Position numbers and translations under genes: made by a program. A stretch of 63,531 bases of DNA, filler included, from Globobulimina sp. (taxonomy: Eukaryota): the NCBI GenBank assembly GCA_003354225.1. It is 49 parts of 49 records of this genome, joined end to end, with 100 filler letters (N's around TTAATTAATTAA, not from the genome) between each part and the next. Parts side by side here need not be neighbours in the genome. Positions count along the whole stretch, not along the records: positions 36,380 to 37,577 come from PIVH01021159.1; 48 more parts are not named here. One strand, given 5' to 3'. Each line of letters starts with the position of its first letter. Within the stretch, counting starts at the first letter, position 1. Of this stretch, positions 1 through 63,531 are shown in pieces. The notes below the pieces were generated by a model. The model had not been told where the DNA came from. It saw only the letters and a program-made list of their open reading frames with translations, and made no database searches.

Positions 1-705
1 CATTCGGTGGAATCGGGTGCGTATAAATATGATCCGCATAATGCATACTTTTTATGTGATAATGATGATTATAAATGGCAATCGATACACAAACAACCTT
101 CGTATGCTATCATTGAAGCGAAATATAACTCAGATCTCAAATTGTATGGTGTTCCATTCATATATGGTCCCATTGAAAGGATGATATTTTGTCGAAGCAA
201 TGAGTTATTAAATTATTATTATGGCGAAAACGTAAAGATTTATGAGAATTTGATGTATGTATCCAGCCAAATATTTGCGTGGATTTTTAGTTTATTGACA
301 TTTATTGTTCCGTATTTATTAAAATTCAGTTTATTTAGATCATGTTTTGTTGCCTTAGTAAGACGGATGGCATATAAACAAGGAAAAGGACCAAGTATTT
401 CCAAATTAAAAAATGCGAAATGGAGAGAACATATTTATATTTATGGGAAAAATAAGGATAAAAATAAAAATGATGTTATTTGTGAAGTGGATATAAAAAT
501 ATTTGGTGATTATGGATATTTGAATACAGCAAAGTTATTGATCGAACAGGGAATAATATGTTCATTGCAAAGAAATAATGCAAAAATTCGGAAAATTAAA
601 GGTGGTTTTTTAACGCCGGCGGCTTGTTTTAAAAATAGTTTGCCGAAAAGATTAGATTCGCGGTTAAAGGAATTTGAAATATCATATAAAATTATTAAAG
701 ACTGA
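1..705 (+). CDS. Saccharopine dehydrogenase-like oxidoreductase (SCCPDH type), C-terminal part
   Basis: GDYGYLNTAKLLIEQG and GGFLTPAACF match the conserved C-terminal GY..TA and GG..TPA motifs; 5' truncated. Confidence 0.75.
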   Translation, partial: HSVESGAYKYDPHNAYFLCDNDDYKWQSIHKQPSYAIIEAKYNSDLKLYGVPFIYGPIERMIFCRSNELLNYYYGENVKIYENLMYVSSQIFAWIFSLLTFIVPYLLKFSLFRSCFVALVRRMAYKQGKGPSISKLKNAKWREHIYIYGKNKDKNKNDVICEVDIKIFGDYGYLNTAKLLIEQGIICSLQRNNAKIRKIKGGFLTPAACFKNSLPKRLDSRLKEFEISYKIIKD

Positions 706-1200
706 TCAAAATATGATACGGAAAATCAATTATGCACTGATTATTATTTGTAACTTTTGTAACTTTTGAAATTAATTAATTTGTTCTGACTTTGTTCTGG
801 ATTTGCAAAGCGTTCCTCAGATAATTGAATAAAATGTATACAACTTATCGACCAGGAGGGTGGGGGGTTATCTTTTGGAATATATCGTTTAGTATTTTAT
901 AATTGCTATGCTGAGGAATTGATTCTGTAATCCAATTAATTTAAATGTTGCAAATATAAAGTTAGCATATTCTTAATTGAACTCTCATCGGATAAAACAA
1001 TATGCAAATGTTTTTTTAGTCGTTCAATTCTTGTTTCATTTCCAAATGCAATTAGACTATGGCCAACTAAGTTTTTTTTGAGACCGTTACATTTAAAGTC
1101 TACTTATGTCTAAGAGGATTGCTTGCCAGCAGCGTGGATTAATAAATAGTCATCACTCTATTGCCTCTACTGTCTCTCCATATGGTTTATAATCCATTTG

Positions 1201-1300
1201 NNNNNNNNNNNNNNNNNNNNNNNNNNNNNNNNNNNNNNNNNNNNTTAATTAATTAANNNNNNNNNNNNNNNNNNNNNNNNNNNNNNNNNNNNNNNNNNNN
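1201..1300. other. Artificial contig spacer N44-TTAATTAATTAA-N44, first of 48, recurring about every 1.3 kb
   Basis: Identical 100-bp unit with six-frame stops; flanking contigs are unrelated and sorted by length. Confidence 0.99.
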
Positions 1301-1627
1301 AGATGTGGTATGTTATGCAGAGCGGAAACACACACAGATTTTATCAAATGATGAAATACGACACTTGCTTGAGAATAAAAAAGACATTGTTTGGAAGATC
1401 GCCTTTCGATTTTATCAGTCAAACTTGTTTATACCGTAGCACTTTAATAATGTTTCATGCTACGTACATGTTTTTTGGCACCAAATTTGTACATGTTTAT
1501 TGTCTTCAGTAATGACGCTGGAAAACACCTGTTTCCAAGTGTTTCTAAGTACTAACACGTCCTATTCTAAAGTACACGAATTGGCTGTTACAGGTTACCA
1601 TTCACGTCAAACGTTTAGCTATTCAAA

Positions 1628-2500
1628 TTAAGGCAACATCATTCGTTTTGTTTTACGTTTGGTGCAACACCACAAACAACAAAATTTATATTTATAAAAC
1701 AGCCACGGATTATCAAATATTGATAATATTAGCAAAGACATAGTACTTACAATCCACACAATTTTCCATCTATCAAATCTTCCGTAAGTAACTTTAATCA
1801 TTGTCATTATTGCATACATTCCAACTCCTAAAAAAAATAACATTAACAATGCCACCAATATGCCACAGCACCACCATCGTAATTTATATTTTGTAATTGT
1901 AATATGATTATAATGGTAATTATTGTTACTTGTGCCATAATTTATTTGTTCATTTGTTTGTAATGAGATGGATTGCTGTCTATTACGGTTCGCATTGATA
2001 TATGAAACATAACATCGATGACAATATTTACATAAACTGTATAATATATATACAAAATGAAATATCATCAAAGGGATAGATATCCATATTGTATATGTCA
2101 GTATTTCTTCAGTATTATTTACAATAGAACTTATCTCACAAATTATTTGTTTATTATTATTACCAACTATCAAATCTTTGCGATAAAATTGAAATGGTTT
2201 AAATAATAAATACAAACATATCTCAGATATCAATACATTATAAATCAATATCCATCTTATAATTATTATAATGTATATTTATTAGTGAGAAACAGATAAA
2301 AACAATGTGAATACCTTAATAATGTCATGTATATATCCGCCATTATCCAGGATATAAATATTATACATAACAATGCAAACGAATATAATGAAGTAATGGC
2401 AATAGCCATAATACCATACATTTCATACGATTTAACCCAAAATATTAATGTTGTGATTGGTGTCCGATCTTCAGTGCAACCAGAAATTGTATACCAATCC
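1628..2500 (-). CDS. Multi-pass membrane protein, partial
   Basis: Several hydrophobic segments in ORF 1628-2248; the upstream extent is uncertain. Confidence 0.5.
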
Positions 2501-2646
2501 NNNNNNNNNNNNNNNNNNNNNNNNNNNNNNNNNNNNNNNNNNNNTTAATTAATTAANNNNNNNNNNNNNNNNNNNNNNNNNNNNNNNNNNNNNNNNNNNN
2601 AAAAAAAACAAAAAAAACAAAAAAAATATATATATATAGTAAACAC

Positions 2647-3495
2647 TTATGCGCCGTCCAACACTCCTTTAACATTCGCAATTTTATATAATTCTTCCAT
2701 ATAAAAGGTTGAATCACGATCACTTAACAATAATATCGGCGGAGATAGCATCGAGCTACATCTTTGCATCAAAAACAATATCAATAATCCAGCACTTATT
2801 GTGGTGGTAACACTGAACAGGACGTCTTCGGGAAATACTAAATAATCACAAAAATACCAAATAGAACGCCAGAAAGCAACATTTGTAAATCCAAATAACG
2901 AGATTAATAAATATTGCACCAACTTCTTGAAAATAATACAGGCCTTTTTCTCTTCTCTCTCATCATCAAACACATTTCGTAGCGAAGCATATACAGTCTT
3001 CCTATGTTTGTTTGGTACGAATAAAACGAGGATACATGCAATGATTGGCAATGACACCGCGATCGCCATGGAGCACCAGGCGGAGAATAACGTGGTTTCG
3101 GGAATTGTAGCATCGAATGACAACAAATAATCCAACAATACCCAGCATCCCCTCCAATACATAACAACTGCCATTGCGGTCAATGTATGGATACAAATCC
3201 ATTTCAATATATAACAAATGCGGTTGATTTTGGAACGGGAACCTTGCGAGTTCGATTTAGCAGTTACGGGGAGTCTTATTTTATGGATTTGAGGGGATTT
3301 GGGGGCTATGAACGACGGTGACAGATTTATGTCATAATTAAACGAGCTGTTTGTAGCGATAATCGGTAGAGCTGTTTGTGGCGGTAGTAGCGTCAATTCA
3401 GCATCTTGCACATTTGTAGTTTCTACAGTATCTGTCATATGCTTTGGATCAGGCTCCATGCTCTGAAAATGTTGAAAAACTATAAAAGATCGCAT
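2647..3495 (-). CDS. Fuseless-family membrane protein
   Basis: Two repeats, VVMYWRGCWVLLD and VAFWRSIWYFCD (W-R-G-x-W), plus a C-terminal SPP motif. Confidence 0.75.
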   Translation of the reverse strand: MRSFIVFQHFQSMEPDPKHMTDTVETTNVQDAELTLLPPQTALPIIATNSSFNYDINLSPSFIAPKSPQIHKIRLPVTAKSNSQGSRSKINRICYILKWICIHTLTAMAVVMYWRGCWVLLDYLLSFDATIPETTLFSAWCSMAIAVSLPIIACILVLFVPNKHRKTVYASLRNVFDDEREEKKACIIFKKLVQYLLISLFGFTNVAFWRSIWYFCDYLVFPEDVLFSVTTTISAGLLILFLMQRCSSMLSPPILLLSDRDSTFYMEELYKIANVKGVLDGA

Positions 3496-3572
3496 GAATT
3501 GAAAATGTCAATTGTCGTTACTTGGTAAAACCACATTAAGAGTACTGGCTGGACAGAGGATGTTTATCCTTT

Positions 3573-3800
3573 TTATAGGATGGAATATTGATAAGAGCTG
3601 ATTGAAACATTCAACACAGCGATTTCAATCGGCATCACCGTGTTATCGTACAATTCAGACACGCCGATTTCTTGAATGAGTTGTTTCTTATTCAACAATC
3701 TCACCATTTCCAAAGTATCGATTCCTGCATTCACAAAATGTCGATAATATCGTGTCATTATTGCTTGCTGAACAATGTGAATATGAATATGAATGATGAT
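3573..3800 (-). CDS. SAM-domain fragment
   Basis: YYRHFVNAGIDTLEMVRLLNKKQLIQEIGV fits the SAM pattern. Confidence 0.55.
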   Translation of the reverse strand: MIIHIHIHIVQQAIMTRYYRHFVNAGIDTLEMVRLLNKKQLIQEIGVSELYDNTVMPIEIAVLNVSISSYQYSIL

Positions 3801-3900
3801 NNNNNNNNNNNNNNNNNNNNNNNNNNNNNNNNNNNNNNNNNNNNTTAATTAATTAANNNNNNNNNNNNNNNNNNNNNNNNNNNNNNNNNNNNNNNNNNNN

Positions 3901-4598
3901 AGTTGAACTTGAAATTGAACTTCATCGGCATCACAAAAACAATCACCTGAGAAGTTACCACATAGTCCACATAACTCAGATTCTGAATAACAACAACAAC
4001 TCTCACAATAACCATCCGTATCTTTCCACTCACCACACTCTGTGCAATAGCTGCCATCATATTTATAATGTATTGATCTCAAATAATCTTCCATTGTTTG
4101 ATATATCTGAGTTTTATGTAATTGTAAATCTAACACTAATTCTCCTTTCTTATCTACAATTAAATTGTTTAAATGATATGTATATGGCATTTGAACGATT
4201 TCTATTTTCATTCTTTTCATATCAGTGTCTCTATCAATGTTTGTCCATTGTTCCAATTGGAAAGTCATCATCAATTCAATTTCCTTTATTGGCATTTCCA
4301 AACTCTGACGGATTGTATTATATTTATAAAAACGAATGGAATCATTCATTGAAACAAATGACAATGTTTTTACAAACTGTAACGGATAATTATCCAATAA
4401 TATATGTTTCCTGCATGCATATTTTGTTGCAATTTTGCTCTTAACATCACCCCTATTTCTGTCTCCAATCACCAAATCTTCAAGTTGATGATGGAATAAT
4501 TCATTCAATCTCTCTGTACATTCCATTTTCTCCATCGACAATTTCAAATCAAATATCAATTTTATAACAGCATCCGGAACCTGTGCTAGCAACGACAT
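3901..4598 (-). CDS. Hypothetical protein with Cys-rich segment, 3' truncated
   Basis: Open frame with a CTEC/CESCCC/CGLC cluster. Confidence 0.5.
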
Positions 4599-4795
4599 AT
4601 TCTTCCTGTTTTGGTATTTGAGAAATTAACATTATGATATTATTGAATTTGTATAAATTGCAAGCGTACCTTGTTTAACTTCGGCGTGATTAAAAGCAGG
4701 TCGAGAGTCCGATTACAGAGGTTTTCTTTTAATATTCGAAACCTGAAAATTATAAAAAAAAGCTTCAAAACACTAAGAAATCAAACCGACTGATC

Positions 4796-5100
4796 ATGAC
4801 TTCGAACAACAAATCAAATGATGACGAGCAAAGTGCACAATCACATCAGTACAACGAAGCTATCATCAATCAATTGCTTGAACTACAAATAGGTGAATTC
4901 ATGCACGTTCACATCAATTAATCTAAATATTTACCATTACATAGGCACCAAATCGCAAATCATATCTGCTATGCAACAGGTACAAAATAAAAATAATATC
5001 GAGGAACCAGCTGAATATATAATGTCAATAAATGATAAAACTAATTCAACTCAACAAAATAAAGAAAATCACCAAAGTGATAAAATTAACACATTAACCG
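4796..5100 (+). CDS. Protein with N-terminal UBA-like helix bundle; intron 4893-4944
   Basis: Splicing the GT..AG intron joins IINQLLELQI to GTKSQIISAM in frame. Confidence 0.5.
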
Positions 5101-5200
5101 NNNNNNNNNNNNNNNNNNNNNNNNNNNNNNNNNNNNNNNNNNNNTTAATTAATTAANNNNNNNNNNNNNNNNNNNNNNNNNNNNNNNNNNNNNNNNNNNN

Positions 5201-6171
5201 GAACATAAGTTTGTAAACCAAGTCGCCGTATGACTCCAATCCGCTTTTACAATCGCCCACATTTTATAGCCAAACCACCACATAAAAGCACACAAAATGA
5301 TGGGTATTATACTGATTGTTATCTTATAAAACCACATTTGACCAATCACCGTAAAATAAGCCAAAAACACTGCTTGTAATAAGGTCTCATTTGCATAAAA
5401 CACCCATGTCAAAGTGAAGAAAATGCCGAAGAAATCAACCACGATACATAGCCAGGTCCAGATAAATGTATTTATGTCAATGCCTTGGGAGAAAACAAGC
5501 GATTTACTCATTACACTGAACATTGATAGGAATATGGAAATAATTGAGATATAATTTGCTTCTTTGTAATAAACAATGGCAGTGATTTGCAATAATGACT
5601 GGGGAATCGCTTCCAATCCAGCTTCCATTATAAAGCCCATATGTTTGGATACTTTTTGTAGCATCCACTGAGTCATTTTGCTGGATGATGCGTTTCGGTG
5701 ATTGATGGCAATCGTATTTTCCATATCTAGTCCTGTGATATCATGTAATTTGGATGAAAATGGAGAATTCGGATTGTCTGTAAAATAAATAAAAAACGAA
5801 ATCAGTGATCCAAATGGTAATAGTAATAGGAAGGTGGCGAACCAGCAACATTCATTCTTGCATGCATCGCCAATATGATATCTTATTAAAAATGTGAATG
5901 AGTAGGCAATATGTGCTACCATTAAGATGGTGAATGAAAATACAAAGAATATCGTTCTTTCTTTGTAATAAAACGAGACCAGGACAATAATGTCAGTCGA
6001 GACATCTGCAATGGATATTAATATTGTTGTGAGGTCATACGTAAAAGACAGACACTTTTTAAAAGGAGTTGACATGTCAAGAAAAGTGGGTTTTTTGCAA
6101 AGTATCAAATAAAAAGTGACAAAAAAAATAATTTGTAGTAAATCATTAATGGCAGTTATGGCACTGCCCAT
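5201..6171 (-). CDS. XK-related (scramblase family) membrane protein, partial
   Basis: IADVSTDIIV and EAGLEAIPQSLLQ are XK signature motifs. Confidence 0.8.
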
Positions 6172-6523
6172 AAAATTAAGCAGCCAATACAGTTTGATTA
6201 GAGGTGCAAGGATATAGCCATCTTTCTGTCATACCACTAAAGAACCTGATCACTTTTTTCACTTTCTGTGTAGGCTTTTAAATTGCAATTCCTACTCCTC
6301 TAAAGTCTATGGATCGATAAACTGTACTTGGCTATGTCCTATCTTGTGTACAGAGCCATCATCTTCCATGGTCAATAGTGCTAAATGTTTGAAGAAAAAC
6401 NNNNNNNNNNNNNNNNNNNNNNNNNNNNNNNNNNNNNNNNNNNNTTAATTAATTAANNNNNNNNNNNNNNNNNNNNNNNNNNNNNNNNNNNNNNNNNNNN
6501 GCGTTAAAATGTGACATATAAAA

Positions 6524-7288
6524 CTATATGTTTTTTGCAACGAGTACATAACTGTACATATTGAGATAAAATGCGAGATCGCAGATCTCCACTAAATTAT
6601 TGTTCCGGTTGCCTTCGTGCGAAAATATTATCATTGTATGTTTACCAAATGGTTGTTGAATAGATGTAAATTGCATGACAGATAAAAGAATTGCTTGTGA
6701 TTGGTCTGTGTTATATGTTCTTTGCATTGAATCAATATTTATATTTAATATGGAATCTGTTATTTGTGATATCGTCATTGATTCAGATTGTTTGAATGCT
6801 ATACGAATATGAACGCTTTCATCATACAATATGATGGATATTAAATTATTTGGTGTTAATGTTGAACTTATTGTATCCGCAATAATATTTTGTATATATG
6901 TGAATTCTTGATTTGATGGTAAGGACAATATGGAGATATCAATGAGGAATAATACATTCATTGGGATATCTGGCTTTAGTTTGCAATTACAAGCTGGTGC
7001 TTTATTATCCCACCAACAGCCATATATTTGCTGATAATGTGCCGAATTACATTCAATTTCCGACCCTATTACTGAACATTCTGGGTATTTCTTGTAAACT
7101 GTATATAATCCATGAACATGAACGCATATATTTGAATGAAATATATTTGAATGAAATATATTTTTATTACCTGGCTGGATATGAGAATGAACAATGTATG
7201 ATGCGATTATTAGTGATAATAAGCATAATTTGATTAAGTTTGTCGATGTCTGCTTCACAGTCATGACGCTACACATTATTATTAGCAA
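6524..7288 (-). CDS. Secreted protein with degenerate vWA domain, partial
   Basis: Hydrophobic N-terminus; NVLFLIDIS, IILYDESVH and MIIFS strands. Confidence 0.55.
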   Translation of the reverse strand: MLIIMCSVMTVKQTSTNLIKLCLLSLIIASYIVHSHIQPGNKNIFHSNIFHSNICVHVHGLYTVYKKYPECSVIGSEIECNSAHYQQIYGCWWDNKAPACNCKLKPDIPMNVLFLIDISILSLPSNQEFTYIQNIIADTISSTLTPNNLISIILYDESVHIRIAFKQSESMTISQITDSILNINIDSMQRTYNTDQSQAILLSVMQFTSIQQPFGKHTMIIFSHEGNRNNNLVEICDLAFYLNMYSYVLVAKNI

Positions 7289-7880
7289 TCAAATGTAAAA
7301 TTGTGAGCTTCAGAGTTTTTAAAACTTCTGGGGGTTTTCGATTTTTTCAGACTCGTCGCTTTGCTATTTTCCAAATAGTGAATCCTATCACTTGTGGTGT
7401 TCAGTTCAACCAAAAAGACAACACCCAAATTGCATTGACAATTGAGACAGAGGCTACAATTTGAAAACAATCCAACAAACACAACATGTCTGGCTACAGA
7501 GGAGTTACGACTCTACAAACAATCCCCAAAAATCCTATTACAATTCACATTACATACAATCCACACAGAATTATTACGGTTATGCCGAACAATATCCATC
7601 CTACGATTACAGCCAATATTACGATAATCGTAGTTATAACCAACGTCGTGGCGCTACCGGTTCAGTCAATTTACGAAAACGACCGCGTCTACCAGGTCGA
7701 NNNNNNNNNNNNNNNNNNNNNNNNNNNNNNNNNNNNNNNNNNNNTTAATTAATTAANNNNNNNNNNNNNNNNNNNNNNNNNNNNNNNNNNNNNNNNNNNN
7801 GGCGTTCCGCTGGTTGTTGGCTTCCATGTTATTGGTGGTATGGCTGAGGCTAAATACGATGGGGGCGATGCTGATATCGA

Positions 7881-8759
7881 TCAATATAGAAAACGTAAAT
7901 TGAGAAGAAAGAAGCATAATTTCGCACGTTTGCTTAGATAACGTGTAATGTATGGCGATTGCGATAATATTTGAATCGATGTATTCATAAAGCATGTATT
8001 CCCTAAATTTCTTAGCCCGACAATACCATTAACTACACTTTTGTTTGTTGCTTGCTTTGTTGTTGATCCCTTTTCATCATCACATGTATCACTTGATAGC
8101 GTTTTTGTTTGTGCATATTGCTTTTTTGCTAATTTTAATTGTTCCATAAATCGTTTGCGCCATAATTTCTTTGGTATAATTAATGTTAAATCATGGATGT
8201 CGGTATCCAATAATTCTCGACCATCGATATGCTGTGGAAATGCAGAGGCATATTCTTTATATGATGCCATTGATTTTATCCATGATTTAACATCTTTAGC
8301 ACTCCACGCAATCATTGCTTTGTCATTCCATTTGTTACTCTTTTTTTGTTTTGGTCCTGTTCCAGATGTTTCTGATTTATTTTTGCTTGGATCATCAACT
8401 GTGTCTTCATCCATGTCTCCATCATTTGTAACCCGTAATTTTTCAAATCTTTCGATCAATACGTCGATCTTTCGCCCCAATGCTTCCACCGCAACCTCCA
8501 TCTGGTCTATGTGTGCTTTTTCAACTGTATTTTCAGGAGAATATGGACGCATTCTTGAAGAAATATTGGGTTGGCAGACGTATTCATTTGGAGAATAATT
8601 CGGAATTTCATCCAAATATTTGACTTTATATCCATAAAAAAATCCTCCTTGAAGTCTTAGTACATCTGCAATTTCTGCATTTAACCAACAGTCTGTGCCA
8701 TCTGCTTTTAATTTTACTTGCACTGCTTGTCCTTTCTTATAAATTACGTCTTGTGCCAT
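7881..8759 (-). CDS. Ubiquitin-specific protease (USP) N-terminus with SAM domain and Cys box
   Basis: GLRNLGNTCFMNTSIQILS Cys box; WSAKDVKSWI...IDGRELL SAM domain. Confidence 0.85.
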   Translation of the reverse strand: MAQDVIYKKGQAVQVKLKADGTDCWLNAEIADVLRLQGGFFYGYKVKYLDEIPNYSPNEYVCQPNISSRMRPYSPENTVEKAHIDQMEVAVEALGRKIDVLIERFEKLRVTNDGDMDEDTVDDPSKNKSETSGTGPKQKKSNKWNDKAMIAWSAKDVKSWIKSMASYKEYASAFPQHIDGRELLDTDIHDLTLIIPKKLWRKRFMEQLKLAKKQYAQTKTLSSDTCDDEKGSTTKQATNKSVVNGIVGLRNLGNTCFMNTSIQILSQSPYITRYLSKRAKLCFFLLNLRFLY

Positions 8760-9100
8760 TTTATCGATCTGTGATATTACTATATGTAAAATATATGGCA
8801 AAACGTGAAAATTCAGCAGTTACAGGGGAAGATTTCTGGGATGCTGACGATGCCAATGATTTAAAAGAAATGACGGGAGTAAAAAAAAAAAAAGCAAAAA
8901 TATTATGGAGAAAATTGGAAGTTGCAAAAAAAGAAAAATACAAAAGAAAGGAAAAAGAAAAAGGAAAACAGCCAGGTGCCGGCAAAGCTGATGACTCATT
9001 NNNNNNNNNNNNNNNNNNNNNNNNNNNNNNNNNNNNNNNNNNNNTTAATTAATTAANNNNNNNNNNNNNNNNNNNNNNNNNNNNNNNNNNNNNNNNNNNN

Positions 9101-9521
9101 TGGAATTGTTGCTACTTAATGCTGATGAATTGAATAAAAATACTGTGCAGACGGTGTAATTAAAGGTTATATGGACATCGGTATCATTGTAATATTTATA
9201 CACTGTGTACCATGGCGAATAAGTGCGATTGTTGTACAATAAAATTGATGGTGGGTTGGAGGCTCTGCCTTTAATTTCATAATGATTATAATTTTTAAAT
9301 TGCTCAATTTCTTCATTCTTGTACTCCATTGCAAAATTATATAAATGCTCATCTTTTGACTCGTTTGATTCAGCAATTTCAGTGGATTCATGATCATTTG
9401 CTTCATTCTCATATGATTTGGATGTATTATTGTAATCAACAAAGCTTACAGAATAATTGTAATAAACCATCAATGCAATCAATGCTACAAATACAATTGC
9501 AATCTTTTTTAACGAGACCAT
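9101..9521 (-). CDS. Type II membrane protein, 5' part
   Basis: N-terminal signal anchor and many NxS/T sequons. Confidence 0.55.
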
Positions 9522-9539
9522 GCTGAGTAGTTTACAGAA

Positions 9540-10300
9540 ATGTCATCTCAGCGGTATGGGAAAAGCATGGCTAAGTCTTTGAAGTGTGGACACTTGTTTT
9601 GTGTTATTTCATTGTTGATATTAGTGGCCACTCAATATTCGTGTTATTTCATTGCGACGCCAACAGTAAAAGTACTAAAAGATCAAAACATATCACATCA
9701 CACAGACAACACTCAATATTTGTCACAAAGAGTAAAAGAGCAAAACCCATCAAAGCACACAGAGTGTGAGCTATATGCCAATATTTCATACAATGACACA
9801 ATCGCAATTAGTAGAAAGCCACTTTGTATGCAGCAATGTGACTGGTACCGCAGACAAAGATGGTGGTCACTTTACAACACTTCAATTACAACCACAAATG
9901 ACCCATTCCCGCACGTTTCTGCTGCGTACAATTATTCGATTCCAGCAACAAACATTAGCAATTCGCCAGCAACAAACATGTCAATGGCAAAAAACCCCCG
10001 CTGTACATATCAAGGCAAAATCTTCAATATTGGCATTCAAAAAACGGGCACCAGCTCCATGTTGAAGGCATTGCAACATTTTGGCTATCAATGCGTAAGC
10101 AATGCCCACATAAACTTCAGCACCAAGCACATGAATACGTGTCTGTATCATCTCCCGCTCATATTTTCAAACATGCACAGATTCATGAGATATCGACATA
10201 ATTTATGGCGACCATTTTCTGCTGATGACATTTCGTGGGCCTTTGCAAATTCTGCCTATCTCACAGATGTATTTGCGATCTCTCGCGTTAGCCAACTCTT
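9540..10300 (+). CDS. Golgi-type sulfotransferase-family protein, 5' part
   Basis: Signal anchor; KIFNIGIQKTGTSSMLKALQHFGY 5'-PSB loop. Confidence 0.75.
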
Positions 10301-10451
10301 NNNNNNNNNNNNNNNNNNNNNNNNNNNNNNNNNNNNNNNNNNNNTTAATTAATTAANNNNNNNNNNNNNNNNNNNNNNNNNNNNNNNNNNNNNNNNNNNN
10401 TGCATATCAGCGGCCGAAAAAAGACACTGCAGGACATGTTTTACGAACGCA

Positions 10452-11599
10452 ATGGCAATAGATAGTGATATTGTACATGAATGTATTGAAAATAAATGTG
10501 TAGATGTGTATGCTGATAAAAGTTGTTTATCAATGTATGTTGAGACAGTTGAAAAAGATAGCATCGGCATACAAGCAGTAAATAAAGTTATAAAGAGTGA
10601 AAGAATGCAGCAAAAAGTCAAACGCCGAATATTGATACAATGTTATCATAAGTATGGAATAACAATAAAAGAGCCGAGAAAAACACGTATAAGTTCGGCG
10701 ATCAGTTTACAGAATATTGCAGTGAAATCGACCATGTGTAATAAAGTGTGTGTACAATTGGGCGAAGTGAAAATAGACACAAAGGAATTCGACCAAAGGA
10801 CTATTCGTGTATTAGCCAACTCATGCATTGGTATTTCATTGTATGACATGTTTCGTATGCATCCATTTGTCAACTATGTGGTCGATAACTCAAACGTACA
10901 TAGCGAGAGCTCATTTAAAGTCGATAAAGCAGTCAAAGTAGAGAGTTTTGTTGAAAGGCGAAACGACGCGTCAAACGAAACGACGCCCCGACATTCGACA
11001 GCTCCATGTGACGCCATCGATTCTGCGCCCGTGTACGAAATAAACAACGCCCCAATGCATAGAAGCAATATGTATGCACCTGTTACACCTGTGCCGCGCT
11101 CATCGATGCGCGCCCAACGTTATAATACAAAGAGAAAGCGAGCTCAACGTATGCAACGATTAAAGTGCAATAGTAAACGAAAGAAAGTTGTGAAAATACA
11201 AGAAACAACAGTGATTGAAAAACAACAAACTGAGACAAAGGCAACTGAGTTAACATTATCGGAAACAATTACAAAGTATATAGCTGCAAAACAACAAGAG
11301 AAACCTAAACTGCCATCATCTACAATGAAGTTACCAACAGTGATTAAAGTGAAAGAAAGTAAACCTGAATTAAACGATCAGTATATGCAACCACTACACT
11401 GCAACGTCAACCATAACGAGAAATGCCTACATGAGAATAAAGTTAACAATGATTCAATTGAAAGGGTACCACTGGCCGAAAATTATTTTGAGAAATTTAG
11501 TGATGCTGCTATGGGTTATTTAAAGGTTGAAAGTATAGAAAGTGATGAAGAAACAGATAATAATAACCCATCATTAACAAACAACAACAACAATGAGTA
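10452..11599 (+). CDS. Hypothetical protein, partial
   Basis: Uninterrupted ORF of more than 380 codons; no motif recognised. Confidence 0.55.
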
Positions 11600-11699
11600 N
11601 NNNNNNNNNNNNNNNNNNNNNNNNNNNNNNNNNNNNNNNNNNNTTAATTAATTAANNNNNNNNNNNNNNNNNNNNNNNNNNNNNNNNNNNNNNNNNNNN

Positions 11700-12872
11700 T
11701 TTGGATAAAAACGCCGCCAAAACAGAGACATCATCATATTTTGCAATAGGTTTCGGCGGCGGAGATGGTGTCATCAGCGGATTATAATCATATAATTCAT
11801 CATCAACTGACGAATTGTGGCTGGTTTTCGTTTGATTGGAACGTAACGGAGAAGGTAAATCCTTGGCATTCGGACGTTTTCGATTGGATTTGTTTGATTT
11901 GCTATTGGTTTGTCGTTGATTTGGTGTACGTTTGTTAGTATTTGTATTTGAATGGATTTGCTGTTTTTGACGTTTTGAGCGTTGCTGCGATGCTGTCGGA
12001 TGTTGAGAATCGTCCATTTCCTGTTTATCCTCTTTATAAACGACTCTTTGTTGTCGTTTTGGTATTTTACCAACGGAGGAAAGTGAATGTACTGCAGCAT
12101 CATTGGGTGAATCCGGTTTTTGAGCGCCAGCAATATTGGCTGTAATATTTGTATTGGAGATATCATTCATTTTCGAATCGTTGTCATCATCGGTAACCGC
12201 TGAAACATTTTTATTTTTATCAACAGAAAGAGGAGAGATCGACGCCTGGGACTTTGAACCACTTAAACCAGGGAATTCGTGCTGTTTTGACAGTTCTAAA
12301 ATGTCATCGGCATTGATATCATTGCCATCTTCGGTGACATCAAAGTTAGTATCCGCGTCAGAAGCAGAATTGGCATCATTGGTAACATTGGCATCATTGG
12401 CTTGTTGTCCTTCGACAGCATTTGTATTTGTATTAGCTGCTTTTTTCTGAAGGAAAAACGGCGAATCCTTCAACGAATAATGTTTGATCACTGCATAACT
12501 TTTCCAATCTGTCGAACGTCGAAAATTGGACACCGAGTCAGTCGATACCTTTCGGCAAAATGCTGCTAATAACTCAGTTTCATTACGGTTAATATGGGAT
12601 GGTCGAGGCTTCGCTTTTTGATATTTCGTTTTAAAGCGATACAAAATGGCTTTGAACGAGGCCGAAGCGGTCGGGATGATATATACGAACGTACTGTCTT
12701 TAATCATCTTAATCACATCGCGGTAATCCTCTTTATAAAATTTAACCGGCGCTTTCGACGGTCCTTTGAGCGGCTGCTTCATCAACGAAGGCGACATAAA
12801 AAATAGCTTTGGATTCTTCTTCATTTTCTTAGCGAAGGCAATAAACCCCGTGGCGGATACCGCTAATGTCAT
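11700..12872 (-). CDS. Hypothetical, largely disordered protein, partial
   Basis: Long ORF, low-complexity N/D/S/Q/K-rich. Confidence 0.55.
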
Positions 12873-13258
12873 AATGATAAATTATTCTATATGGATCANN
12901 NNNNNNNNNNNNNNNNNNNNNNNNNNNNNNNNNNNNNNNNNNTTAATTAATTAANNNNNNNNNNNNNNNNNNNNNNNNNNNNNNNNNNNNNNNNNNNNAT
13001 ATTGCTCAGTTAATTCATTATATTTGATGCCAACAATATTCATAAATATCCGAGGCGATATCCAACCGTTTGCCATTGAGGCAGTTTTACAGACATTCAT
13101 AAATATCGATGATATGCTCGATAATAAATTATCACAGTTGAGATCATTGTTATTGTCCGATAATTTATCACTTTTTTGTGCATCGTTTTTCTGTTCCTCA
13201 ATATTATTCTGTCGTCATTTAAACAATCAAATAGAACAATTTATGTATGATTTGTGTA

Positions 13259-14197
13259 TTACATAACATAGTTTAAATGGAGTGGAATTCCATAGAATGT
13301 CGACATTGTGGAATTATCAAATTGTGTACGTATTGTTGGGACATTATAATAACTGAATATTTTATTACTGTTTGGTTCAGGAACGTACGCTTCAACTTTC
13401 CATATTGAAATTTTTGGATAAAATGTTTTGTCGGATAATTTATATACTGCAATGTCATTAAATTCACCAATATCATCTTTGAGAGCTGCTCTGTTTTTCA
13501 CAGTTTTATAATGTTTCCATTTATCTGTTTTAATCCACTCTGCAGTACGTTCTTCCACTGTATCCAATAAACCACGCAACTTATTTCCAACGTTGGACGA
13601 TAATTTTGATACATAATCAACAGTATAATATTTATCATTCTTTACCTCAACAGCCATTGGGTCAGAAAGATTTTCGATATGAAAATAATAGTAAGGTTGT
13701 TGAAAAAAACAGTTTGCATATTCTGTGAAACCTTTCTGTGAAAAGTACCCATGCATGATGCATCTCATTGGTGCAAGATAAATACAAGAATACTTGGTGT
13801 ATATTCTTCATTGAGTCTGTAATCGCTCATTGTCATTTTGTTCATTTAATTTCCTGTATTTCTTTATCACAGAACTCCAATCATATCCATTACCGTCTGA
13901 CCTCTGCAGATCCCCGGAATCCACGGCATGACTCGCCAACAACACACCCATTGGACTCGATCGCAATTCCAATGGAATATCATTATAATCCAACACCGGT
14001 CTTTTTAGCTGAACTTTCACATTTTCAACCTCTACTAAAACTTCACTCTCATCATTTTCAACTGTAACCATGTCAGCAGTGTCATGTCGCTTCTTTTTCT
14101 TTGTAACTCTAAACAAGTCTCTATTTACAGTAGAATTCAAATTTAGTTTGGTAAACATTTTCAAAGCTGAATCTTCCTTAAAAGCAGTAAAATCCTC
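13259..14197 (-). CDS. Hypothetical protein frame interrupted by a single in-frame TGA (13808-13810)
   Basis: ORFs 13808-14164 and 13259-13768 share one frame, separated only by the TGA plus 13 sense codons. Confidence 0.5.
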
Positions 14198-14297
14198 NNN
14201 NNNNNNNNNNNNNNNNNNNNNNNNNNNNNNNNNNNNNNNNNTTAATTAATTAANNNNNNNNNNNNNNNNNNNNNNNNNNNNNNNNNNNNNNNNNNNN

Positions 14298-15496
14298 CCG
14301 TTGACAATAAATTTAATGAAAACTTACTCTGTTTACCGAGGTATATTTTTGTTAAATAAAATATCGATGCAACTAATTTAGACAGTTTTATCTCTAAATA
14401 TGCCTTATTCAAAGCCATAGTTTGTATCAATAAATCAATAATAAACCTTTCTTTTGAAAAATCCACAATTTCCAAAATTTTTAACCATGGTTGAATATAA
14501 TTATACGGCGTCACTTGAAATACATTCCAATTTAGTAATTTTAATAACTTCATTTCTAGATTTAACAGAATTTGTACACATCACATAATTATTGCACATT
14601 GGATCAGAGTGTACAAAACAAGACACATTGATTGGTTGCAATCTAACGCAATTATATAATGCATACAAATTATGTACATATTACCTGAATTAAGTAGCTG
14701 TTTTATTGAGTATTGATCGTGCGACAAATATATCCATTCGCGCGTTGGCTGTGGTATAATCTCATACGTTTTAGAAGCAATCATTATCGATGTCACACCC
14801 AATAATTGTAAATGTTGCCGCGAGATTATACATTTGGATAAGAATAAATCAATGTAATTGATTGCGGCAAATAGCGTTTCGTTATTTAATTCTGAATCGC
14901 TTTGTAAATCATACAACCAATCAATTAAAACAGCTCTCATATTCCAGGTGATTGCCGTCTGTGTATTTTCAATATAATTCTCATCGACTGCCAAATATAA
15001 TAATTCTTCCTTTTTCCGAAAATTATACATAATATCATCAAAATTACAAAAAGCAACATCTGAAGAATGGTACAGTTCATTTAATCGTTGGTCCAAACTC
15101 TTTTCCATTTCATTCTTTTCTTCACTTTTTGGTAATGGATGCCTGGTGTCATGGTTATGGTTGTTGCTATGCACATTGTTGGTGTTGTGATTGACAGATA
15201 ATATCTGTAACGGTCCTCGGATTTTATTTATTTGATTAGTGTACACATTGAAATTATCGTAACCGTCATCATCTGATTCGTCATCAAAATCATATTCATC
15301 CGCATTCGCATTCTCATCGTTCATTATTTTTAACATAATATGCACTCCTTTTTTTGTGATATCTTTTTGTTTGTAATTTGTTATTACTTCGTACTGCATC
15401 TGCGATTTTAACAAGTTTTTATTTTTGTAATCATTAAATACAACTTTCTTATTAATAAATGATTTTTTGGACACTGCGCCAATCTCAAAATGTAAT
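14298..15496 (-). CDS. Cyclin (A/B type); intron 14556-14684
   Basis: MRAVLIDWL, ETLFAAINYIDLFLS and LQLLGVTSIMIASK cyclin box; splicing gives QLLNSEMKLLKLLNW. Confidence 0.92.
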
Positions 15497-15596
15497 NNNN
15501 NNNNNNNNNNNNNNNNNNNNNNNNNNNNNNNNNNNNNNNNTTAATTAATTAANNNNNNNNNNNNNNNNNNNNNNNNNNNNNNNNNNNNNNNNNNNN

Positions 15597-16795
15597 TGTC
15601 GGATCCTTCCACATTGTCAATGGATTTGGCATCGATAATACTGGCATCAACACTGCCTTCACAACCTACGAACATTCATACTACGCAGCAACAGCCTGCA
15701 ACATATAACTATGCATATTCGTACGCATCATCTACACCGGCGGTGCGCTGCGAGTTGGACGAGCATAAAACGTTGGATTCTGCCAATAATTTGGTCATAA
15801 ATCGACCCTCGTTAATGAATGAGATGCGGCCGCATAACATCAACCTGTCTGAGACTGAGATGCATTCATTTCAGCCGTCATTGTACAGTGGCTTTGTCAC
15901 TCCGAATCCCATTGAGATCCATAACGATTTGATGCGACAGGCAAAGCTGAGTGGCCCTGTCCTCATTTACAGGAAGTGGTTGACGGAGGATATCGACATG
16001 AAAATGAATATTAATTATAAGGAGTTGGGCTTTATTCCTATCTTTGCACTGCCCATTCAATCACTTGCCATCAATGTCGATATTTGTTTGGAGACCGCCT
16101 TTATTTGCATGGACATCATTTTTGTCAACAACTTAGGGCTGCAAATCAACGACGCTTTGTTTGCTTTGCCGTTGAATGATGGGAGAATGCGCAATGTCGC
16201 AGTCCGTATGAATAATAATCAGAATAATGTCGATACGGCGTATGTTTCTGAAGAGGAGCTTGAAAATAAAACCGTGGAAAATGAGAATTTGGATGGAATA
16301 TTTGGGCAAAGTTTGGATGATTATATTTCAGATTTATTTCGTTTGCCGATACCAGTGATTGATGGCAATGATACCATTGAAATACATTCAAAATGGGAAC
16401 AAAACTTGCATTTTAATGAAGGGCGCTATCATTTAATTATTCCATTGCAATTTTATCACAATGTGTTGGCAAATAATGTGAATTTGGCAGAGATTATCCA
16501 TATAAATGTCGTGTTAAACTCATTTGTGTCATCGATAAAATTCGGATCAAATTCACATAATTTATCCATATTGAAAACAGAAAACAAGGCACAAATACAT
16601 TTATTTGCAACACCGTATCAGCACGATATTGAAGCAAAAGATTTTCATTTCGCGTATTATGTGGACAGTGAGGTGATAAATGGAACAGTTTTCATTGAAA
16701 ATGAAGAAAATCAAACGGAAACTGGGCATTTTATGTTATGTATCAATCCAATAACAGACAATAAACATATTTTGCACAATGAGATATTTGCGCGA
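15597..16795 (+). CDS. VIT/vWA (inter-alpha-trypsin inhibitor heavy chain-related) protein, partial
   Basis: INVDICLETAF, ALFALPL, LFRLPIP, GRYHLIIPLQF and KDFHFAY resemble the VIT region. Confidence 0.55.
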
Positions 16796-16895
16796 NNNNN
16801 NNNNNNNNNNNNNNNNNNNNNNNNNNNNNNNNNNNNNNNTTAATTAATTAANNNNNNNNNNNNNNNNNNNNNNNNNNNNNNNNNNNNNNNNNNNN

Positions 16896-18015
16896 CGTGA
16901 GCATACTGCAATGATGAATCATCCTTTTCAGTGCGAGAACCGGCGGAAATAAATGAATAATGTTTTGTATCTAAGGAGCGGTCTGCGTGGTAAACTAAAT
17001 TGAGTGTATCCGGACGGCCAACTGCCCATCGCATCGCTATCTCTTTTGTATAAATATCCCAATCCGTTTTACTTAACTCTTGTTGATAAATAATATGCAT
17101 TTCTTGACTCTCAACTGAACTTTCAATTTTATTCCAATTTGAACCTTCATTATATCCAACATTTTGTGCAGTATGTCCCGCCGTAATCGAATAAGAATAT
17201 AATCCATTCGGCCTACTATTTGCTTTGCCAGTCGTGTAAATCAGAGCATTGCCCAACATTTCATCATTAAACACAAGGCCAAACCAATTATTCTGAAAGG
17301 CGTTGTATGTGATATCAATTTGAATGGTTTCCTCAACACAATTTATAGTTAATATGATCTCGAAATCATCAAATCTTCCATTTGTTACTGCCTCATCGTT
17401 ACTGCCACATACATCTAATTGTGCTGCTTCATCAGTTGTAGCATGTGTTGAAACTGTAACTAGTGTAGATTCTGTACCTTCAGTTGTAAGTATATTGGGA
17501 GTGGACAATAAATGTACCTCCGTATGCGCCGACTTATGATTATGTTGTGTCAATTGTAAGGAAGTGCCTGTCGCAAAACGAAAACCAATGCTTGTGGTTG
17601 ATGTATCCCATTCCGTTTTTGATAAATGCTGCTCATAAATAAGTGTGACAGTATTATCTGATGTTGATTTGTGTATTTCTGTCCAATCGTTATCTGGATC
17701 ATAAACCACATCATCTAATGATTCAGCTTGTAAATCATAAGAATATAATGCTTGAGGTCTGTCTGCATCTTTGCCTGTGGTATAAACTAATGATGGATGC
17801 GGAGACATGTGATGATGGAATACTATGCCAAACCAATGGTTGTCAAAATTGTTGTATTCAATGTGAAATTCAATTGTTTCAGTTGCACAGTCCATTGTTA
17901 TTTCAACTGTAAAATCATCAACGACTGTTGATCCTGATAATGTTCCATTGCATTTTGCTTTTGTTTGCGATGAAAAAAATAGTAGTAATGCAATTTGACA
18001 AGCAAACCAGTTCAT
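16896..18015 (-). CDS. Secreted protein with two tandem DOMON-like domains
   Basis: Signal peptide; internal duplication NHWFGIVF..YTTGK / NNWFGLVF..YTTGK, each ending in a His motif. Confidence 0.65.
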
Positions 18016-18366
18016 AATTTTGGCTGTATGGTGGGATGGTTGACTGCTTGAGGTGAAAGAATGAAAACTGTTTTATGTGTTTCTATTTATAGTTNNNNNN
18101 NNNNNNNNNNNNNNNNNNNNNNNNNNNNNNNNNNNNNNTTAATTAATTAANNNNNNNNNNNNNNNNNNNNNNNNNNNNNNNNNNNNNNNNNNNNATTGTT
18201 TGCCCTTTGCAGGTATGTTATTTGCTTCTAGTAGAGATCCATATTTTGCAGCTTCTTTTTCAGACTCGGTTTACGGACGTTGCCAAATGTGTAATAATGA
18301 TAAACTGAAAAATATAAGTCTGGTAAAAAAATATTGACATAAAACTGCATTTTTTTGGAAATATGA

Positions 18367-19393
18367 TCACATTTCCGAAATAACAAGGAAAAAAAATAAA
18401 TAACCAAAAAGCCATATTGAATCGTAGCCAGTTCTCGGTAAATCATTCTCCAGTTTCTCCCGTAGTTGCTCTTTACACGATTGTTGAATGGAACATCGAT
18501 AAATAATAGGTCTTGTTGGTACAGCATCAGTATTTGCAATGGATGGAAGTTGCAGATTCAACACATACATTCCATCCGAAATATTTTTTTGTATCGATAA
18601 ACCCTCTGTAATTAACCTTGTACTCTTTGGATCATTTTGAAACCAAATACGATGATTTGGCACTTTGGGAGATTCCATCCGATCCACACTACATAAATTA
18701 ATCCCAAATACATTTGATATTTTATCACTTAAATATTCCATTGCATCATTACTTAAATATGGCCAATTTTTATTAAAATTAATTGCTTTGTTATCTTGTG
18801 ACTTATTTTCAACGCGAACAAATATTGATTGTTTAAAGAATGAAGGAATATTTTTTAATTTGTTATTCCATTTAATTTCATCGATTTTATTTTTAATCAT
18901 AGATTTAGTGATAATTAATTCATTGTATTTATCAATTGTTGCCCCACATTCATATTTATAGTGACTATCATTTAATTTATAAATAGAAATTGGTTCAACT
19001 GAAACTAAAATACATCCAAAAACAGTATTTGATGTATTACACTCCGATATATTCAACCCGTTTGGATAAATATGTTTTGTTGACTCTGTATGAGTTCGAT
19101 TATTATGGCAGCAAATACTCAATTTATCAACGTTTACTTTTAAATTATCATATATAAATAAACTGATTGTCTATAATGGATTGGATATATTATATATATA
19201 TATGTTACCTGATGTTGTATCTGTTGAATATAATCTCTCTTTTGTCTCTGCTGGAAGACCAAATACATCCACTATTTTCCCATTTGAATACAATGAGTTT
19301 GACAAATCAATGCCTGCATTTAAATCAAACAAAACACTCGATCCATTTTGTAGGCTGATGGTTGTTTGCAGTGCCATGTTTTACAAAAACATT
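18367..19393 (-). CDS. Hypothetical multi-exon protein, partial
   Basis: Consecutive minus-strand ORFs separated by an AT-rich intron-like gap. Confidence 0.45.
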
Positions 19394-19495
19394 NNNNNNN
19401 NNNNNNNNNNNNNNNNNNNNNNNNNNNNNNNNNNNNNTTAATTAATTAANNNNNNNNNNNNNNNNNNNNNNNNNNNNNNNNNNNNNNNNNNNNCA

Positions 19496-20692
19496 ACGGA
19501 TTCCAATTCCGTAGAATCCAACATTAATCTATCACATGTAAACAAATCCATCAAAGTACTAGTATTAGGGACCTCCGGTTGTGGCAAAACCACAATCATC
19601 AAACAATTAGAAAAGATCCACAATGTTTATCAACAAAATTGGTACTCCACCAACAACGTCTCCTGCTCTATCAGAGACACTGTAGTCGCCGATATGAAAA
19701 CATTATGCCGTTCTTGTCAACAACCCTTAAATGACAACACCAACAAACACCATCGCGACACCATCCTCACATTACACCCACCGTACACCCTAAACACTGA
19801 CATTGCCACTAAAATCAAACAATTATACGTCGACGACGGCATTCAAGCCACCTTAAAAAAAAGAGATAAGCTCCACTTGACCCTCTGTGACAACATCGAG
19901 CATTTTTTCGACAAAATTGACGAAATCGCACTGGAGGATTACACGCCAACCTTCGAGGACTATATCAAAATCAACCGGCAAACCAACGGTTGCCCCATCA
20001 CCAAATTCAGGAAATCTGTAGACAATTTTGGCGAATATATCTTTGAAATTCCAGACATTGGCGGCGCGCGCAGCGAGCGGCGCAAATGGTGGCATCCCAA
20101 ATTGTTATTAGATCCCGACCTAAATACAATTATTTACGTGTTAGCCATCTCTGAATATAACCTTTTTCTATGTGATGACGAGGAGAATGCAGAGATTGCA
20201 GAGCATGCCTTCACTGCGAACCGCTTGACTGAATCCATTGACTTATTCGAACAAATGATTGAATTAATGATCGGCAAGTACGGCGAACGCGAGTTCTTCG
20301 AAAACAAGTCCATTATCCTCTTGTTCAACAAATACGACTTGTTTTGCGAGAAAATCAAAAGTATTCCCATCACTGTGGCGTTTGACAACTTTCCTGCAAA
20401 TATGAGGCCGACGGAGGCTGACGATGTGATCAGATTCATTGCGGGTCAGTTCATGAACGTGTTCAGTAAATGCGGCTTGAATTTGCAGAAACCACTGCGG
20501 ATAATCAGGACGGTGGCGGTGGACACAGCGAATATCGAGCAGATGTTTGAGAAAATCGCGCCGGAGATAGTCATTAATTATACTAATTTCAAGAACGCAA
20601 ACAAGAGGAAAAGCGGTTTGGTGAAGATTGGACTTACCGACGGCTTTGATGCGCCGCTGATTGTGCCGCAATTACAAACGCAATATTCGACG
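19496..20692 (+). CDS. Heterotrimeric G-protein alpha subunit, divergent, partial
   Basis: KVLVLGTSGCGKTTIIKQL (upstream of the listed ORF, same frame), DIGGARSERRKW, ILLFNKYDLF, TVAVDT. Confidence 0.92.
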
Positions 20693-22358
20693 NNNNNNNN
20701 NNNNNNNNNNNNNNNNNNNNNNNNNNNNNNNNNNNNTTAATTAATTAANNNNNNNNNNNNNNNNNNNNNNNNNNNNNNNNNNNNNNNNNNNNGATTTTGC
20801 ATCCTTTGAGATTGGGTTTACGCCGTCGCCGCCACCGTGTTCGCCTCCGGTGCATATACCGGCGGCAAAGATAAAAATGAAAGGATGTGTGGAGAAAACA
20901 GGTTATATGGATAAATTACCGGTGATATCGATAACGTATACCCCGCCGTCGTTTGATAGCTTGGAAGATGCGCAAAAAGCATCAGATAAGGACTTGGAAG
21001 CTGGGTTTACTATGTTAGCCTCACCGACGCCGAGTGTCAAAACTGAATATAATGATGGTGAGGATGTGCCTACTTTAGATTTAATAAATGGTAAATAAAT
21101 ATGTTTTGCAATTTGCATGTGGAGCACTTTGATTTTCAATGTAAAAAAAGTCCCACATTCATTCTCTGCCTCGATCGTATTTTTATATATTAATAATTTA
21201 TTATTTTTCAAACTATGAAACTCTCCCAAAAACGAACGCAATTTTTGTTTTATAATTTTATACACCTTTCTTTTTTCCTTTTTTTGTGCTGTAATTGTTT
21301 ATTGATATGTTTTTTGTTTTATTATTCTTAATTTTCGACTGTTTAGTTTTGGCCACACTCAAAATATTCAGATTTTTTTTATACCAAAATATATTGTTAT
21401 ATTTATTTTCAATGTGTTGGCTTATCTGTGGATAATTTAGAGACATAATTGGTGCTTCGTGACAAAAAATCCGTCACTCTTAATTCATTTGCAGTTTTCG
21501 AAAAACGTTTAACTCAAATTGTCAACTACTAATCGAGTATACACAAACCATGAAAGTCGCGCAGTACTTCAAACATAGAAGAATAAACATCACAGTGTCA
21601 TACCAATTGTCAGTCTCTTACTCACACAGAAACACATCGTCTGTCGCAGAGGTACATGATTTACTATAATCTATCAATTCCTTTGTGAAAATTATTGAAA
21701 TTTCAATTGTTTTATAGGTTTCAAAAACACCTCAAATCATACACACTCCCTCGTCATCTGCACCCTCATCGTCATTAACATCCACCACGACGTCATCTAC
21801 ATTGATAGAAAAATTGCCTCGCTCCTCATTAACACACAATGTCCCAACCTCGCATCCAGATTACTCGCCAACTTTAACCTACTCTCAATTACAATACTTA
21901 GAATCTGGACAATATGACATCTCTGTCCATGACGGAAACGGTAATCTATTACTAAAAAGCCAATCCGTTTTACCCCAGTTCGGAAAACAAGNNNNNNNNN
22001 NNNNNNNNNNNNNNNNNNNNNNNNNNNNNNNNNNNTTAATTAATTAANNNNNNNNNNNNNNNNNNNNNNNNNNNNNNNNNNNNNNNNNNNNCGCCATGGA
22101 GTTCAAATTGCCCATCAACTCTAAATTGGCGTGTCCCGTCGCCTTCAAATTCACATTCAACTGACGAAATTTACCCAAACTCACTTCTTGCCGGGCTATG
22201 GCTTGGCGAATCCGCCCCGATGTGTCACTTAACACTTTATTGTATTATATAAATGTGTCTGTATACGTACGTATATAATGCATTAAATACCATCTTTGGC
22301 AGTGGAGAAGCGGCTAACTTCAGTATTTAATAAATGATTTTCTTGAGCAAAATTCTTA

Positions 22359-22679
22359 TTATTTCCAGAGTAAACATCGACTTCTTTTTTTAGATTCATT
22401 AACGTGCGAAAAATGACAGAAACCATACAAATTAGACACAATGCCAGCAATTCCTGCGACGAAATAGCATGAATGTGGATGGAAATCGACGGCGTAAAGA
22501 CCGCCTAATAATAACACGCATGTCAATGAGGTGACAAATGTGACGACGGATACGAATGTTCGTGGATTTTGTTTTAAATATATAAATAAATCAGCACAAC
22601 CTCGAATTTGTGAACATTTCTTTTTGGGGATAAATGCATATACTCCACCAGCTTCTGAATCTGATTCTGAATCAGACAT
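22359..22679 (-). CDS. Membrane protein, 5' part
   Basis: ATG start, acidic N-terminus, two TM segments; downstream coiled-coil-like exon. Confidence 0.45.
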   Translation of the reverse strand: MSDSESDSEAGGVYAFIPKKKCSQIRGCADLFIYLKQNPRTFVSVVTFVTSLTCVLLLGGLYAVDFHPHSCYFVAGIAGIVSNLYGFCHFSHVNESKKRSRCLLWK

Positions 22680-22872
22680 TATTGCTACTCACGAATTGAA
22701 AGCTAATTATTACTCAGTAGTACTTCGAAGGAATGGTTTATTTATGTTTATAGTTTAACTTTTGTCGGATTTATACAAACTTTTATTTAACTTGAAGTAA
22801 TATATATATTTGTTTTGGTGGTGACAGTTTCTAGAGATGACTAAGTTTCAAGTCAGTATATGTAAGGGTTTA

Positions 22873-22911
22873 AAATCGACGTTTCGGCAAAGTGATGCCT
22901 TTGTCAAGATT
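22873..22911 (-). ncRNA. Candidate minimal type I hammerhead ribozyme (Penelope/retrozyme-like)
   Basis: Minus strand reads AATC-TTGACAA-A-GGCA-tcactt-TGCC-GAAAC-GTC-GATT. Confidence 0.5.
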
Positions 22912-23494
22912 AGTTTGAAATTAAAGTGTAAAAAGTTTTTGCTTTAAATACATAAAACAAAATATAAACTCAACACAATAACTTTTATCCTGTGCAATAA
23001 AATAAAAATAGACTAATATGGATAGAGAGAAATAAGAAAGATAAATTGGAACAAATGGAAAGAAGGATAGATAAATGCAACGAAAAAATGAATGAAAAAA
23101 GAAAATATAGAAATAATGATGCAAAATATCAACATTTGGAACCAATCAATATTTAAAAGAAAAATTGAATATTTATTATACAATGATAAATAAATGTATA
23201 TCGGGAGGAAAATCTTTAAACCAAATAAAACAAATAATATACAAATAAATGAAATAAAACAAAACAAAAGAATTTAAAACAAAAAACAGANNNNNNNNNN
23301 NNNNNNNNNNNNNNNNNNNNNNNNNNNNNNNNNNTTAATTAATTAANNNNNNNNNNNNNNNNNNNNNNNNNNNNNNNNNNNNNNNNNNNNTTATTATTGA
23401 CCTCAAAAATACTTCCATTTGATATAAAAAGTGGTACTGAGTGTTCAAAATATCGGGGGAGGATCACAACTTACTATCCTATAAAGTTGATAAT

Positions 23495-23533
23495 AAAAGA
23501 CCTACAAAATTAGCTTGAATAATGTAGGCCTTT
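23495..23533 (-). terminator. Probable intrinsic terminator
   Basis: CCTACA...TGTAGG stem with A/T flanks downstream of the hydrolase stop. Confidence 0.45.
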
Positions 23534-23580
23534 CATAAAATTACAATACTATAATTGCTATTATTTATTTGATAGTGGAC

Positions 23581-24405
23581 TTATTTTAATATTTCAGAAA
23601 TGGCTTTATAAAAATCATATGTCCGTACTATCCCGTTATGGGTTTGTCCCTTAATCATAATAAATTTTGCATTAACATTTTTTTCTTGAAGCGCTTCTAC
23701 ATATTTCCGTCCAAGACTTGGAAAAGTATCTTTATCATTTGATCCAGTAATTGCAGTTACTTTGATATCTGATTTAATATCTTCAATATAATTATGTGGA
23801 GATAATGAACCTGTTCCACGTTTCCAGCGGTGCATACTTGTCCAAGTATTCAAGTCACAGGGACAGCCTGCCAATACAGCCCCATTGGCAACATTCGGAT
23901 GTTTTCCTAAAATAAGAGCAGCCAGGGCAGCACCTCCCGAATGCCCAACGATATATACTTTTTGTGAATTATGTTTTTCCTTGAGTTTTTTTATTGCGGC
24001 GGCAATTTCCCTTACATTGTGTTCATTATAACTGGTACCCGAGTATGATCTTCTATTTGAGATCCCAGTGGAATAATTTTTTTCGCTATCAAAATATCCA
24101 GGCCGTATCAGTATTACCTGAACAACATCTTCTGTATCCGGATAAAGGTTTCTAGCAGCATAGCTCAAGTAATCTGAAGGGCCGCCTTTGGAGCCATCAC
24201 CATGAAGATAAACAATTAAATTATTAGAAGATTCAGTTGCGAAAAGATCAAGAGTTTTTATCCTAAAACACTCATTTATTCCTTTTACCCAATTTAGATT
24301 ATCAGCGTTTTCGCAAACGGTTTCAGCCGTTTTTACAGTTTTTGTAGTGCAACCAATCGAGAATGAAATCATGAATAAAGATAAAATGATAGATAGATGT
24401 TTCAT
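23581..24405 (-). CDS. Bacterial lipoprotein alpha/beta hydrolase
   Basis: RBS GAGGA at 24414-24418; lipobox SIG-C; YLHGD, GHSGG, D and H triad; no introns. Confidence 0.85.
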   Translation of the reverse strand: MKHLSIILSLFMISFSIGCTTKTVKTAETVCENADNLNWVKGINECFRIKTLDLFATESSNNLIVYLHGDGSKGGPSDYLSYAARNLYPDTEDVVQVILIRPGYFDSEKNYSTGISNRRSYSGTSYNEHNVREIAAAIKKLKEKHNSQKVYIVGHSGGAALAALILGKHPNVANGAVLAGCPCDLNTWTSMHRWKRGTGSLSPHNYIEDIKSDIKVTAITGSNDKDTFPSLGRKYVEALQEKNVNAKFIMIKGQTHNGIVRTYDFYKAISEILK

Positions 24406-24689
24406 ATTGAAGTTCCTCACAGCAACGAGTTAAAATATTCCAGTCAACAGAGTCAGATTGCAAAATTGATATCAAATACTAAATATAATTACAAATTAAA
24501 ACTAAAGAATAGGCTTGCAGATATAAACAATGTCTGACTGAAAAGAACAGAAGGCCTGTAAATTGTAGCATCACACCTCTTGAAATGGTNNNNNNNNNNN
24601 NNNNNNNNNNNNNNNNNNNNNNNNNNNNNNNNNTTAATTAATTAANNNNNNNNNNNNNNNNNNNNNNNNNNNNNNNNNNNNNNNNNNNN

Positions 24690-24766
24690 TTCACGTATTT
24701 GCGGTCAACTTCACGTATTTTCGAAAATACGTGAAGTACTTCACGTATGTTCAACTTCACGTATTT
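24690..24766. repeat. Cluster of five ACTTCACGTAT units forming two overlapping perfect palindromes
   Basis: 30-bp palindrome at 24708-24737 and 22-bp palindrome at 24727-24748. Confidence 0.9.
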
Positions 24767-25148
24767 ACGGTACAACATCACCTAATTGCGACAAACAATA
24801 TTGATCATTTTGTATGTCTTCAATTTTATAAACAGGAGAATTCGCAATATATTTATCATTCGTATTGATTTCATAAAACATCGCATAAATTAATTTTTGT
24901 AATGCGATCAGAACTGTATCGATTGCTTTGTGACAGTCGAAGGGAGCATGACTTACCAATTCATCTCCATAATTTCGTTTAAAATCCATATATTTGTCGA
25001 ATGTTGCGGGAGCAAAATATTTCAAAATTGAACCAAGTATTCCAATCAATGGAAGCAATATGATGATCACTGTGAGTTCTATGATTGTTTTAATTCTTTC
25101 AGGCAAACAAGATAAGGGCAGAAGGCCCAACACTTCGGCCATTCTCAA
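24765..25148 (-). CDS. Membrane-anchored protein N-terminus ending at the repeat cluster
   Basis: TM segment; the stop codon coincides with the repeat edge. Confidence 0.45.
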   Translation of the reverse strand: MRMAEVLGLLPLSCLPERIKTIIELTVIIILLPLIGILGSILKYFAPATFDKYMDFKRNYGDELVSHAPFDCHKAIDTVLIALQKLIYAMFYEINTNDKYIANSPVYKIEDIQNDQYCLSQLGDVVP

Positions 25149-25375
25149 CCTTAGTGTTGAATGTTGATACCTGTTTTTTTTCGTATTTATAAAAACGTTC
25201 CAATAGTTGTGTCTGCAGTGCAGTGGGTTGCGATTGATGGGAATGCATATGAAGAAAAGAGTTCCGATTTTGTAACAGAAAAAAAGCTATTTGTTTTAAA
25301 CGTAAGTGACTTTCCAAGTTATAACAATAAACAAAAGAGTTTGTTATAACTCATGGGAACAAAATTGAAACAGTA

Positions 25376-25888
25376 TTAGTTTACTTTTAATAATGGCCAT
25401 TCAATCATTTTTAACAATGTTTCAAAATCATTGATGCCATTTTTTACTTGAAACTCGATTATCGACACATTTTCGTCTTTGTAGAATTGTAAAATTGATT
25501 GTATTTCATGATAATGTGAGTTAATTCTCTGTTGTAACACATTTATGTTATCATCACTCCTTTTCTCTAATATTGATCCGCATAAATCGCAAATATTATC
25601 ATTGAGTGGTGTTAAGGCCATTAAATTGCAGTGATCAGTTTGAATATGAAAGTTGTTATAAATTGCATTACATTTTATATTTGAACATGTTAATCTTCTC
25701 ATACATTTTTGAAGCAATATGTCATAATCCATTGATAAATGAACCACATAATTTATATCCTTTGTTTTATACTGTTTCCACAATTTGGCAGATAACAATC
25801 TTCGCGGATAACCATCTAAAATAAAATTATCATAATTTTGAACCGCATTAAATGTAATATTTGTGGATATTTCATCCGGTAATAATTC
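25376..25888 (-). CDS. Adenylate kinase with Zn-binding LID, C-terminal part
   Basis: LLPDE, FILDGYPR, RRLTC..C, CDLCG and KRSDD. Confidence 0.9.
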   Translation of the reverse strand, partial: ELLPDEISTNITFNAVQNYDNFILDGYPRRLLSAKLWKQYKTKDINYVVHLSMDYDILLQKCMRRLTCSNIKCNAIYNNFHIQTDHCNLMALTPLNDNICDLCGSILEKRSDDNINVLQQRINSHYHEIQSILQFYKDENVSIIEFQVKNGINDFETLLKMIEWPLLKVN

Positions 25889-26041
25889 NNNNNNNNNNNN
25901 NNNNNNNNNNNNNNNNNNNNNNNNNNNNNNNNTTAATTAATTAANNNNNNNNNNNNNNNNNNNNNNNNNNNNNNNNNNNNNNNNNNNNCTTTTATGCTTT
26001 ATTGTAATGCAATTTGTTCAAAATTCAAATAGTAAACTTAC

Positions 26042-26425
26042 CGTTTTGGTATTCAAATGTCCAACGATCAGAGCTTTCATTATAAACAGGTCTTTTGGCT
26101 GCATCCCATCTACCAATTACATAGCAGAGTGATGGGTCATTTTGGGCGGTTTGCAAAACCATTAAATCCTCTCCATAGCATGCTCCTGCTGTATTGTTGC
26201 ATATTGAATAGTTATAATTGTGGAGAATGTGGCCGGTATCATCGACTGCTGTGATTAATTCATTCCTGAATAAAACAATGGATTTACATCAATATGGTTC
26301 CAAATAATACTTAAATAACTAAACTGTAAAGGTGTAAGATTAAGAGTGTTACTACCATAATTCCATTTGCATTGTGATAATACTGTGACTGTGGATATTG
26401 CAAAAAAAAACACAAATAGCAGCAT
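26042..26425 (-). CDS. Secreted mannose-6-phosphate-receptor homology (MRH/ATG27-like) protein; intron 26266-26324; absent from the ORF track
   Basis: Spliced: signal peptide, LNLTPL, YNYSICN, CYVIGRW, WTFEYQNG; second donor GTAAGT at 26041. Confidence 0.65.
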
Positions 26426-27419
26426 GGTGTTGAGGTTTTAAGATTTTAGTTGTATTACTTTCGTCGACCCCTTAGGACATTGTAAATGGAAGTGGACAGT
26501 GTCATTGTATGTTAAAAGCAAAAATGTCAGAACACTACTTGCATTTTGAAGAAACGTAATAGGATTACTTAAGTTGAAAACCACTCTAGCTAACCCAAAA
26601 ACTTTGCTAATCGTTGAAATGAAACGAAACTAAGCCAAAAAAGTTAAATATTACAAATTTACAAGTACAACACACGCAACTTTACAAAAACATGTGTTTT
26701 CATGAATTTTAATGTAATATGTTGCGTAAATATTCATGTTCAAATATTTGTGGGTTATATATGAAGACTTGCATTTTTTTGAAGTCACTAAGTCCAAAGC
26801 ATCCTTTCGTTTGATACAGATCGTTCCTGGCACACCACATCAAAAACAACCTCATCAACCAAACAAGAAAAACGTCGACGACGACATCACCAGAATAATT
26901 TTGATGATGACAATGATGATGGCTATGATGATGCCTATGATTTTGCATATAATGGTTGTATGGCATGGATCTTATTATGGTATGGACCTCAAAAAGCACT
27001 TTATGATCACCATCATGTTCCGGTTTGCAGTGCCGGCAAAAGGATTACAATTCCAAAACACAGACACAACACTTTCCGGTCCATTTTTACAGCCATCGCC
27101 ATTTGTATAGACAAACTCCCATTGTCCACCGAAATTATTTGAATGTTCTGGTTCTGTTAATCCTCCATCCCATCTTCCAATTGTTTGNNNNNNNNNNNNN
27201 NNNNNNNNNNNNNNNNNNNNNNNNNNNNNNNTTAATTAATTAANNNNNNNNNNNNNNNNNNNNNNNNNNNNNNNNNNNNNNNNNNNNAATTCGCTGAGTG
27301 CCATGACGAAAGCAAAATGTTATGTTTCTAAATGACAAAAGTTTTTTTTTCTTCAATTATCAAAGCGTTCATTGAAGAAATGAACTAAAAGCAAAAACCC
27401 TATTGGGTCGACTAAAACA

Positions 27420-27816
27420 ATGGATGTGATGACGGACAATTTGCAAACGCCAAAAAAAGCACAGAAACACTTTGATGGTACTGAGACTATGACGCATCCG
27501 CATGTTCATAAACCATTAATATGTAATAATAAACGACATGGTTCATCGCATGCATTTATTCCATATAATTTTCATCATCTTTTACAATTGCGAGAATTGG
27601 GCGCGTATGGAACATATGCGCCACATTGTCGGTCGATGTATAGATTATTTGTTTAGTAATAACGTATCAGAGAGATTTGAAGGTAATTCCCGTGTCTTTT
27701 GTAGTTCATTTAGTGCGGATGGCAATGGATTATGTGTAGCCTCGCAAGATCATGTCATCCATTTAATTGATAGTTGGAGCATTATCGATGTTGCGTTTAA
27801 TATCGCCCGATCATGA
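27420..27816 (+). pseudogene. Degraded DCAF11/LEC14B-like WD40 gene
   Basis: LLQLRELG in one frame, then RVFCSSFSADG..ASQDHVIHLID-SWSIIDVAF in another, followed by an early stop. Confidence 0.55.
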
Positions 27817-27999
27817 ATTTGTACCCTATTCTGGTTGGTCCTCTTCCATCCATTTAGTGAATATGATTTAAACATTTGGTATTGAGTTTGGGCCAACCTT
27901 GAAAGGAATTTGAATGGCCTTTGTGGCAACAGCTAGCTTAAATATGTCATATTGATTTAAATAAGATTTGGTGTGTCATGCATCACACAATTTGTTATT

Positions 28000-28055
28000 G
28001 AAAATCATGTACAAAATTCGTTTTTGAAAATCATGTACAAAATTCGTTTCTGAAA
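28000..28055. repeat. Tandem duplication of TGAAAATCATGTACAAAATTCGTTT
   Basis: Two adjacent copies read directly. Confidence 0.8.
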
Positions 28056-28586
28056 AAGCTTTGTGGATGATGAAAAAGTTGTTATTTCAACATTAAAAAC
28101 AATGTTAACTCATAAACAAAACATATGGAAATGATAAAAAACCATCAAAAGCATTATTTTGGTCATTTAAAGTTAAACTAATGGAATTCTGGAAGCAAAA
28201 CCAGAGGCAAATGATGAAAAATTGAATCACGAAAATGGAAATTTTTCACATCATCAAAATAAATAAAAAGTAATTTTATGGTATATTGATGTGAGTGTAC
28301 CGTTTTGAGCCATTTGGAGATGATTCTGCATCATGAACATCTTGTTTTAATGTATTAAGACATCGATAAAGAGATATAATACAATGAAGATTTGGTGGAG
28401 TACTGCAGTCAGGCATTCCCGTCGAACAAGAACACACTAAGATCATCTTCCGGCTCCATTGCCGGGCTTAGACCCGACATCTTCCANNNNNNNNNNNNNN
28501 NNNNNNNNNNNNNNNNNNNNNNNNNNNNNNTTAATTAATTAANNNNNNNNNNNNNNNNNNNNNNNNNNNNNNNNNNNNNNNNNNNN

Positions 28587-29118
28587 GCGCGTACAGCCAC
28601 TGCCAATGGCAACGATACGGTGCGTGCCATGGATGAATTGTCATTTGGCTGTAACCCAAAATCTAACATTACGGATTCGCGCGTTTCTCGCCAACCCGAA
28701 TCTGTGTATTCAATCTCAAATCGATGCTTTAAAATTAACATATCCTTCTCGTTGGGTGCATATTTTAATTTTGCTAAACATATATTACATAATACGTCAA
28801 TCGGTGTTGATGGCACAGTTTCGGAGATTAAATCATCTGAAAATAATCCCAACCAATCAAGATTTTTTATTGCCACACAGCTTGGCGATACGTTTAATAT
28901 TCGTGATAATCCAACACCTTTTTTGGTTGTTGTTGGGTTTTTTTATTTTTTTTATTTATATAGAACACACCTAATGATTCATCGGCTGATATTTTCAAAT
29001 ATTCACTGAAATATTGTTTATATGATTTATTTTTTGTACTTATATTTTCATCCGAAGTTAATTTTAAATCCGCAATTGCTTTCATTGTCTCACACCATCC
29101 GGGATAACGATAGGTTCC
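28587..29118 (-). CDS. Saccharopine dehydrogenase (Glu-forming, LYS9/AASS type), C-terminal fragment with one intron
   Basis: [37 protein letters not shown] and [10 protein letters not shown]. Confidence 0.85.
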
Positions 29119-29192
29119 CTTGGAAAAAAAGATTAAAATTTAAACATTTTTTTACTAAAAAAAAACTTAGTAAAACATCAGCTAATGAGATC

Positions 29193-29785
29193 ATGGAAAA
29201 GGATTACTACAAAACGTTGAATGTGAGTCGAAATGCTACACCAGAACAAATAAAAAAGGCATTCCGCAAATTAGCACTCAAATGGCATCCCGATAAGTTA
29301 ATATGTATAAAACCAACATTTATAAATACAAAACAAACAAAAAATTAGAAATCCACAAAACAAAGAAAAAGCAGAGAAAATGTTCAAACAAATTGGCGAA
29401 GCTTACGCCGTATTAACCGACCGTATGCTCAATTTTTTAATTGCAAAATCATGATTTTTGCCAGAAATTTCATGCAAAAATAAACAGCTGAAAAGAAAGC
29501 AATGTACGACAGATTTGGCAGTACAAACTCATCGAAACATGCAAGCCATCAACAGCAACATTTCACTTTTACAGAACATGACATTGAGGAGATTTACCGC
29601 CAATTTTTCGAGTTCAACACTGAAAATTCAGAGGAAACTGAGTTTATATTCAACCATATTTTCGCGCACAAACCGCCCAAAATATTAACACCGGCTTCAA
29701 GCATTGTCAATAAACCATTTACATTCTACGCAAAATCAGTATATTTGGTACAAATCGATAACAATTTCAATCAAAAAATACCCTC
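29193..29785 (+). CDS. DnaJ/Hsp40 J-domain protein; introns 29297-29348 and 29423-29487
   Basis: Spliced: DYYKTLNV...[11 protein letters not shown]...[24 protein letters not shown]. Confidence 0.92.
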
Positions 29786-29908
29786 NNNNNNNNNNNNNNN
29801 NNNNNNNNNNNNNNNNNNNNNNNNNNNNNTTAATTAATTAANNNNNNNNNNNNNNNNNNNNNNNNNNNNNNNNNNNNNNNNNNNNAGGAAATTCATTGCA
29901 ACAGTCTC

Positions 29909-31084
29909 CTAGTATATCCAAACAAAATAAATCAACATTAGTATCGAAAACATAATCTGTAGCTTTTTCATAGATATCACATAGTTTAGAAATACTGTTA
30001 AAATGTTTAAAGTATACATTTTATGCACCAATATGATTGTCAACAAATAATGCAACAGCTCCAACATAGTGGACACTCCCAAATAAACCAATGCATTTTC
30101 ATATTGTTGTGCTGTATTCTCGCTCCTTGACTCATAATATTGCTCAATTCCCTTCCTCCCAATAAATGCCGTATGAATTAATTCTAAAACACTGACTACA
30201 AAACCAGAATAAAAGCGTGCCATCATATCCATTGCAATTCTTATTCTCCATTCTTTAACATCACAATCATCATAAAGCTTCCTCCCCAATCCATCACTCC
30301 CTCGCCATGACAATGTCCATTTAGAAGTTCTATCAAAATAAAACTGTGTAAACTTTATATTCGTTTCCATTATTTCCAACACAAAATGCACTCCGACAAT
30401 CATAGCATAGTTATAAACGGACAAATCATTAAAAACACAAAAAGTACGTATCCAATGCCAATAAATACATGAAAAAAACCATTCCATTAAGTATTCAATG
30501 GACACATAGTGATTGTAATCATCCCTCACAGACTTCATTCTGTCCACTTTGCGGCCCACTCTCTTCATAATAAACTTAATCACAGTGATTAACGCTATAA
30601 ACTGCCAATAAAATATCACAAATCCTCTGCCGCGGCCAACACAAAAATTCAATGCATATTCAATGTTAAGCCATACCATCAAAAACGATAAGAACACTAA
30701 AAACACACAACACCACATTGTATGCCTAGTGTTGCTGGATCCGTCCTCGTGTACACTTGACACAATAATGGAACTCTCGCGGCTCTCACTGGGCTCCTCT
30801 TCGTTTTCCGGCGCGACTAACAATATCATTTGCAAGTTTCCAATGTCATCCTCGTCTGTAATCGCACTGAATATCTCACGGATAAATAAACTGTACATTA
30901 TGAATAAACAGAGTGGCAAATACAATCCGGGAAATACCGATTCACAAAGAAATCTATACAATGAATAGGGAGTGCAATGCAAATATGTTTTGCAGACATT
31001 CACATCTGTTATAATGAGAACGTACGACGAGAGCTTAGGTTTAAATGTTAATAATAACACTGCGCCAAGTACTGCAATGAAAAT
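29909..31084 (-). CDS. Multi-pass membrane protein, partial
   Basis: Long ORF with many TM segments. Confidence 0.65.
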   Translation of the reverse strand: MFIAVLGAVLLLTFKPKLSSYVLIITDVNVCKTYLHCTPYSLYRFLCESVFPGLYLPLCLFIMYSLFIREIFSAITDEDDIGNLQMILLVAPENEEEPSESRESSIIVSSVHEDGSSNTRHTMWCCVFLVFLSFLMVWLNIEYALNFCVGRGRGFVIFYWQFIALITVIKFIMKRVGRKVDRMKSVRDDYNHYVSIEYLMEWFFSCIYWHWIRTFCVFNDLSVYNYAMIVGVHFVLEIMETNIKFTQFYFDRTSKWTLSWRGSDGLGRKLYDDCDVKEWRIRIAMDMMARFYSGFVVSVLELIHTAFIGRKGIEQYYESRSENTAQQYENALVYLGVSTMLELLHYLLTIILVHKMYTLNILTVFLNYVISMKKLQIMFSILMLIYFVWIY

Positions 31085-31231
31085 NNNNNNNNNNNNNNNN
31101 NNNNNNNNNNNNNNNNNNNNNNNNNNNNTTAATTAATTAANNNNNNNNNNNNNNNNNNNNNNNNNNNNNNNNNNNNNNNNNNNNTATGAGCTTTATGCAA
31201 AATACCGTACCTGCCAGACCTCAATCGCTAG

Positions 31232-31453
31232 TGGGGGGTTGAACAAATTGTCGACATCGCACAGTCAAAATTAAAAGCAATGAAAAAACCAAATTATAAA
31301 TATGTGACTGATGTGGTAATATTACCGCGCGGCTCGGGCTATAAAAAAAATACTGCATTTTGGTGGCAACCTAAAACTGATAAAGCGATCACTGTCAAAG
31401 TTGATACTGAACATTTACACGCTTTACTCGTTGCTTATTGCGTACAAGTTTAA
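31232..31453 (+). CDS. Tctex-1 family dynein light chain, 3' part; absent from the ORF track
   Basis: WGVEQIV...KPNYKYVTDVVIL..GSG...FWWQPKTDKAITVK. Confidence 0.6.
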   Translation, partial: WGVEQIVDIAQSKLKAMKKPNYKYVTDVVILPRGSGYKKNTAFWWQPKTDKAITVKVDTEHLHALLVAYCVQV

Positions 31454-31754
31454 TCTTAAAAAAAACACTTAAATAAACTTCTTTTATTTTATTTTCCCAT
31501 TATTCCTCAACCAATTATCATTGTATTGCTGTTTTTCCATTTGAATTGAATTTGTATTATATTTGGTTGTATCTGTAATGTTGCTTTTTTTAATGTATTT
31601 TTTTGATGGACTATATCAATTTTTTTATGTGTTAATTTATTACAAACATTTCTTATCCTTGCACACAAGCGTCTTTTTTTTCGGCTGTTGACTATATATC
31701 TTTTACAAAAAAACAATTAAAAAAAACTTTTTCTAGTCCATTCAACTTTTTAAA

Positions 31755-32383
31755 ATGGCAGATGATGAGGTAAATGTTCATAAGGTAGTTGTACTGGGAG
31801 CAGGTGCCGTAGGTAGGTAATGTGGTGTTTTATTTGATTTGTTTCAATATAATTACAAATTCATTCATTTGTGCTGTAGGTAAATCTTGCATGACTTTGA
31901 GATATGTGACAGATAATTTTATGGAGGAGTATGACCCAACAATCGAAGAATCATTCACCAAACAAGTTACAGTGGATGGACAAGTTTGTGTATTGGATAT
32001 TTTGGATACAGCCGGCATGGAACAATTTGCATCAATGCAGGAACAATGGATGCTCGAAGGAGAAGGATTTTTATTGGTTTACTCTATCATTGATACTGGC
32101 TCTTTTGAAGAAATTGAAGATTTAAGAGATAAGATATTGAGAACAAAAGAAGATGATAACATTCCGATAATAATTGCTGGCAATAAATGTGATTTAAGCG
32201 AACAAAGTAAAATTTCAGATTTGCAAGGCCAAGAATTGGCAAATCAATGGAAGTGTACATTTTATGCAACATCGGCTAAGGATAACATAAATATTGAACA
32301 ATGTTTTGATGGATTGGTCCGATTAATCCGAAATCAAAAACGTGTAGAAAAAAAAAAAAAAACCAAAAAGAGAGGATTTTGCA
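31755..32383 (+). CDS. Ras/Rap-family small GTPase; intron 31813-31879
   Basis: GAGAVG-KS, YDPTIEES, DTAGMEQF, NKCD, TSAK and polybasic tail before Cys. Confidence 0.95.
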
Positions 32384-32501
32384 NNNNNNNNNNNNNNNNN
32401 NNNNNNNNNNNNNNNNNNNNNNNNNNNTTAATTAATTAANNNNNNNNNNNNNNNNNNNNNNNNNNNNNNNNNNNNNNNNNNNNCGAGTCACTGAGTTTAA
32501 T

Positions 32502-33622
32502 TAGAGCTTTTAGTAACAAAGTTTATTTTCTGTGACACAAAAAGTGTGCTGAAAACGAAACTTGCGTTATTTTTATCCTACTTTTTTGAAAACTTAAGTT
32601 TTAGCAATAATTGAATAACCTAGTTCCATGACCTACGTTGGAATAATTACCTGCGTTTCCGCAATATTGAGAATAATTGAAACATAGGATTATTAGAAGC
32701 AGGTTTTATTTGATATTGATTTGCCAGAATATGGATATAATGCATTTGCATGATTTGGGATTCATTTCACAAGAAACTACCACTGCCTTTAATGATCCAT
32801 TATGTTTATTTGAATACACATAAAATATGCTTTTGTGTTAAAAGGTGAAAAATCAAAACGCCGCAAACTGATTCGAAATACAAATACTATACAATTTAAT
32901 CAATCCCAACAGGATTCCATTGATAGCAAATCACGTTTTCTGCCCATTTCAGCACCTATAATGATTAAAGAATCATATATTGTTCCGCTGCGTCATGGTA
33001 TTGCAAAGCAGCCATATTTCTAAAGCATATTTTAATGAAATAAATATTATTGAAAGTGATAATTATGCATTTTCTGAATACTTTAGAATAGCACATATTT
33101 GAAACACATTGTTTTAAAATTACAGATTGAATTCAAAACATTTCGTTTTTGAAACACTGCCTGTTTATAGCCTATGGACGTATGAATGTATCACGAATTT
33201 AAGACATGAGTTTAAAATAAGCTCTTTAAATCAAAAATTTCCAAAAGGCGATATTCTAAACACGTCCTATTCTGTTGATTATAATTTTGTTTGTCTGTTT
33301 GTACAAAGTTGCAAACGTTTGGGTTTTGATTTTTTTGTTTTGTATTGAATGATGCATAATTGGTATTTGAATCTGATGCATAATTGGTGATCAATTTAGG
33401 AATGTAATTGTATTCAAATCTCTCTCTGTTGTCACAGGTTTCGATTATTGACGCAGTTTATATATCAAATACAACCTATATTTTATGACATATGTTTGCC
33501 ATAATCTTATGTTTCTCCATACACATGGAATCTGTGACGATAATATTATAATTTTTGTAAAACGTAAGTAATCTGCAACTTAAGTTCATGTCACAGAAAA
33601 AAGTGTGCTACTAAAAGCTCTA
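32502..33622. mobile_element. Non-autonomous TIR DNA transposon with TA flanks (Tc1/mariner-like)
   Basis: TA|GAGCTTTTAGTA...TTTTCTGTGACA versus TGTCACAGAAAA...TACTAAAAGCTC|TA; no long internal ORF. Confidence 0.65.
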
Positions 33623-33782
33623 GACGTGAGTTCACAGATGATAGTTTTTATACACGCTAAAAACTTTTTCCTTGCTGTGGACNNNNNNNNNNNNNNNNNN
33701 NNNNNNNNNNNNNNNNNNNNNNNNNNTTAATTAATTAANNNNNNNNNNNNNNNNNNNNNNNNNNNNNNNNNNNNNNNNNNNN

Positions 33783-33951
33783 CTCCTCCGCCGGAGCAGG
33801 CGGTTGTTCCGCCAAATGCATCCGATTTTTCTACCACCAGTACTTTGGCGTCGCAGTCATGGGCCATAATTGCAGCAGAAAGACCGGCTGCGCCAGATCC
33901 AAGTACCAGAACTTCGGTTTCCAAATTCCATTGGCCTGGTTTTTCTGTCAT
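33783..33951 (-). CDS. Bacterial FAD-dependent oxidoreductase (FAD_binding_2, KstD-like) N-terminus
   Basis: RBS AAAGGAG; VLVLGSGAAGLSAA, VEK, GGTTACSGGG. Confidence 0.8.
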
Positions 33952-34213
33952 TTTTTGCTCCTTTCATGATTGTGGTTTTTAGTACTGGGAATTCTGCTGG
34001 GTGTTAAATGAAAACAAGCTAATTCTTCTGGAAAGGAAGAATTTCAAATTCCCAGCATAACTCCAAGTATAATAGTATTTTTTTGAAGTCAACGAAATTG
34101 ATATTGCTTATTATTTTTTTGTATAATCTGAAGGTGGGGGTTTTGGATTGTTTTGGTGATTTGATCTTGCGATCTTACGCAATGCATCCTCATTGTATCT
34201 ACCGGGCAGAGTC

Positions 34214-34242
34214 ACCAGCCACCTGAAAAGCAGGTGGCTGGT
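34214..34242. terminator. Perfect 12-bp hairpin after the DUF1329 gene
   Basis: ACCAGCCACCTG-aaaag-CAGGTGGCTGGT. Confidence 0.6.
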
Positions 34243-34253
34243 TGTTTATCTTC

Positions 34254-34981
34254 CTATTTTCCATACCGGCTCATATTTTTCATGCTGAAATGGCTTCTTT
34301 CCCAGAAAACCGGTACTGTAAAAACCGTCACTATCGTGGTGTGCTGATCAATATAATCTCTCAATGCTGCCGGACTGCCATTGCCGATAAACTGTCCGGA
34401 CTCCTCAAGGAAACCGAGCGGACTGTTTTGACTTCTGTACAGCCTTCCTTTCTGGTCATAGAAGAAAAATACGGATGATAGAAAAGTCTCTGCGTCAATA
34501 TATACAAGACGTCTGCTGTAAACATAGTTTTTGTCCTGCTGAATCATGTTGAGCTTATACATGGGCCTGCGCTCCATTTTGACGTTCTTTATCGAATACC
34601 CGTCCCTGGAATCAACATACTCGGTTCCGTCAACTGAAACAGGCCACAGATACTCTCGAACATCTCCCATCAGTTCCATTTTGTACGGATAACGGGTGGG
34701 GCTCAGTTTCTGAGCAAATCCGTCCTGGTCATCATACGTAAGGTCCTGCCCGTTAATGGGGTCCTGGGTATCTGATGAGCTCATTTTTCGAATACGCCTC
34801 AGGCTGGGGACATACATCATGGCTTGCGTGTATTTATTCGGATCCTCATAATAGTATTGCATTACTGCAGTACCTCTGATATCGCGGGGTGAGAATACGA
34901 GATTTAAAAATGACTTTTCTTCTTTATTTTTCCGGGCACGCTCGTCATAATAGCCAAAAGGAGGCATAATCGCCCGTTTTG
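34254..34981 (-). CDS. Bacterial DUF1329-family (LolA-like) protein, C-terminal part
   Basis: SPRDIRG, YVPSLRRIRKMS, DLTYDD, YVYSRRLVYIDAET and YDQKGRLYR. Confidence 0.8.
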
Positions 34982-35081
34982 NNNNNNNNNNNNNNNNNNN
35001 NNNNNNNNNNNNNNNNNNNNNNNNNTTAATTAATTAANNNNNNNNNNNNNNNNNNNNNNNNNNNNNNNNNNNNNNNNNNNN

Positions 35082-35723
35082 AAAATGGAAATACAAAATA
35101 AAAATGGTTCATCATTGAGTTGTTATATTAATTCAGATACAAAACAAATTATTATTCATTCGGAGAATATCAGTGTTTGTAAAATACATTTTTATAAAAT
35201 GAACACAGAATTATTATTTTCCAATAAACCTTTCTTTTTTATGGACAATAATGGCAATAATAATGACCGCGATGCATTTTATTATATTCATGCATTCAAA
35301 ACCATGGATATTGATTTATATAATAAAGAATTCGAAGCGAAGACATTTATTGATATCCCATCGGATTTAATTGACGAAAATTTATTTATACGATTTGAAA
35401 ATGAAAGCAATCAAATAATAAAATCTGAAACATATTATAATAATTCATTAATAGCACAAATTAAAGAAAAATATGGACAAATTCGTATATTATCAGCAAT
35501 GACTAAAAAACCAATTTTTAAAGCATATATTAAATGTTTTATAAAATTAAAAAATGAAAATAAAACAGAATTTTATAAAGATGGTTATTCGGATAGATTC
35601 GGTAAATTTGATTATGTTTCAATATCAACCAATCAGTTAAATAATGCAGCCATATTTGCCATATTTATTCAGACAAAAAATAATGGCTCGGTTATAAAGT
35701 TTGCTAAACCTCCGAAACAATAA
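35082..35723 (+). CDS. C-terminus of a conserved large hypothetical protein
   Basis: AYIKCF...FYKDGYSDRFGKFDYVS...AKPP terminal motif. Confidence 0.6.
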   Translation, partial: KMEIQNKNGSSLSCYINSDTKQIIIHSENISVCKIHFYKMNTELLFSNKPFFFMDNNGNNNDRDAFYYIHAFKTMDIDLYNKEFEAKTFIDIPSDLIDENLFIRFENESNQIIKSETYYNNSLIAQIKEKYGQIRILSAMTKKPIFKAYIKCFIKLKNENKTEFYKDGYSDRFGKFDYVSISTNQLNNAAIFAIFIQTKNNGSVIKFAKPPKQ

Positions 35724-35815
35724 CATATAATATATACTCTTTTTTTCTACTTTATAAAGTTTTTAAACTCCTAAAAAAACAGCTTACTGACAAGTTCACC
35801 TAAACAAAGTTGCCA

Positions 35816-36279
35816 ATGTCTGGATTTGCGTTTGGTAGCTCAACAGGAAGCTCATTTCAATTTGGTTCTTCATCAAATAACACAAATAACAACAATAATA
35901 ACAACAATAACAACAACTCGAATACGAACAATTCAAATGCGAATACAAACAATACAAACACACCAAATATTTCATTCAATTTTGGCAATAAATCGAGCAA
36001 CAACAACAACAATAATAATAATTTTGCAATTGATGATGGTATGAATCCAATGATTGCGATGCAACGTCTTTACAATGAATATAATCGCGAGAATGAATCA
36101 TGTCGATTTCAGACTGTTTTATATAATAAGATTCCTTCATCAATCAATGTAAATTTATTTTGCAATAAGCCGCCGTTAATTCGTAGTATTATTTGGGACC
36201 AAGGCATCAAAAACAATCCCTATCCAAATAAATTAGTACCAGTCGCTATTTGTGGTTATAACCAATTGAACCAACGATC
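35816..36279 (+). CDS. Nucleoporin Nup54/Nup57-like, 5' part
   Basis: FG repeats, poly-Asn, then CRFQTVLYN..KPP..WDQ..NNP.P.KLVPV..GY.QL..R. Confidence 0.75.
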
Positions 36280-36379
36280 NNNNNNNNNNNNNNNNNNNNN
36301 NNNNNNNNNNNNNNNNNNNNNNNTTAATTAATTAANNNNNNNNNNNNNNNNNNNNNNNNNNNNNNNNNNNNNNNNNNNN

Positions 36380-36559
36380 TTTAAAAATAATAAAGGTACC
36401 AATAAAAATTAAGCAAATGTTTTAAAAACAATCACGGTACCATTAAATAGTCACCCGCCAGGCTGGTGGGTGAGTCTCCGGAGGAGACCTATTTAATGGT
36501 ACCGTGATTGTTTTTAAAACATTTGCTTAATTTTTAATGGTACCTTTATTATTTTTAAA
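36380..36559. repeat. T-shaped branched hairpin: 71-bp stem capped by two small ears
   Basis: Arms 36380-36450 and 36489-36559 with one mismatch; ears 36451-36473 and 36474-36488. Confidence 0.9.
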
Positions 36560-36766
36560 ACCTTTGTTTAATTTTTAATAATTTTTATACCTTTTAATAT
36601 TTTTAAAACATTTGTTTAATTTTTAATAATTTTTTAATGGTACCGTTCTTATTTTTAAAACTTTTGTATAACCTTTTATTATTTTTAATGGGGAGTTTAT
36701 TATTTTAAAGGTTTTTGTAAAGATTTTAATATTATTCCGTTGTTTTAAACACATTTTCCCTGTGCG

Positions 36767-36906
36767 CCCTCATATATGAGGAGCAAAAGTGTGATTTGTC
36801 CTCATATATGAGGATCAAGTGCTTTTTATCCTCATATATGAGGATCAAGTGCGTTTTATCCTCATATATGAGGAGCGCATGTGTATTCTGTCCTCATATA
36901 TGAGGA
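36767..36906. repeat. Five (T)CCTCATATATGAGGA palindromes at 30-32 bp period
   Basis: Copies at 36767, 36799, 36829, 36859 and 36891. Confidence 0.92.
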
Positions 36907-37022
36907 GTCCATGTGTGTATGATGACTTGTGAAGCTCCTGCTGATGAAGAAGATGCAGGATTTCCCATATAATAGGATTTTTATTGTTAATATTTCATTG
37001 TTGTTGTTCAGTCAAATCTACC

Positions 37023-37577
37023 ATGGCTCCTGGTTTTCAATGTTCACATTGTAGTGTTGTTTACACTAATCTGGGAAATCTCAGGCGTCACTTGAAGAAC
37101 CATGATACAAACTTCTGGTTTTCTTGTCGCCACTGCATTTTTGCTTCCAAACGTGCTGATAATTTAAAAAGGCATTCAGACAAGTATCATTCTACCAATT
37201 ATGGTTCTGTAAATGGTTCAACGCTGCCACCTGCAGTAAATGACAACCCAGCTCATCAACCTATCAACGTACCCATTAAGTCTGCTCAAACAGATGTAGG
37301 CCATACAGATAGTTACAAAGAATTTGACATGTGTTTACAGCTTCCTCACAATTTCATCTATGCCGGAGCTACTCAGAGTGTAAGTTTACTTCATTAACCA
37401 AATGTATTATCTAACTTATGCTACTTTTGTTTCAGGGCAAAACTTCGCTGTTAATGAAAACTTTGGAAAATGCCAAAAAACTTTACAAACCCGTACCTTC
37501 TCAAATCTATTTCCTCCATAATTGTAAGTTGAACTTGTGTTATATGTTACCTATATCAATGATTACTAATGTAAAAA
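37023..37577 (+). CDS. Two C2H2 zinc fingers fused to a Polinton/Maverick-type packaging ATPase; intron 37380-37435, second donor 37524; partial
   Basis: CSHC..H..H and CRHC..H...H; splicing creates Walker A LPHNFIYAGATQS-GKT followed by LYKPVPSQIYFLH. Confidence 0.7.
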
Positions 37578-37677
37578 NNNNNNNNNNNNNNNNNNNNNNN
37601 NNNNNNNNNNNNNNNNNNNNNTTAATTAATTAANNNNNNNNNNNNNNNNNNNNNNNNNNNNNNNNNNNNNNNNNNNN

Positions 37678-38093
37678 ATAGAGAGAAGGTGTATACATGG
37701 AGCAATACGCAACAATATCAATATAATGTATGTATGGATATAAGTGGTGATATATTTGGATTGGATGAACATAAGTTAACCCGATTAAGACTACATAAAG
37801 CATATCAATTTGCAAATGATATTACAAAACAACATTATATGACCGAACAGGAAATGTTTAAACGGAATAATTGGCGGGATGCATATCAGGAATTTAGTGA
37901 AGAAACGAAAATTAATGGATATATTGAAAGAATATTAGCTGAGAGTGAGCCGGGCATAAAACCGGCCTGGATGGATTTGTCATTCTTTTGGATATTTAGT
38001 ATGTTTGGGATTTCACCCTGTTACAGACAAGCATTAGTTGCGCGCTGTGGAAATATTGATTTTGCGCTGGTGAAACAAATTTCTGTTGCATAG
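37678..38093 (+). CDS. TMEM151-like protein, C-terminal part
   Basis: LTRLRLHK...PAWM..FFWIFSMFGISPCYR...VKQIS. Confidence 0.5.
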
Positions 38094-38176
38094 ATTTAAA
38101 TTTTTTATTCTTTTTTTATATTTAATGATAGCTTCCGGCATTTTACACTGTTTTCAAAAACATTTTGCTTAAAATA

Positions 38177-38854
38177 ATGTCAGCAACAGCTAGTCGCAAT
38201 AAGGTAATGAAATTATTAGGGCTGAGTCAACTAGAACTTATAAACAAGAATAAGAATGATGCTGAGCACAAAGATAAAAATATGATCGGACAAATGTATT
38301 GCAAAAAAGAATTATGTTGGTTGCATCGTGAAATCATTGAAGACAAGAACAGTGAGATGGATATATATTTGAATAAAGATGAGAAATTCACTATAAATAT
38401 AAAAAATAATTGCAATTATAATTTAGTTATATCGACATTAAACAAAACAGGCGATATTAAGATTGACAATATTAATAACATAAAAACATTAAAACCAAAC
38501 CATATATTTTCATTATGTTTAAATGGTAAAAACGATAAATATTTAGCGATTTTAATTTATCATCAACAAAATACATGTTTTCAAGCATCCGGAAACGATA
38601 TGTATATGATATACATAGCTAATAAGTCCGCTTCTTTACAGAAAAATCATTATATCACCATATATTCGTCAGATATTTATAGTATTCGCCATAAACTTAA
38701 TTATAAAACAAATGCAAATTGGAACATAGTTAATAGAATTACTGTGTACATTCATATTATGTCTGTTTATATATTATTACTAACTTTATTACTTTTTACA
38801 TTTTACATTGGCATTGGACACAAAGTTTTGTTTATTTCAACAGTTATTGCGTAG
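38177..38854 (+). CDS. Hypothetical protein
   Basis: Open frame; no motif recognised. Confidence 0.4.
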   Translation: MSATASRNKVMKLLGLSQLELINKNKNDAEHKDKNMIGQMYCKKELCWLHREIIEDKNSEMDIYLNKDEKFTINIKNNCNYNLVISTLNKTGDIKIDNINNIKTLKPNHIFSLCLNGKNDKYLAILIYHQQNTCFQASGNDMYMIYIANKSASLQKNHYITIYSSDIYSIRHKLNYKTNANWNIVNRITVYIHIMSVYILLLTLLLFTFYIGIGHKVLFISTVIA

Positions 38855-38975
38855 ATTTGTGGAATGTATGCCAAANNNNNNNNNNNNNNNNNNNNNNNNN
38901 NNNNNNNNNNNNNNNNNNNTTAATTAATTAANNNNNNNNNNNNNNNNNNNNNNNNNNNNNNNNNNNNNNNNNNNN

Positions 38976-40173
38976 AAGAATTCGCCGATTCAACCAAAGA
39001 GGCGATGAAAATTTAAGAGATTTGTTGGAATTAAAAAAGAAAATGTGCGGTGTACGAAGGATGAATGAAATATTAGCCGTTAAAATGAAGGAAATTGTGA
39101 CCCGAATACTGCCAACCATCGAGAAACAATTAGATGCCGATGAGAGGAACAAACAGCAGGAAATAGCGCGGTTGATCCAACAAATTGATTTATGCAATCC
39201 TGACAAGTTAAAGCAACAATGCATTGCATTTAATAATCGTTTTTTGCAAAATATGAGAGATTATTATGACGGCCCATTAATACATGTATTAGACAGCAAA
39301 CATACAAAGTCCTTTGCGAAAGAGATGAATGATTTTCATGTGGAATTTGGAAAAAATACGGAGTGGAAATATAAGATTTCTGCGGGGAAATTGTTGCGAT
39401 TGGTATCGAAATCGAATACGCAGTCAAACGGTGATGATACTTATGGCGCTCCTGAACAATTAGCAAAACATTTAGAATTAGATTTAATTGGTTCTGCGTC
39501 CATATTGCGAATAATTAATGCATGGATTGCCATGATCTCGTTTATGCCCTTTCCGATTAAGACAGACCAAGATATTATTAATTATAGCGGCGCATTTCAC
39601 AGTACGCAGCAACCATTGTTATGGACAGCAATAAGGAATGTTGTATTGACCGCAGTGGATGATTTATCGCATGGATGTATATTTTTAGCTGAATTTCTGC
39701 GTTATCGATTGCATAAAGATGCGGATATTATATTTGAATATACATTGTCAAAAGTGTTTGGTTTTAATACGTCGCCAGCGTCTTCGAATAAATTTAAAAA
39801 ATCAAAAAAAAGTACCAGTCAATCTGCCAATTTCTCCGCGCAGCCTTTATTGAAACGGACGTTGAAGGATTATAAAAAAGAAACGGATTTTATTATTGAT
39901 TCGTTTAAGGATTTGGCATTTGTTAAACCACAAAACCAGGCCCGGATATTAAGCAAAAGTTTCTGCGAAAATAAAATAAATCTGGGCGAATTATTGAAAC
40001 TTTTATTGAAAAATAAAAACATTGGAACAAAATATTTCAATTCGGTGAATAATCAGCAACCGAAACCGAATGTTGCTCAAAATGAGGTGGAGGCGCCGAA
40101 TGATGGGGATGATGAGAAGAAGAGTTTGGATGATGGTGATATCGCATACGATAATGATAATTATGATATATTG
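38976..40173 (+). CDS. Probable dynamin-related protein, middle domain, partial
   Basis: MCGVRRMNEIL...ILPTIEKQL resembles the post-GTPase bundle of dynamins. Confidence 0.45.
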
Positions 40174-41282
40174 NNNNNNNNNNNNNNNNNNNNNNNNNNN
40201 NNNNNNNNNNNNNNNNNTTAATTAATTAANNNNNNNNNNNNNNNNNNNNNNNNNNNNNNNNNNNNNNNNNNNNACAAATATTTGAAAAAATAATTCCACG
40301 CCAAACTAAACAAGAAGTTTAGTGGCGAGAAAACTATATTTGTATTGAAATAATGAGCACATTTGGAAAAATAACTAAAAACAAGGAATTTAAACTAAAT
40401 AATTCGACGACTTGTAGCCAGTTGTGGGGGAATCAGCCTCCTGTAGTCGCCCTTGAATACTGTTTCAATATTTATTCATATAGAATGTCTATATCTTCCT
40501 ATTTATTTGCTAGCCTCCTTCAAATCCACATCTTTTAAGTATGCGATAGTCGCAGTTAAGCAAAAATTATCAATATCAGTATCAGCTTCTCCTCTTTACG
40601 ATCATCCGCATCATCTTCAAAATATCTCGTATGCATCACATGCGGTATTACATAACACGCCTTTCATATGTTCCTGCAACACCTCGCACTGCATAGACCG
40701 TTGTATATATACAATGCATCACATTTGGTCTCTCATTAAATATCGGAGGCTGCGCATTTAACGTTTTACCGGCTGATAATATCCTATTTTTATATTTTTC
40801 TAATATGGGTCGCCGAGTAAGCTGCTCTGAATACTGTAATATTGCTTGTTTGTTTGTATCCGTTCTGATCAATTTTGCGTTTTTTCATGCCGAATTGCTA
40901 CAATTTGTCAATATTTTATTGCTTAATATCTCATGTTTATACCATTTATGATTTTGCATTTTCTCCATTATTGTTATCCTTTTGTCACTGTCATAAAATA
41001 GCATTTTTGTAATTAAATCTGTCCATATTTTGTCAGACCACATTTTCTATGCAATTTCCAAAAAGATTGGTAATTACCATTCGCAATATGACCCCACCAT
41101 TTTTCAGTGGTATCTGAATCGCATTTATCACATACAATATATCGCATTTTATTCACAAGAAATATATAAAAATATCTGTACATATAGCTGCGCACTTAAA
41201 TGGTGGATATCCGGTCATCAAAATAGATAAAACAACACTCATTGAAAATATGTCACATTTAATACTCAATATTTGCATCCAT

Positions 41283-41335
41283 TGGATATTTGGATACGAT
41301 GGATATTTGGATACGATGGATATTTGGATACGATA
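41283..41335. repeat. 17-bp tandem repeat TGGATATTTGGATACGA x3
   Basis: Read directly. Confidence 0.85.
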
Positions 41336-41571
41336 TGGATTACAAATAATTACAGATATCCAATAATCATGCATTCGCATTTATTTTTAATCTATATTTA
41401 ATGAATATAATTTGCAATGTCTTTGCAACACATTTTCATAAACAATATAAATATCACAACTTATATTTTATNNNNNNNNNNNNNNNNNNNNNNNNNNNNN
41501 NNNNNNNNNNNNNNNTTAATTAATTAANNNNNNNNNNNNNNNNNNNNNNNNNNNNNNNNNNNNNNNNNNNN

Positions 41572-42272
41572 AATAATGATATCATTGCAATGTCTGTTTT
41601 GATACCAATGTCATTCACCGGTAATAATAAAGATCGCATCAATGAAAACATTTGGATTGACAAAGGGAAGCATATTAAAAATGTTTGGGCGGAAAATAAT
41701 ATATCTATCGTTGTTGTGATTGTTAATAAACAAATAAATGGCAGTATCGCTGATTTCGCAAACAACCGATCTGCTTCGTCAAAATCTACGCATGTAGTAT
41801 TTGAAAACGTTTCCAATCTGTTTACAGAATGCTGTTCAGCTAACGACTGTAACGCGGATGCGGCGTCCTGTGTGTTAGTATTTTGTGCTGTTATCGACCT
41901 TAATTGGTATTGTTGACTGAATGACTTTGCATATTTTGAGTAATATATAATTAATAAAGTATTAACAACACAGATAGTGACAAATGCTGCCCATTGTCGT
42001 GTTATGGCGGTGCCGATTAATACAGCAATTGTGTAGATTGTGGCGTATATTGCAATATATTTAAATGATCTTTTGATTGTTCCTAACTGTCGATTGAAGA
42101 GCCATGCTGCAAATTTTAAGTATATTTCTTGATCATCTTCAATGTGAAAAGCTGGATCCCATGTTAGATGATGATCTAATCGGAAAAAAACGGATTTGAG
42201 GAATGTTGATTCCCAGTTTGAAGCAATTACAGTGGACCATCTTTTCTCTCTCTTCTTTGAAGAAGATTTCAT
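41572..42272 (-). CDS. Multi-pass membrane protein, 5' part
   Basis: ATG-started ORF with TM segments. Confidence 0.55.
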
Positions 42273-42947
42273 TTCTATTTTGATGTTTGTCTATAATGCT
42301 AGATTTACGTCACAATAATGACATAATTGCTGCGTTTTCATGTTGGTTGGTTATTATGACGAGGCTGTGCCATAACTTTGCCATGCGCTTTTACAAACAT
42401 TTTTTTCTTTGTCAGTCTAAAAACAATTAAATTAAAAATAATACACTAAATACAGGTATCAGACTAATCAGAGTACCTGTTTTGTATCAACGTGGCATTA
42501 CATTTTTATATTAAATGCATCCACTTTTAAAAAAAACAAACACAAAAATATGATATGGTGATATATAATATCATGACATACACATTATTTTCTGTGCTGT
42601 ATCATAACATATATCACCATCCATGATATTGATAAGGAAAAGTATGGCCATTGACAGGAGACCAAGACGGTTGGAAACTATTCTCTGTCATTTGTGCTTC
42701 CATAGAAACACTGGTCATCGAATTCATTGATATATCATGCGATATATTACAATTATGGTTATAATTATANNNNNNNNNNNNNNNNNNNNNNNNNNNNNNN
42801 NNNNNNNNNNNNNTTAATTAATTAANNNNNNNNNNNNNNNNNNNNNNNNNNNNNNNNNNNNNNNNNNNNGTCAATTACGCGGAATTGCTGCCATTGATAA
42901 CGATGTTTAGTTTTGCTTTAATTGCATAATTTGTATTTATTTTTTAG

Positions 42948-43887
42948 ATTTGTTGATGAATAATGAATTAATGATAAACAGTTAAATGATTTAGATCTAA
43001 ATCAGTTAAATGATAATTGCGATATCGATAAAAAAGACGAAGAGAGTGACATTATAATTAAAGCACCAGCAAAGAGACCTGTATTTAGACCAAATGTAGC
43101 AAAGCCAAGCCAGAAAAAAACGAATTTACCATTAAAGGCATCGTCGCTTAAAATGAAACAACGATCGCGACCATCAAGCAATTATAGCTCAAAAAGTATA
43201 AATACTAAACGGGTGAAAAAAAGAGAAACCAATTCCAATATTTCAAATAATGCAAAGAATAATATTTCAAAAAGTGCACGGCGAGGAAGGCTTTCGACCA
43301 ATAAAAAACCATCAATTCCAAAATTTGATCGAAGGAAACCAGTTCCAAATAATACCAGAATCGCAGATAAACGGTTAGGTAAAAACGACAGAACTATGAA
43401 AAGTAAAACAATCAACAAAGAAAATGTAGATAAAACAAAGTTGGTTGAGAAGGATAGCAAAATAAAAAAAGAAAAAGCTACATTTAAGAGAACAAGCAAG
43501 TTATGTAATATTCTAATTAATTAAAAGTGAAAATATATAATTGTTGATATGTACAGATCAGCGGCACATTCATTACCACGCGGCATTGAGTTAGGCGTCA
43601 ATGTGAATAAAATGTTTGATGATGAACCGGTGACAATGAGTGATTATGTTAAAAGAGAAAGATTGCGGCGGCAAAGAGGCGCTGAAAGCAATGTAATGAA
43701 TAAATCAAAGCAAGCATATCCACCAAAGGTTGCACTCAAAAAAAAGTCAAGAATACAAATTAAAAAAGAAATTAAAATCGACAATCAAGCAATTGGTGGA
43801 AGAACAGCAAATAAACCATCAAATTCCAGAGATTTGGCATCAAAAAGAGCTGCATATTTTGAGTCGTTGTTGCAAAATCAAGACTGA
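42948..43887 (+). CDS. Basic low-complexity protein, last exons
   Basis: K/R/N-rich ORFs separated by an intron-like gap near 43500-43557. Confidence 0.5.
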
Positions 43888-44183
43888 ATGTTTTTTTTTT
43901 TTTGATTGGTTAAATATTTAAAAAAAGGGCAAAATCTAACTATGATTTTTTTATCTTAAACAATGCAATTTTTACCAGGCAGAAAAACCAGTAATAATTA
44001 AGGAGTTGAAATAACGCCAATAAAATCTTTAACGGCAATGGGCATTTATGTGTTTCTTCGAATAATANNNNNNNNNNNNNNNNNNNNNNNNNNNNNNNNN
44101 NNNNNNNNNNNTTAATTAATTAANNNNNNNNNNNNNNNNNNNNNNNNNNNNNNNNNNNNNNNNNNNNTTGTATACAATTTTCC

Positions 44184-44376
44184 TCCTATTACAAAATTGT
44201 ATACAATTTATTGTGTTCAATTTTACAAGCAGCCTAAACCGCCCACGCACAAACGTCATAGAAACACGCCCAGACAAGCCTAACGGGGGTAAATCGAAGA
44301 CACTATCCTTTTATAAATACAATTTTTAGTACTATAAAATTGAATACAATAAATTGTATACAATTTTACAATAGGA
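44184..44376. repeat. 42-bp inverted repeat containing AAATTGTATACAATTT palindromes
   Basis: 44184-44225 versus 44335-44376 with three mismatches; a third palindrome core at the contig edge, 44168. Confidence 0.85.
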
Positions 44377-44429
44377 CCTTATTTTTCTAAAGTTTTATCT
44401 TTATTTTTCTAAAAGTGAAATATCAAATT

Positions 44430-45365
44430 ATGGATTACGAAGATTACAAGCAAGTAGTTTCTAACGTTTCTCTTGATATACTCAATAGAAAAGTTGAAAG
44501 TGGTGTATGGAAAGGAAATAAGAATTTTGCACAAGCAATTTATAACAGATTAACAGAGATAATCGCATTAGATGAAAACATTTTTGTATATGCAGTTTCT
44601 GGACAAGGATGGGAAGACTTATGTACGTTTTTGTTCTCTGACTCACTGAAAGTCAGTGAAGAGGATGAATCAAACAGTAGTTCGTGGGAAAATATCGAAA
44701 ATGACAGCTTTAGTTCTCAAGTAGATGATGACGATAACAGCGAACATTGGCGATTAGATAATCAGGAAGGAGGAGCAGAGGAAACAGAAGGCCCTGTCAA
44801 TGTTGATAATCATTTCGACATCAGTGAAGATTATCATATTGAAGTGAAAACACTAAAGACTTCTGGAACAGCTTTCACTTTACGTTTTCGAAATTTGGAC
44901 TCTATTTCTGATATTGTTGAATTAGCTAGAGCAGCATTCGGTAAATTAATTGAACAAGCATTTGAACAAGGTGAACCTACAGATCGCGTTGGCATTGAAA
45001 TTAGACATCCTGGGTTACGCCATCGTCACATTTTTGTTCCATTTTTAAAGCAGAGTGAAATGAGTGTTGAAAAACTTTTAAGAACAATAGAAAGGGTGTT
45101 GCAATCAAACGAAAATTTTAGTTTAGATGACGAAGTGACTGTCATTTTCACAAGAATCAAAACACCAACAGGAAGCGGAACTAGCAGGAATGCATTCAGA
45201 GGAAATTTTAAAATATGGATGGCATCAAAGAGCGGCCCTCACGGTGGTTGTTTCATTCATTTGACAAATGAAGATGAACTGTGCCTGGCGCGCTCTATTG
45301 TTATTGCAGTCGCACGTGCTGAAAAGGACAAATCTGAACAGAAAAAGAAAGAATGGGAACGGATT
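44430..45365 (+). mobile_element. Polinton/Maverick/adintovirus-type protein-primed DNA polymerase B, N-terminal region
   Basis: DRVGI...IERVLQSNENFSLD...PTGSG...NEDELCLARSIVIAVA; polymerase core lies beyond the contig. Confidence 0.7.
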
Positions 45366-45465
45366 NNNNNNNNNNNNNNNNNNNNNNNNNNNNNNNNNNN
45401 NNNNNNNNNTTAATTAATTAANNNNNNNNNNNNNNNNNNNNNNNNNNNNNNNNNNNNNNNNNNNN

Positions 45466-45830
45466 TTATTGCTCTGGAAACAAAACAAGCCGCAGACCTA
45501 TGTTGTTGTCCCTGGATTCCGGGTATGTGTAGTTTCGACACGCCGAACGACTGTAAAGGGATGCATAGTTCCAGCTACCACCACGGTAAACACTAAACGA
45601 CCTGCTCCCTTCATATATGGGAGTGATGATCTCGTTTTTTACGTAGGCTTTATCCATATATATGTCCTGACACCACTCCCAGGCATTGCCCAACATATCG
45701 TACAAACCGAATTTGTTTGGCTTAAAACTTCCTACTGGTGCTGCAACTGAATACTTGTCCTCACAGTTATGAGCAGGCCAGTTCCAATCAAATTTTAATT
45801 TAGATGAAGGCGTATTTACATTAGCATATT
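45466..45830 (-). CDS. Bacterial FGE-sulfatase (SUMF1) domain, C-terminal part
   Basis: APVGSFKPNKFGLYDMLGNAWEWCQD, RGGSW and IGLRL. Confidence 0.88.
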
Positions 45831-45838
45831 GTTTTACT

Positions 45839-46459
45839 GTGAGAAAAAGATTATTGGATATACGAAATGAAGCGGAAACATTTACATGGCATATGGATTT
45901 GGATTATGATATGGTTAAAGCTGCATATGCATTTATAAAAATATTTGACGAATATGTTTTTTTGATTATGAATATCCCACGATCCGGATCTGCAACAGCA
46001 ATATGTTCACAATCGCCAGCAAATGCATTGAATTTATCGCAAAATACAGTTACAGATAATGCAATTGCTATGATAGAGAGGGCTGGTGAAGAAAAATCAT
46101 TCAAAGCATTTGTAATGGAGAAATTGGTAGAGATGGCTCGCCCTACCGTCTTATCATCAGATTTAACAAGAAGATGTTACGCAAAGAGATATAAATCATT
46201 TAAAAATTTGGATTATATAAGAATGATAGTTGAAACGGATTTTGCAGATTTATTTGTTATTGACAGAAAACCAGGTACAAAATGGATTGCAAACATCAAG
46301 AGATTAAAATTATCAGAAGTCACTGTCGATTGGAATGTATCGCAGAAGAGTGATTTGTTATTAGGCTTTAAAGAATATAGAATGACTGTAGAGAAATGGG
46401 CTAATGGTTTAGGACATGCTGAGATAATCTGGAGTAAAGCAAACAAACGATTGGTTTGA
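45839..46459 (+). CDS. Hypothetical protein, probably 5' truncated
   Basis: 206-codon ORF abutting the FGE fragment. Confidence 0.5.
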   Translation: MRKRLLDIRNEAETFTWHMDLDYDMVKAAYAFIKIFDEYVFLIMNIPRSGSATAICSQSPANALNLSQNTVTDNAIAMIERAGEEKSFKAFVMEKLVEMARPTVLSSDLTRRCYAKRYKSFKNLDYIRMIVETDFADLFVIDRKPGTKWIANIKRLKLSEVTVDWNVSQKSDLLLGFKEYRMTVEKWANGLGHAEIIWSKANKRLV

Positions 46460-46763
46460 GCTTTACGTATTGCAACAAAAAAAATATGACATCGGTGTGC
46501 ATTGCATTGGGTTTGTTTATTTAAATTGTTTCAACTAGTGACATAATTTTCATTATTGTCATCGAACTTTAACTTTTGCAATTGTGTTGTAACATAACTC
46601 ACGCAAAGTAAACACGCAATTAAATATGGATACAAGATGCAGATGCAAACATTCATTTTTTGANNNNNNNNNNNNNNNNNNNNNNNNNNNNNNNNNNNNN
46701 NNNNNNNTTAATTAATTAANNNNNNNNNNNNNNNNNNNNNNNNNNNNNNNNNNNNNNNNNNNN

Positions 46764-47407
46764 CGGTTATTTGTATAATCAATATTATGCGTGTTTAATT
46801 CAATGTTTATTATAAGTGGGTCATCGCAACCATCCTCGAACGCATATTTATTTATTTCGATAATACAATCCTCGAACTTTAATATATTACTGTTTAAGAA
46901 AATATCGTTTTCACCATCTGCGCTTTCCACGCCATGAGTAACAATCGGTTCAAGGTTTTGTTCATCGGCTTTTAGATAATTTTTAGCATAAACATCCAAT
47001 TCAACTTCTCGAATACCTAATTGAAGTGCGGTTTTGAGCATTTCAGCACTGTTTAGATCGGCATTTTGATTCCCCGCAACATATGTATTGTGCGATGAAA
47101 ATATATAAAAATCTTTAAGTGGATAATCTAACACGTCAGCGCTAGATGAAATATATTGTTTATTTTTTTTAACCGCTGGGATTAGTTTTTTTAGTGGCGC
47201 AATAATATTATTGATTCGATAATTAATGCCAAACTCGGTGAAGCGATAAATGTAGAACATTATGATATAGCCAATTATCATTAGCATACATATAAAATAC
47301 GTTTTTTTGTTATTAACATTTTCGTTCGTTCTGTTGGCATATAAAAAAATACCCATTGATAGTATCTTTAATAAAAGGATGTATAATATAAAGTTATTTA
47401 GATACAT
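46764..47407 (-). CDS. Membrane-anchored PI-specific phospholipase C (X domain), NCLDV-like, partial
   Basis: PLKDFYIFSSHNTY, GIREVELDV, VTHG, DPLIINIE; N-terminal TMs; no introns. Confidence 0.8.
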
Positions 47408-47432
47408 ATATATTATACCTATAAAATATTAC

Positions 47433-47961
47433 TTAAAACAAAGCAAAGTTTCCTCCAAAACCGCTATCAAAATCACCACCAAAACCGCTAACGTCATTAC
47501 TCATTGCTGATAAATTATTATTTATAGCATTTACGGGTTCGCTTACATTATTGTATTGTGGCTGCATTTGCTGTTGCTTTTGGACATCAGCTGGGTTGTA
47601 TGTATTGGATGGTCCATTAACCATTGGGTTTTGCGGCTGAATCGGGTTAGCTAAATGTTGTGCTCGTTGTTCAGGCATAACTCCACCATTCGAGGTTAGT
47701 CCCATAAATTCTTGCCCACGCATTGGGGGGTTTTTTACGGAGTTTCCAACTTGATTTCTAAACTCACCAGTAATTCCCTGTTCATTCTTAATGAGTTCCA
47801 TCATTTCTTTCTCCTTTCGTTCCTTCTTTTTCGCGTTATATACAACATACTTATTATAAATTAAATATAAAAATAGCGGTAGAATAGCAGATAGCCACAT
47901 ATATGAATATTCTTCTTTAATATGTAAGTATTTTAAAAAGATTATATGTACAATATGTAGG
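47433..47961 (-). CDS. Hypothetical membrane protein, NCLDV-like
   Basis: TM, Q/N/P-rich body, G/F-rich tail; 25 bp from the next gene. Confidence 0.5.
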
Positions 47962-48064
47962 NNNNNNNNNNNNNNNNNNNNNNNNNNNNNNNNNNNNNNN
48001 NNNNNTTAATTAATTAANNNNNNNNNNNNNNNNNNNNNNNNNNNNNNNNNNNNNNNNNNNNTCA

Positions 48065-49259
48065 TTATACATTTTCATATTTTGTATTAACGTCATGTTT
48101 GCGGCCATCCTCAAACTGAATAAGCATTACAGAGATATTGTCGGCCGACCCTTCAATAATAGCATCATCCACTAAATCGCCCATATTTTTTGCAGTATCA
48201 ACGTTTCCATCCTTCTTTGCATGCAAATGAAAGGCCAACTTATTCATTAAAATCTCGTCCGACCACTTTTCAGTTAAACCATCACAACTCAGCAACAACG
48301 CATCTCCCATATTTGCTTCTGCCTCAAACTCCGCATACTCGCACTCGCAAAGCACGCCTGATCCCTCATACTTTATTCGTCGATCTCCAAAGGCGCGCGT
48401 TACACACAACAATCCATCGACGCGGCCATTCACTATCTTACCTCCAATGCCTTCGATACGACTCACCTCTTTCTTATTGCTGGTGTTGTGATCAACAGTC
48501 AGTGCTTCAAACGAATTGTCAGCGCGCACCAAAAAAGCTCTTGCATCGCCCATCCAAAATACACGGCCTCTATGCTCTGGAAACATATTGTACAAAAAAT
48601 GAAAAACACACACATTATATTAAACAAACATTATATTCGTTGACATATTACATTTAATGATTTTACATTTTGACACATTCCTTATAGCATAGTACATATT
48701 TGCCGCACGCGATATAATATGACAGCATTCGAGCGTTAAACATAGTATTTGTGTGACATGAATAAAAATAGTATAAATCTGATTTTGTATTTTTACCACA
48801 AACAATTTATAGACGAATTATAGTGCGAAAAAATGTACAGTTAGGTCACAAACTATAACATGTAGAAAGTCAAAAAATTTATTTGCTACTGCAGTATCTG
48901 TCATTTATTTGCCTCATAGTCATCTGACAGCAAATAATGATAGATGCGGAATAATAGAAAAGACATACAAACCCAGGTCAAATCCCAACAATAATTTGCC
49001 GCCAGCTAACGAATGACGTAACGACGCTGTTTTCATTGGAGATATATCAGGCTGAACATGGTTAGTTTCTGCACGCGGCAAATTTAGAGCTGCGTCAAAA
49101 TGAGTTATTGCAAACACGATGGTGCAGCCCGCATTATACTCTGTATTGGCAATGAATTCTTTATCCATTTGTTTAATGGCTGCGATGATATCTTCATTGT
49201 TTTCAAGATCTTGCAAATCGTTTAATAGTTCATAGAGATGGTCAGCGACAAATTTTGAA
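48065..49259 (-). CDS. PP2C protein phosphatase, multi-exon, partial
   Basis: AGCTIV, GDARA, LTVDH, RVDGLLCVTRAFGD, SCDGL and GSADNIS. Confidence 0.9.
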
Positions 49260-49366
49260 NNNNNNNNNNNNNNNNNNNNNNNNNNNNNNNNNNNNNNNNN
49301 NNNTTAATTAATTAANNNNNNNNNNNNNNNNNNNNNNNNNNNNNNNNNNNNNNNNNNNNAGACAAG

Positions 49367-50068
49367 ATGGATATTGAGGATTGTGAAGATATTATTTCGG
49401 GAATGAAAAATATGAATATATCTGGTGAAGAATATAAACACTCATCAAATGTTTATAACGTACATTATAAAAATGAAATAAATGAAAAATATAAAAATGT
49501 ACAGAAACCAGATTACGTTGGAGACTATGTATTTGAACCAAAGGATGAATGGCAAACATTACCAGAAACCGCAAATTATTTTATTCATATTATTGGTAAT
49601 GAATTAAGCGAGTTTAATGTTTGTGATCCATTCCCTGGAGCTGGTAAATTATTGGATTTTTTAACACTGAAATTTGACAGTGTTTGTAGAATCAATAAAA
49701 TTATTGATACATTTAAAGAAGAAAGTATTAATTTATTTAAACAAACTGCGGATTGTTTTATTACAAATCAACCATTTTCAAAAAGGAAACAATGTTTTGA
49801 TTTTTATTTTCAAGTTGATATACCAGTATTAACAATTGAAACTTTATCAGTATTAACAGCAAAATGGTTTCAAGAATTAGAACCAAAAACATTATCACAA
49901 ATTAAAGTATTTTTAATTAATGGAGCCAAATTTGAAGTTTATGGAGAGATAAAATCTGTACCACAGTGTTGTATTATTACGTATAAATTAGATGAATTAT
50001 TTCAAAATGAATATGGTGGTTTAAATATTATTCAAGCAAACGGTACAATAAAAAGAATTGGAAATTAA
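49367..50068 (+). CDS. Putative DNA adenine methyltransferase-like protein (phage/PLV type)
   Basis: DEWQT (motif X), DPFPGAG (motif I), DCFITNQPFSKR (motif IV variant). Confidence 0.6.
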   Translation: MDIEDCEDIISGMKNMNISGEEYKHSSNVYNVHYKNEINEKYKNVQKPDYVGDYVFEPKDEWQTLPETANYFIHIIGNELSEFNVCDPFPGAGKLLDFLTLKFDSVCRINKIIDTFKEESINLFKQTADCFITNQPFSKRKQCFDFYFQVDIPVLTIETLSVLTAKWFQELEPKTLSQIKVFLINGAKFEVYGEIKSVPQCCIITYKLDELFQNEYGGLNIIQANGTIKRIGN

Positions 50069-50100
50069 ATTATATTTCTTTTATTTAATGTTTATTTAAA

Positions 50101-50508
50101 TTATTCGTTTTTCATTTCCTCTTCGCTTTTGATTTCTTGTTCTTCACTTTTGATTTCTTCTTCACTTTTCATTTCCTCTTGTACGGGACTTGGTTCAGGA
50201 CTTGGATACGGTGTTGGTGCACGAACTCTTCTGCTTTGTGGGCGAAACGAAATTACTACAGATGTTGGAGATTGGTGAATTGTTTGTGGTCTTTCTGAAT
50301 AAAATGAAATACATTTCCATATTAAATACGTGATTCCTAAAACAAATAAAAATACAAGTATCCATTCACACAGTAATCTACTTGCTTCTTGTATTTTTGC
50401 TTCTGTTGGCGAAAATGTTGGTTCTTGTGTTGGCGCAAATGTTGGCGATAATAATGTTGGTTCTTCTAATGAACTTTCTGATGAACTGTCATAACTTTTT
50501 GATGGCAT
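50101..50508 (-). CDS. Small single-pass membrane protein
   Basis: S/T/P-rich ectodomain, TM segment, EEIKS repeats. Confidence 0.6.
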   Translation of the reverse strand: MPSKSYDSSSESSLEEPTLLSPTFAPTQEPTFSPTEAKIQEASRLLCEWILVFLFVLGITYLIWKCISFYSERPQTIHQSPTSVVISFRPQSRRVRAPTPYPSPEPSPVQEEMKSEEEIKSEEQEIKSEEEMKNE

Positions 50509-50657
50509 TCTAAATAATTTTTTTTTTAAAGAAAAAGGTAAATTGATTTTATCCCCANNNNNNNNNNNNNNNNNNNNNNNNNNNNNNNNNNNNNNNNNNN
50601 NTTAATTAATTAANNNNNNNNNNNNNNNNNNNNNNNNNNNNNNNNNNNNNNNNNNNN

Positions 50658-51110
50658 GATATTGGAATAATGAATAAAGAGATTTGTTATGTTCGAGATG
50701 ATGGTATAATTGGTATTCCAATGTATGGATATTCAATAATTAAAGATATATATTTAAGTAAAGAGAATAGTATCAAATTCAAGGTAATTAAACAATTATT
50801 TCCAATATTAACAACTATTTTTATTTCTTGTATTGATAAAATAGAAAATAAGTGGGATAGTTTTCAAACAATTGCATCAATATTAATAACAGATGGATTT
50901 TTATTGCAAATATTATCGTATTTATCAAATAAAAATAATACATGGAAATGGATTGTTATTTGGCATCCAAAAAATAGTATGAAATCATTAAAGGAATTAA
51001 TAAATAAACATTCAGTCAAATATGCTAAATATAATTATAAATTAGAGTTTGAACAAGAGAATCATCCGCAATTTGGTAAATTTCATTCTTTTTGTGTGAG
51101 TGCATTGTAA
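50658..51110 (+). CDS. Hypothetical protein, 3' part
   Basis: Open frame to stop. Confidence 0.45.
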   Translation, partial: DIGIMNKEICYVRDDGIIGIPMYGYSIIKDIYLSKENSIKFKVIKQLFPILTTIFISCIDKIENKWDSFQTIASILITDGFLLQILSYLSNKNNTWKWIVIWHPKNSMKSLKELINKHSVKYAKYNYKLEFEQENHPQFGKFHSFCVSAL

Positions 51111-51291
51111 TAAATTGTTTTTCTTTTTTTTGATATTTGTGTCTCATATGAAAATTTACTATTTCGCATTTATGGTTTCGAAATTCGGGATTTTCATGAA
51201 ACACAATGTAACATAAATGTTTGTTCATGGCGAATGATAGAGGTGGAAAGTGGAAATTTCTTAAACGGTTTTATTGCGTCGGTGGATTAAC

Positions 51292-51855
51292 ATGGCAACA
51301 CCTTTGAGTGGATTAACCTTTCATAGAGGCCCAGAGCCACAGACGTCGAAGCGAGATGATTGTAAGGTGTCAGATGAAGTAATGTCAATGGGAAAGTATT
51401 TACAAGAACAATATAGCTTTGCGTCTTCATCAATATTACCAAAAGAGAAAGTATTCTCTACGTCCTCCTTAATCCCCTTATTTATAACTGGCAAAAATAA
51501 CAACGTACCAAATCTAGTGACAATTTTATGGGACATTTATTGTCAATGGAGATTAGTAAAAATATGGGAATCCAAGAAAGATCCGCAAGATCTATCAACG
51601 CCAAAAAATTATTCATTTGAATATTTTTTATTATGTTCTCCATTGGGTGAAAATATGCATTTTAGCTCAAAAAAAATAAAATTATTAGTTAATGGTATGA
51701 ATGAATATTATTTCAATTATTTTTGGCCAATCTCAAGAACCTCAATGGCGCTCATAAACGATTCATATTTATCATACACTAAATATGCATTGTCAATCAG
51801 TCAAGCGGTCGCAGCGGTAATTGCGAAAAATCCGCATTTAATCCCTCTACATTTA
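51292..51855 (+). CDS. Hypothetical protein, 5' part
   Basis: ATG-started open frame to the contig end. Confidence 0.45.
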
Positions 51856-52398
51856 NNNNNNNNNNNNNNNNNNNNNNNNNNNNNNNNNNNNNNNNNNNNT
51901 TAATTAATTAANNNNNNNNNNNNNNNNNNNNNNNNNNNNNNNNNNNNNNNNNNNNATTTGGATGATATTGAAAAATTAGTTCAAGATAAATAAGGAATTA
52001 GATATTTGTTTGTATACTATATTTTTATTATTTATATGATATTAAAGAATAAACTTAAGAATGCGTTCGTACTTGGTTACTATTGTTTTTTTAAATTATA
52101 ATTTATTTGTGGCCTGTCTTTACTTCTACAATTTATGGAACCTTTGATGACTATTAAGATTTACGTAAGCACTGAATATCGAGATAACTGACAGCATTGT
52201 CAAAGATACTGATGACAGAAAAATACTTTACAAAAACACTTTACTTGCTCTGACTCAATCAGTCGCGCACGCTTTTTTACAACATTAGCATCGGAATTGA
52301 CCGACGTTGGATGTATTACACGAAGTGGTGCATCAATCGCAAATTAAATATCCCATGAAATACACATAAAATACACACTAAATACTACCTACATTAAT

Positions 52399-53153
52399 CT
52401 ACATTGTTTTTTGTTTTTTTTCCTTTCTTTTCTTTTTTCTTCTTTTAGTTCTAACACAAACATCAATTTTATTAAAGCAGATCTTGTTAATACTGGCGTT
52501 GTTGTATTGTGTCGCAATGATTTGTTTAAATAATAGATACGCCACAATTGCATCGTCAGATGCATAATAAATTTGTTCTTTGCTCAATTCTTTATTTTCC
52601 CACAATGTATGATTTATTGAATGTTTATATTTCATTTTTTTATTTAATATCGTATTGGACAGCATTTCGAGTCCACAATAATTTGAATTATCAGTATTAT
52701 TTTCCAACAAATGGTTCAATTCAACACATCCATACATTGAAATGTTATGGTCCTGTTTTAATTTTATAGCATCTCCGGAAATTCCTACACCACATTTTAT
52801 AATATTGACACTTTTCAAAAATGATATCAATTCGATTGGGATTGATTTGCGGAATAAATGTATTTGGATTAAAATAATTAATTTTTCATAACCAATTTGA
52901 ATTAATGCGACTTTGCGTTCTCTTTGTCGACGACCCGTCGATTTCCACTCGCAATCATAACCAACGAACGATGGATTGTGTGCTAATAATTGGTGTATCG
53001 CAGAAATACATGATTTTGCATCCTTCACAACACGCACTAAAATTCCGTCATGTTTCTGCATTTGTATTCCGTAGTTCATAGTTTCCAGAAATTTCTCTGC
53101 ATTAAATGTTTTTCAAATTAAGGATTTTTACAGCATGGCACAAGCAAATGATG
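52399..53153 (-). CDS. WRN/EXD2-like DEDDy 3'-5' exonuclease
   Basis: VGYDCEW, ALIQI, KCGVGISGD and QIYYASDDA. Confidence 0.88.
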
Positions 53154-53253
53154 NNNNNNNNNNNNNNNNNNNNNNNNNNNNNNNNNNNNNNNNNNNNTTA
53201 ATTAATTAANNNNNNNNNNNNNNNNNNNNNNNNNNNNNNNNNNNNNNNNNNNN

Positions 53254-54451
53254 ATTTGAGAAGACTTTGATAAGACATATCATATCCAAAACAAACAAAA
53301 TCCTGATAATAATAATCAACCAAGTTATGATATAATTGCTCATCTAATGCAAGAGCATAATATGCATCAACAAGAGTTCTATTTAATGTTTTCTTTCCTT
53401 TCTGCCCCAAATGGCGCAATCGGTGTTCAATGGTGTTTTTATTATTTAATCCGCTGCTCATCTCCATCCATGGTTTCATATCTGCAAAATTCAAATTATG
53501 CCTTGCATTCTCACTCTTATTCCAGTATTTATCCAAATATCCAACACTACATTCTTTTATATTTTTACTTAATTCAATCCAATGTTGTTCAAAGTATTCC
53601 AGTTTACCAACGAAAGAAAGCTCCCATTCATCATAACTTGCCATAAAATGTCCAGTCATTGACCCAATATGTTCCATAACCCGCGTTGATAAAATGTTGT
53701 CGTAATTATTGATCCATTGCCAACTGTCACTCACCAATTGATCAACAAATACGTGTATCCGCTGCAAACATGAATAATTATAATAACACTCATCAACAAT
53801 ATTCCAATATCTTAGCTTTGCCTCAATTAATTGTAAGTTTGTCTGACTCCCAGCTTGCTTTATTTCTAATTGCAACATATGATTAAATGTGTAATATGCG
53901 GACACAAATCTATGTATCGGATGGCGCACGAAAGTGAATCCACAGTCAATATGTTTGTGTAACATGTCAGGTAATGGATAGCCGTCAAACCAAGACTGCC
54001 TCCAATCAATTCTTGTGCCACCAATTGATTCCAGCATCCGTCGCATTGAGCTGCTGCCACATTTAGGGATATGGTAATATGCTACTTGCGGCATTATAGA
54101 ATGTCGTGAATGTGCATTGAGATATCCATTGACTGCAATTAATTCATTCCATTCATAATCCACAACCAATGGCTGCAGATATTGATTGCTTTTGTTATTA
54201 AACTTAGTATCCAGATCTGCAAAATGTATCCTTTCATAATACCATGGTTCTCTTTCTTTATTCAAATCGTTTTTAAATTGCGCAATTTCAGCAAATTGCC
54301 ATTCTAATTGTTTGATTTGGAAATCATTATTTTTGTCAATTTTACGGGCAAAATACCAAAATGGATCATATGACACATGAACTCTTGCCCCACTCCACCA
54401 TTCTACGTTATTTTTGAGAGCATTTAATTGTTCTCTGCCCCATAATTGCGG
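53254..54451 (-). CDS. Carbohydrate sulfotransferase (Sulfotransfer_2), partial
   Basis: YHIPKCGSSS, FTFVRHPIHRFVSAY, FVGKLE and YYQDFVCFGY. Confidence 0.88.
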
Positions 54452-54647
54452 NNNNNNNNNNNNNNNNNNNNNNNNNNNNNNNNNNNNNNNNNNNNTTAAT
54501 TAATTAANNNNNNNNNNNNNNNNNNNNNNNNNNNNNNNNNNNNNNNNNNNNATGGAAACAATGCATGGAAACAATTAATGAAAATATGAAATACAAAAAT
54601 TTAAAATTGGTAAAATTCAAAAGTTGTTTAATTTCAAACCGTAAATG

Positions 54648-55749
54648 CTATTTGGATATTGATTTGCGTTTATTCTCATCGTATCTATCCTCTTTGTATT
54701 GATATTTGTTGCGTTTATCTTTGTTTCTATCTCCTCTATGATCACGATAATGAGTCCTATCTCTATCTCGCTCACTATCTCGATCTCGAGCTCTTTCATT
54801 AGATTTAGATGTATATGTATATGATTCTCTTCTTTTGTATGAATTTCTGTGTTTATCACGTTCCCGATCTCTCTTTCTATCTCGATCTCGATCTCGCTCA
54901 TTAGACCTATTCCTATCCCTATCTCTATGCTTATCTTTTCTTGCTAAATTACTTGAATTTGACTCATGCCTCCATTTATTATATTTATTATTGCCTTTTT
55001 CAGGCGTTTTCTCCCTCTCTTTATCACTGTCCTTATCCCGATCCTTTGCATAAACAGTGAGCAGTGCCCATAAGTCGTCAGTTGCCGGCAACGAACATTT
55101 CCATAACTTTTGCATCTCCGCCACATCAAACCACCCCTTATCACTATGCCGAAACCGCGGCAATAATATAATTTTAATCCTCGCTTTGCTTTGTTTCATA
55201 TCAATCATAAATCCCTTCTTACTCTCTCGGCATTCCTTAATAATCTCGGCATACTCGCTCCGATACGCATCGTCCACACACTTTGCCGCCAAAATCACCG
55301 TAAATTTGGAGCGTGTCACTTTCACCAAATCACTCAAACAGTCACTAATAACCTTAAACTTTGTCCTTCCATTAATCTGCAGACGTTTAGGTATCACTGC
55401 TTTCAATTTGGTCTCCTTCCCACCAATAAAAAACAGCGACAAATCGAAGGCCACATCGGACGACGACCGCTTAATCCATCCATTCCACACATTGCGCGCA
55501 TTGCTGTTACTCCGAGCCACCTTATTATGGCTATAATAGCTCGGATTCATCCGGGGCGGCTCCGGTGGCTCCAACACACTCACTTCGATGTCGTCATCCT
55601 CCATCACCTCCTCCTCCTCGCTCGAATCCACATGGATCTGCAATGGCATATCCTCCTCCTTTTTGCTCTCAATCTCCTTCATTTTGGTCTTGCAGTTCTT
55701 GAGCAATTCGCTCATTTCATGCGCGTCAAAGACAGCCACTTTCTTCTCT
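54648..55749 (-). CDS. SPOC-domain protein with RD/RE-rich tail, partial
   Basis: VWNGWI...IPKRLQINGR SPOC-like pattern. Confidence 0.6.
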
Positions 55750-55849
55750 NNNNNNNNNNNNNNNNNNNNNNNNNNNNNNNNNNNNNNNNNNNNTTAATTA
55801 ATTAANNNNNNNNNNNNNNNNNNNNNNNNNNNNNNNNNNNNNNNNNNNN

Positions 55850-57046
55850 GCAACTTTGCCGTTGCCATTCACCTCCTTTATACCCTGCGATGTCTGCGAT
55901 GTCTGGGACTGCGAGGAATGTGGATGGGCGCTGAACCGGCGCCGTTTGCGTTTCTTCACGGCATTGTTACTCAGCAATGACTGATAATATTTATATCCAT
56001 CGGATTGCTCATCATATAGCCAACTATCAATTGAACAGTAATGTCATTGTGCAAAGGCAATGCGATTCGGAATTCGTATCAAAATATAAATGTTTTTTTT
56101 AGTAAATACCTAAATTTTGGATCATCTCTGGACCGATCCCGCACCGTTTGCTCTAATGCAATGCCATGATTTTTCACGAATGCGGCTAGATTTTCAATGG
56201 CTTGCCGTTGTAATAAATCTGTGCCATCGCTATGTGGCGGTGACTGTGTGTTATTATTCATCATTGATGTCATATTTGGGAGAGCCTCTTTGGTGGTGGT
56301 CGCCTATTGTTAATTTATTAGTGTTTTTATTATGTTGTGGCATGAAATTGAATAATATATCTTAAACATTACCACTTCTGCTTCAAGCAGAATGTTATTT
56401 TTATGCTTCGGTGGTACCCGTTGCTGTGCGGTTTGTTTATTTTTCCTGGCCATCATTTGCTGTTTTTGCAATAGGATTTTTTCTTTGATCTTTTCTAATG
56501 AGCTCTTCTGCGCTAATTTGCGTTGCTGCGTCTCCACAATGGATGAGATTTCCTCCTGTTTCTGCACGATGGTCGTCACAGCGATGATTTGTTGAGCTTG
56601 GCTGGCGGTGATTTGTGGCGATATTAATGAGTCTTTCCTGGCTGCTAACACTTGCTGTTTGTGCCCGGTGTGGTAATTATGGCCTCTCTCTCCGCTGTCA
56701 TATCGATCTCTTTCTACGTCTCTGTCTCTGTCGCGGTCGCGGTCTCTGTGTCGGTCATATCTCGTTCTTTTGGGTCGATCTCTTTCTCTGTCTCTGTGGT
56801 CTCGATGTCCGTGATTCCATTCTCTGTGGTTTCGGTGCAAGGATAAATTTGTTGGAGTGCGAGGATGGAAATGTGTTAACTTGTAATTGTTAGCGTTTTT
56901 GTCGTGATGTCTGGGACGATTATCAGAGCGCTGATAGTCTTTGTGATGGTTTGTATGGTCGTTTGTGGTTTGTGGTGATTGCGATGGTGATGGTGATGGT
57001 GTGTTATTGTGTTGTTTTTGCAGTTGTTTGTTGTTTCTAATGATGG
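55850..57046 (-). CDS. SURP/SWAP-domain splicing factor, multi-exon, partial
   Basis: IENLAAFVKNHGIALE...DPKF, then WLYDEQSDGYKYYQ after an intron; RD repeats. Confidence 0.75.
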
Positions 57047-57146
57047 NNNNNNNNNNNNNNNNNNNNNNNNNNNNNNNNNNNNNNNNNNNNTTAATTAATT
57101 AANNNNNNNNNNNNNNNNNNNNNNNNNNNNNNNNNNNNNNNNNNNN

Positions 57147-58343
57147 TTTTCTCTGCGCATTGAGGCAATTGTGTCCACAGCGAAGCTGTGTGACTATACA
57201 CCATTGCCATCGGTATAAATTATTCATTTCGTGTTTATATGCGTAATGATATCCAATCTGCCAATCAATTAAGTTTCTAATGAGTATAGCATCATTTTTT
57301 CTGTCTCTCCTTCTCATTTTACAATATCTCGTCCATTTATTCAACGTATTGTAGAAACCATATCTCTTGTTTTCCTTCGCAATTGCTTTGCTTCCATAGT
57401 TTATCCATTCCTTTTCTGTGTATATCTTTTCAATTTCATTCCATTGCGCCGTTTGATGAATATTAAACATCGCTGCCTTTGCCATATCGTCAGCGACTTC
57501 ATTACCAATCTCATTATTATGGGCTTTAACCCATATTATATGTACATCGATATTGAAATCCATCAAATCCGATACAGCTTCATAAAACTTTCGTATTTTA
57601 TTTATTATTAAGATATCATTGGATATCCATTCGCCTGCCAGCCATTTGACGACTGTCTCGCTGTCAATAGCAATGCAGACATATTCAGGGACTGCCTCTT
57701 CGGTCACTTCATAAATATCGTAGCAATATTTGTACATTCCCGCCATGCCATGGATAGCCGCATCCAATTCACAGTGGTCGATCGAAGATCTAATGCCGGT
57801 ATGATGCGCGCCGTAGCAATATTCGCTGTTACCATTGGCACTTTGTCTTCCTATACATACATACTTCTCAGCTCTCATTCTATCTAAGTTTGCTTCTTCC
57901 AAATAATACTTCAAATTACATGACCAATAGCCGGCGCCACCGTACTTGTCTTTGTTTGAGCCATCGGAGAATATCAATTGGATCGCATTCCTTTCACACT
58001 TACGTATTTGCTGCGGGCCCGAACCATAACAAAACAAACTATCCGCCCATTCTTCAACCCATTTCTTACTAAAAGACAGTTTCTGTCCATCCTTATCGCT
58101 CGAATGATAGATTAAATTGGTTGGCAATGATATATGGTCGGATTGATACGATAATCTCTTCGGAATCACTGCAAAGTTAATGTTTTTCATAAATTTATAG
58201 TCCGAATTCTTTAATGTCTTCGCTGCGTCGAAAATCTCATACAAAATATGGTACCGACCTCTACGTTTCTTTCTGTATCCATTTAAACGCACATTTTTAA
58301 TCTTAAATTCACTTTCATCGCGCTTTGGCTCTTCAAACTGCCA
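57147..58343 (-). mobile_element. Non-LTR retrotransposon ORF2 fragment with RNase H domain
   Basis: FSDGS, CELDA, IDS, WVKAH..GNEVAD..AK, then QLRCGH..LN. Confidence 0.85.
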
Positions 58344-58589
58344 NNNNNNNNNNNNNNNNNNNNNNNNNNNNNNNNNNNNNNNNNNNNTTAATTAATTAAN
58401 NNNNNNNNNNNNNNNNNNNNNNNNNNNNNNNNNNNNNNNNNNNAATATGGGCATTTTCTTACTATCAACTTGTTCAACTTTATGGTTCAAGATATGTTGC
58501 AGGTAGTGATAATAGTCAACTAGGGGTGCCGTTTTTACTTGTGGATAATGAGGCAAGTAGAGCTGGGTTAGCCAGGTCGTCAGTAGAAG

Positions 58590-59640
58590 ATGTGTATAAT
58601 CGCATTAATAAAGATTTGTCTAGCTGCATTTTTTATTAGTTTAAGATCTATGCTTTTTTCGTTGAAAACTGTTGGGAAAGTGAATTTTATAGTGCAGGAA
58701 TTGTCGCGTAAACCGTCGTATTTGTTGCGTATATGCAATAATACGGCGTCGCATGATTTATTTTTCAAAACTGCGCATGCTTACAATTACAGCGCAAAAA
58801 CGAAATCGTTGAGGTATTTTAGGGAGTTGACCGAGGACGGAGGTGATACGGAGACAGTGCATATTGGCGGTAATATGGATGAAAGTGATGACCATTTAGC
58901 ACCGATGGAACAAATGACTTTTGGAGATATTAATATTAAAAAAGGACAGCATTATTGTGGATATTTTGTGTTTGAAGCGTATCCGTTTTTAGCTGGTAAT
59001 GATGGGTACGATGATACGCTGCAAAGCGGTACAATTACACCGCATAATGTATATAAGAATAATCCCATTACTCCGCAATTGAAACCGCATGCGATTTTGA
59101 ACGCAATTGATGAGAAACAGAGACATGAATTTACACAGTTTTCCGAGTTGAAATTGGGCGCAATGTCGCCAAGCACAGTGAATAAATATCGGAGACAGTC
59201 AGTTTCTACTACTTCGCGAAGGACATCGTTGCAATTCGTGTCGCCGAAGAAGGGGAACACAATGAGTATGAATGAGCATTCTGTGACGTCGTTGTTAGGG
59301 CGAGCTTTGGATGAGGACAATGGGAATAACTATCCATGGAATGATGATTTGGACGATTTAATTGATATTGTGATTGGGTACGACATTGAGTTAAGTGCTG
59401 GCGATCCGCAGTTGAATTCGTTTAAATGTTATATACAATTCTCGGAATATGCACAACCGACATATTATCAAAGTGAATTGACGAGTTTGGAGCAGTTGAA
59501 ATCTTTTTGCCATGGCGGTAGTGATGGGTTGCAATTGTCGCATAATGAGTTGGTTACGAAAATCAATCTAAATTCAAAGTATACAAAACATCCTGAGCTT
59601 GTGTTCAATATTTCATATTCAGAGTTGCATCATAGCCATA
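58590..59640 (+). CDS. Hypothetical protein, partial
   Basis: Long ORF. Confidence 0.55.
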
Positions 59641-60153
59641 NNNNNNNNNNNNNNNNNNNNNNNNNNNNNNNNNNNNNNNNNNNNTTAATTAATTAANNNN
59701 NNNNNNNNNNNNNNNNNNNNNNNNNNNNNNNNNNNNNNNNTTTCTTATACATTTTATCATTGTTATTAGTGATTTGGTCGGTTATCCGTTACTCATCATT
59801 ACTATTCTTTATTGCTTATTTTGGCCTTATTGTGTTTCATAAAAGAAGTTTATTTGGAATTAAGGTACACCTTTATAATGCAATTTAGTTTAGTATTTTC
59901 TAAGTGAGCCGATTTTATGCTTATTGCTCTCGACATTGCATTTCTTCTCATCATCAATTTAACAGTTGCTTTTCGCTATAGTCATCATAAGAGCGCCGTG
60001 AACCGAGTTCTGGAGTGCTCAGATTGATTACATTCATAAATAGCTTAAGGTATACTGTTACAGTGGTGATAGCAGACTTGTATTGTTTTGTGTCATTGCC
60101 CGGATTTCCGAGAGGAGGATCTGTTATAACGACCTTTTTCACAGCCAAACAGT

Positions 60154-60840
60154 ATGTCCGATTCATCTCATAGTAATTTGCCTCGTCCGAATACGAGATC
60201 GAAAACAGCGAAAACGGCAACCGGTTTAGCGTCAGGGTCAAACGAAACATCGCGATCGAAACGTCAAAATCAAATCGCCGACCGTCGCGACACGGCGTCA
60301 GAAACACTTCATACAGCACAGTCGACCGAAGACTTGCAAATGAGTAGACCGAATAGTACAGACGATCTTATGCTTGACGATGTTGATCTTTTGCAGACGT
60401 CGCGTAGCGTCACGCCAAAAGGGGATGGAATTATCGAAAACGGTGCATTCGGGGGCGATCGAGACTTGTTTTTTACTGCTAAAAAACCAATCGATCAAAC
60501 GGAGAAAGCACAGATCGAAGAAGACAAACCTCTTGATGAGACATCAGCAGTTTTCGGACCGAGTACTAAACCTATTTTATCATCGACGAAAATCGGTTTT
60601 GTCGAAAATATTATGGGTGCTGCGTCGAATTTATTTAATCGATCGGATTCGTCGTCGCGTAATCAACATCATCAATCGAATGCTGCCGAACAGTCTGTGA
60701 TTTCTGCAACCGAATTAGCAGCTCGTAAAGAAGCCGATCAGTTACGAGAGGAAAATGAGAAATTGAGACTAACGAATGCACAGACTCAATCAGAATTATC
60801 AAACGCTAATAAGCATTCGAAAGAGCCTGATTCGACATAG
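60154..60840 (+). CDS. Hypothetical disordered/coiled-coil protein, possibly a retroelement ORF1
   Basis: TRS N-terminal motif, CpG-rich, terminal coiled coil. Confidence 0.4.
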   Translation: MSDSSHSNLPRPNTRSKTAKTATGLASGSNETSRSKRQNQIADRRDTASETLHTAQSTEDLQMSRPNSTDDLMLDDVDLLQTSRSVTPKGDGIIENGAFGGDRDLFFTAKKPIDQTEKAQIEEDKPLDETSAVFGPSTKPILSSTKIGFVENIMGAASNLFNRSDSSSRNQHHQSNAAEQSVISATELAARKEADQLREENEKLRLTNAQTQSELSNANKHSKEPDST

Positions 60841-61136
60841 GTAACCTGTTCATCGGGATGGTCGTGGACATAGCCCTCAGCACCCTTTTTGAACTCAACA
60901 CTAACCAGCATGAGATCTTTGGTATATCCCAATATCTNNNNNNNNNNNNNNNNNNNNNNNNNNNNNNNNNNNNNNNNNNNNTTAATTAATTAANNNNNNN
61001 NNNNNNNNNNNNNNNNNNNNNNNNNNNNNNNNNNNNNTTTGTTGCTATTTGCTGTGTATGTGGCAGCATCTGTTTCTTCTGCATTTTGAGCCATTAATTA
61101 CATTAAATTTGACAAAGTAAAAACTTCAGTTTGGAA

Positions 61137-61946
61137 ATGGCAGCAAAATCAAAGAAAAAGTCACAAACTCTATGGAGAGAAAGTCTCAGTGAATTCTTGG
61201 CGGGAACAACAGATAGTATTTTCACTCAATTTTGCCTGACAATGTGTTATTATCTATTCACTCAAACTGAGATCGCAAAGCATTATTTTTATTCGCCATA
61301 TCATATGTATTGGATCTGTTATTTTATTCATGTTGGCATTTTAGACCGTCATATTTGGGGACTAACTTTCAGAAATTCCGTGAGTTACATTTATGCAAAA
61401 CCAGCACAAAGTGCTCTTCGTAGCATTCTTATTATTTTGTGCCAATATATTTCAGTATTTATTGGTGTTTTGTTTAGTATTAAATTCGTTGAATATTTTT
61501 ATTCCCATAATCCATCACTTTCGCTTGAATTAAAACATTTATATGTTGGAAAATATGAATATCCAAACACTTTAAATTACGATCAATACTTTGAATTTAT
61601 TTGGCAGTCATTATTATTTCAATTGGCAGACCGGTTCGTTGGCGGAGTGATTGTGACAATTTCGCCAGTTTTAAAAAGGAAAAGCACGATTTTTGACGGA
61701 AGTTGGATGCAAGTAACTTTCCGATGTTTTGTGATGCATTATTTGATTGTTCATGGCCGGATGAATGTGATTGTCAACGCCAATTATGGCTTTTATGCAT
61801 GTCTATATTATTGGAGGTGGAGCGAGTTGGATTGGATTATTTTGCTCTTGCCTTATATAGCAATATTGATCTGGAAGTTTACATTTAGCAATTTGTCGTT
61901 TCTCCACAATACAGCATATTTTCGAGCATCTCGTTTGAAACAATGA
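61137..61946 (+). CDS. Multi-pass membrane protein, possibly a very divergent MIP/aquaporin
   Basis: RESLSEFLAGT helix 1 and about six TM segments; NPA motifs absent. Confidence 0.5.
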   Translation: MAAKSKKKSQTLWRESLSEFLAGTTDSIFTQFCLTMCYYLFTQTEIAKHYFYSPYHMYWICYFIHVGILDRHIWGLTFRNSVSYIYAKPAQSALRSILIILCQYISVFIGVLFSIKFVEYFYSHNPSLSLELKHLYVGKYEYPNTLNYDQYFEFIWQSLLFQLADRFVGGVIVTISPVLKRKSTIFDGSWMQVTFRCFVMHYLIVHGRMNVIVNANYGFYACLYYWRWSELDWIILLLPYIAILIWKFTFSNLSFLHNTAYFRASRLKQ

Positions 61947-61959
61947 CAAGAGCAAATAT

Positions 61960-62234
61960 CTACAAGTTTGAGTCAATTCGGACACACTGAGCAGATCCAG
62001 CATATTTAGGCAATTTAAGTTTGAATTTTTCACATATTTGTTGCGGCAGAAACCTTCCACCCAAATAATGGATTCCTTCAAATGATTTCGCACAATATTT
62101 TGGCGCAGATAACGAGACCAATACATATGTCGTTTTCATGCGGTCCTTCGTCTATATTCCATCCGGATGGCACATCCACTGCGACCACCGGTATTTTATG
62201 CGCTGCGCAGATCTCATTTATAAGCGGCAATCTC
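61960..62234 (-). pseudogene. NAD(P)HX epimerase (YjeF_N/NAXE) C-terminus with a frameshift near 62125; absent from the ORF track
   Basis: IPVVAVDVPSGWNIDEG in one frame; LVSLSAPKYCAKSFEGIHYLGGRFLP...LPKYAGSAQCV in another. Confidence 0.75.
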
Positions 62235-62651
62235 NNNNNNNNNNNNNNNNNNNNNNNNNNNNNNNNNNNNNNNNNNNNTTAATTAATTAANNNNNNNNNN
62301 NNNNNNNNNNNNNNNNNNNNNNNNNNNNNNNNNNCATAATAAAAAAACGAACATTTACGTCCAGTGTACAAAATCACACACAAATTATATGATAAATTTT
62401 ACAAACAACAAAAAGGACAAAAAAAAGGTAAACGTAATCACGTATTTGCAACACAAAACAAAAACAATTGACAAATAACACGGAAAATAAAGATACAAGT
62501 TTTTTTTAGAAAGTCAATATGATAACAAAAAATCAATTCTTTCATATGATGTGATAACAAAAAATCTTTATCAAAGTTGTAAACAACTTCAATCGATATA
62601 ACTATCATAATATGAAATTAATTAAACATCTTTATATTTATATTTATGTTT

Positions 62652-63531
62652 TTATTTCAATAGTTTAACCCAGGAATGTTTTTTAATTTCATTCAAATCA
62701 ATTCGTTGATGCTCTTTTGTCAACATTCTAGTCAACAAATCGAGAACTTGTGGCGTCATAAATTTGGCTCTATTCCACGATTGGATTAAATCTAAGATCT
62801 GTCCGGAGATTATTAATCCAAAATTGTCGTCATTGGCATCTGGATATTTCAATGGCGGCACACCTACGATCTATATCAGATATATATATATTTATATATT
62901 TATTTAATACAATAAATAAATAATTAATTAATTAAATAGAGAATACCATCATGAAAAGAGTTATTCCAAGCGACCATATATCATTTGAGCGTGCATCAAA
63001 TATCATCTTTTTAGTCCACAATTCTGGTGATTTATATCTTGTCTTTTGTGCACAAACAGAATTAAATTAAATTAATTAAAAGCAGTAAAAAAAGCATGCA
63101 CACCTTTCCCACATATTTAGTACATTTGAAGTGATTGTTTGGATCAAATTTTTCACTCAACCCAAAATCACAGAATTTAAGCGTAACATTTCTATTTAAT
63201 GAGATTTTTCCAGTATTAATATTTTGCAAAATGGTGCCATTTTTAATCAACATATTTTCCAAACTGATGTCCAAATGACAGATATTGTGTTTATTATGCA
63301 AATAATCCAATAATTGAACGATTTGTCGAAATATTTTCTTACACATTAACCGCCATTCTTTTCTATCTAATTTTCCTTTACGTATTAAATTGTGGCATTT
63401 CACCACATATTCAAACAAATCACTTCCAAGATATATTAGACGGTATAATTACTATTGAAGAAATAATGCTGACAATGAACAGTTCGTTTTCCTCTTGGTA
63501 TTCAACAATTAATACCATCGAGTTTAATGTA
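62652..63531 (-). CDS. Ser/Thr protein kinase (CAMK-like), multi-exon, partial
   Basis: HLDISLEN, DFGL, YKSPE, DIWSLG and subdomain XI Arg. Confidence 0.92.

Follow-up and report, generated by a model that had tools for sequence, protein, structure and literature searches.

A T-shaped terminal palindrome beside a predicted spliced zinc-finger packaging-ATPase gene in a Globobulimina contig: candidate end of a hairpin-ended virus-like element

Within a window of 63,531 nucleotides from Globobulimina sp. (assembly GCA_003354225.1), one contig was found to join a 180-nt T-shaped terminal palindrome, an array of repeats and the beginning of a predicted spliced gene for a viral-type packaging ATPase with two zinc fingers. 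Our best reading, to which we give about an even chance, is that this contig holds one end, with the first gene, of a new family of hairpin-ended, virus-like mobile elements of the eukaryote nucleus. A conserved family with a T-hairpin beside a packaging ATPase would show a new combination of replication end and packaging module, in which a motor carries a DNA-reading domain of its own, matched by repeats close to the genome end, and would offer a testable model of how this class of packaging motor recognises its own genome. The family is no isolated case, having been found in at least 30 metagenome contigs across several repositories. The coordinates 36380-37577 correspond exactly to one whole contig of 1198 bp (PIVH01021159.1). 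Given that the window is an assembly of 49 unrelated contigs of ~1.2 kb, joined by N44-TTAATTAATTAA-N44 spacers, the sequence adjoining this contig in the window is unrelated to the element. A blastn search of the 1198-bp contig against the other window contigs found none related (best foreign match 31 nt, E 0.058); among 10 ORFs scanned in the other 48 contigs, a viral hallmark was absent and the matches comprised only RNase_H, a sulfotransferase and a weak DOMON; Rfam gave 0 matches over the whole window.

The T-shaped palindrome (36380-36559, no strand assigned) begins at base 1 of the contig. Its stem arms, at 36380-36450 and 36489-36559, are 71 nt long with a single A/A mismatch, and the 38 nt between them are filled entirely by two small palindromes, namely cross-arm 1 at 36451-36473 (10 bp with a 3-nt loop) and cross-arm 2 at 36474-36488 (6 bp with a 3-nt loop, GTCTCC-GGA-GGAGAC). 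Two tandem ~41-nt units, with GGTACC in each, make up the stem. Folded as DNA, the hairpin reached -85.4 kcal/mol, compared with -15.9 +/- 2.8 for shuffled sequences, none of 200 of which did as well (z -24.8), and the 38-nt top folded alone yielded a z of -4.0, with 1 of 200 shuffles as good. L001, an independent metagenome contig of 3017 bp from a different collection (54% amino-acid identity), likewise opens with a T-hairpin at base 1, its stem being unrelated in sequence; the two stems are unalignable, one being AT-rich and the other GC-rich. The shape is nevertheless common to both, with stems of 71 bp (window) and 72 bp (L001), each consisting of two tandem units, and small arms of 10+6 bp in the window vs. 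9+7 bp in L001. The stems carry one mismatch in the window and none in L001 despite a synonymous divergence of ~1 between the two genes, as would be expected from arm-to-arm copying. Both contigs end exactly at the palindrome base. Judged from this comparison, the T-hairpin is genuine and its structure is conserved.

The order of parts in L001 is that of the window (T-hairpin, AT-rich region, palindromes, TATA, ATG and two intron positions), with a hairpin-to-ATG distance of 432 nt vs. 463 nt in the window. The AT-rich subterminal region (36560-36745, + strand, 17% G+C) comprises degenerate copies of the stem unit of ~41-52 nt each; five stem-like copies were found at a spacing of 41-52 nt, 62-78% like the reference copy, and a block at ~36672-36736 is roughly 80% conserved vs. 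L001. Beyond it lie five exact CCTCATATATGAGG palindromes (36768-36905, no strand assigned), starting at 36768, 36800, 36830, 36860 and 36892 and thus spaced 32, 30, 30 and 32 nt from start to start, with TCCTCATATATGAGGA as the extended form. Chance would give 0.02 copies, and five were reached in 0 of 100 shuffles. The CCTCATATATGAGG core is present three times in L001 and, as deduced from read-through peptides, three times upstream of the relative P0182, and it is kept in members with exon 1 just 39-56% identical; a doubly changed palindrome, CCACATATATGTGG, is carried by one contig of sequencing run X1. Searches of IMG/VR viral contigs with two palindrome patterns, and of prokaryote genome contigs with the palindrome pattern, each gave 0 matches. 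Further downstream, a TATA-like box CCCATATAATAGG at 36964-36976 (+ strand), read directly and aligned with L001, is situated ~50 nt upstream of the ATG inside a promoter/5'-leader block conserved with L001, and we regard this region as a putative promoter. The branched hairpin, the AT-rich degenerate repeats and the five periodic palindromes had all been claimed in a sequence-only reading of this DNA, and each of them was borne out by the arms, nested palindromes, fold, repeat copies and shuffles described above.

The gene opens with exon 1 (37023-37379, + strand, ATG at 37023), which encodes 119 aa. Two C2H2 fingers (residues 5-27 and 33-56) are followed by a linker of variable sequence, and then by the first ATPase strand with half of the Walker A motif (NFIYAGATQS). 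The C-x2-C-x12-H-x3-4-H zinc-finger pattern is present, and the Pfam profiles zf-C2H2_4 (30.6 bits, cut-off 27) and zf-C2H2 (26.4 bits, cut-off 25.2) each matched two stretches. The Cys/His columns of the fingers are invariant in six aligned sequences with one exception, the final His of finger 1, which L001 and P0179 lack; across family members, finger 2 (KR.DNLKRH..KYH) is also conserved. A predicted 56-nt, phase 0 intron 1 (37380-37435, + strand; GTAAGT...CTAAC...TTTCAG) splits the P-loop, with the same position and length in L001 at ~75% identity. Exon 2 (37436-37523, + strand; 29 codons plus 1 nt, GKTSLLMKTLENAKKLYKPVPSQIYFLHN) opens with GKTSLL, and Walker A is completed across the predicted intron as NFIYAGATQS/GKTSLL, i.e. 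GATQS/GKT. This splice junction is supported by the finding that five of five family exon-1 frames (the window and four relatives) lose sense at the same AGA(T/S)QS/GTAAGT point, and by the intronless relative P0043, in which AGATQSGKT is read uninterrupted. The 5' part of a predicted intron 2 (GTAAGT..., 37524-37577, + strand) runs to the end of the contig; an X1 contig with its loose end at 37575 continues with TGTTTAG followed by GTTTTCAAGAAAAT, where exon 3 begins (FQEN) as it does in L001, and in the relatives P0009, P0017, P0018 and P0031, which begin with MKTLEN, the reading frame continues through intron 2. The GT-AG intron borders and the intron positions are conserved, and conserved spliceosomal introns suggest a nuclear gene. 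With dN/dS vs. L001 of 0.28 in exon 1 and 0.13 in exon 2, the gene is by this measure under purifying selection.

The window contig ends before exon 3, and the Walker B motif (QTLIIIDD) and downstream core were observed in the third exon supplied by L001. The ATPase core of ~220 aa comprises Walker A, Walker B and a C-terminal PYGY(V/L)L(V/I)D..TP..R motif, and over 24 family members the columns DD, RH, H, N, Q, G, D and TP are invariant. Searching with L001 exon 3 returned 2471 relatives at E<1e-3. This exon, a query without the Walker A exons, matched Pfam Pox_A32 with E 6.8e-4 and 19.6 bits vs. a cut-off of 22.8; among 68 relatives, 41 had a match to the same profile at E<=1e-3 and 3 had one to Adeno_IVa2, with the Pox_A32 cut-off being passed by four of ten relatives (P0045, 29.5; P0048, 25.8; P0054, 25.5; P0092, 28.3). 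The fold was tested on P0043, the intronless ZnF-ATPase relative that is 39% identical to L001 exon 3, rather than on the window protein. Its AF2 model has a core pLDDT above 90, and the 10 best PDB matches were all to the STIV/STIV2 B204 packaging ATPase (4r2h, 4kft and others; E 3.9e-6 to 2.4e-5, TM on target 0.58-0.67), an archaeal virus protein without fingers for which, at 11-14% identity, the likeness is one of fold only. The best BFVD viral matches of the model were adenovirus IVa2, A32-like ATPases, mavirus, Sputnik V3 and an adintovirus FtsK-like protein. Judged by these profiles and the modelled fold, we assign the ATPase to the viral A32/IVa2/Polinton packaging type and not to a cellular P-loop family. 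The earlier claims of a Walker A split by an intron, a fusion to two C2H2 fingers and a Polinton-type packaging ATPase thus hold up in the family alignments, the finger profiles and the P0043 model; by profile and fold, the relatives match viral packaging ATPases and not cellular P-loop families. A sequence search of PDB chains with L001 exon 3 returned chance-level matches only (best E 0.1, NDUFV2), and nothing below E 0.24 was found in PHROGs. The same exon also drew a Pfam 2Fe-2S_thioredx match (E 1.5e-4, below cut-off), which we took as chance since it covers the same stretch as the chance-level NDUFV2 matches.

Until now, A32/IVa2-type ATPases have been associated with viruses and Polinton-like elements whose ends are plain inverted repeats and whose replication is protein-primed, and T-shaped terminal hairpins with parvoviruses, which package by the Rep helicase. 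By profile and fold, the ATPase described here falls in the same family as those of Polintons/Mavericks, adintoviruses ('PacK'), virophages and the NCLDV A32-like (FtsK-HerA) group. In contrast to Polinton-type ATPases, however, it has two C2H2 fingers fused N-terminally and two conserved predicted spliceosomal introns, and its gene, instead of being enclosed by plain TIRs, is found ~450 nt away from a T-shaped terminal palindrome. In the available text of PMC10748475, known Polintons have plain TIRs of 100-1500 bp and target-site duplications, whereas the end visible here, one end being seen, is a self-complementary T-palindrome. According to PMC11071296, some adintoviruses and a clam adomavirus have separate zinc-finger 'Ziftr' and PacK genes; in its available text, this source reports neither a Ziftr-PacK fusion nor a hairpin.

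With its terminal palindrome, repeats, five palindromes and promoter, the layout here is adenovirus-like, the binding of a protein to the array being putative in our case. The adenovirus left end comprises a terminal repeat, a few hundred bp of IVa2-bound packaging motifs and then the first promoter. In adenovirus, however, the ITR is a simple inverted repeat carrying a terminal protein whereas the end here is a hairpin, IVa2 lacks the C2H2 fingers that are fused here, and the first gene in our case is the ATPase gene itself. As for parvoviruses and densoviruses, their terminal hairpins are similar to ours in having a three-way junction, a long stem, two arms of 6-10 bp, loops of 3-4 nt and perfect arm complementarity (near-perfect in the window), so that the end seen here is a terminal T/Y hairpin of the type found in the Parvoviridae, a family with linear ssDNA genomes of 4-6 kb. 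The AAV ITR is T-shaped. Its arms are designated B-B' and C-C' in the available text of PMC5511163, and densovirus ITRs are Y-shaped according to that of PMC3820778. Unlike parvovirus hairpins, the stem here is longer (71-72 bp) and consists of two tandem units; in addition, the first gene of parvoviruses is the HUH-SF3 NS1/Rep gene, while here it is a packaging ATPase of the double-jelly-roll virus world. A precedent for mixed parvovirus-type and Polinton-type modules is provided by the Bidnaviridae (available text of PMC4061559 and PMC11071296). In bidna-like viruses, which we liken to our element by description only, the Polinton-derived gene is PolB rather than an ATPase.

Putting these features together, we postulate that the 180-nt T-palindrome may serve as the telomere of the element, staying perfect by repeated arm-to-arm copying during hairpin-primed, parvovirus-style replication or resolution. 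Adjoining this proposed telomere, the degenerate stem-unit copies and the CCTCATATATGAGG array lie upstream of a putative TATA-type promoter, which would drive the twice-spliced gene for an A32/IVa2/Polinton-type packaging ATPase with two N-terminal C2H2 fingers. We propose that the CCTCATATATGAGG array may comprise binding sites for the element's own zinc-finger ATPase and may act as a packaging signal and/or promoter element. By recognising these palindromes, the fingers could enable the motor to find its own genome end, in analogy to adenovirus IVa2 at the packaging repeats beside the left ITR, and they may also autoregulate the promoter. The other genes of the element (replication, capsid) would be placed outside the sequence available.

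The sequence-only reading went beyond the individual features and took the contig as the end of an undescribed linear Polinton-related element with hairpin ends. In favor of this are the viral type of the ATPase, the finger fusion, the conserved T-hairpin and the literature, where we found no description joining such a T-hairpin to this ATPase (supplements could list ZnF-ATPase fusions or terminal structures). The kinship of the whole element with Polintons and its linear, hairpin-ended form stand less firmly than the features themselves. A contig would likewise stop where a multi-copy insertion ends, or at the foot of a long perfect palindrome, and against our best reading, neither a replication nor a capsid gene is present within the window contig or L001; no ORF for a protein-primed PolB, a retrovirus-like integrase, a double or single jelly-roll capsid protein or an adenain-like protease was found within the 1.2 kb of the window contig plus the 3.0 kb of L001.

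These considerations lead to an explanation that we lean against but hold to be a real possibility, namely that the contig is the end of a multi-copy integrated element, either a DNA transposon or an endogenous Polinton/adintovirus-like provirus, for which no free hairpin-ended molecule is needed. The palindrome would then be a terminal repeat, and contigs would stop at diverging flanks or where the palindrome breaks the assembly graph. The copies in run X1 fit this view, as 101 contigs match the stretch at 88-100% identity, with at least two gene variants ~10% apart at similar depth and with rearranged joints in the repeat region; copies diverged by ~10% at similar depth resemble a genomic repeat family more than a single infection. 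The conserved introns, as those of a nuclear gene, and distant relatives in animal genomes are also in keeping with it, P0151 being situated on a contig of 880 kb from Actinostola and most of the nearest Atlas clusters being from Mollusca or Nematoda. The ~30 close relatives, all metagenome contigs, are on contigs of 575-3017 bp, lengths that fit low-coverage host DNA as well as they fit a small genome. On the other hand, perfect 71-72-bp arms despite complete stem turnover would be unexpected for passive chromosomal copies, and known Polintons, as noted, have plain TIRs. Moreover, 1 of the 101 X1 records extends past an end of the stretch, and among the loose ends listed (22 more exist) one lies past the right end and none to the left of 36380, with the X1 contigs (k=31) being unable to cross the stem. 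Even if the contig is only an integrated transposon end, the terminal structure would still be unusual for a eukaryotic element.

Returning to the reading of a hairpin-ended virus-like family, we tentatively put forward a more far-reaching scenario, which we consider rather doubtful: the contig may belong to an as yet unknown eukaryotic lineage of linear DNA viruses that combines T-hairpin telomeres, replicated by a rolling-hairpin mode, with a double-jelly-roll packaging motor. Such a lineage, possibly small or multipartite, would have a motor that acquired sequence-reading fingers and cognate palindromic packaging sites beside the telomere, and its expression would proceed from spliced nuclear genes. 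If true, this would constitute a chimera across two viral realms. Counting against our best reading, IMG/VR viral contigs held no confirmed relative: the exon-1 protein gave 3 pattern matches and the family alignment A2 gave 99, with 0 confirmed in either case, and the narrower alignment A3 gave 28 pattern matches with 0 confirmed among prokaryote genome contigs. A protein word search with window residues 58-119, covering longer proteins only, produced six candidates, none of which scored.

An unlikely explanation is that we are looking at a genome of a few kb, or a segment of a multipartite one, from a parvovirus/bidnavirus-like linear ssDNA virus, or else at a helper-dependent satellite, with T-hairpin ends and one or two genes per molecule, the ZnF-ATPase being alone on this one. 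None of the 30 close relatives is on a contig longer than 3017 bp and the more distant ones are on contigs of 1441-4598 bp, although metagenome contigs are normally short. The summed word depth in X1, 288 at the hairpin top vs. ~30-55 in the gene, would fit shared termini, such depths not being copy numbers. A32-type ATPases have, to our knowledge, so far been tied to double-jelly-roll capsid viruses and not to parvo-like ones, which argues against a small parvo-like genome, as does the absence of any HUH-SF3 NS1/Rep or single jelly-roll VP gene within the 3 kb of L001. L001 also runs 1.07 kb past its gene (1944-3017) with no convincing ORF (longest 115 aa) and no second hairpin, two pairs of direct repeats being the sole repeats there. 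Promoter-like motifs were observed downstream in L001. A multi-segment precedent is available in Vesanto virus of Drosophila, a bidna-like virus with segments of 3.3-5.8 kb sharing terminal repeats (PMC8363768, available text), and the word 'ATPase' has 0 occurrences in the main text of that paper.

A very unlikely explanation is that of an ordinary, possibly domesticated, cellular ZnF-ATPase gene with a chance palindrome upstream and with CCTCATATATGAGG bound by a host transcription factor. Purifying selection, the conserved introns and the promoter-like motifs in L001 would all suit a cellular gene, and the conservation of the palindrome core in divergent members is what a host-factor site would display. 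However, many diverged copies within one run, the ending of both contigs exactly at the palindrome base and a protein family made up of virion-packaging motors all speak against it, and both the shape of the 180-nt T-palindrome and its distance from the gene have been preserved despite the replacement of its sequence. That the hairpin is an assembly or amplification artefact, e.g. an inverted chimera, is scarcely credible, even though it sits at the very start of a contig in a highly fragmented assembly and the sequence is present in one of three runs of the sample (runs X2 and X3 share next to no words with it, with no match among X2 contigs and an AT-rich partial match only in X3), as an artefactual inverted duplication would not give rise to a nested pair of small palindromes occupying the entire top, the independent L001 shows this T-shape in another sequence, and the hairpin is covered by the public contigs of run X1.

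The contig at 36380-37577, exactly one 1198-bp contig of the window, most likely shows one end of a virus-like mobile element of a eukaryote, with the element's first gene beside it; such elements would form a family. It starts with a 180-nt terminal palindrome whose 71-nt arms (36380-36450 and 36489-36559) differ by one mismatch, and the 38 nt between them comprise two abutting small palindromes with zero unpaired junction bases; folded as single-stranded DNA, the whole adopts a T shape, with a 71-bp stem, a 10-bp arm and a 6-bp arm, each arm closed by a 3-nt loop. The fold energy was -85.4 kcal/mol vs. -15.9 +/- 2.8 for shuffled sequences (z -24.8, with 0 of 200 as good), and the 38-nt top folded alone gave a z of -4.0 (1 of 200 shuffles as good), in line with the branched hairpin proposed in the sequence-only reading. 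The stem is composed of two tandem units of ~41 nt, and degenerate copies of this unit extend over ~200 nt of the AT-rich region that follows (17% G+C). Beyond this region lie five exact CCTCATATATGAGG palindromes at a spacing of 30-32 nt (chance expectation 0.02; five reached in 0 of 100 shuffles), and a TATA-like box (36964-36976) stands 5' of the ATG at 37023; the AT-rich degenerate repeats and the five periodic palindromes of the earlier reading were thus both recovered.

The gene downstream has the finger fusion and the predicted spliced structure that had been read from the sequence. Exon 1 encodes 119 residues from the ATG at 37023, with two C2H2 fingers, both above Pfam cut-offs, and ends in ..NFIYAGATQS; after a predicted intron of 56 nt (GTAAGT..CTAAC..TTTCAG), exon 2 opens with GKTSLL, completing the Walker A motif. 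A second predicted intron (GTAAGT) leaves the contig end, and one record from X1, a sequencing run of the source sample, extends past 37575 to the start of exon 3 (..TGTTTAG followed by GTTTTCAAGAAAAT..), as in the related metagenome contig L001. Among 6 candidates, 4 were relatives of exon 1, and all 4 end in ...AGA(T/S)QS and then VS, the dipeptide that GTAAGT encodes when translation runs on into the intron.

When metagenome contigs were scanned with exon 1, a single relative emerged, L001 (PJEL010048575.1, 3017 bp), with 54% identity over all 119 residues and matching anatomy. Its T-palindrome runs from base 1, with arms (1-72 and 113-184) that are 100% complementary and a 40-nt top of 9-bp and 7-bp arms (-142.8 kcal/mol, z -25.3), followed in order by an AT-rich region, three GCCCTCATATATGAGGGC copies, a TATA-like box and the ATG, which lies 432 nt from the hairpin vs. 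463 nt in the subject contig. Both predicted intron positions are identical, and intron 1 is 56 nt in each. The two stems are unalignable, one being AT-rich and the other GC-rich, but the hairpin shape is retained in both, including the stem of two tandem units. Perfect arms in both lineages (save the one mismatch), together with complete turnover of the stem, are as expected from repeated arm-to-arm copying, which we infer to have occurred. The genes are separated by ~1 substitution per synonymous site, with dN/dS of 0.28 in exon 1 and 0.13 in exon 2; identity is 75-80% in intron 1, in the leader, in the palindromes and over a ~65-nt block of the AT-rich region, whereas it is only ~45% at synonymous sites. 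Read-through upstream of the relative P0182 (39% identity, BLASTP) holds the peptides ASYMRI, ILIYEDY and ILIYEDRR, which are those given by the palindromes of the subject contig in two frames, so that, from peptides and not DNA, a third family member very probably carries three palindrome copies. We regard as established a T-palindrome of conserved shape with a conserved palindrome array and promoter block, and, at the level of sequence, a zinc finger-ATPase gene spliced at predicted introns, under purifying selection and belonging to the packaging-ATPase superfamily.

As side observations, finger 1 lacks its second histidine in L001 (617-979; ..RHLTSLN) and P0179 (..RHLRSLN) and has it in the subject contig, P0181 and P0182; finger 2 is complete in every one of them and strongly conserved. 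The smaller cross-arm is a CTCC-N3-GGAG palindrome in both hairpins (window 36474-36488; L001 95-111), with GGGTGAGT nearby; the order of GGGTGAGT and then this arm near the junction is a weak commonality of the two, and the arm resembles a shortened CCTCA-TATA-TGAGG site within stems that have no common sequence. Past its gene, L001 harbors direct-repeat pairs of 61 nt (397-nt spacing) and 44 nt (568-nt spacing), as well as the promoter-like motifs TGACGTCA, CACGTG and the near-palindrome AAATGGCCGCCATTT.

Exon 3 of L001 (1180-1943), comprising Walker B (LIIIDD), PYGYVLVDL..TP..LRIR and a tail of variable, charged sequence ending in RPYI, matched Pfam Pox_A32 by itself at E 6.8e-4 (19.6 bits vs. 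a cut-off of 22.8). Of the 661 candidates from a word-indexed search with this exon, 30 scored as relatives at E<=0.01, and their contigs, which come from four repositories, measure 575-3017 bp; in four of these relatives (P0009, P0017, P0018, P0031), the frame opens within exon 2 and continues across an in-frame intron 2, suggesting that the second intron position is conserved too. Exhaustive HMMER returned 2471 proteins at E<1e-3 (527 at E<1e-10, 12 at E<1e-30), mostly ATPases of ~220 aa, and a Pfam scan of relatives found Pox_A32 in 41 of 68 (best E 1.2e-10) and Adeno_IVa2 in 3 of 68. In the 337-residue relative P0043, a single uninterrupted frame spans two C2H2 fingers plus the ATPase, with AGATQSGKT exactly at the intron 1 site of the subject contig. 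Modelled with AlphaFold (mean pLDDT 77; >90 in the ATPase core), P0043 came closest, of all solved structures, to B204, the packaging ATPase of STIV/STIV2 (top 10 chains, E 3.9e-6 to 2.4e-5), and, among viral models, to adenovirus IVa2, A32-like ATPases and the mavirus FtsK-HerA ATPase, with Sputnik V3 and an FtsK-like protein of an adintovirus also among the best. Some ESM-Atlas look-alikes fall in clusters with the automatic name 'Poxvirus A32 protein / Zinc finger C2H2', in which Mollusca predominate, suggesting that the fusion is present, unremarked, in annotated genomes.

The ATPase resembles in working, and groups with, packaging motors of the A32/IVa2/Polinton type. We surmise that the T-palindrome may serve as a telomere kept up by hairpin-primed copying, and that the fingers may bind the CCTCATATATGAGG sites, whereby the motor would recognise its own genome end, by analogy with adenovirus IVa2, which acts at left-end packaging repeats; replication and capsid genes would be carried by the remainder of the element. 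The linear, hairpin-ended, Polinton-related element of the sequence-only reading was borne out as to the packaging-type ATPase and the T-hairpin, but the plain Polinton TIRs (PMC10748475) were not matched. The element is not classifiable as a Polinton because the visible end, the sole terminal feature open to comparison, is a T-palindrome and not a plain TIR, and any defining genes would lie outside the visible sequence, nor as a parvovirus, because the likeness is confined to the hairpin and a gene other than NS1 comes first. In some adintoviruses and a clam adomavirus, PMC11071296 reports the zinc fingers ('Ziftr') and the FtsK/HerA protein ('PacK') as genes of their own, whereas fingers and ATPase are fused here. 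Among the papers listed and the passages covered, we found none that joins a T-shaped or rolling-hairpin terminus to an ATPase of Polinton type, and none that reports the zinc finger-ATPase fusion. On present evidence, the element is best read as virus-like with a Polinton-type packaging module; that it represents a new cross-realm virus lineage is doubtful. Against the virus-like reading stand: 1) no replication or capsid gene was seen in the subject contig or L001; 2) the 1.07 kb past the L001 gene (1944-3017) had no convincing ORF or second hairpin; 3) nothing related was found among IMG/VR viral contigs; 4) diverged copies together in X1 suit a genomic repeat family.

The subject contig was present in 1 of 3 listed runs of one sample (share 0.62). 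In X1, 101 Logan contigs matched it (10 at >=99%, 32 at 95-99%, 48 at 90-95% and 11 at <90%), with at least two gene variants ~10% apart at similar depth and several rearranged joints within the repeat region; the palindrome of one variant copy (loose end, window 36483) is CCACATATATGTGG, with both half-sites altered vs. CCTCATATATGAGG, and could mark a subfamily with altered recognition specificity. If the contig instead marks where an integrated, multi-copy transposon or provirus ends, which we entertain as a tentative possibility, this copy diversity would be accounted for, as would the introns and the shortness of the contigs; the perfect arms would be less well explained. A small genome, or a single segment of a multipartite parvo/bidna-like virus, is unlikely in our estimate; it has in its favor that 0 of the 30 close relatives lie on a contig >3 kb, that X1 word depth at the hairpin top, a weak measure, is several times that of the gene, and the precedent of the 12-segment Vesanto virus (PMC8363768). 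Matches of the ATPase were of Pox_A32, IVa2 and B204 type and did not group it with cellular P-loop families, the outcome of which the earlier reading had warned; a cellular gene with a palindrome upstream we deem quite improbable, and the independent second locus, L001, makes an assembly artefact very unlikely indeed. Of the 101 X1 records, 1 crosses an end of the subject contig; the loose end of this kind that is listed lies on the right side, and none of those listed lies left of the hairpin. Because Logan contigs (k=31) are unable to cross a 71-bp perfect repeat and 22 further loose ends exist besides those listed, the missing left flank is no evidence for a molecule end.

The window consists of 49 separate contigs of 1197-1200 bp each, sorted by descending size and joined by N44-TTAATTAATTAA-N44 spacers, an order that is biologically meaningless. 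Since the joining is artificial and blastn of the subject contig against the other 48 gave chance matches only (best 31 nt, E 0.058), the flanking sequence is unrelated to it. G+C per contig ranges from 27% to 44%, so several organisms may be represented, and in the remaining contigs sequence resembling that of an AT-rich eukaryote with few introns seems to be mixed with other material. At 44391-45365 (+), a 325-aa ORF leaving its contig, with an acidic N-terminal and a conserved-looking C-terminal part, had no match in a Pfam scan; that it is a mobile-element protein is our unsupported suspicion. The contig at 33783-34981, with the top G+C of the window (44%) and a 241-aa ORF unlike those of the AT-rich eukaryote-like contigs, is possibly bacterial. 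An ORF of 399 aa, with an RNase H domain (Pfam E 7e-9), fills the entire contig at 57147-58343 (-) and probably belongs to a retroelement.

Follow-up and report, generated by a model that had tools for sequence, protein, structure and literature searches.

Endogenous virophages and PLVs of Halocafeteria seosinensis that lack pPolB are reported to carry 52-nt palindromes at the tips of their TIRs, beside the TSDs, and hairpin-primed replication has been proposed for these palindromes (bioRxiv 10.64898/2026.07.28.741278). As these elements are outlined in that preprint, they resemble the element proposed here in having palindromes at the extreme ends and an A32/FtsK-type packaging ATPase (bioRxiv 10.64898/2026.07.28.741278). 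By contrast with the 52-nt palindromes outlined there, which are from a stramenopile, the palindromes described here are of at least 180-231 nt, are two-eared and have arms built of AT-rich tandem units; in addition, the ATPase here has zinc fingers, the host genes look animal-like, and neither a TIR nor a TSD was seen. The ITRs of the Parvoviridae, e.g. those of AAV and densoviruses, are similar in that they comprise a T-shaped palindrome with GC-rich ears, likely to act as a self-priming, resolvable end; the present locus differs in its AT-rich tandem-repeat arm and in that a spliced A32-like ATPase, rather than NS1/Rep or VP, is encoded beside it. In the Poxviridae, Asfarviridae and chloroviruses, hairpin telomeres are followed by adjacent tandem repeats, the hairpins being simple, incompletely paired loops without rabbit ears; in vaccinia, flip/flop hairpins have reportedly been found. 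The order of a hairpin then tandem arrays, together with an A32-family packaging ATPase in the genome (a probable one in the present case), is common to these viruses and the present locus, whereas the rabbit ears, conserved spliceosomal introns and many diverged copies are peculiar to the latter. Terminal hairpins within NCLDV TIRs are also reported (PMC12747079).

Among eukaryotic mobile DNA, Helitrons and Replitrons are described as using terminal or subterminal hairpins as recognition signals, these being simple, ~11-20 bp, and located beside HUH Rep genes (bioRxiv 10.1101/2022.12.15.520654). The locus described here would be alike, on that description, in having a recognition-type hairpin at or near an end, but no HUH domain is seen beside it. 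The adenovirus left end consists of an ITR followed by packaging A-repeats that are bound by the IVa2 ATPase. The likeness in this case would be that of a genome end followed by a short-repeat array read by a packaging ATPase, although binding is inferred from covariation only at the present locus; the adenovirus ITRs, by contrast, are protein-primed and without a hairpin, and IVa2 is without C2H2 fingers. Literature searches on T-shaped hairpins together with transposons returned AAV-vector work only.

The locus lies in a window of 63,531 nt (the whole stretch of DNA analysed), which comprises 49 contigs, each of 1197-1200 nt, sorted by length and joined by 48 N44-TTAATTAATTAA-N44 linkers. 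It follows from this layout that features near multiples of ~1,300 nt are contig ends and that neighbouring contigs give no context. Within-window comparison found the contigs adjoining that with the hairpin to be without relation to it, and no other copy of the hairpin is present in the 63,531 nt. The remaining contigs encode ordinary eukaryotic proteins, i.e. cyclin, G-alpha, Ras, PP2C, PI-PLC, Fuseless and sulfotransferase, with a few of bacterial type, and a Pfam scan of 35 other window ORFs revealed no viral hallmark. The hairpin contig itself (36380-37577, 1,198 bp) touches an N44-TTAATTAATTAA-N44 linker on its left side; thus, the outer arm of the hairpin starts at base 1 of the contig and the 71 nt observed are a lower bound for its length.

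The hairpin occupies positions 36380-36559. The left (outer) arm (36380-36450), which is AT-rich and made of ~41-nt units containing GGTACC, pairs with the right (inner) arm (36489-36559) over 71 nt with 99% complementarity, 38 nt lying between the two; the sole mismatch is at 36402, where there is an A and a T is expected from the rest of the palindrome. The GC content is 21% in the arms and 68% in the tip. When these 180 nt are folded as ssDNA, the predicted dG is -85.4 kcal/mol (z -24.8), a stability matched by none of 200 shuffles, and the fold consists of a 71-bp stem and two abutting ears with no unpaired bases at the junction. Ear 1 (36451-36473, TCACCCGCCA-GGC-TGGTGGGTGA) has 10 bp including one G.T pair, and ear 2 (36474-36488, GTCTCC-GGA-GGAGAC) has 6 bp closed by a GGA loop. 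The same two ears are obtained when the 38-nt tip is folded alone (z -4.0, one of 200 shuffles being as good) or with 6 bp of the stem (z -5.1). An earlier note, made from the sequence of this DNA, had described a 71-bp AT-rich stem with one mismatch, two abutting GC-rich ears with no unpaired junction base and, overall, an A-B-B'-C-C'-A' layout; the arm search and the ssDNA fold bear out each of these points, and a two-eared tip is also present in a relative, L002 (below). The same note had drawn attention to a C(GNA)G triloop, a type of loop that is extra stable in DNA; the GGA loop of ear 2, closed by a C-G pair, does match this pattern, but the loop is not kept in L002. Searches with Rfam gave no match in the window or in six related loci; exact searches with the tip sequence gave none in IMG/VR, JGI metagenomes or GTDB genomes, and the 17-nt base motif common to both hairpins gave none in IMG/VR.

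The sole public run in which the contig was found is X1, from one sample that is probably the source, which was analysed as Logan contigs from a k=31 assembly; runs X2 and X3 show next to nothing of it, and no RNA run is listed as containing it. In X1, 115 Logan contigs match the stretch, with 10, 32, 48 and 25 in identity bands of 99+, 95-99, 90-95 and <90%, respectively, a spread which implies a multi-copy family whose members, this sequence included, have diverged. Summed depths, which are contig depths from a single sample and not copy numbers, are 73 for the bin at the left-arm/tip junction, 290 for the tip bin, 92 for the right junction bin and 25-35 across most of the gene that lies inward of the hairpin. 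Since both tip junctions are well covered, the fold-back configuration is the common one. The outermost bin (36380-36419) has a depth of 1.6, compared with 73-290 in the neighbouring bins, and so the mismatch that it contains, being either an error or a rare variant, should be given no weight. The number of AT-rich units differs between copies, as revealed by joints between X1 contigs. With arms of at least 71 nt, flip and flop forms are identical in sequence, on opposite strands, unless a read reaches unique flank; joints of the 'opposite strands' type, linking 36430/36434 to 36599, are on our reading explained by this mirror equivalence combined with unit-number variation, rather than by flop forms.

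Two contigs extend far enough upstream of the gene to be informative, i.e. that in the window and L002, the encoded proteins of which are 44% identical, and the hairpin is present in both; thus, two hairpins are available for comparison. The other contigs begin within the gene or within their own array, or, for L008, 190 nt before its array, i.e. less than the 208 nt that separates the array from the hairpin in the window; in L012, no array and no hairpin are present in the 339 nt upstream. The L002 arms (1-89 and 143-231) are 99% complementary, with 53 nt between them, and run from base 1 of the contig (dG -143, z -29.5 for the folded hairpin). Three features are common to the two hairpins: the arm base CGGTRCCATTAAATAG, a TCACCCRCC/GGTGGGTGA box, which in the window is part of ear 1, and a GTCTCC..GGAGAC box, which in the window constitutes ear 2. 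In L002 the boxes lie within a longer GC-rich stem, and, on comparing the two sequences, the window hairpin looks like a shortened form from which the left GTCTCC box and a GC-rich insert are missing. The L002 tip has ears of its own (GGCCTCC-ATA-GGAGGCC and CAGATCTG-TGCC-CAGATCTG, z -7.2), the sequences of which are unrelated to those in the window, implying that the three-way junction persists despite changes in its sequence. Beyond the hairpins, L002 206-330 aligns with 36630-36740 of the window at ~85-90% identity, from which it follows that the window has ~140 nt of extra units. A palindrome in another relative (L013, 1618-1669) was considered as a similar hairpin, but is an AT-rich tandem duplication.

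The order of features inward from the hairpin, i.e. AT-rich units, a short-repeat array, a TATA-like box and a gene with introns, is the same in the window and in L002. In the window, the AT-rich units are degenerate tandem repeats (36492-36700, TTTAATGGTACC...TTTTTAAAAC..., period 41-48 nt), of which the hairpin arms are also made. The array (36768-36907) consists of five palindromic CCTCATATATGAGGA sites with a period of ~30 nt, for which the chance expectation is zero. The TATA-like box, CATATAATAGG (36966-36976, + strand), read by eye, is ~50 nt before the ATG; similar boxes are present in L002, L007, L008 and L010. The gene begins at 37023, 464 nt inside the hairpin, and points inward on the + strand. 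Exon 1 (37023-37381) encodes two C2H2 fingers, a variable linker, a conserved LQLPHNFIYAGATQS segment and the first half of a Walker A motif. It is followed by intron 1 (37382-37435; 54 nt, GTAAGT...TTTCAG, phase 0), the position of which is kept across the family, then by exon 2 (37436-37523, GKTSLLMKTLENAKKLYKPVPSQIYFLHN), encoding the remainder of Walker A with the helix that follows it, and by the start of intron 2 (37524-37577, GTAAGT), within which the contig ends before exon 3. Removal of intron 1, which splits Walker A, yields GATQSGKT. The exon 1 fingers, of the C-x2-C-x12-H-x3-5-H type, are above the Pfam cutoffs (zf-C2H2_4, E 4e-7, 30.6 bits, cutoff 27; zf-C2H2, 26.4 bits, cutoff 25.2), and most family members have two fingers.

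Exon 1, used as the query in an exhaustive HMMER search, yielded 3,400 matches at E <=1e-3, most of them generic proteins with multiple fingers; of the best 150, 13 align over the full exon, with 39-54% identity, all being unnamed and on contigs of <=2.5 kb. All 13 end in ...LQLPHNFIYAG[AS][TS]QS followed by read-through into GTAAGT, showing that the intron position is conserved. An alignment of the family led to 14 metagenome loci (contigs <=2.5 kb), and a profile search recovered 34 proteins of the family, none of them named and none on a contig longer than 3,017 nt. Protein-guided searches of IMG/VR with either alignment found no relatives. A genome_contigs search of GTDB species genomes gave nine candidate stretches, of which three passed tblastn, and returned no locus; it may be that some 'prokaryotic' GTDB assemblies contain the element as contamination. 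In the databases searched, no annotated genome contains the family, which was seen only on metagenome contigs of <=3 kb and is therefore easily overlooked.

Comparison of the loci by tblastx indicates a gene structure of exon 1, an exon 2 of ~30 codons and a large exon 3, with introns of ~45-55 nt and GTAAGT donors; in the relatives, exon 3 encodes a Walker B motif (LIIIDD) and a C-terminal domain with a conserved ...GYVLVDLCTNTPEHLRIR... end. Pox_A32 (PF04665) was the top Pfam family for all 11 members scanned, in each case sub-threshold (best E 8.9e-4, 18.5-19.2 bits compared with a cutoff of 22.8). In the ESM Atlas, 24 of 30 matches belonged to the Pox_A32 set; of the named clusters, the top one was 89% Viruses, most commonly Preplasmiviricota. 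The ATPase had no matches in PHROGs and gave chance-level matches only in sequence and profile searches of the PDB; the protein encoded by exons 2-3 was poorly modelled by AF2 (pLDDT 49.8). Judged from its motifs and profile matches, the gene product is a probable zinc-finger-fused A32-type packaging ATPase. No such fusion of zinc fingers with a packaging ATPase is apparent in the titles and opening abstract lines of the Polinton-related papers listed by a literature search. Nor did the family contigs (loci of <=2.5 kb and, in the protein database, <=3,017 nt) reveal a capsid, polymerase, integrase or TSD; the <=~650 nt between the ATPase gene and the contig ends hold no ORF of >=70 aa, except for two overlapping ORFs in L001, and no inverted match of the kind that a second terminus would give was found on comparing the 5' part of each locus with its 3' part.

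The array, which lies directly upstream of the TATA-like box, differs from lineage to lineage. The array motif is CCTCATATATGAGG in the window, L001 and L008, CCACATATATGTGG in L002 and L004, CTCCACATAAATGTGGAG in L005, CGCCACAAATTTGTGGCG in L003, GTATATTGGTGGCGC in L010 (~15 copies), TGGCGGATAAACGGCGGATA in L007 (~12 copies) and AATCGTCCCAAAT in L006 (11 copies). In the canonical C2H2 code, Arg specifies G, Asn A, Asp C and Ser T. When this code was applied to helix positions -1, 2, 3 and 6 of both fingers, the predicted 5-mer, G-x-G-G-y, was the commonest of four alternatives in 8 of 11 loci; the observed covariation total was reached by 5 of 20,000 label permutations, but, as the loci are related, the covariation rests on few independent changes. 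There were three misses: L007 has Ser at +3, yet its array motif is GCGGA (14 copies); L006 (1-422) has a non-canonical finger 2 (R-Y-V-R at -1, 2, 3, 6) and an unrelated upstream repeat, and might exemplify a change of specificity that goes beyond the simple C2H2 code; L012 is without an array. The covariation suggests that the ATPase probably binds its own array via its zinc fingers. The hairpin boxes, by contrast, do not co-vary with finger 2, and are therefore probably read by another protein. The pairing of fingers with arrays provides a testable case of a small DNA element telling its own genome apart at packaging or at a promoter, the specificity-changing residues, i.e. Asn/Ser in finger 2 and Asn/Asp in finger 1, being already paired with the predicted bases.

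We tentatively favor the view that the hairpin is the terminal palindrome of a multi-copy Polinton/virophage-like (Preplasmiviricota-like) element in a eukaryotic, probably animal, genome, a reading which we hold with a little less than even confidence. The palindrome is the outermost feature, is conserved and abundant, and lies beside cis-arrays and an inward-pointing packaging gene, all of which accords with a mobile or viral genome ending here; both contigs, however, begin at or inside the left arm, such that we infer, rather than observe, the terminal position. Most likely, the hairpin is of a known kind, i.e. the terminal hairpin palindromes of virus-like elements, and it is its companion, an ATPase with a co-evolving zinc-finger head, that is unexpected.

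If the hairpin is such a terminal palindrome, it would fold back when the strands separate or are nicked, so offering a 3'-OH for self-primed replication of the rolling-hairpin type, and could form a cruciform or T-junction through which the end is resolved. The conserved boxes might serve as recognition or nick sites for a replication/resolution protein encoded outside these short contigs, and the neighboring array may be a packaging signal and/or an autoregulated promoter bound by the ATPase's own fingers, as with adenovirus IVa2. A more specific proposal, which we consider rather unlikely as it stands, is that there is a lineage of small animal (possibly rotifer) virus-like elements that combine T-shaped rolling-hairpin ends with an A32/FtsK ATPase bearing a C2H2 head; in such a lineage the array would co-evolve with the C2H2 head, such that each sublineage would package only its own DNA. 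Were the terminal-palindrome reading correct, hairpin-primed ends would extend beyond the parvoviruses and large cytoplasmic DNA viruses to Polinton-like elements of animal-type hosts, and the replication model put forward in 2026 for protist virophages and PLVs would gain support.

An alternative, which is unlikely but the best surviving of those considered, is that the hairpin is the center of a long inverted duplication, in which two end regions lie head to head and the left arm mirrors the whole contig, either as a closed-hairpin concatemer junction/replicative form of the pox/NCLDV type or as a chromosomal palindrome. That both contigs stop in or at the left arm is as expected of a de Bruijn assembler walking round a hairpin, and the tandem repeats beside the hairpin, together with the A32-type ATPase, resemble pox, asfar and chlorovirus ends; furthermore, with a depth of only 1.6 at the mismatch, the arms may be effectively identical. 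In L002, however, the arms are genuinely asymmetric (A/C) at 29 nt from the tip, and the starts of the two contigs share a phase within the AT-rich unit despite arms of 71 and 89 nt (L002 1-20 compared with 36384-36403, 17/20 by eye), a coincidence which, given a 41-nt unit, is expected by chance in ~1 in 5 cases. The conserved spliceosomal introns and many diverged copies also fit endogenous elements better than a cytoplasmic giant virus. An NCLDV would be expected to have no introns and a single large genome, whereas here GTAAGT introns split Walker A and the matches are spread over 115 diverged contigs; some nuclear-phase giant viruses do have introns.

Less probable again is that the hairpin is a separate foldback/MITE-like non-autonomous repeat, which merely lies upstream of a multi-copy zinc-finger ATPase gene. 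Foldback elements have long inverted arms of tandem units, as does the hairpin here; the X1 depths, ~290 for the tip compared with ~30 for the gene, suggest that the hairpin is ~10 times commoner than the gene, and there are copies that vary in unit number. For a transposon or virus-like element with deleted derivatives, however, termini are also expected to outnumber internal genes, and the same order of features, with similar spacing, is present in L002 at 44% protein identity. That the AT-rich flank can be aligned between L002 and the window at ~85-90% identity further implies that the hairpin travels with the gene.

The hairpin is real and is not an assembly artefact. Its position at a contig end, and the low depth of the outermost 40 nt, which hold the only mismatch, are what might be expected were a chimeric inverted read, arising in the assembly or library, to have been extended by the assembler; we consider such an origin very improbable, since a fold-back of >=20 nt is present at just 1 of 98 contig ends in the window (the next longest being 14 nt), both tip junctions are well covered in the independent k=31 assembly, and a homologous palindrome is present in a different assembly (L002). 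The earlier note had likewise argued against a simple fold-back, a conclusion that holds on these grounds, although its argument from the arm mismatch is weakened by the depth of 1.6. Least probable of all is the attribution in that note to a parvovirus or densovirus ITR, free or endogenous: despite the T-shaped A-B-B'-C-C'-A' layout with GC-rich ears, and a start at the first base of the contig like those of deposited parvoviral genomes, the nearest gene encodes a spliced C2H2 and Pox_A32-like ATPase, neither NS1/Rep nor VP, the arm, an AT-rich tandem repeat, shows by eye no obvious tetramer repeats of the Rep-binding kind, IMG/VR is without a match, and Pfam scans found no parvoviral family in exon 1, in 11 exon-3 members or in the 35 other window ORFs, ~1-2.5 kb per element being visible.

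With respect to the host of the element that we tentatively propose, L013 ends in ~40 nt of a (CCCACA)n-like telomere-type repeat, the complement of TGTGGG; this hexamer is described as having been identified as the telomeric repeat of Adineta vaga and as being in use for bdelloid rotifers (PMC7943196). To the extent of that description, the L013 repeat suggests, as a lead only, a subtelomeric location and a bdelloid rotifer host, but L013 need not share the host of the window; an irregular yeast-type C1-3A repeat is a possible alternative. The main text of an eLife paper on bdelloid TEs has no mention of Maverick, Polinton, hairpin or palindrome. Also in L013, the region after the ATPase gene (1540-1920) comprises a tRNA-like stretch, in which ARAGORN found no tRNA, followed by a GTTAGCTACAGTAA-type tandem repeat.

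Elsewhere in the window, genes of bacterial type, encoding an S9/alpha-beta hydrolase with a lipoprotein-like N terminus, a DUF1329/LolA-like protein and an FGE-sulfatase, are present amid the eukaryote-type contigs (23581-24429, 34254-34979 and 45466-45903), reflecting either a mixed sample or horizontal acquisition. An ORF that fills the contig at 57147-58343 (- strand) has an RNase H domain (PF00075, E 7e-9) and probably belongs to a retroelement.

Downstream of the ATPase gene, L001 (1664-2056) and L002 (1935-2354) share a ~430-nt block without a long ORF, which is ~90% identical between them, i.e. more so than the ATPase itself (exon 1 ~40-56%, exon 3 78%). The block contains a GAAATACCCGTGGG[TC]GGAC...GTAGACGC segment, of which there are two copies in L002, and might represent a recombined module or, alternatively, a cis element that has been conserved.
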